Position numbers and translations under genes: made by a program. A DNA stretch of 64,000 bases from Euprymna scolopes (lineage: Eukaryota): assembly GCA_053919585.1 (NCBI GenBank), contig CM132795.1. The stretch is one strand, 5' to 3'. This document shows, piece after piece, positions 1 through 64,000 of this stretch. The notes under the pieces are model-generated. The model ran no database searches. It saw only the letters and a program-made list of their open reading frames with translations, and was not told the DNA's origin. How positions within the stretch are numbered: the first letter of the stretch is position 1; each line of letters begins with the position of its first letter.

Positions 1-19
1 GGTTAAGATTATCAATTCT

Positions 20-450
20 AAAAAGATGCTAAACTGCAGGCTAATCTCAACTTACCTGGTGACGGTGGTTTGTAAGCGTTACATCGAGAAGCTGGACGTT
101 TCTCAAAGAAAGCCTCACATAACTGATTATTGCTTGAATATTTGCAGCAATGTAAATAGGGCAGAATATCAGCCTCAAAATGGGTCAGGTAGGGTACAAT
201 GCCAGGTCCCTGAGCTCGGTAATTATACCGAAAAACATATCCAGTGTCCCTACTTGATTCCCACTCGATCAAACTGTTATTCTTCCCACCATAACAACAA
301 GACTGGCCAGCTGTCGATTTACTGAAAACAGAAAAAAAAAAAATCACTAAAGAAAACTGGAGAAAGTATAGAGTTCTTCAATTCTTGTAAAAGACATTTT
401 TGTTTTTCGAAATCCGAAGAATGTCATCAACTTAAGACAATAATGTCTGG
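20..450 (+). mobile_element. Possible highly decayed Ty3/gypsy integrase fragment
   Basis: Frameshifted KWVR/VQCQ followed by KHIQCPYLIP.RSNCY loosely resembles the CxxC...HIDIVGPLP.S.G..Y integrase region. Weak. Confidence 0.25.
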
Positions 451-509
451 TACTACCAGATCGGATTGTTGTAGACTCTTAAAAATTCAGTATGTTATTG
501 CTATACATC

Positions 510-1640
510 TTATGAGATGATTGACTAATTTTAATAATTTCAGATTCAAATGAATAGCTACGACAAGAATTGGAATGCACCCTACAACACCTTATTGTCA
601 CAGCTAATGAAATTAAAAAATGCAATCTGAACAAGAGGACACTTTAGAACGATATGCAATAAAATTATTTTTTGAACTTAGAAAAAAATGCCACAAAAAT
701 GTATTGAATACTTCAGACTGCTTTGGACCATCTTGCATGAATCGAGCATCCGTTAAGTGGCATAAGAGATTCCAGAGAAGGCAAGGAGTCTGTGAGGGAT
801 GATGAAAGGTGTGGGAGAAGTAAGGAAGTCAGAACACAATAGTTGATTGGCCAAATAAAGAATTTCATGGATAAGGACAGTCATGTGTCCATAGAAACAG
901 TTTGATATCTGTGTGGAACTGTACACACAATTATTCATGAGGAACTAAAGATTGGACCAAGTTTGTCCAAAGGGTGCTCAGAGAAGATCAGAAAGATGTT
1001 GTCATGACAACAGGGAGATAATCGAGCTGATCAATTCAGATCCTGCAATTCTTAATGCTCTGGTGACCCTGCGATGAAAGCTGGATCTACTGCTATGACC
1101 AAGAGACAGAGTTCCCAGTGGAAGCATACTGGATCTCCCAGACTCAAGAAGGTCACACAGAGCAAATTCACCCAGAAACTTATGATGACCCCTTTTTTGA
1201 CAGTACGGGCATGATCTATATGCACTGGGCCCCCACTGAACAGACCGTCAACAAGGAATGCTATGTTGAGGTTTTAAGGAAGTTCAAGAACAAATTCCAT
1301 TGGAAGAGGCCAGCACTCTTTAAATCGGGTCAGTAGCATTTCCACCAGGGCAATGTATCAGTCCACAACTCCATCCTTGTCACATTTAACCAAGATGGAC
1401 ATCAAGACAGTTCCTCACCCTCCCTATAGTTCAGACTTTGCTCCCTGTGACTTTTGATTATTCCCTAAGCTCAAGGAAAACCTTAGAGGTTGTCGTTATC
1501 AGACAATTAAGGAGATGAAAGAGGCTGTGATAAGGGTCATTGACATGCTCACACAAGAGGACTTCCATGGAGCCTTCCAAAAGCTGTTGGGAAGGTACGA
1601 TAAGTGCATTGCACCCGGAGGAGATTACTTAAAAGGAGAT
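510..1640 (+). mobile_element. Mariner (DD34D) transposase relic
   Basis: Fragments RYAIKLFF.L, FVQRVLREDQ (WVPxxL equivalent), VT.DESWIYCYD, FFDSTGMIYMHW...TVNKECY and HPPYSSDFAPCDF; many stops and frameshifts. Confidence 0.9.
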
Positions 1641-1758
1641 TTAGTGAACTGAAAATAATTATTGGAAAAAAACCTATTAATCAAAACTGTACAAAATAAA
1701 GCTGTAACAATGCTTCTTTTAGTTTCAGACGAGCAAAATGAACAAACACAAAACTTAC

Positions 1759-2022
1759 CTTTGCAAGTTGAGTAAGACACAATCCTTCGCTTTTTGGTGA
1801 CTAAAACAATTCATCGGATTATCTTTCGAATCCTGGTGACAAAGCGGATCATTTTCATACCGGCTTGTGTCTCGACTCGCTTGACGTAAAATACACGGAC
1901 AAATATTTGGATCCACATCAACTTCCAGGGGAGGCTCAGCCTTTAGCCATTTATTGCACCATTCCACGGATGTCCGTTCTTCTTTGTAAACCGGAAAAGC
2001 ATCAGACCAAATAGCGACCGGA
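1759..2022 (-). CDS. Coding exon of the SUSD2/Mesh-like gene, N-terminal part of the AMOP domain; gene continues beyond the window start
   Basis: Acceptor ttcttttcattgttttag and donor gtaagt. 264 bp, phase 2-2. Encodes PVAIWSDAFPVYKEERTSVEWCNKWLKAE...CPCILRQASRDTSRYENDPLC...CFSHQKAKDCV, the AMOP pattern WC..W...CPC...QA..D..R...DP.C...C..H..A..C. Confidence 0.9.
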
Positions 2023-2315
2023 CTAAAACAATGAAAAGAAACAAAAATCCAATAGATTGAATCAGAAGAATCATTTCGGCAATGGACATCTGCACATTGA
2101 ACAAACGGAAAGAGTTTTGTATATTATGATACAAGACAATTTAATTGCAACAATTTTGTTATTCTTTACCTCCCTCTCCCTCGAAAAAAAAAAATTTCGA
2201 ATGTAAAGTATAAAATATTGCTATCATTTTCTTTTTTTTTTTTTTTCAGTATTTTATTATTTTGCTTCAGCTGGGGATGGGGTATCCTATCAGGAAACAG
2301 ACATTCATCACTATC

Positions 2316-2980
2316 TCACACATTCCAACTGAGAGATCTTTTCAAAGTTTTTATTATCCCTATAAGTGCAATTGCTTGCATCTGTCTTGCACTTAGTTCA
2401 CCGGGTATATTTGCAAAGTAGTTGTTGAAATTCTTTTTGGTGAGTCTGGTAACTCCTATAATTACAGGAATAATAAAGATCTTCCTAAAATTCCAATTTC
2501 TTTTCATTTTGTTCATGACCTTGGCATTTCATTATCTATTACCTGTCAACTCCATTTATGCAAAAAACATGGAGGGGGGGGCACTAACTTCTAAGGTTGA
2601 TTCTTTCTCCATTGTCCCATGTCACTGTGTCAGGTGTAATAGCTCCATTTCCTAGGTATATAGCTGTAGGAATTGCACAGTCATAGTGGATGGTGTGACT
2701 TGTTAACTTTCCGGTATATGTTCGCAGAACTTACTACTAAATTCAATATTCAACTTTTACAGATGGTCCAGTAGAGATATTTACATAGTCCATTATGTTG
2801 CAATGTATAGTCGCCATCCTCAGCAGAAGCTTACAACCGGATATCAGCTGGCTCACACTCTCTACTTCTGAACCTGCACTTGTCATTGCCTCAAAAGTAT
2901 TGATCATCAAACCTTGATCTTGAGCAGCCATTATCATCCTATCCTTATAGTGGAGTGATCTTTTTAGCCAGTTTACAGAG
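2316..2980 (-). mobile_element. 3' fragment of an R4/Dong-like (restriction-like endonuclease) non-LTR retrotransposon
   Basis: IMAAQDQGL...ESVSQLISGC (decayed CCHC region) and C-terminal IIPVIIG...QAIALIGIIKTLKRSL are typical of this clade. Confidence 0.7.
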
Positions 2981-3581
2981 CCAAGTATTTGTGTGTGTGT
3001 AAGTGAATAAATGTGAAATTTCTTTTTATTATTGTATCAAAATAGGTTACCGTTGTTTAAATCAATGATAAATTGGAATACTGTATATATGGTAGACATA
3101 AAAAAAAAACCAAACACCACTATCTGTATGCTTCATTTGCATAAGAAATTTTTAAATATTTTATAATAAATGTTTGGGGTTATTAATTTCTAATTTTATT
3201 GCCTTTTCTATCTTTTTTCATCTCTCTATATATCTATCCATCTATCTACTGTTATATAAAAGGAATTTTGTGTGTATGTGTTCCTTCTCTATGAATTCCT
3301 AAATAGCTCAGCCAATTTTTATGAAATTTCACATAAATGTACTTCATGTGCCACCTTCTCAGACTTACATATAACAGAAATCTCATTCCATCAGAGATTT
3401 GTAGTCATGAAAAACACAAAACAGAACAATGTCAAAGAAAAAGAAAATAAAAAAACTTTAAATATCCTTACTTGAAAAAGGTTTCTTTGAAAACCGAAAA
3501 TTGTAATTAAATAAACAATGTTTATTTAATTTTTAAAAAAAAATGCATTTGTTCAGCTTCATTAACGCTTTCATATATAAA

Positions 3582-3649
<68 letters not shown>

Positions 3650-4534
3650 AGGAGCCCGACCTGATGATAATACACACACGTGTATATCCAACACATTTTG
3701 TTTTTTGCTTTTTTTTGTTTAAGGGAGGTGATGTTTGATCAACACTGCTGAGGAGCCATGATTTATTATACTGTTTTGTTTTAAATTCCTGAAACACTGT
3801 TTCATGGTAAACAACTAATGATCCCTGAAAATTAAGACACTTGAATTTGAGAAAGCAAGTTAATTCAGCAATTGGAGGAGATTAAATAGCTTACTAACAA
3901 AATAATTTTCCAACAAAGGACTGAAAAAAATCTTTTTTTTTCATGATTTTCAATGTTAAAAACTTCCAAAACTGTGTGTAAGAAGAGGTGTGTGTAAATG
4001 TTTATATGTACAGAATTCACTTTTAAACTAAGTAACTGATCATAATGAATTTTGAAACAGGTGCTAGACATAAATGTCTCAATGTGGGCTATATTTAGCT
4101 TAGTTTAATGCAAAAGCCATAACGACAAGCTGGAAGATTTTCATAAAAATGGCAGACATTTACAAAATTTAAACAATATGCATTAGTCATCCCCAAATTT
4201 CAGTTTTTTTATAAAATTTGCAAAAACAGCTTTTTTAGAAGTCATAAACTCCAATTTGAAAAATAAAATATTTCAGATTTACATTGAATTTGAAGTAATT
4301 AAACACTAGTTAAGCAAGAATGCTTAAATTTCAATTTCTTCTCAAGACCCCTTAAGCTTTAGCTTCAAATTTGTGATATTTTCTTGGATCAAAATCATGT
4401 AACAGATTTTGATTCTAGATTTTCACAGAAATAAATTGTATGTTTACTTAAGAAACCATCCAATAAAATTTAGTAACTCTGCTCTTTCAAATAAAATTTT
4501 TTTTTTTTAAATCAACACCACACTACAATGCAAC

Positions 4535-4880
4535 TTGCAATAAATCTAGACGTTTAGTCTATCAACATTTAGTGATAGATTCTTCCTTCACAATCCCAAA
4601 TACACACATTGAAATACAACTGCCAAAATTTACTTTTCATAGTGGCAATGTTATACATTACATCTTTTGTACCAAGTGTTCAAATAGTAGCTATATCGGT
4701 GAAACAGCACTGAATTTTAAACTCAGATTCCATAATCACAAAGCATCAGACAAAAATAAAATCCCTCCAAAATAATGAAATATTTTAATCAAACCAAGCA
4801 TACATTAGATAATATTCAATACAGGCGAATGGACACAAACTTTACATCCACAAATGAACATGAGGAAAAAAGAAACATAC
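4535..4880 (+). mobile_element. Penelope-like element GIY-YIG endonuclease relic
   Basis: CNKSR.LV.QHL...FTFHSGNVIHYIFCTKCSNSSYIGETALNFKLRFHNH matches the PLE pattern FTC.S.NVIY.I.C..C...YIGET....RF.EH. Confidence 0.8.
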
Positions 4881-4917
4881 AAATCTGGTTTCATACATAG
4901 GTATTGTTATGTGTAAA

Positions 4918-5030
4918 TATGGCTTAATCACATTGACACACCGGTTCTCATAGGATCACTGAAGTTAAGCAACACTGAGCCTGGTCAGTACCAGATGGGT
5001 AACCAATTTAGGAATTCCAGGTGCTGTATG
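4918..5030 (+). mobile_element. 5S rRNA-derived SINE (SINE3) head or 5S pseudogene
   Basis: ggcttaatcacattgacacaccggttctcataggatcactgaagttaagcaacactgagcctggtcagtaccagatgggtaacc...ggaattccaggtgctgta aligns end to end with 5S rRNA (A-box aagttaagc, C-box gatggg.gacc). Confidence 0.8.
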
Positions 5031-5601
5031 TAGGAGGACATCTCTTTGCAAGAGTTGTGAAAACCTAACATTGTTATCTTCCCCGACAGGGATATGCATG
5101 CGACTTGTAAATTTTATACTACAATGGAACTTCCTCTTTTGGAGGAAGCTGGTTAAACCTTCAAAGGATTAGTTCTATTTCCATTTTCATTGTTATGTCA
5201 GTTTGCCACAGGCTGCAAATATTTTACTCTGACAAAATTATGTGTGAATTGAGAAAATTATTAGGTGAAAATAAGAACTTGAGAGATGCATGTATATTGA
5301 AGACTTGTTGAAAAAACCAGAGGATGTTTTGTGATTCAAACGTACAATTTTATGTAGGACAAACACAATCAGTTGAAAATGCTCAGTTTTTTTTTGTAAA
5401 AGTTTCGCATTCAATTATTTTGCTTTATAAAAAGATACATTTGGAAATTTAAGATGAATTTGAAAGCATTTTTAGTAGCACCGGATATGAACAGTTAGTG
5501 TAAATCTATGTATGAAAATAAAATACACAATATATCATAAAATGAAATGCTATGGTAACAAGATGTATGAAAAGGTCAATTTAATTTGTTTTGCATTTCG
5601 T

Positions 5602-5664
<63 letters not shown>

Positions 5665-5787
5665 GAAGTAAAAATTAAGTTTATAAGCCAAAAGCTTCTG
5701 TAAACTTAAAGCGAATATTTATATTTATAAAGTAATCCCAACCAAATAAAAAACTCAATACACCCAAGATAGGAAATAGCGCTTGTC

Positions 5788-5973
5788 ATAGAACACAATT
5801 TAAGATTGTAAATTATACTTTACATGAATTTATTGTTTGACAAGATACTCAAATAAGAAATATAAAAAATTTCCTTAATCCGGGGAGTTTCAAAGAAATT
5901 TTAATATTTCTTATTTGAGTATCCTGTAGAACAATAAATTCATATAAAGTATAATTTACACTCTAAAATTGTG

Positions 5974-5979
<6 letters not shown>
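5788..5979. repeat. Imperfect ~85-bp inverted repeat between (TA)n tracts, Penelope-like end remnant
   Basis: atagaacacaattt... pairs with ...aaattgtgttctat. The loop cttaatccggggagtttcaaagaaat matches the hammerhead-bearing segment at 26776-26800. Confidence 0.7.
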
Positions 5980-6022
<43 letters not shown>

Positions 6023-6157
6023 ACTTAATTAACATAAAAATATATTTATAACTTACATCGCTCGGCTTGAATATTGAGTACGGTTAAAGTAAATATTGAA
6101 AATTGATACATAAAATATATCTCTTTATAATATTTTGTGCAGATACATTGAATACTA

Positions 6158-6189
<32 letters not shown>

Positions 6190-6190
<1 letters not shown>

Positions 6191-9110
6191 GGGATGTACT
6201 AATTATCAAATTGGTTGATTAATTGGTAATCGGCCTTTGATAATTGGCTGATTACTGATTAATCGATTGATTAGTGGGTTTTCTGATGCTGATTTTTCAG
6301 AAAATTTTGTTGTCATAAATGATACTAATATTAATTATATTGTAAACCAAGACAAGTTAACTCTTTGCTTGCTAGTGAAAATTTTAATCAAAGAGATATG
6401 CATTGTCTGCACCATATCATCAAATAACAGACATGACTTGCTATTAACATGTAAACTTTTACAACTGCACTAAATTTGAGGCAAATAAATGTAAGCATAT
6501 GGAAAATTTCTCTCCCTATAGAATTAACATTATTTTTTACTTTAATTCACTGTCAAAGAAAATTATTACTTCATCTTTCAGTTTTTATGTTGAGTATCTG
6601 TTCAGTAAATTGCGACGATGTGCGAACCGAAAATAAAGCATTCATCATCGGCCATACTCTTGCTCCTCAATTTTTAACTCTTGCTACCATTACATATATA
6701 TTTTTGTTTAGATAATGCATATTTCATTGAGATTAATTACTAATTAGATATCAGGCATAATTTAAATACATAAAAGATTAACTAAATATTGACAACAACC
6801 TCCAACCATTATGGCAACCAGTTATTGCTAGAAGCATTTTGATGACAGTCCAAGAATAAGCATGTAACTGCTTGCTAGTTATGTCAAACCATCACAGCAA
6901 AGGGTGACGAATCAGCAAAAACTGACTAATATGTTAAACCATCTTAGAAAGGTTCATTCACAAGAAGCAAATTTTGCAGAAAATAAAAAGGAAGCACAAT
7001 GAATATTCAGGGACAGACATTCCAGGAACAAGTAGCAGCAACTACAAGCCTCCAGCAAAACACCAAACTACTATAGAATCAATATTGGGCAGAGAGAAAG
7101 TTTGGGATATTAATGACTACAGGTCACAAGCGATCTATTATCTGATAAGAGAAATGATTGCTGTTGATATCTAACCATATTCTGTAACATCTAACATAAA
7201 ATGAATGAAAAAGGAAAAGAGATTGTCCTAGCCTGGATACCAAGTCATGTTGGTATAACAGGCAATGAAAAAGTTGATAAACAAGCCAAAGAAGCTATAA
7301 ACAGAAATATAACAAACATCAAAATTCCGTACAGAGTTCAGTAGAAAAATACAAGAATACAACAAAAGTGGCAAGCAAAATGGGATACATGTACTCAAAA
7401 TAAATTACATGAACACCAACCTACAATTAAAAAGGAAAACAAGACAGTAATGAAAGTGCATAAACAATACATTGTTCTGAACAGAATTAGAATTGGACAA
7501 ACAAAACTAATGCACTCACACTTAATTGAACCAACAGAAAAGCTAAAACGCACATTTTGTGACAAGTAAATGACAATAAAACATATACTAATGAAATGCC
7601 GGTAATACAGATATCAGAAATAAATATTACGTCGCAAATGAAATCAAAGAATTATTTCATAAGATGGCACTACACCAGATTATCAAGTATTTTTTTTTTT
7701 TTTTTTTTTTTTTTATTACATTTTCACACCAAACAAGGCACATTGCCACTTTGGTGTAGGGGGCTACTGTATTTAAAAAATACAACTCTTTGAATTACTC
7801 TAAACAATGCTTATAAAACCTTAAAAACAAATAAAAGTTTAAAAAATAACTATTAAAAATTTACGTAATCCAAAATTTAAAAAAAACAAAACTATCCCAA
7901 TTTGGCATTAAATGAAATAATGATTGATATGCAATAAAACACCAGTAAACCAACCAACATCTGACATTGGATTTAATAACTTTAAAAACTTTGTTCAAAT
8001 CACAGCATTCCATTAAAAAGTACTTCACTGCAAAATAATTTTTGATATATTTACAAAAGTAAAGCAAAAATTCAATTGTCTCTTGCTGAAATTAGCAGCA
8101 TTTCATGAACTACAGACATTTGGACAGCTACAACAGATAATGCTCCCTTTTTGAGTTTGACACGTTATTGGCTTTCAAATGACTTTGAACTGTGTAGAAC
8201 GTAGAACAGTGTAAGAGATGTGCATAGAGTTGTTCCATTCCCTAGTGTACAAACAGGTGCAATAATAAGTGAAGAATTGCACAATGTTCTGGATGAGTAT
8301 AAAATCTTCAATAAAGTTTTCTTAGTCTTGCAGGATTCAGGTGAAAATATGGTTGCTGGTATCAGGGAATGTGATTTAGAGTAACTATCATACATTGTAA
8401 CTCAGGCTATGAAGACAACCATTACATCTAACAGAAATACAGTTTCTCACTTTAATTGCTTTCTATTAGCAATTATCACATGAACTGAACTACAAGATCA
8501 GCTTAATTGGGAAAAATAAACTCATTCAAGATGTGATCGCTCGGTGGAATTCAACAAATTATATGCTGAAAATAAATTAATAAATAAAAGCTTTTGTAAT
8601 GTGTGCTGTTGATAAGATTTCTATCTTATCAACTTGCCAATGGAAACTTGTTCAAAAAAATATCCAGTTCCTGTGTCTATTTGAAGAAATCACCAAAGAA
8701 CTAAGTCACAGAACATCAACAATATTAGTGATACCTACAAATTTAGCTCTGAGGTTATTTATATCAAAAGCTGTCCAATCTAATTCTTTTATTTCTGACT
8801 TTAGTGGAATCCTTACCATTGTTGAACAATTCAGGTTATCAATGGAAACAAGATTTTCATCCTATCTAAATGATAAAAACTTATGTATGTCTTCCCTAAA
8901 CCCATGATTCAAATATTAATTCAAAAAGATTGGCATAGAAAAATTTTTAGAATTGGATTCTACATCTTCTTTCCACTGATGAAGCAGAATCAGCAGAATA
9001 CACTACCGAAGAAGCACAGACATGTGTAAATTACATGGAAACTTTGAAATAAACCGACAAAAAATTAACCAGTAAAAATGTTGTAAAAGATGTTTTCATC
9101 ACTCCTAATA
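6190..9110 (+). mobile_element. hAT (ZBED-like) DNA transposon relic, interrupted by a LINE fragment
   Basis: Starts tagggatg. Contains BED-finger remnant ...TNMLNHLRKVH, IAVDI*PYSV, then after the insertion TTDIWT, TGAIISEEL..VLDEY.I..KV..V.QDSGENMVAG, KLIQDVIARWNSTNYML and FEEITKELS. Right boundary approximate. Confidence 0.85.
7200..7690 (+). mobile_element. 3' fragment of an RNase H-bearing LINE (I/Nimb/Loa-like) nested in the hAT relic
   Basis: IVLAWIPSHVGITGNEKVDKQAKEA (RNase H), then IVLNRIRIGQTKLMHSHLI and TIKHILMKC (CCHC remnant). Confidence 0.85.
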
Positions 9111-9839
9111 TAAGACATATCGGACATTTCCAATATTCTCCTCCCCTCCCCATTCTGATGCAATTCCCGATTCTGAGACAATTACAAATCTCTAAATATT
9201 TAACTATAGAGTTATGAGTTTTTCCCAATTACTATAAAAATACATGTTAAATGTGCGAATATTTTCTCAAACATAAAAATATACTATAGATTTTAGTTTT
9301 ATTGGTATTTTAAAATTAATAAATATCTATTACTACAAACAGTGGAAGACTTTGCTTTAACTAAAATCAAATAAAAAAGACAATTAAAAAGAATCGGTTT
9401 TTGGCATCAGAAAATAGGCAAACATTTTCCCAATACTTTAAAAGTTCCAATTTTTCTGATTTTGATTAATCGTCCCAACTGGGACTTCTCCCATTATAAA
9501 AAAAATAGGGGGGATGTTACAATATTTGTCGTATAATGAGGTATGATCCCGCACAGTCGGGAGATTCTATTTATAAACGATGCTGCTAGGAACTGACGAA
9601 TCAAATTAATTCACGTTCTGCTACCAACCAATCAGAAACCAGAATTGCTCCATAAATATTGTAGCAATTTCACATGTTTTTTTTTTCATCTTGACACGGA
9701 AGAATCTTTTGCACTGTGGATTCCAACTCGAGAACTGTCTACTGCAAACCAGTCACCTCCCAGGACTTGTGTAGAACAACGAACCATCAGAAACTGTTCT
9801 GAAACTAAACATGGCTTACACTTCTAGAACACTTGGATA

Positions 9840-10030
9840 TGCTGACTTTGCTGGCTCGCTATTACTTTACAAAGTTTTTCTATTTGAAATACTTTGAAAC
9901 GTTAATCTAAAATAAAGATTTCATTCATAACTTTGTTGTAAATACAAAACATCCTTCTCATTAATTCTTATAAATAAACATAAATGTTTTGGTAATAGCA
10001 ATATAAACTGAGTTCACCTTTAACTGTGAC
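9840..10030 (+). repeat. Dispersed repeat, second copy at ~11805-11975; possibly part of a solo LTR starting tgttaca at ~9515
   Basis: tttgctggct.gctat.actt.caaagttttt.tatttgaaat...ataactttgttgtaaa.ac.aaacatccttctc is shared by both sites. Confidence 0.55.
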
Positions 10031-10368
10031 AATAAGAAAAAAAAAGTAAAAATCCATTTATTTTTTTCAACAATATACAATTTAAAAAGTAAATTGTATC
10101 TTGTTGAAAATTGAGTCAGTTTCTCTAAAGAAAGAAACATTTCAATACAAATGCCAAATATTTGTTCAGAAATTATTGGTTGTGTACAAAACAAAATAAT
10201 CATTGAATTAGAAAAAAAAAACCCAATAACATAATAGTTAATAAAATTCCCCTTTGCAAAATCAATATGCAAATTAGTTACCCTTGTGACTGACCTTGCA
10301 TATACATAAGGATGGTAGATCTTTTGTGTAAAGCTTGAAATGGGCTCAACTTTCACGTGTATTAATTT

Positions 10369-10411
<43 letters not shown>

Positions 10412-10489
10412 TATTATATATGCATAAAGTGTGTGGAAGCAAACCACAGTAGAGTGCTCAATTATCAAGAAAAATTCCAAAATAAGTGC

Positions 10490-10566
<77 letters not shown>

Positions 10567-10782
10567 AAGATTAAGACAATATTGGTACTGCTCGTTTCAA
10601 ATTCAACAAAGGGGAACTATATTTGGTCTCCGATATTACCTCTGTTTATGTCCGTCTCCTTGGAAATTGACACAGAACACAGGCTGCCATTTTCTAGGGA
10701 GACAAATACAAACAGAGGCTGACAAGAGTCTGACATAGGAAACCAAACCACAGCAATACAAGCATTATACACACACACACAT

Positions 10783-11072
10783 AGCTTCCTTCAGTCTTGA
10801 CAGATTATATATACCCATTGTAAGGGTGTTTGCACATGAAAGTTTTGTGGCAAGAGTTGCGCAATCTCCAACCACACCTCTCCTGGATCGGCATTGTTAA
10901 ATACCAATGGCAAGTGGAGATTCAAGACAACTGGAAATAATGTCGAGATAAGCAGAGAGAACATACAGCGCCTAGAATTCTCAAATGGTCACCCATCTGG
11001 TACTAGCTAGGCTCAACGTTGTTTAACTTTGGTGATTTGATGAGAACCAGTTTGTCAATGTGATTATGCCAC
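10783..11072 (-). mobile_element. 5S rRNA-derived SINE (SINE3) with head and body
   Basis: Reverse complement of 10960-11072 is 5S-like. The ~180-bp body is shared with 41348-41634. Flanked by microsatellites. Confidence 0.8.
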
Positions 11073-11074
11073 AC

Positions 11075-11137
<63 letters not shown>

Positions 11138-11995
11138 CATACAGTTTGTCAATGTGATTATGCCACACACACACATATATATATATACACACACACACAC
11201 ACCATATATTCCCCATAAGCTTCCTGGCATGGAAGGATCAAGGCTGGCTTTTTCCTGTTTTTGACTTGTATCTGATATCCCGTGTTATTCAGGGTCTTTT
11301 GACGATGGATCTAATTTTATTTTAACTGCTTAAGATTATTCATCTTAACCACATTGAATTGGAATATTACCAAACTTCATCATTGTAAACTAAAATTTAT
11401 TGAAATTCCAAATATATATATAATTTTTTTTAAAAAAGAACTTTCTTCATTTCTTGATCTCACCAAAAGACTTCATTATACTCTTGAATTACCCAATTTG
11501 GTTTGTTTTTCATTTTTAATTCATTTTTATAAACAAATATTTTTTTGCATTTTATGATCACCATCATGCCATTTCATAGAACGCTAAAATCAGAAAATTT
11601 TTAGCTTTGCTGTATGTATAAATTTGCTAACATATTTCTTTCCTTTGAAGAGAAGAATTTCGCATTCTTTGAAACTCCATGGAATAAGGATTTATTAATC
11701 CTCTTTGTTTGAGGTATTCTGTTGTAAAATAAATTTTACATGTAAATTTTCGTTTTAATTTTCATTTATGCTTCATATATATATATATATATATGCATAC
11801 ATATACTGGATTTGCTGGCTTGCTATCACTTCAAAGTTTTTTATTTGAAATATTTAAAACATTAATTTAAAATAATAAAAATTTCATTGATAACTTTGTT
11901 GTAAACACCAAACATCCTTCTCTTAAATTCATACAGATAACCATTAATATTTTGTTAATTTTGATACAAACTGTTTTGCTTCCATCTGATCTCAC

Positions 11996-12144
11996 CTCAT
12001 TGAGTTGTGTTGGATTTCTGATGTAATCCGTACAATGGCCGTACTGTAATTCAATAAATCTTCCTTGAGAGTCAAAGTTATATTTTCCACCCCAAATTCA
12101 TCCAGATTTTGTACAGAAGACCATTGGATCATATTTTCGGTTAT
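11996..12144 (-). CDS. Coding exon of the SUSD2/Mesh-like gene (linker before AMOP)
   Basis: Acceptor ttttattctgatgcag and donor gtgaga. 149 bp, phase 0-2. Encodes ITENMIQWSSVQNLDEFGVENITLTLKEDLLNYSTAIVRITSEIQHNSM(S). Phases fit both neighbouring exons. Confidence 0.82.
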
Positions 12145-12689
12145 CTGCATCAGAATAAAAATAAAAAAAGAAGGGTAAGGAAACAAAGATAAAAATCTGT
12201 TTGGCTCATCTATTTCATTTTATATATTTTTTTTCAAATTGAACACAATGCATAATTACAAAAGATTCATTGTATATGATTAATTGAACGCAAGTTGCTA
12301 TTTTACTCATAGCTGGAGGGAACAATTGTGGGTTTATACCTTTTCCAATACTATTAGTGCATAAATGAAAATAGGTTCTGCTGATTTCATAATTCGGGAT
12401 GGAAGAGTATGACAAGTACACCTACGAACAAAAAACATAACAAGAAGCCAAATTTTTTCCATCATTTTACTAATGGAATTATTAGACAAACTTTTAGTAT
12501 GATGTTGTCTCTGCATTTCCATTTTTGTTAAAATTTGATTTACAGATTATCAGCATCCTATACTCATTGTTGATAAATCACCATGGTTTTCCTAGTGATC
12601 ATGCTTTCTCAAATGTATAAATATTGGCTTGATGATTTCAGAAGAAATTCAGAAGGCATTTGGGGGTGGGGAATATGCACATATACCCT

Positions 12690-12905
12690 AGTAGGTGAAA
12701 CCGTAACTATTTTCATTCAAACAGATTCTTTCCTTGGATTGCTTATCTTTGGAATTCCCTCCTTGCTCTCTGTTTAGCTGACTGTACCAACATGCAACAA
12801 TTTAAATGTAATGTGAATAAACATCCTACTGCACAACTCCCTACTAAGAATGCCCACTATAAATCTGGCCTCTAATCACAATAGTCCCTTGTTGGAGATG
12901 AAAGT
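12690..12905 (+). mobile_element. CR1-like LINE 3' end fragment
   Basis: ctttggaattccctcc...tgtttagctgactgtaccaacatgcaacaatttaaatgtaatgtgaataaacat matches 18400-18480. Confidence 0.7.
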
Positions 12906-13731
12906 TTAAATAATAAAAAATATGTTTTTTCTTGCTTGAAATTAAAATAAATTGTTTGTGACACTTGTTACATTTGTAACAACTGTAGAGATGCAGTTTT
13001 TTTTTTTTTTTGTAATCTATAAAGTATAATGGCAATCATTCATATCAACATTTTCTGTTTTGAACGTCATAGGAAATTTGGTGACTCACTAAATTATGTC
13101 CCTTTAATCAATCTGAAATATGCGTTATTAATATGTACTTTACTTAACCTAGTTATTTGCTTTTTTCGTATTTTATGGAATTTATTACATGTGAAATATT
13201 CAGGTTACTTTCAATATTTATTACTTTTGTGTAAAAGTTATTCTATAAATAAGCATATTTAAAAAAAAATATGCAAATATTTATCCCCCCCCTCCAAAAA
13301 AAAAAGTTTATGATTGAACAGCCACTTCCAGGAATTACTTGGCATCGGCAATTTAAACATATTTTTGGCAATATCATCTACTGGGTTAGTATTTATTATG
13401 TTGTTATGTTTTATTTATTATATATGAAAAAAATTTGTATTTTTTAAAAACTATTTTAAGTTAACATTCATTCATTTTATTTTTCCATAATTTATTTAAT
13501 TTATTATTTGAAAAAAAAAAAATAATAGTTTACAAATTTATTTATTTATTTAAAAACATGGTTTACTTTTGCTTTACATTTTCGAAATTGTTCAAAAAAA
13601 AAAAAAAAAAATTTTCGTTTTGTATCAAAAAATTGACTAACGTTGACTTCCCAAGACATTCAAAACAGGAAATGGCTCAGAGAAGTTATGCACAAAAATC
13701 AGCATAATGAATTATATATAAAATTACTTAC

Positions 13732-13868
13732 CATTAAACCAAGAAGATCTACATGTATTTTTTCAGATGCAAGGTGACTAGCATTCCAGGAAATAGAGAC
13801 GTCATTTCCAATAATCCATTCAGCTGGATTAGCACGAATTACCTGAGGGATTGTTTTGGCAAGATTTA
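13732..13868 (-). CDS. Coding exon of the SUSD2/Mesh-like gene (post-IPT region)
   Basis: Acceptor tttctttcatttcag and donor gtaagt. 137 bp, phase 1-0, in frame with the previous exon: VNLAKTIPQVIRANPAEWIIGNDVSISWNASHLASEKIHVDLLGLM, resembling the SUSD2 ...LTW..L....I.I.LWGY segment. Absent from the ORF track. Confidence 0.85.
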
Positions 13869-13889
13869 CTGAAATGAAAGAAATAGAAA

Positions 13890-14176
13890 TCTATATATTA
13901 ATACGATCGCTCATGTTATTCTGTGAGTCACAATTACGTCTTTTTTCTTCTGCATGACTGTCATTTTATCAAGAATTCTTTATAAGTTTCGGTTTCGATT
14001 ATATTTGATGCACTCAAGTCATTTGGATATATCATTTTTATTTTTGAAATCACAACTTTATAATATATAAGAATCAATAGAAAATTGACTGTAATAATAT
14101 ATACAAAATCTGCATAAAACAAAATATCATATTCAAGTGTATTTTATGGCCAGGCTATGACGGGCGTGCCTGCTAG
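13890..14176 (+). mobile_element. Non-autonomous Helitron-like element
   Basis: A|TCTATATATTAATA 5' end, GC-rich subterminal segment, then CTAG|T 3' end. Same family as 35818-36339 (opposite strand). Confidence 0.7.
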
Positions 14177-14299
14177 TTAGAAAATCAGAAATACTGAATG
14201 CAAAATATGAAAAGCTCTAAAAGAATTTTACAAAATAAAAAAATATTCAATGAATTTGAATGCTTGTATGTTTTTGTTGTTTTTTTGTTTTTTTTAATA

Positions 14300-14820
14300 T
14301 TTTCCATCCAAACAAGGTATATTGCCACTTTGAATATAAGAGGCTACTATTTGAGCTCATGTCTCACAGGGAATCGTGGAAAGTTGGGTAGTGAGTTGAT
14401 TGTTCACATTACATTTAAACTTCTACATGTTAGTACAGTCAGGGAAGCAAGAAACATGGATAGAAGTGTAAAGTTTAGCAGTTTGAGGGAAAAATCATTA
14501 GAGCAAAAGGCTTCCTGACATCTAGGGATCTCAACAGTGAAGGCGTGGGATTTTGCTTGTTGGGTTGAGAGTATTTATGTTGAGGAAACAAGTGCTATGA
14601 GTTTCTTGGAGTATATTCCATTAAAGGGTTTGTAAAATAGTCGTAGAGGGGTAAGATTGAGATGATGGAACAGAGGTTGGAGCTTGATGAAAATAGTACG
14701 AGATCTATTACTGTTCAGATTTGGGGGGGGGGCATGTCTCAGAGTGAGAGACTAGTGGTAGATGCGCCAGCTCAGATGTGGCAACAATACTTCATACATG
14801 GGCGAATGGTTGCTTTATAT
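14300..14820 (-). mobile_element. CR1-like LINE 3' fragment
   Basis: The minus strand reads YKATIRPCMKYCCHI*AG, followed by the family 3' tail also seen at 18245-18580. Confidence 0.75.
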
Positions 14821-15373
14821 AACTATTTTTTGATTATTTAATATCGAAGCACAATTGATTTATTTTAAACAAGTAGTTCAACAACAGCTGCTATTTCATC
14901 CATAGCTGGATAGAGATATTGTATGAATTCATACCTTTCCTAACAGTAAAAATCTGTAAATGATAGCAATAAGTCTAATTGGATTTGATTACAGCAAAGC
15001 GGATTCCTTAATCCATAAAAGTATTCATAAGAATATTATGAATTATTGCTCTAGACAAGGCATGAAGCCACTTGATCTAAGGAGCTAAAAAAAATAGTGC
15101 TTCAAGGTTAAAAACTTGCCAACCATAAGTGCTAGAGGACCTAGAAAATGGTAATTCTTCCATCTTTGTCAGAAACATCACTCGTGGAATACGAGGAGTA
15201 AAGGACAAAATAAGGAAAACAAATTATTTAATTAATAATTTATTACACGCCTTCAATATCTGATGAGGATTCTTGCTAATAAACTTTTTTGTTTTTAATA
15301 TGAAGAGTTCAGCAGCGACTCTTCCTTACTGTGGTTGGGGTGAGGGTAACATAATCATGTCAGAACTATTTAA

Positions 15374-15414
15374 TACTTGACCTTTTGGTCAAGATCAAAG
15401 TGTAGCATCTGTTC
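15374..15414 (+). ncRNA. U2 snRNA 5' fragment (stem I and branch-point recognition region) forming the head of the array
   Basis: tacttgaccttttggtcaagatcaaagtgtagcatctgttc versus invertebrate U2 TTCTCGGCCTT(T/A)TGGCTAAGATCAAAGTGTAGTATCTGTTC. Similarity stops exactly before U2 stem IIa. Confidence 0.85.
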
Positions 15415-17463
15415 CGGCAGATGCTGCACTTAGGATAGTTTGTGCCAGTCAATGGAGGGGAAGCCCTCTATACTGGGACAATTATTATTTTTGGTAACCA
15501 GAGTGCCCCCTTTTTGCCTACTTTTAGGGGAGCTGGTTTTTACCTCACATTAAAAACGGCCTTGTGCCTAATTTGCTCAGTGGGGGAGCAAATAAATACC
15601 ATCTGTTCCGGCAGATACTGCACTTAAGATAATTTGTACCAGTCAATGGAGGGGAAACCCTCTATACTGGGACAATTATTATTTTTTGGTAACCAGAGTG
15701 ACCCCTTTTAGGGGAGCTGGTTTTTACCTCACATTAAAAACGGCCTTGTGCCTAATTTGCTCAGTGGGGGAGCAAATAAATACCATCTGTTCCGGCAGAT
15801 GCTGCAAGCTATGATTAGCTATGACTAGCAAAGACCAGATGTGGGGGCAACCCCACATGCCTGACCTTTAACCAGCTCCCATTTCCCACCTCTCGGGAGC
15901 TGGTCCCCTTTTTCCCTTCCCCCTCCCTTCACTCCTCACATTAAAAATGGCCTTGTGCCTAATTTGCTCGGTGGGGGAGCAAATAAATACCATCTGTTCC
16001 GACAGATACTGCAAGCAAAGACCATATGTGGGGGCAACTCCACATATAAGACCTTGGTCAATGTAGGGGCAACCCTTCATACCAATTATCACTATCCAGC
16101 TTCCCTACTCCCCGGGGAGTTGGTCCCCATTTCCCCTTCACTCCTCACTTTAAAAATCGGCCTTGTGCCTAATTTGCTCGGTGGGGGAGCAAATAAATAC
16201 CATCTGTTCCGACAGATACTGCAAGCTATGACTAGCTATGACTAGCAAAGACCAGATGTGGGGGCAACCCCACATGCCTGACCTTTAACCAGCTCCCATT
16301 TCCCACCTCTCGGGAGCTGGTCCCCTTTTCCCTTCCCCCTCCCTTCACTCCTCACATTAAAAATCGGCCTTGTGCCTAATTTGCTCGGTGGGGGAGCAAA
16401 TAAATACCATCTGTTCCGACAGATGCTGCACTTAAGATAATTTGTACCAGTCAATGGAGGGGAAACCCTCTATACTGGGACAATTATTATTTTTGGTAAC
16501 CAGAGTGCACCCTTTTTGCCTACTTTTAGGGGAGCTGGTTTTTACCTCACATTAAAAATGGCCTTGTGCCTAATTTGCTCAGTGGGGGAGCAAATAAATA
16601 CCATCTGTTCCGACAGATACTGCAAGCAAAGACCATATGTGGGGGCAACCCCACATATAAGACCTTGGTCAATGTAGGGGCAACCCTTCATACCAATTGT
16701 CACTATCCAGCTCCCCTACTCCCCGGGGAGTTGGTCCCCATTTCCCCTTCACTCCTCACATTAAAAATTGGCCTTGTGCCTAATTTGCTCGGTGGGGGAG
16801 CAAATAAATACTATCTGTTCCGGCAGATGCTGCAAGCTATGACTAGCTATGACTAGCTATGACTAGCAAAGACCAGATGTGGGGGCAACCCCACATGCCT
16901 GACCTTTAACCAGCTCCCATTTCCCACCTCTCGGGAGCTGGTCCCCTTTTTCCCTTCCCCCTCCCTTCACTCCTCACATTAAAAATTGGCCTTGTGCCTA
17001 ATTTGCTCGGTGGGGGAGCAAATAAATACCATCTGTTCCGGCAGATGCTGCAGGCTATGACTAGCTGTGACTAGCAGAGACCAGATGTGGGGGCAACCCC
17101 ACATGCCTGACCATTAACCAGCTCCCATTTCCCACCTCTCGGGAGCTGGTCCCCTTTTCCCCTTCCCCCTCCCTTCACTTCTCACATTAAAAATCGGCCT
17201 TGTGCCTAATTTGCTCGGTGGGGGAGCAAATAAATACCATCTGTTCTTCAGATGCTGCAAGCTATGACTAGCAAAGACCAGCTATGACTAGCAAAGACCA
17301 GATGTGGGGGCAACCCCACATGCCTGCCCTTTAACCAGCTCCCATTTCCCACCTCTCGGGAGCTGGTCCCCTTTTTCCCTTCCCCCTCCCTTCACTCCTC
17401 ACATTAAAAATCGGCCTTGTGCCTAGTTTGCTCGGTGGGGGAGCAAATAAATACCATCTGTTC
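15415..17463 (+). repeat. Aperiodic tandem array of ten 184-218-bp cassettes (types A A' B C B A C B B B') with a shared ~80-bp constant segment
   Basis: Units end at 15608, 15792, 15999, 16209, 16416, 16610, 16820, 17038, 17246 and 17463. Constant part: ctcacattaaaaa..ggccttgtgcctaatttgctc(a/g)gtgggggagcaaataaatac-catctgttc-c(g/a)..cagat(g/a)ctgca. Confidence 0.95.
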
Positions 17464-17612
17464 TTCAGATGCTGCACTTCCATTTCTTGTTCTCTTTCGG
17501 TGAAGGAGCAGTCCTTTACGACTGAGACAATTTTTTATTTTTGTACCTTTTCTCCACAATAAAAAACGACCCTGGTGTCTAACTATGTCCCGTGGGGGGC
17601 ATTGTAAATAGA
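17464..17612 (+). mobile_element. Terminal cassette D, the body of the U2-headed host element
   Basis: Colinear with 49402-49545, which follows a U2 head directly with no array. Confidence 0.8.
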
Positions 17613-18124
17613 TATAATAACAAAACTCTGGTAAAAAGATGTCAACATAAGGATCTGTTGCCTCTTGCTTCTCTTTATCCATTTCTTTATTACATGAGAT
17701 TGGGTCATAAACTGGATAACTACCCATTTTCAATTTCATATTTGTTAAATACAAAGGCAGATTATGGCTTTGGTGTGTTGGTTTGAGTTATGTCAAGGTT
17801 ACTCTATCATGTTCACCAATATATTTAGAAAAAGTATTAATCCATATATCCTCTCTGTAACCGTAAATTAAATAGTAGGGTAAACTAAACTCTCAAGCCT
17901 TGGTTGTGCAACTTGTCGAGGAATAGGAAAACTTTGAAATAACATTAGTCTTTCTTTGCTTATTCTAGGATTGTTTCCAGTCATTCTGAACTTCTGGCAC
18001 TGAATTGAAGCATTGGCAGTCGTGGAAAGATACAAGTGCAGATTGTAGAATCCTTGTTTTAATAGATTCTCTGCATGGAAGGAGTATCCATTATTTTCAG
18101 GGATAAAAAATAGGCCTATAAATA

Positions 18125-18945
18125 GTAATACAGATGTTTTTTTTTTATTTTGCAACCTTAAGTATTGACTTAATTGTTTCGACGGACAGAAAATTTGTCT
18201 GCTTCACCAGACAGCAAAAGTCAAAATGAGAAGGGGAAGAAAAAATGGTGAATGCTCTGACGAACTGCAGACACTTATGCCCCCACGACGCATGCATCCT
18301 CGACAAACCCGACAGGCAGCTAAATCCCACCCCCACATAGTAGAGATCCCTAGATGTAAAAGATCTTTCTACTTCAGTAGTTTCTTCCCCAGAACCGCTA
18401 GACTCTGGAATTCCATTCCAGGTCCCTGTTTCCCTAACTGTACTGACATGCAAAAGTTCAAGTGTAATGTGAACCGACATCTTGCTGCCCAAATCCCAAC
18501 ATAGTGCCCCAGTAGTTGCTGCCCCTGATAGTAGCCCCCTAAACCAAAGTGGCAATGTGCATTGTTTGGGGTGAAAATTTAATTAAAAAAAAATATATAT
18601 ATATTATTTGTAAGGTTACAAGTGGATAATAACAAAATAAGAGAAATATAGAGAAAGAAAAAAAAGAAAAAAAGGGGAGATAGAGAGAAAGAAAGAAGCA
18701 TACATTTGCATTATTTTTAGTTAATTTTAACAATGCATTTTTTTCTTTTTCTCTTTTTTTCTCTCTATATTTCTCTTATTTTGTTAATATCCACTCTTAG
18801 CCCTAAAAATCTTATTTTCTTCCGTTTCTCGTTTTGACTTTTGCCGTCTGACGAAGCAGACAGTAAATTTTCTGTCTGTGGAAACAATTGTAATCGATTA
18901 AGTCAATACTTGGTTGTAAAATAAAGAACATATTTAGCTCTACTA
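18125..18945. mobile_element. Penelope-like inverted-end remnant with hammerhead-like cores and a nested LINE fragment
   Basis: 18125-18241 is the inverted copy of 18815-18945. An inner inverted pair lies at 18620-18670 / 18740-18795. CTGACGA-A-stem-GAAAC-AATT-GTA at 18848-18892. Confidence 0.6.
18245..18580 (+). mobile_element. CR1-like LINE 3' end (best-preserved copy of the family)
   Basis: GECSDELQTLMPP...TRQAAKSHPHIVEIPRCKRSFYFSSFFPRTARLWNSIPGPCFP...MQKFKCNVNRHL stop, then 3' UTR ending gggtgaaaa. Confidence 0.85.
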
Positions 18946-19291
18946 CTGTTTTTTTACCATTTCTACTTCTGAATATATATATATATATATATATATGCAT
19001 ACATACACACACACATACTTGTTTTTGTATTTTAAGGGAGGTTATCAACACTGTTGGGAAGCATGATATAAAATAATGTTTTGTTTTTAAATATTCAAAG
19101 CAATTTTTCATGGTAAACAACTGATAATCCATAAAAAAAAATATTAAGACTAGCATGAATTCTTGGAAGAAAATTGATACAATCATTGCAAGAGATTAAT
19201 AAACTTACAACCGAATGAGTTTTCCAATGAAGGATGTAGGATCAAAAGGTTTTTTTTTAATATTTTTATTGAGGTTTTAAAAATTTCCAAG

Positions 19292-19345
<54 letters not shown>

Positions 19346-19361
19346 AAACGCACACACACAA

Positions 19362-19618
19362 ACACGACAAGCAGCTAAATCCCACCCCACAAAATAGCGA
19401 TCCCTAGATGTAAGAAAGCCTTCTACTCCAATAGTTTCTTCCTCAGAAATGCTAGACTTTGGAACTCCTTTCCGGGATTCTGCTTTCCCAACTGTACTGA
19501 CATGCAGAAGTTCAAGTGTAATGCTAACAGACTTCCTTCATAATGCCCTCGCAACTTATGTTCCCGATAGTAGCCCCCTACTTCAAAGTGGTACTGTGCC
19601 TTGCTTGGGGTGAAAATT
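19362..19618 (+). mobile_element. CR1-like LINE 3' end fragment
   Basis: Close match to 18305-18580. Confidence 0.8.
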
Positions 19619-19781
19619 GAATATATATATAAATATAAATCCCCAAAACAGCGTTTCATAGTAAACTGATGATCCCTTTAAGAACATAGGTATTATTGTT
19701 TGTTCATGTAAATAAAACTATTCAGCAAGACAACAAAATAATGTTCCAATGACGGAAAAATTTGTTTTTTATAGTTTTAAA

Positions 19782-19843
<62 letters not shown>

Positions 19844-20093
19844 CTTGGGTGCCATCAGTTATAATCGAAACCAAAGTTTTTTTTCCCCCTTAATCCATGG
19901 ATTTTCAATGAATGGCTCATCTCATCGGGGAAAATGTTATTAGCAAAATAGATGTGGGTAATTATGAATTTTGCTTATTAGCACATAATTTTATCCGTTT
20001 GGAATTGTTTATAAATATTTATACCAATATTTGTTTGGACTTTAGGTTTACAGTTTTATACAATATGTAATCCTATAGCATTTCAGTACTTCA

Positions 20094-20142
<49 letters not shown>

Positions 20143-20384
20143 CAAACATTGTTAAAAATACCAGAAGTCTTTGGCTAATTATACATATTTTATGTTTTCG
20201 ATTTTTTTTCTAAGAATTTCTTTTGTAAAAAAATGTATGTTTCTAATGCTTCACAAACTTTTTCGATTCAGCATCAAATCATCATCAGATGAAAAATTTG
20301 GATGCAGGAAATCAAACATCAACAGAACGTTTTCACATTGTTCCAGGAAAGATGCTAACAATTTAAATTCCATGCTGCCAGAAT

Positions 20385-20463
<79 letters not shown>

Positions 20464-20944
20464 GCAAGTGAGGTGTACAAATTTTAATTTTATGCATATT
20501 TGTTTTTTACATCCATTATCAATCTTTTCTTTCTGAAAACAGAGAATATTTCTATATTTGTTTTTTCCAGAAAAGTTAATCATGAACAATTCTTCTGTGT
20601 TTTGAGCTAAACTTCCTTAGCTTTGTATGCAAACTATGGGATGTGCTGTGCTATGTATGAGGAATGGACCTACAATTTTGCATAAATAGCTATGCTCAGC
20701 AAGGTGGGTTTCTATATAGGCAGATTGGACAATTTTGAGCACAACTTTACAGACTGTTTGCTCAACAACAAGCGTCGACTCTTGAAATCTCAAAACATCT
20801 GACTTGAAAGTATCAAATTTGCTCTGAATTCAACCTTTCAATTCCACAGTGGTGAAATTCTCTTACTTTTTCTTTTGAAAAATAATTCTGCTCTCCAAAA
20901 ATTGCAGAAAATTAGTGTCCATATCAAGATATCTTATCTCTATA

Positions 20945-21298
20945 AATGAGAAGCATTCCAAAAATAATGCCTCCTATTTTTTTTCTTCCACCCAAATGGA
21001 TTAGAGGAGATTGAAAATTGCATTGTTATGATGACTGAACTTTTGCATTTTCGACTTATGTTACAGATATTGATGTGAGACTAAAAAAGCAACCCCTGTT
21101 ATGGGCGTGTGTCAGAAGCAGAGACAGGTCATTGAATTCTTGGCAAAAGTGAATCGAAAATAGTGGTGACTATACAGAAAAATGAATTCTGGAGCTCAAA
21201 AGGTCGCTTGTTTCAATGGTACCACACCTGTCTTCGTAGATCTTTAAAATTTTGAGTTAAAAATAAAAAAAAGGTTATACTTTTGGAATGATTTTTGT
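20945..21298 (+). mobile_element. Mariner-derived MITE
   Basis: Ends cattccaaaa / ttttggaatg. The internal 120 bp match the reverse complement of 37330-37460. Confidence 0.6.
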
Positions 21299-22932
21299 AA
21301 AAAAGAAAATTATTTGACTGTTTGTGCGACCGCTTTACAAGTTATAACTTAATTACAAAATCAGTTTCATCATAAATTATTGTTTTCTTGTAAACATTTT
21401 AATCGCTTGTTAATGGTTGAAAATTAAAAAAAATAAAAGAATCATTGTGTGACCGCTTAAAATGTTGAATGAATTTTGAAGCATTTAAACTGTCAAATAG
21501 AAAGTCATTTCCGTTCGGAAAATTCTTAGCATTAAAAGATTGAATGGTGTGAAAACTATTCGCAAAGAATAATTTTTTAAATATTATTTAAAACAACATT
21601 TTCTTAACAAATTAGTTATAATTTACTAACAATCTCATTAATTTTATGACAAGCAATACTGTGATTAATAAATTTATCTTTTAAAATCCAAATAAAATAA
21701 TTTAGCCAAAAAAATGCTTTTGAATTCCTCCATTAATATCCTCCATGTCTCTTTTCATCCTCAACAAATAAACTGGACTCCAGGGTAAAACATCAGAATA
21801 GATTAGAAGTCATGAATTCATAAACAAAACAATAAAAATAATTTAAACCAAATGCAGTATTATTAAATTCTCTACCAACCTGCATACTTTTAATGTGTGG
21901 AAACTGTTTGCGTGATTTTTTATTTCGGATTTTTATTTTGATGAAAGCTGTCTTATTAACACATGATAACCAAAATAATGGCAGAGATGATTGACATGCT
22001 AAAAGGATAGTAAAAAAAAAAAGAAGTTTATGTACTCTACCACTAACTATAAGCCCAAGTGGCTACAACCCAAAAATCCCCCATAAAACTATTCATTTTA
22101 ATTTGTTGAAGTTAAATGATCATTTCAGCTGCCATTGTTTTTTTTTTTTTGTGCCAGTTTTATGATTCTGAATTTTTTTAGACATAATTATATTATAAAA
22201 TACTAGATAAAATCCAAATTCAAAGTGAGTTTTCCGAAGTTTGAAAGTTCAATCCTCAGCATGGACAATACTTAGAATAGAATTGCGAATTACTTAAGAC
22301 TTACAAAATAAGAGCATACTACTCTTGCGGATTAAATAAACGATTCCATTCGGATTCCGGAGTTTGACAGAAAGATTCCCACATTTGAAAAGATACATTT
22401 GAAGTTCAGAGGTTACATCAGCTGAAATATTGTAAAAATAACACTCAAGATGAGAATAGTAGTTTGAGTAATCCAAATAATGAGATTGTTTTTTGTCAAA
22501 ATAAAATTCTGAAATCAAAAAAAAAAAAATCTTAACGTTTCCACACATTAAAAGTACACGAGTCAGTAGAGAATTAAATTCTACTTTTGTTTTTAGTTGT
22601 TTGTTTTTTAGATTTTATTTACGAGTTGTCAACTGTTAACTCTTTTTGACTTTACCTGGATTCCAGTTTCCATCAAGACATGCCAGTGGTGACACTTGTG
22701 AAACAAGAATCCCAGGCAAAAATCAGTGTCACTTAAAAATCTGTCAAAAACTTAGTTAATTGAATGGAAAACTAATTTGTTTTTAGAAATCTCTATATAA
22801 AGCCACTTCATGTAAGAAACTAAAAAACAGAAAAAATACTACTTAAAGGTCAAAAACTAAAAAAAAAAAAAAAAAACCCAGAAAAATACTACTTCAAGGT
22901 AAAAAAAAACAAAAAAAAAAAACCAGAAAAAT

Positions 22933-23067
22933 NNNNNNNNNNNNNNNNNNNNNNNNNNNNNNNNNNNNNNNNNNNNNNNNNNNNNNNNNNNNNNNNNNNN
23001 NNNNNNNNNNNNNNNNNNNNNNNNNNNNNNNNNNNNNNNNNNNNNNNNNNNNNNNNNNNNNNNNNNN
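22933..23067. other. Assembly gap (135 N)
   Basis: N run; aaggtcaaaaacta occurs on both sides. Confidence 0.99.
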
Positions 23068-50100: not shown

Positions 50101-51352
50101 AAATGTTCTCAATGTTGAAAAGACAAGTTGAAACATTTGCTGAATGTTGAAAAGACAGGTTGAAACATTTGCTCAATGTTGAAAAGACAGGTTGAAACAT
50201 TTGCTCAATGTTGAAAAGACAGGTTGAAACATTTGCTCAATGTTGAAAAGACAGGTTGAAACATTTGCTCAATGTTGAAAAGACAGGTTGAAACATTTGC
50301 TCAATGTTGAAAAGACAGGTTGAAAAATTTGCTCAATCTTGAAAAGACAGGTTGAAAAATTTGCTCAATCTTGAAAAGACAGGTTGAAAAATTTGCTCAA
50401 TGTTGAAAAGACAGGTTGAAAAATTTGCTCAATGTTGAAAAGACAGGTTGAAAAATTTGCTCAATGTTGAAAAGACAGGTTGAAAAATTTGCTCAATGTT
50501 GAAAAGACAGGTTGAAACATTTGCTCAATGTTGAAAAGACAGGTTGAAACATTTGCTCAATGTTGAAAAGACAGGTTGAAAAATTTGCTCAATCTTGAAA
50601 AGACAGGTTGAAAAATTTGCTCAATCTTGAAAAGACAGGTTGAAAAATTTGCTCAATCTTGAAAAGACAGGTTGAAAAATTTGCTCAATCTTGAAAAGAC
50701 AGGTTGAAAAATTTGCTCAATCTTGAAAAGACAGGTTGAAAAATTTGCTCAATCTTGAAAAGACAGGTTGAAAAATTTGCTCAATCTTGAAAAGACAGGT
50801 TGAAAAATTTGCTCAATCTTGAAAAGACAGGTTGAAAAATTTGCTCAATCTTGAAAAGACAGGTTGAAAAATTTGCTCAATCTTGAAAAGACAGGTTGAA
50901 AAATTTGCTCAATCTTGAAAAGACAGGTTGAAAAATTTGCTCAATCTTGAAAAGACAGGTTGAAAAATTTGCTCAATCTTGAAAAGACAGGTTGAAAAAT
51001 TTGCTCAATCTTGAAAAGACAGGTTGAAAAATTTGCTCAATCTTGAAAAGACAGGTTGAAAAATTTGCTCAATCTTGAAAAGACAGGTTGAAAAATTTGC
51101 TCAATCTTGAAAAGACAGGTTGAAAAATTTGCTCAATGTTGAAAAGACAGGTTGAAAAATTTGCTCAATGTTGAAAAGACAGGTTGAAAAATTTGCTCAA
51201 TGTTGAAAAGACAGGTTGAAAAATTTGCTCAATCTTGAAAAGACAGGTTGAAAAATTTGCTCAATCTTGAAAAGACGAGTTGAAAAATTTGCTCAATCTT
51301 GAAAAGACAGGTTGAAAAATTTGCTCAATCTTGAAAAGACAGGTTAAAAAAT
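50101..51352 (+). repeat. 32-bp tandem minisatellite, ~39 units
   Basis: Unit aat(g/c)ttgaaaagacaggttgaaa(c/a)atttgctc. Confidence 0.97.
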
Positions 51353-54022
51353 ATGAAATATATAAAATTAAAAATAAAATATTAATTCCAAATTTTTTAA
51401 TATTTATGCGTCAGCACTTACAAAGTTCTAAAGGCCACGTAATGATAAGCATTAATCAAATTGTTGATTAGATTGATGAAAAATATGAGAGGATTGAGAA
51501 TTGTAGGTGGAAAGGGCAGGATTTGATTTTTTAATTGGATTGCTGAAGTATTTGTTGGCATTAGACTTTAAGTTGATTATGTTGCAGTCAACAGGAAACA
51601 GACACGTGGTATAGAGTTCTACAGATCAAAAATTCATGGACAGAAACTCCATTCATGGGAACTTTGTTTTTAGGTACAGAGAAAAAAAATTTAACATTTT
51701 TGCAGTAGTAGTAAATCAATGAGTTTTTGCTGTGAATTCAATTTAATTCAATCCTTTTATCAGCTGAAGTTTTTAGATTAGTCATTTTTTGAGAAAAAAA
51801 TTGTCAAACAGTTTTGATTAATGATACAATTAATTGGAATCAGAATCTGAAAAATATGAACATTTTGGGGTATTGGAATTGGATCAGAAAAATTTTGGCT
51901 TAATTTTCAAAAAATAATTCTTTTAAGTTTTTTGGTTTAAAACTTAATCTTTCCTTTGCTGATACTAATGATAATATAAATAATTGATTTTAAATCAAGA
52001 GTAAAACTTAAATTTAGAGAGTATAAATACAAAAAAAATAAATAAATAAATAAATAAAAATAGACACACAAAAAAACAAAAAAGAACGGCCTGATGAAAT
52101 ACCACAGATAAAAATGGCAAAAGTAGAGAAATAGGAAAAAATTGCAGAAGTGAAAAATCTAGATGGAAACCTTATGAATTCATCAAAAATCTTAAATGCA
52201 ATACATAAAGGAAAAACATTAGAAAGTTACATTCACAAGTAGATAAGGACTCTCCATTACTTTTCCTACTTAAAAAAAAAATTAAATCCTACATGATTTT
52301 GAGAAACAGGAAAATTATTGGAATTGTCCCATCATATAGTTCTAGTCACAATGCAAATCTCAAAGCACTTTGTAACAAATTACCAGTCCTTAACATCCTG
52401 ACTCACTCATTGTCATTTTCACATCACATCATGAAATCGTGACAGTATAGAGTTACGTCCCTTTCTTTACCGATGCAAAAGATGTGGCAGCAAAAATGAA
52501 GACTTGAAACGAGAAAAAAAATTTTTTTTAAGCTGCTAACATTCTCTCGCTATGCATGGATATACAGATATGGTTAATGCCTCAGCTTCCACTGGAGGGA
52601 GCAAAAGATGGAATACCTGTTTTCTTTGATCACAAGTTTGGTGCTGTTATTCTCTCCTGATTCTCTCTCAATCACTGACATAATGCTTTTGTTATTCTTA
52701 ACGCTGTCCTCAATTCAATATTTCAAAATACAAACATGTATACTTTTACCTCAACTTTGAAATTATCAAAACAATCACAGCTGCATTTCAAACACATCTA
52801 CCAACACCCTTGACCTACATTTCGGTATGATCTAGGTTATAATTCGATGCTAGTTCATAACCCTCACCCCACCCCTAAAATAATATTGAAGAAAAATCAT
52901 TATCATGTATGTGTCATGACAAAGAAAATATCGTACACAAAAATCAAAAAGCAGAACCCATAGAAATTCCATGGTAGTTGAAAATTTTTAAAACAATAAA
53001 ATGAATAAAAAATAAAATAAAACAAATAACGGCGAATTTAAAACAATTGTTTTTTTAGTAAATTCTTTTTTAACCTTTAAAAAGAATTTACATTTTTTTT
53101 CAATGAAAATTCAACACATTTTGTATTTTCTGAATAATTTTTTATATAAAATATAAAGGAACAGATTGCAATTCACTGGCACATTTTTTTTTTAATTTTA
53201 AAAAGCATCTATAATAATAAAAAAAAAATTAGTCTCCTCTCAACAAGACTTTTTTTGAAAATGATAAAATAGCCAATTTGAAACTAAACAGGCAGCCATG
53301 TTTTTCTTTTTTTGTTTTGAAAATTTTTGGAGAGGAAATAGTTTTAATGATTTCTAACTGATAAAGAGCAACTATAAGGGGGGTAATTTGCTTCTCATTA
53401 ATTAATGTTTGTAATGATGGTATGCTTGTTACACCGGGCATCGGACAAGTAAACTAATATTTTACTTTTACTTTTATAAAGAAAATCATTTGTCAGCGAT
53501 TAATAGGAATTAGGGGTTTTCCAATGTCTCTCCTCCCCATGTTAAGAATGGCTTTGTAAAATCTCACAAAAGTTTGAATTATTTGGGATTATCTCCCTTA
53601 GGTTGTAAACTGGCATTGAGAAATCATTGATTGTCTTTTGCCATAAAAGTTGATTTTATTTTTTTAAATAAAACTTAGTTTATGTGATTTTTTAGTGTAT
53701 GACATTTTCTGTTCATCATGGATACATACACCATAAAGATTTTTCATTATTTTTGGTATTTTTCTTTTTTCATAGAGGGGGGGGGCATTTTGGACTTGTA
53801 TCTATAATTCTTATTTACTATCCTACTTTTTTTCAATCAACCTATGACAAAATCACTTTCGAATTAAATGCAAATGAATTTAATTACGTGTAAACATCAG
53901 AGATATTCTAATCTCATTGGCATTTTAATAAACCAAGAGGTTTTTATCTCCTCATTATAAAGTTAATGATACTTTTTCTTTTAAAAGTCATTTCATATTC
54001 GTTTTTTTATGTTGCTTGAATA

Positions 54023-54655
54023 CTAGCAGGGATACCTGACGTTGTACAGGATTAAATAAGGATAAACAAATGTTCCACATTTCCAATATTTTTATTGTCA
54101 TTAAAATCGATGGAATTCCACATTTTTTAATCAAATCAAATGATTGACTTATCTAGTTGGGAACCCAGTACAGTGAACTGGGAGGAAGCTTCACATGCAT
54201 CCCTACAATGATGTAGTCCACAATACATAGTATTTTACATTACACTGTAGAGAACCTAATGTTGATTTTATGAAATTATTTTTATATAATAACTTGAATT
54301 TGAGTTTGAAATGCAAAAGCAAAGTATCATGGTTCAGTTGTGCTCTAAACAGAAACATTCATTTCAAACGCACCTCTGTCTTATAAAATAATCATGCCAG
54401 GCCCTTCTGCTTGTGCGATAATCAAGCTTCAAAAATGTACACATGGTGTTAACTTTGGTCAAAATCGGATTGTTTCTTCTTTAATCAGATTTTTTCGATT
54501 ATCGATACTTATCAAAGGCATTTCAATACAAAATTTATGAAAGGCATTCCACTACAAAACCTATCTAAGAACACTCCCAGACTCAAAGTACATTTGTGTG
54601 AAAAAAAAAAATCAGTCCAGTCCATAAGGAATGAACTCTCACACAGACCAAGTCG

Positions 54656-54660
<5 letters not shown>
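54023..54660 (-). mobile_element. Non-autonomous Helitron-like element
   Basis: ACTAG plus a decayed hairpin (cctgacgttgtacagg) at the left; ends in cacacagac...tatata at the right. Confidence 0.55.
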
Positions 54661-54722
<62 letters not shown>

Positions 54723-55112
54723 TGATTGAATGTATATCATATTTCTCAGTCTGTTAGTCTATCTGTTCCACTTTTTCTTGTAAATAACTGAGCCGATCTG
54801 GCTCAAATTGTGTATGAACTTATGTTATGACAAAGTGCAGCAAACTAAGTGTTATGGTATCCGTTTGATGCAAAGTAAGGGATTAATAGAAATTACTCAT
54901 CACAATACCACATTTACTTAAGTTTAGCAGTATTCCTAAGTTAACAGGCTTTAACTTTTGTCATTTTTTCACAGTCTAAAAAGTCAGAAGGAGGAGACAA
55001 AGGGAATTCAAAAGTCTAGCAGTTTGTGAGAAGAAACTATTAGATTAGAAGGCTTTCCGGTATCTTTGGACCTCTACACTGAAGGTGTGGGACTTTCTTA
55101 TTTATAAATATA

Positions 55113-55609
55113 CTGGAGGGGTTACCCGGCGTTGCCCGGGTGTGTGTAGGTGGTGTGGTAAGGAACTCCGGGGGGGGGGGATTAAAAAAGTGGTAGTAGT
55201 GATGGGTGGAGAGGAAATCAAAACAACAGTAGGCAGTTTGGGGGGGGGAGGGGGTTTAAAAAGGGGGGAGGTAGTAGGCAGGCAGGCAGGCTCAAACCTG
55301 TAACATGAAGGAGGAAAAAAAGTAATGTCTTAGCCATGGTGCAAGCGGAAGTCACAAGCCTTGAAATTAAGAGTAGTCAATCCAACAGAGACATTGACTT
55401 GCAAAAATGTCGATGAAAAAAGTGAACCCCTCCTTGTAAAAAAACGGCTGAGTTGAAGGTGAAGACATGAATGTTTTGGCCAATTTTTCGATATTTGTCG
55501 TCCAAAGGATCGAGCTTAAAATCGATAACAATCTTGTGAAGATCTGTTGCGTGTGTTGAAAGTTTTGGCAGACATACAAACACACACATTTTGTCTTTTA
55601 TATATTAGA
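55113..55609 (-). mobile_element. Non-autonomous Helitron-like element
   Basis: Minus strand: A|TCTAATATATAAAAAG...GTGTGTGT 5' end, 3' hairpin CCCGGGCAACGCCGGG, then CCAG|T (CTAG variant). Confidence 0.75.
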
Positions 55610-55989
55610 TATGTATAAATGATGTTACTAAAGTTCTTACTTTGGTTTCTTAAACAGTGCTCAAGACAAGCGCATGTTTATTGCAGAATTTTTCTTTGTT
55701 AAAGAAAACACAAATTACCTAGATTTTAACATGATACAATGCAAGGCAGTCAACAATAATTCAAGAAAACAAAAATTAAAGCTTTCTACTACGTGGGGTA
55801 AAAATCTGTATGTGAAAGTTTTTTTTTCATCTACTAGATCTTTCCATTTTAAATTCGGAAACAAAGTATCCATTCCAAAACTTATTTTATTCTTGTGTTG
55901 CAATCATTTCGTTTATTTTGATAATGTGACATAAGGTTGGGAAAGTGGGGTTTGAAAAGCCAACACCTTAAAGAAAGAGCATTCTGGCT

Positions 55990-56290
55990 TGCAAAAAATG
56001 CCTAGGCAGGTGCATCAGCATCCCCTGGTAAGGGCGCCTCATGTGATTAGCAATAAACTAACCCCTTCTCAAAGGGTGAGTAGGCAAGGCCTGGGTAGGC
56101 GGAGCCCTCAAAACTGCATAGGACCATACCTTAGCCAAGAGAATGAGCCACCTCAACAATGATCTGGTGTCTTTGGGCCAAATACCCAGCCCACCTCGGC
56201 TGTGACATCATTTCAGATTTTCACTATGTTTGCCTCCCTTCAAATTCTTTGTATACTAATGTTTTCAGCCTAATTATTTGCGGCCATACA
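55990..56290 (+). mobile_element. Probable 5' UTR and endonuclease start of a CR1-like LINE
   Basis: GC-richer island leading into ...SLYTNVFSL, resembling the Y.N.RGL start of APE domains. Confidence 0.35.
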
Positions 56291-56397
56291 CAATTTGTCC
56301 AAACTATTGACCTAATTTTTATTGTTTTGATAAATTTCAAATCAATTTTTTTTAAATTTTTTTTTTTTTAAATATTATTCAACTTTTTATGCATTTA

Positions 56398-56819
56398 CTA
56401 GCAAGGCGCTCGGTCACAAAGTATGCTTACATATGATAGTTTAATTCATGCAAATTTGGTATTTATTATAGAGCCAATTCTCTACTAATTATTATATTGT
56501 ATCCAATATATTGTAGTGATTTAAAAAAAAAATCACTTAGGTGCCTTCAGCTAGAATTGAAACCATCGCATTTAACACTCCGGTCTTAGCTATCATCAAA
56601 TGGATAACAAATAGTTAAAAATGGACAGACTTTAATGTATAAATGTATATCTGTACATCGTATGTAAGCACTTTAAGTCAACTTAAGCTTGGCAAGTTCC
56701 ATCAATGCAAACATTTGATCTGCTCCATGCCGCTCTGCAACATTGCCTTGTCTTGCACTTAAAAAAAAAAAAAAAAAAAAAAAAAATGGAGACAGACATA
56801 TCGAGTTTTAGAAATTAGA
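56398..56819 (-). mobile_element. Non-autonomous Helitron-like element
   Basis: ACTAG left end and ...attagat right end; internal similarity to 59780-60298. Confidence 0.5.
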
Positions 56820-57676
56820 TTATTCAATGTCAAATAATGTTCGATTCCTATAAGATCCAACACTTTCACTACGAATATTGGCCACCTTCATGCGATCATT
56901 CCTGTGAGTACTTAGTACCCAATTCTGAAGAAACTAATGTGTGTATTTATATATAGGATTCACTCCTAAACTAATAAACCGATTATCATGAATTATGGAA
57001 TATATATTCTATGAAACGTGAGGAGTAATGTAGTCACATTATTTTTTGGAAACTTTACCATTTAGAGGATGTGCCCCCCCAAAAAAAAAAGTTTGAAAAT
57101 AAGCTAGGTATAAAACATTTTATAGAGAAAAGAATTGCTCCACATCAAAATTTTTATTATATTATGTAATAAAATTTTAATCAGACTGGTATGTGAGCGT
57201 GAGTGTCAATGTGTATGTAAGAGATAATTCACACTAAGTTTATTAGTTTAAAAGTTTACGGGTATAGAGTCTAGATAACAAAATGAATAACAAGAGCACA
57301 TTTTTTTTTGCAAACTTTATCAAGTTGGGGATGCGCCCCCTGAAAACATACCTACTCTCTAAAGAAAAAGAAAAAATAATAATACTATACATATTTCTTG
57401 TGCCCATCCTAGGCCGGGTATCATGCTCGTTTATATTATAATTCCACATTTTTTGTCAATTTGTTGATTACTTATAGGCTCCAAAACAATTTGACAGAAT
57501 GGCACCAAATTTGAAATAAAGCACCTTGAGTGTGCCTGAGATGTGTGAAAATTTTTATATTGTGAAAACTAAAAACACATTTTTTAAATTTATTGTCAGA
57601 AGTGCATAAAATTTAGCATAAAGAGACCTTTGGATGGTGGAGGTTTTAAAATTAAGAATATTATAAAGCCAAATTT

Positions 57677-57919
57677 AACTGGCCGACTATGGTCGAAGGC
57701 GACCCAAAGGCTCCCTTTTCATTAACTGCTACACGGAGGTGTAGAAAAAAGGTGCCACTATATTCCCAGGATTACTCCACTTATCCTTGATCCTTCCCTT
57801 ATAATGCTGCTTAGTAAAAGGGAATCGAGTACCATTTTATAAATCTTAGATATCACTTAACTAAGAATTGAACCCTGACCTCCTGGTCCATTAATGAATG
57901 CTCTTACCATTATGCCAAA
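57677..57919 (-). mobile_element. tRNA-derived SINE
   Basis: Minus strand begins TTGGCATAATGGTAAGAGC (A box)...GGGTTCAATTCT (B box), followed by a ~180-bp body. Confidence 0.75.
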
Positions 57920-58463
57920 CGGGCCGGTTTTAAGAATATTAATAATGACAGTTGAACAACTTTCTGTAGATGCAAGACTGAAAAGCGTTCTTAACGCAAC
58001 TTTTTGGCTTGTATTAAAGAAAACAAATTTGATGCAAACAACATTGATGAAGATACATGTTTTAATCTCATTTATAAAACTCACTATGTTTGTCTGTCTG
58101 TCGGCCTCCATTTTTTCAAACTACATCTCCTCCAGAATGGTAGGTTGCAGAACAATGCGAGACGGCTCAAATCATTTCATTTGTCGACCGTTCTTTTATG
58201 GTTTTTACCCAGTTAAAATAGGTTTTAAACGGTTAAAAAAAAAGGGGGGGGGGGAATTGAAAATAATCAGAACTTACCAAGCGTGAATCAACTAAAACTA
58301 CTCTTATACGCATGTGCAAATCGTTATACTGTTTGTACATTCATGTTAGATAAAAAAAATCATTAAAAATAAACTGAGTCACGATGGTCCACTCATAACA
58401 TCATTAGCATTTTAATGGTACAGTTTTGCTATCGGTTTCAGTTTTGATTTTAGCTTCAAGTCA

Positions 58464-58498
<35 letters not shown>

Positions 58499-59132
58499 GA
58501 CTTTACATGGGGTACAGTATCATAAAATAATTGGTAGAAAATTGACTCTATAGTAATATATAAGAAATCTGACTAAATTAAAATATGTTTAAGCCTATTT
58601 TATGACCGGACAATGCCTGGCGCCAAGCTCTAGTAATTCATAAATTAAGATTTCAAACTATTCAACACATGATGTGCAACTGACAGGTCACTAAAAGTAC
58701 CCAACAATAATAAAAAAAAAAAATTAAAATAAAAACAAGTATGGAATTGATAAGTCAACGAGTTTAGCCCATGAAAATTCAGAGATTATTTCTGGAAAAA
58801 AAATGAAAGGTCACAATTTTTAGGGGAATCTTAGTTTCCTCTTTTCAATCCTTCATGACATAGAAATGATTCTGACCTTTAAGCCTTTCCACAGATAACC
58901 CCACATTTTTTTTTTGTTGGGAGAGGGAGGGACCACCCCCACATCTATGAACTTTGATACTACTTTTTTATTTCCTGTTATAGCCTTATATCTCATCAAG
59001 AATTATTTTTCTTTGCTAAGGAAAATAGAAAACAAAATTGTCAGTTATGGGCCTGGCAACACAAAAGTTCCCACATTCTAAGATTGAAGTTCTGTTATCT
59101 TTTCCATATATATGCTTGTATGCAGTAAAGTA

Positions 59133-59193
<61 letters not shown>

Positions 59194-59244
59194 AACTAAC
59201 ATATCACAGAAAAGTTCTTAAACAAATGTTTTAAAACGACCAAG

Positions 59245-59595
59245 TTCTGATTCTCTCTTCTGATCTTGATCATGTAGTGCAATGGGGAGAGAGGTGGCTG
59301 GTTAATTTTAATGCATCTAAAACCAAGCTTCTATCTTTACATCATCAACGCTCTGACCCCGTCTGGCATCAATCGAAATGAATGGCTCCTGTCTTGAGGA
59401 GGCTCCATGTTTTGACAAACTTCTAGGTCTGACCTTTACTCCTGATCTGAGATGGAACATGTACAGTAAATCCGCTGCCAGGGCTGCTGGGAAAATGGTA
59501 GGATCCTTCTACCGCTGCAGTAGATATCTCACTGCTGATGCAATTCTCTACCTGTATAAGAGCCAAGTATGTCCAAGGATGGAGTACTGTTGCTT
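59245..59595 (+). mobile_element. Internal RT fragment of a CR1-like LINE
   Basis: LSSDLDHVVQWGERWLVNFNASKTKLL...LLGLTFTPDLRWN.Y...A.KMVG..YR......ILYLYKSQVCPRMEYCC. Confidence 0.85.
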
Positions 59596-60749
59596 GTAGG
59601 TAGTAAAGTACTATTTGTGTGTGTGTGGGGGGGTGCTAACTAACATATCACAGAAGTTTTTAAAGAAAATGTTTTAATAATATATTATTTGTTTTTTTTT
59701 GTTTTTTTTTTACATAGGCATAACCACTTATCAAGGCCAGAGACCACTCGAGGATGTATTATATCTTCTAATTTTATAAATTAAAGCAAGTCGCCCAGCA
59801 TTGCTTGGCCATATAATATGCTTAAATAGGATATTTTAATTAACGCAGATTTCGTACTCATTATTATAGAGGAAATTCTCTATTGATTATTATATTGTAC
59901 CTAATATATATAGTGATGATTTAAAACGTTTAAAACATACTTCAGTACCATCAGCTGGAATCGAAACCAAAATATTCAGCACTCCTACCATAGTTGTTAT
60001 TTAGTGCTACAACCTTCGTTATTGTCTGAGCTATTGCCAAATGGATTAAAAAGGCTAAAAATTAAGCAACTTCAAGCTAAAAATGCATATGTATGCATGA
60101 TCAGAAGATAGATTTACTCCTGCCAAAAGCAACTGCTTTTATTTTTCAATTTTGATACCTTAGCAGCTATTTTACAGGCTAAAACCCAAATCAAGTGTTC
60201 TTGAAGTCCAAATACCCTATATTTCTAGTCCAAATATTCAGGAAGGAGTTTGACAGACGTTTTGCATACACACAGACAAGGTCATTTTATATATATCTTC
60301 ATGTGCTATGTAATGTTTTCTAAAATTCTATGCGATTATACACAATGTAGAAACTATGCATAAAAATTAAGCGTAATAGTTAAATGAAAGAAATCATCTA
60401 ATAACAAACCATAAACAATGAATAATTAAGGAATGCTTGTTTTTCAAACGAATATGCAAATTAGTTGATATTCATGAAGTCGGTCACATATCCATGACTG
60501 AGTATATTAAGTTCGTTTGAACAATTTTTAAATAGAAAAAGTAGGCTTTTAATATCAATGTCAGGGCGAAAAAAAATTATAGGTATATAGATAATCTCTG
60601 AAACAGTTCCAGGGTAAACAGCTGATGATCATCATTTTCTATTTCACAATTTAAATTAAGGTTCCTTGTTCATGTTTAACTGTTATATAGTTCAATTCCA
60701 TGTTGTATTTTTGAATTTTCCAGTGGTAAGTCAGTTTATGCAAATGTTT

Positions 60750-61035
60750 AGTATGTTGACAACATCGAAGAAGGTGTCTTCATCTGCATGCGTTCTGACG
60801 GGAAACTGTTCAACCTTACAAGATTGAAGGCTAAGACCAAGACCAGGAAGGAGCTGATAAGAGAACTGCTGTCCGCAGACGGCACTACTCTGATAGCTCA
60901 CAATCAAGTTCAAGTGCAGAGGATAGTTGATATCTTCTCTAAAACAGCCAGGAAGATCAATCTACAAATAGGGAAGGCAGAAGTGATGTATCAGTCTTCA
61001 TCAGATAACAACTCCCCAACAATCAACAGTGAAGT
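60750..61035 (+). mobile_element. RTE/BovB-like reverse transcriptase fragment
   Basis: EGVFICMRSDGKLFNLTRLKAKTKTRKELIRELLSADG (decayed FADD)...QRIVDIFS...KAEVMYQ. Confidence 0.85.
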
Positions 61036-62299
61036 GATCAGACATTTTGCACATAAAGAGGGATAAAGCATCATCCAGATAAAGCATTGCGGCCCCAACT
61101 AGTCATCATCATATATATAACTAGTCATCATCTAGACTGACGAACTGCATGATGATTACTAATAATTGAAACTGTATTTTTTTTTTGTTGTTTATAAATT
61201 ATTCAGAACTTATGTCAACCTAATTTTGAATCCTTAAATATCAAAAGGGGACTGACGAATCCTTTTGCAATAACTAGCAGAATTTTATCTTAAATCCAGG
61301 ATGATCCAATTGATAAAACCCGGGTATCCTAACAAACACTATCATGTATAGTATTTAAATAAAATAATTTATATTAGCTCTTGAAGAATCTTCAACATTT
61401 GAGTTGTTTTTTAACTCATGATATATAGTAAAACCGTTAAAAACATTAAATGTTAGAAGTGAAATGGTTAATTGAAAAAGAACAATCGCAATTCAGATAA
61501 AGAAATAAATAAAACGTCTTAAACTGGAAAGTTAAAAAAAGGACAGAAAAAAAACAGTGTAGAAAACAAAAAAAAAAAGGAAAACGTTATTCAAATAGAT
61601 TTAAGTTCTCATTAAGACTTTTGCGTGACAGGATGGATATATATTTACAATCTCAATATAAATTTCTCTTTATTAGTTTTGGAGGATATGTTCTCTAATT
61701 ATGATTACTCCTTTTAGTTTATGCATGTTTGATAGACTCTCCTTGTTCAACAGTTGTAAAACTGCCTGTTTATATACCTGTTCTGCATATCATTAAAATT
61801 AAGTTGATTGTTTCCCTGTAATGATATCGAGTGAAAGATGATATCACAGAATAAGAAAATGAAACACTGATAGTCTGAATTGAAAAAGGTTTCATGAGAG
61901 TCCAGTAGGTTGGAATTAATATAGGAAATTCTGAAATTGATTGAAATTGAGCAATTTTTCTTCTCTAAATTCAGTCACCATAGGACTATAAACACAGGGG
62001 CTACATAGGTAAGTGTTACTGTTCTTCTGGTTTATATATTGAAAATATAATCTGGGCAAAAGTTAAGAGGGTTTATATTTAAATGTGATAAAAGCATAAA
62101 TTTAAAAGCACACAAAAATATATAAACTTATTTCAGTGTTTCTATTGAAAAATCCATGGCAAATATGTTCATTTCTAAATCATTCAAGAAAAATCGAATT
62201 TAATGTGATTGGATCAGCTATAAAATGTAACAGGAAACAAAAAATATATACATTACAAAATCAAAAAGACAAACATTTAATTTTGAACAGAGTGCAGTT

Positions 62300-62430
62300 T
62301 GTCTGGTCTCTACCCTTCAACCTCTCTGGCTTGGGTGACCCTTCTAGGGGCCCCAAAGTGAGGGCCCCTGCCAGCATAGCTCTCAGGGTCATTGAGACAC
62401 GGAAGCCCCAACACCACGACAAGGTTGCAC
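62300..62430 (-). mobile_element. Probable 5' UTR of an RTE-clade LINE
   Basis: Minus strand CCTTGTCGTGGTG..GGGGCTT.CGTGTCTCAATGACCCTGAGAGCTATGC resembles RTE 5' ends as I recall them; GC-rich and structured. Confidence 0.55.
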
Positions 62431-63102
62431 TTTTGTTAGGGTCATTATAAAAACATTTTATTTAGTTTTACTCTTTCCATCTTTATTTTTATGCAAATTG
62501 TCTTGAAAAAGTTTTTTTTTTTTTAAATTGTCAAAAATTGAAATATGAAATCATTTAACATCGTGTTCTACTTGAAACAATCAGGGAAATAAACAAAAAA
62601 ATATGTATAATTTAAATACAAATAGAAAATTTAACAGTTTTTAGGGTGGGAATATATTTATTTTAAAAGTCATTTCAGAAAGTTGGAAGTTAAAATTTAT
62701 TCAAACCATTGCAAAATAAAATATTAATTTTCAAACAAAATGGAGATAATGTATTAGAAAAAAAAAGAACAGTATTTTTCTATTATGAAAATGTATTGCA
62801 AATACACATTAGGTTCAGCAGTGGTGCAATGCATTTGTATTAAAAATAGCACACCTGTAGTGGAAAAAAATTTTGGCTTGGGGTTTTGACCACCTAGAAT
62901 TAGTGTGTTTACATGGAAAACTAATAATCGTCTTTAAAAGAAAACAAAACAAATGACACATGCTGAGAAGTCAACCCTCTTGAGATTTAACAGAAGTTAT
63001 ATCCACACCAGATAATAGACTCCATGGTCAGTAAGCTTTTATGTCCATAGATTAAAAGCTGATACATTTCTAGTGGTTTTGCTGTATGGTCCAATAGATT
63101 GA

Positions 63103-63992
63103 TAGGGTGGAATGATAAAATTGTCGCCCTAGAAAAGGCGACATGATTCCATTTCCGTTTGACGAAAACCGTTTTTTTTTGTTGTTGCTGTAGACCATTT
63201 ACTAGTTGGCCAGCTGTGTACAAATCCCAAGAGTGATAGGAGCCTTCTATCATGTCTGAGAGTGATACAATGTTCAACGAGCGAGATCAGAAATATGCTG
63301 ATGTACAACTCTACTGATCTAAGTTATGATAACAGAACCATAGCTAGCTGCCTCAAAATGCATCTGAGTTGCTACAAATAATAGGGACGTGCCCAGGGCG
63401 ATGAAAACAAAATTTCCAGCCACGGTTATGGTTTTTGGTGTGGTTTCAACTGAGAACCACATCATGCCACTCCACATCTTCAAAGTCAACTTAAAAGTCA
63501 ACACCAAAATGTACCAGAATGTACTGAAATGTGTGGTGATCTCCTGGTGCAACCAAGTGGTCGCCGACAGAGCCTGGGTGTAGCAGTAGGACTCAGCGCC
63601 TGCCCACAAGTCCAAAGAGACCCTGGCTTGGCTTCAGAAGGAGTTCTACAACTTTGTACCCTTCTCTCACTGGCCCCTCCCTCTACAACCTGAACTTGCT
63701 AAACTACTTTGTTTGGTCAAATGTCAAGAACATCACCAACATGACCTCCCACAACACCAAAGCCAGCCTGATCGCTGTCATCTGCCAAGTATTTGCCGGC
63801 ACTTATGGAAAAGGCATGTTCCCAGTTCCAGACACATATCGAGACAGTGATTGAGGCTGAAGGTGGCTACATTGAATAGATGTCAGTTCTACTACAGAAT
63901 CAAGTTACCTGAATTGATTTTTTCAATAAATGTTTTAAAATTAAGCTGTAGTGTTGCTTTCTTTTGGGTGACAACTTTATCGTTCTACTTGT
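63103..63992 (+). mobile_element. Tc1/mariner-superfamily (maT-like) element, internally deleted, with TIRs
   Basis: TIRs agggtggaatgataaaattgtcgccc / gggtgacaactttatcgttctacttg. Protein remnants TKFPATVMVFGVVS.E, Q*DSAPAHKSKET..WL and LNLLNYFVW. Confidence 0.85.
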
Positions 63993-64000
63993 ATTCAGAG

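What the first reader, a model, noticed from the sequence alone, without database searches (positions are those of the whole stretch)
15374..17612. U2 snRNA-headed, CRISPR-like stack of site-specifically inserted short cassettes
Seen: a 41-nt U2 snRNA 5' segment, then ten cassettes of three clearly different types in non-periodic order (A A' B C B A C B B B'), then a fourth type D. Every cassette ends ...AAATAAATAC and is immediately followed by (C/T)ATCTGTTC, the U2 sequence starting at about nt 37-38; the 16811 junction even has the canonical U2 T. Known: the non-LTR retrotransposons Keno (Tx1 clade) and Utopia (NeSL-related) target U2 genes, Keno at about this position, and snRNA-headed SINEs (SINEU) are described mainly from crocodilians. 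Inference: simple tandem duplication explains the shuffled order poorly. It fits repeated target-primed insertion, or template jumping, of several non-coding ~200-nt passenger RNAs at one U2-derived site that is regenerated each time. The result is an ordered record of mobilised RNAs. I do not recognise this family.
Basis: partly seen in the sequence, partly recalled or inferred. Interest (0 to 1): 0.9.

Follow-up and report, generated by a model that had tools for sequence, protein, structure and literature searches.

The report
Stacked U2-headed SINE array
This stretch is one copy of a very abundant, young family of short non-coding retroposons in a mollusc genome: the family starts with a piece of U2 spliceosomal RNA, and extra "headless" units pile up head-to-tail just behind that piece, which matters as an undescribed invertebrate relative of the snRNA-headed SINEs rather than as a CRISPR-like recorder.

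Summary
A U2-like head (15374-15405) is followed by ten ~200-nt units (A A' B C B A C B B B') and a terminal D body. Every unit ends AAATAAATAC and abuts (C/T)ATCTGTTC.

It is not a local oddity. Head+D alone is an ordinary dispersed SINE flanked by target-site duplications (TSDs), with over 10,000 copies. About 10,000 cassette-bearing places exist on all chromosomes. In each of 20 other loci fetched, the cassettes again stand in arrays. Most arrays begin with a head; at six, perfect TSDs bracket the whole array.

The junction lies in the same register as the Keno/Utopia landing site in U2 (nt 38/39).

My best reading (about 0.45) is target-primed insertion of cassette RNA at the U2-like junction segment of resident copies, resolved by homology. 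Heavy later reshuffling by unequal crossing-over is shown. Template-switch concatemers made in a single retroposition are a strong rival.

The "ordered record" idea is not supported: blocks are duplicated in place, multi-unit blocks recur between loci, and there is no clear age gradient.

About 1,200 real U2 genes carry the same 22-nt core. At most one junction of a cassette-type tail with real-U2 sequence exists, and it lies outside the main U2 array.

I could not find the partner LINE.

The scan has already flagged this family in at least eight other windows of this genome.

The parts
15368..15375 (+). possible degenerate target-site duplication, left copy (ATTTAATA; right copy ATATAATA at 17612-17619, 7 of 8 match)
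   Evidence: Read by eye. Automated searches found no exact TSD of 8 bp or more at this locus. Weak.
15374..15405 (+). U2-derived head: stem-loop I (CTTGACC/GGTCAAG, a compensated variant) plus GATCAAAGTGTAG (branch-point box); corresponds roughly to U2 nt 5-36
   Evidence: Rfam U2 hit 15369-15526, 29.4 bits, E 0.0028. The 22-nt core of the SINE heads equals that of the genome's real U2 genes; here it differs at U2 position 37 (C for T). With the junction segment it folds into a 15-bp hairpin, -34.3 kcal/mol, z -8.7.
15406..15599 (+). unit 1, type A1 (194 nt): junction segment CATCTGTTCCGGCAGATGCTGCA, body with GNRA-capped hairpin and Sm-like AATTATTATTTTTGG, tail ..GCAAATAAATAC. The head-side junction has C, not the usual T.
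15600..15783 (+). unit 2, type A' (184 nt, deletion variant of A)
15784..15990 (+). unit 3, type B (207 nt)
15991..16200 (+). unit 4, type C (210 nt), junction loop variant CGA
16201..16407 (+). unit 5, type B (207 nt), loop CGA
16408..16601 (+). unit 6, type A2 (194 nt), loop CGA
16602..16811 (+). unit 7, type C (210 nt), loop CGA
16812..17029 (+). unit 8, type B (218 nt, three AGCTATGACT repeats); begins with T instead of C
17030..17237 (+). unit 9, type B (208 nt)
17238..17454 (+). unit 10, type B' (217 nt): B body with D-type junction loop (TTCTTCAG) and a 20-nt internal duplication at 17260-17301
17455..17613 (+). terminal D body: the 3' part of the ordinary monomeric SINE (head+D). 10 differences from the D consensus, 4 of them private.
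49364..49545 (+). old, diverged 'empty' monomer of the same family (head joined directly to D body, site mutated to GTAGTACCTG)
48786..48935 (+). further partial, diverged family member
   Evidence: nhmmer with family alignment A1, E 2.6e-10

Best explanation
WHAT IT IS (shown). This is one copy of a young, very abundant SINE-like retroposon family of a mollusc, probably a decapodiform cephalopod (an inference from run labels, genome size and chromosome number).

A full monomer of about 190 nt has these parts:
- a U2 snRNA-derived head (stem-loop I plus GUAGUA box, about 37 nt);
- a junction segment J (AUCUGUUC-loop-CAGAUGCUGCA) that continues the U2 similarity and pairs back on the head;
- a structured body;
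- a shared 3' tail without poly(A).

Body types A, B, C and D are homologous variants.

In thousands of copies, extra headless units (J+body+tail) are stacked between the head and the last body. The tail of each unit (..AAAUACC) is joined to A38 of the next J.

HOW THE STACK FORMS (inferred, about 0.45).
1. Cassette RNAs are reverse-transcribed by a LINE machinery directly at the J site of resident copies. The 3' step is target-primed at T37^A38.
2. This is favoured because RNAs with the A/B/C tail integrate next to ATCT(G)-like sequence.
3. The 5' end is resolved by homology within J. The head is therefore not copied in, the first ~12 nt of the target's J are duplicated, and an intact head|J site is regenerated for the next round.

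SHOWN: arrays are afterwards reshaped by unequal crossing-over and block duplication. Template jumps and multi-unit templates also occur.

The array is therefore not a clean chronological record.
For: Family and dispersal:
- Unit A has at least 1,370 candidate sites at 97-100% identity.
- The empty head+D monomer has at least 2,238 candidates, the best 40 full length at 97-100%.
- Whole-genome pattern counts give 10,236 TGGYCAAG-head + D-type J sites and 5,206 GGGACAAG-head + cassette-type J sites.
- Monomer TSDs are 7-15 bp.
- Perfect TSDs of 10-18 bp bracket whole arrays at L006, L013, L014, L016a, L016b and L018.

For in-place insertion at J:
1. The junction register equals the Keno/Utopia site, where the downstream U2 flank starts at nt 39 (PMC4640811).
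2. The three arrays that end in an A/B/C tail at unique DNA have TSDs beginning ATCTG, ATCTC and CTCTC. That is J-like, as described for weakly specific Utopia. D-tailed copies land at (T)ACA in nearly all of about 30 monomer flanks read.
3. There is a linkage break inside J. The loop variant (CGG/CGA/TT) runs in blocks across different body types (55 of 77 against 46.5 +/- 3.1, P 0.004). The D-type loop sits on B units next to the terminal D in 4 of 5 cases. The R of CAGAT[R] instead follows its own body (C units 14 of 14 A). A ~12-nt target duplication with homology-resolved 5' joining predicts exactly this.
4. Cassettes are uniformly young (1-2.5% from consensus), while the flanking D varies from 0 to 11.6%. 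In L003 the D has 9 private changes in 155 nt against about 3 in 1,164 nt of cassettes; in the window the figures are 4 in 157 against about 9 in 1,834.
5. One junction exists where a cassette-type tail is joined to real-U2 downstream sequence (C1:71378046).

In-place reshuffling.
Against: - 1,201 real U2 sites share the 22-nt core, mostly in a 764-bp tandem array on C9. Genome-wide only one junction joins a cassette-type tail to real-U2 downstream sequence, and it lies on C1. A nuclease specific for the U2 core would predict dozens or more, so targeting would have to depend on the SINE-specific part of J.
- I found no partner LINE. None turned up in 340 kb scanned with a tail profile.
- Joints of a precise tail to the very 5' end of a full head or leader (L008 twice, L009, L002, L020) show that end-to-end template jumps occur. 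So does L018, a TSD-flanked composite that begins with a 62-nt 3' fragment of a unit.
- A B-B-C block with the rare CGA loop recurs in L008 and L017, and partly in L012. The odd 'C unit + partial head + D' joint recurs in L012 and L017. Multi-unit pieces therefore move together.
- There is no significant age gradient along arrays (rho 0.15, P 0.06; a weak, confounded trend).
- The 'older D' measure may be inflated by poor sampling of old D subfamilies.
Confidence: 0.45

Rival explanations
1. Single-event concatemers. During one target-primed retroposition the LINE reverse transcriptase starts on a D (or A/B/C) RNA. It then switches templates repeatedly, either end-to-end onto the ..ACC 3' end of another SINE RNA or by copy choice within the homologous J and tail segments of multi-unit array RNAs. 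It finishes on a headed RNA. Arrays would thus be born complete, then modified by unequal crossing-over.
For: - Whole arrays of up to 17 units are bracketed by one perfect TSD, with the head at or near the TSD (L006, L013, L014, L016, L018).
- L018 starts with a 5'-truncated unit fragment followed by a headed unit with a foreign 50-nt leader.
- Joints run from a precise tail to the 5' end of full heads or leaders.
- Multi-unit blocks and rare joints are shared between unlinked loci (L008, L012, L017).
- D is never internal. The one apparent case, in L016, is two adjacent arrays.
- Real U2 genes are untouched.
- Heads are far more variable than the adjacent 97-99% identical first unit, as in the recurrent 5' addition of U2 sequence reported for SINEU (PMC4494074).
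Against: - There is no reason why about 95% of switches should leave the donor at exactly A38, the Keno/Utopia site. No ribozyme or other processing signal was found there (Rfam).
- It does not predict loop variants running in blocks across body types with the D-type loop next to D.
- It does not predict young cassettes beside old D bodies.
- No headless RNA was seen, although only poly(A) RNA-seq was available.
Confidence: 0.27
2. DNA-level origin only. One or a few founder head-to-tail dimers arose by chance. All standard junctions descend from them through unequal crossing-over, retroposition of whole array transcripts, and ectopic gene conversion between the more than 20,000 dispersed copies.
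For: - In-place duplication is demonstrated: nearest neighbour in the same array for 24 of 67 A, 36 of 71 B and 4 of 14 C units, against 5.4, 8.2 and 0.9 expected.
- Higher-order periods occur in L001 and L007, a flank+head duplication at a CATCTG microhomology in L007, and a duplicated B+E unit in L008.
- The uniform junction, with C at position 37, is what common descent gives.
- Real U2 genes are not hit.
Against: - Terminal D bodies span the whole diversity of monomer D copies (0 to 18 differences; L006 is identical to the youngest consensus). The cassette-to-D joint must therefore have formed many times independently at the same nucleotide.
- Gene conversion inserting kilobases with only about 45 bp of left homology at thousands of loci is implausible (general knowledge of recombination).
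- A/B/C-tailed arrays land at ATCT-type targets with fresh TSDs, which is retroposition.
Confidence: 0.15
3. Assembly artefact: the shuffled order at this locus is a mis-join of reads from different copies.
For: The unit order here was not verified by long reads. Short-read contigs cannot span it.
Against: The same architecture, with unique flanks and TSDs, is seen at 20 other loci on 17 different chromosome-scale contigs. All unit types are present at high depth in two independent DNA runs, one from a related species.
Confidence: 0.03

Closest known systems
SINEU (snRNA-headed SINEs of crocodilians; Kojima 2015, PMC4494074)
   Same: - Short non-coding retroposons whose 5' head is copied from U2 (or U1) snRNA.
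- SINEU-3 looks like an internally deleted U2.
- Copies are often found in tandem.
- There is recurrent remodelling of the 5' U2 part, attributed to template switching.
- A Tx1-type (Keno-related) LINE is the suspected driver.
   Different: - SINEU was reported only from crocodilians, has poly(A) tails, and its tandem copies sandwich a TSD.
- Here the host is a mollusc and the tail is a structured ..GCAAATAAATACC / ..GTAAATAGGT end without poly(A).
- Extra units are headless, abut seamlessly at U2 nt 37/38, and reach 20 or more units.
Keno (Tx1 clade) and Utopia (NeSL-related) U2-targeting LINEs, and Ciona YURE inserting into the U2-derived satellite U2_sat (Kojima & Jurka 2015, PMC4640811)
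   Same: - The 3' junction is in the same register (downstream U2 flank from nt 39).
- Tandem insertions in U2 genes occur occasionally.
- Weakly specific families land at U2-site-like sequences such as TGTAGTATCTG, as the A/B/C-tailed arrays here do (ATCTG, ATCTC, CTCTC).
- In Ciona the target can be a U2-derived repeat rather than the gene.
   Different: - The units here are non-coding ~200-nt elements.
- I found no ORF-bearing relative.
- Real U2 genes are essentially not occupied (at most 1 junction against 1,201 intact sites).
- The landing site is carried by the element family itself.
Non-autonomous derivatives of site-specific LINEs (R2 'SIDE' elements) and head-to-tail arrays built by repeated end-targeted retroposition (Drosophila HeT-A/TART) - from my own knowledge, not checked in a paper here
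   Same: Short internally deleted or non-coding passengers use a site-specific LINE machinery. Serial target-primed additions give head-to-tail arrays.
   Different: Those targets are rRNA genes or chromosome ends. Here the target is a sequence inside the passenger itself, at more than 10,000 dispersed loci.
Chimeric retrocopies made by reverse-transcriptase template switching (U6-L1 and snRNA-Alu chimeras, as cited in PMC4494074) and composite SINEs with an internal VNTR (SVA; my own knowledge)
   Same: An snRNA sequence lies at the 5' end of a retrocopy. Multi-part elements have a variable number of internal repeats. One TSD surrounds the composite.
   Different: Switches there are sporadic and at variable positions. 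Here one nucleotide position is used about 95% of the time and units are complete 3' parts of sister elements.
CRISPR arrays
   Same: A leader-like head is followed by repeated junction segments separating variable inserts.
   Different: There is no repeat/spacer logic. Only three or four insert types recur, blocks are duplicated in place, no significant polarity was measured, and this is a eukaryotic retroposon with TSDs.

Membership tests
SINE (LINE-mobilised short retroposon) | short, non-coding, dispersed in high copy number | tested here: met
   Monomer about 190 nt. Pattern counts of 10,236 and 5,206 head-junction sites on all chromosomes. Best copies 97-100% identical.
SINE (LINE-mobilised short retroposon) | flanked by target-site duplications of variable sequence | tested here: met
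   Monomers: 7-15 bp TSDs in 11 of 22 distinct loci, with occasional extra 5' nucleotides. Arrays: 10-18 bp perfect TSDs at six loci. At this window's locus only a doubtful 7 of 8 match.
SINE (LINE-mobilised short retroposon) | 3' tail shared with a partner LINE | not tested
   No LINE with this tail was found in the window plus 50 loci. Other agents' notes claim such a LINE; I did not verify this.
SINEU-type (snRNA-headed) SINE | 5' head derived from U1/U2 snRNA | tested here: met
   Rfam U2 at 28-30 bits, E 0.003-0.05, below the gathering score of 46, for several members. The SINE heads share a 22-nt identity with the genome's 1,201 real U2 sites.
SINEU-type (snRNA-headed) SINE | poly(A) tail, crocodilian host (as described in PMC4494074) | tested here: not met
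   Tails end ..AAATAAATACC or ..GTAAATAGGT and directly abut the TSD. The host is a mollusc by run labels.
Keno/Utopia-dependent U2-site-specific element | 3' end abuts U2 sequence starting at nt 39 | tested here: met
   ..AAATACC|ATCTGTTC (equally readable as ..ACCA|TCTGTTC) at 10 of 10 junctions here and about 95% of some 190 junctions elsewhere. Site taken from PMC4640811.
Keno/Utopia-dependent U2-site-specific element | copies occupy genuine U2 snRNA genes | tested here: not met
   1,201 intact real-U2 sites. Only 3 genome-wide matches to [not T]ATCTGTTCTTATCAG, equal to the reversed-pattern control, and only one of them has the cassette tail.
Keno/Utopia-dependent U2-site-specific element | autonomous LINE (APE or RLE endonuclease plus RT) with the same 3' end | not tested
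   Could not be searched. The interruptions of about 7.9 kb in the 764-bp U2 array were not read.
CRISPR-like chronological array | polarised addition at the leader end (age gradient) | tested here: inconclusive
   Spearman rho 0.15, P 0.06. A twofold trend in locus-private changes is confounded by array size. D-type loops lie near the D end.
CRISPR-like chronological array | order reflects acquisitions only (no internal duplication) | tested here: not met
Self-cleaving-ribozyme tandem repeats (retrozyme-like) | hammerhead, HDV-like or other ribozyme in each unit | tested here: not met
   No ribozyme family at E up to 10 in 14800-18200.

The most novel reading that the evidence does not exclude
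A 'homing' non-autonomous retroposon that carries its own landing pad. Each inserted RNA would bring a copy of the U2-like junction segment, so the site is regenerated next to the head. Units would then add serially at the head-proximal position, making the least-rearranged arrays partial chronological logs of which SINE RNAs were active in the germ line. Targeting would be specified by RNA-DNA homology, not by the nuclease, which is why real U2 genes are spared.
Probability: 0.2. Interest if true: 0.8.

Novelty: new variant of a known kind. Interest (0 to 1): 0.6.

Why it matters
- snRNA-headed SINEs have so far been described only from crocodilians (PMC4494074). A recent cuttlefish genome paper states that decapodiform genomes contain almost no SINEs (PMC13218726). 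If this genome is decapodiform, tens of thousands of young U2-headed copies, and 5S-headed ones, would revise that picture. It would also show that library-based annotation misses them.
- The family offers a natural system in which a retroposon's own sequence serves, or mimics, the landing site of U2-targeting LINEs. The thousands of independent arrays let one separate target-primed insertion, template switching and unequal crossing-over.
- If the homology-guided reading holds, it would be an example of RNA-specified site choice in eukaryotic retrotransposition.
- Arrays of 2-5 kb of near-identical units at about 10,000 loci are also a practical hazard for assembly and for RNA-seq mapping in this clade.

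Tried and rejected
1. Head type as a discriminator. In my first 21 arrays the heads (GGCCTTTTGGYCAAG) differed from those of 30 empty monomers (GGCCTTCGGGACAAG). I took this as evidence against insertion into resident D copies. Whole-genome counts overturned it: 5,206 GGGACAAG heads are followed by cassette-type J and 10,236 TGGYCAAG heads by D-type J. Both samples were biased.
2. Collinear homology between arrays. Nearest-neighbour synteny gave 6 against 2.7 expected, not significant. The best other loci match the whole array at 92% over about 1.9 kb, but by my estimate that could arise by chance with three unit types and roughly 1,000 arrays.
3. Real-U2-type heads (GCTAAG) in front of cassettes. 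There are 177 dispersed sites. This is ambiguous, because a single C>T change in about 10,000 GCCAAG heads would give similar numbers.
4. Rfam search of the genome for U2 failed twice. A vertebrate-type U2 pattern found nothing because protostome U2 has GATCAAAGTG; the corrected pattern worked.
5. Ribozyme or processing signal at the junction: none in Rfam. An RNA-polymerase-III box-A-like motif in the tail and a TATA-like AAATAAATA are in the wrong place for a start at nt 38 (by eye).
6. RNA evidence. Poly(A) RNA-seq reads cover the family equally on both strands and the unique flanks of this locus have zero depth. There is thus no sign of a dedicated transcript and no information on headless RNAs.
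7. The 315-nt 'E' element as a possible LINE 3' end. Frame 0 is open for only 53 codons from its 5' end and nothing in it looks like reverse transcriptase.
8. TSD quality as a clock. TSDs are too short and variable (5-18 bp) to date insertions.
Full report
OBSERVATION

The head TACTTGACCTTTTGGTCAAGATCAAAGTGTAG (15374-15405) is followed by ten units. Each begins [C/T]ATCTGTTC and ends GCAAATAAATAC. The unit starts are 15406, 15600, 15784, 15991, 16201, 16408, 16602, 16812, 17030 and 17238. A different terminal body D follows (17455 to about 17613).

Typing by alignment gives A A' B C B A C B B B' D. Tandem Repeats Finder sees the array only as an imperfect 207-217-nt repeat.

Rfam aligns 15369-15526 to U2 at 29.4 bits, E 0.0028, below the gathering score. 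The aligned parts are stem-loop I, the GUAGUA box and an Sm-like site.

THE UNITS ARE NOT LOCAL

- The window lies on a chromosome-size contig of a 5.9-Gb genome. Run labels point to a mollusc. Genome size and about 46 large contigs suggest a decapodiform cephalopod; that is my inference.
- Unit A has at least 1,370 candidate sites, and all 40 scored are 97-100% identical on many chromosomes.
- The whole array gives 9,831 candidates.
- In 20 loci fetched around A hits, the units again stand in arrays of 1 to more than 20 units in shuffled A/B/C order. Most arrays begin with a U2-like head. More than half end in a D body.

THE MONOMER

An old copy with head joined directly to D lies in this very window (49364-49545; lead from note s1-288566). 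Such monomers are an ordinary SINE.
- A clean copy, L003:221-409, is flanked by the 15-bp TSD ACAAGAATAGACAAT. It has at least 2,238 candidate relatives, the best 40 full length at 97-100%.
- Whole-genome pattern counts give 10,236 sites with a TGGYCAAG head followed by the D-type junction. They give 5,206 sites with a GGGACAAG head followed by the cassette-type junction.
- Monomer TSDs are 7-15 bp. Nearly all of about 30 monomer flanks read begin (T)ACA. Some copies have extra 5' nucleotides. These are hallmarks of LINE-mediated retroposition.
- Older relatives show that A and D are variants of one U2-like RNA with a conserved fold and some compensatory changes, for example GACC..GTGTC against GGCC..GTGCC.

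ARRAYS SIT INSIDE SINE COPIES, NOT IN U2 GENES

Perfect TSDs bracket whole arrays:
- L006: 14 bp.
- L013: 17 bp, around 17 units.
- L014: 11 bp.
- L016a: 10 bp.
- L016b: 17 bp.
- L018: 18 bp.

The genome's real U2 genes are mostly a 764-bp tandem array on another chromosome, with 1,201 sites matching GATCAAAGTGTAGTATCTGTTCTTATCAG. They share the 22-nt core with the SINE heads. Genome-wide, however, only three places have a non-T base before ATCTGTTCTTATCAG, no more than the reversed-pattern control. Only one of these is a cassette tail (GGGGGAGCAAATAAATACC|ATCTG.., C1:71378046).

THE JUNCTION

- The upstream partner is always the precise tail ..AAATACC.
- The downstream partner starts at A38 of the U2 numbering in about 95% of cases. 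Internal junctions therefore read C-ATCTG and the head junction reads T-ATCTG.
- This is the register in which Keno and Utopia abut U2, with the downstream flank starting at nt 39 (PMC4640811).
- Rare other joints start the downstream unit at nt 27 of the head (L001 and L008 after a diverged unit; L012 and L017 before D). Others start it at the very 5' end of a full head (L008 twice, L009) or of a longer leader (L002, L020).
- The head and J form a 15-bp hairpin that buries the branch-point box (-34.3 kcal/mol, z -8.7; lead from note s1-288675).

EVIDENCE BEARING ON MECHANISM

(a) In-place DNA rearrangement is certain.
- A unit's nearest relative lies in the same array for 24 of 67 A, 36 of 71 B and 4 of 14 C units. 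The expected numbers are 5.4, 8.2 and 0.9.
- L001 and L007 show multi-unit periodicity.
- L008 has the same B unit, with a foreign 315-nt insert, twice.
- L007 duplicates its flank together with the head.

(b) Template jumps and multi-unit templates occur.
- L018 is one TSD-flanked composite. It consists of a 62-nt 3' fragment of a unit, then a headed unit with a foreign 50-nt leader, then a headless unit.
- The rare joint 'C unit + partial head + D' is shared by the unlinked loci L012 and L017.
- A B-B-C block with the rare CGA loop recurs in L008 and L017, and partly in L012.

(c) Several features favour insertion at J in resident copies.
- The three arrays ending in an A/B/C tail at unique DNA have TSDs beginning ATCTG, ATCTC and CTCTC. 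These resemble J and differ from the (T)ACA targets of D-tailed copies.
- The loop of J (CGG/CGA/TT) runs in blocks across different unit types (P 0.004). The D-type loop sits on B units beside the terminal D in 4 of 5 cases, including unit 10 of this window.
- The next polymorphic base, six nucleotides on, follows the unit's own body (lead from note s1-288609). This is what a ~12-nt duplication of the target's J with a homology-resolved 5' junction would leave.
- Cassettes are uniformly 1-2.5% from consensus, while terminal D bodies range from 0 to 11.6%. In L003 and in this window the D has more private changes than the cassettes.

(d) Several features count against a U2-core-specific nuclease.
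- Real U2 genes are spared.
- I could not find the LINE.
- There is no significant age gradient.

WEIGHING

I put the odds as follows:
- In-place, homology-assisted target-primed insertion at J: about 0.45.
- Concatemers made by template switching in one retroposition event: about 0.27.
- A purely DNA-level history: about 0.15.
- Misassembly: about 0.03.
- The remainder is unassigned.

All readings agree that this is a retroposon family and that the present order of units is not a faithful chronological record.

OTHER NOTES OF THIS SCAN

Other notes report the same family in at least eight other windows of this genome. They assert a Keno-like partner LINE sharing tail and site inside the U2 cluster. 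I treated this as a lead only. The one prediction I could test, cassette-type tails abutting real U2 sequence, gave a single hit outside the main U2 array.

LITERATURE

- SINEU were reported only from crocodilians, with poly(A) tails and tandem copies that sandwich a TSD (PMC4494074).
- Utopia and Keno target U2, and Ciona YURE inserts into a U2-derived satellite (PMC4640811).
- A cuttlefish genome paper reports almost no SINEs in decapodiforms (PMC13218726).
- Full-text searches found no description of U2-headed, self-stacking SINEs in molluscs.

I therefore class this as a new variant of a known kind.

RNA AND OTHER SPECIES

Poly(A) RNA-seq reads map to the family on both strands about equally, and the unique flanks of this locus are silent. 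The array here is therefore not detectably expressed. DNA contigs of a related species ('organism B') carry all unit types at high depth, so the family predates that split.

Noticed in passing
window 4915-5032 (+), 10960-11076 (-), 41521-41637 (-): Three 5S rRNA-like sequences (Rfam 46-64 bits) are each followed by a shared non-5S body (..GCTGTATGT + TCTCTGCT..CCAGGAGAGGTG..). They look like 5S-headed SINEs (SINE3-like), not rRNA genes. A similar body lies downstream of the array in L003.
   Followed up: partly
G000:C9:168867294-168968788 (- strand) and beyond: The real U2 snRNA genes form a 764-bp tandem array; 1,201 intact sites were counted genome-wide. The periodicity is interrupted by gaps of 7,875-8,382 bp after 168876462, 168918351, 168928557 and 168946384. 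These could be inserted elements, variant units or assembly gaps. I could not read them.
   Followed up: no
G000:C1:71378046-71378079 (-): This is the only place in the genome where a cassette-type tail (GGGGGAGCAAATAAATACC) abuts real-U2 downstream sequence (ATCTGTTCTTATCAG). It is a candidate cassette or partner-LINE insertion in a U2 copy.
   Followed up: no
L008 (reverse complement) 3417-3731 and 5772-6086; L014 4102-4302: A further ~315-nt GC-rich retroposon ('E', tail ..GGCAGC(T/A)AATAAATATC, related to the family tail) is inserted inside B and A units with TSDs of about 15-18 bp. It shows that the same kind of machinery also lands at non-junction sites.
   Followed up: partly
L002, L019, L020 (arrays with GGCCGGG heads): One subfamily has a ~20-nt 5' leader (TTGCCTTTTTTCTGTTGTT) before the head. 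Its 3' flank (CTAACAGAAAAGAGGG) is roughly the leader's reverse complement. In L002 full units with leader and spacer repeat in tandem. These may be source genes or a terminal-stem variant.
   Followed up: no
window 15007-15220: Just upstream of the array lies another repeat with very high depth in DNA contigs of both species. Its minus strand gives a weak U6atac-like Rfam match (15.8 bits, E 0.84), most likely chance.
   Followed up: no
window 15383 (loose ends in RNA runs X23, X24): About 145 RNA reads per run join TCCCTTGCATTTCCTACCTTTTTGATACAG (a polypyrimidine tract ending CAG, like a 3' splice site) to the head from its loop onward. One family copy elsewhere is therefore part of a well-expressed transcript.
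   Followed up: no
L038, L041-L047, L049; and L028, L032, L033, L048: These groups of monomer copies share identical flanks, on several chromosomes and clustered on C6 and C46. Some SINE-D copies have thus been multiplied as passengers of larger repeats or segmental duplications.
   Followed up: no
window 22933-23067: A run of 135 N (assembly gap or masked stretch).
   Followed up: no
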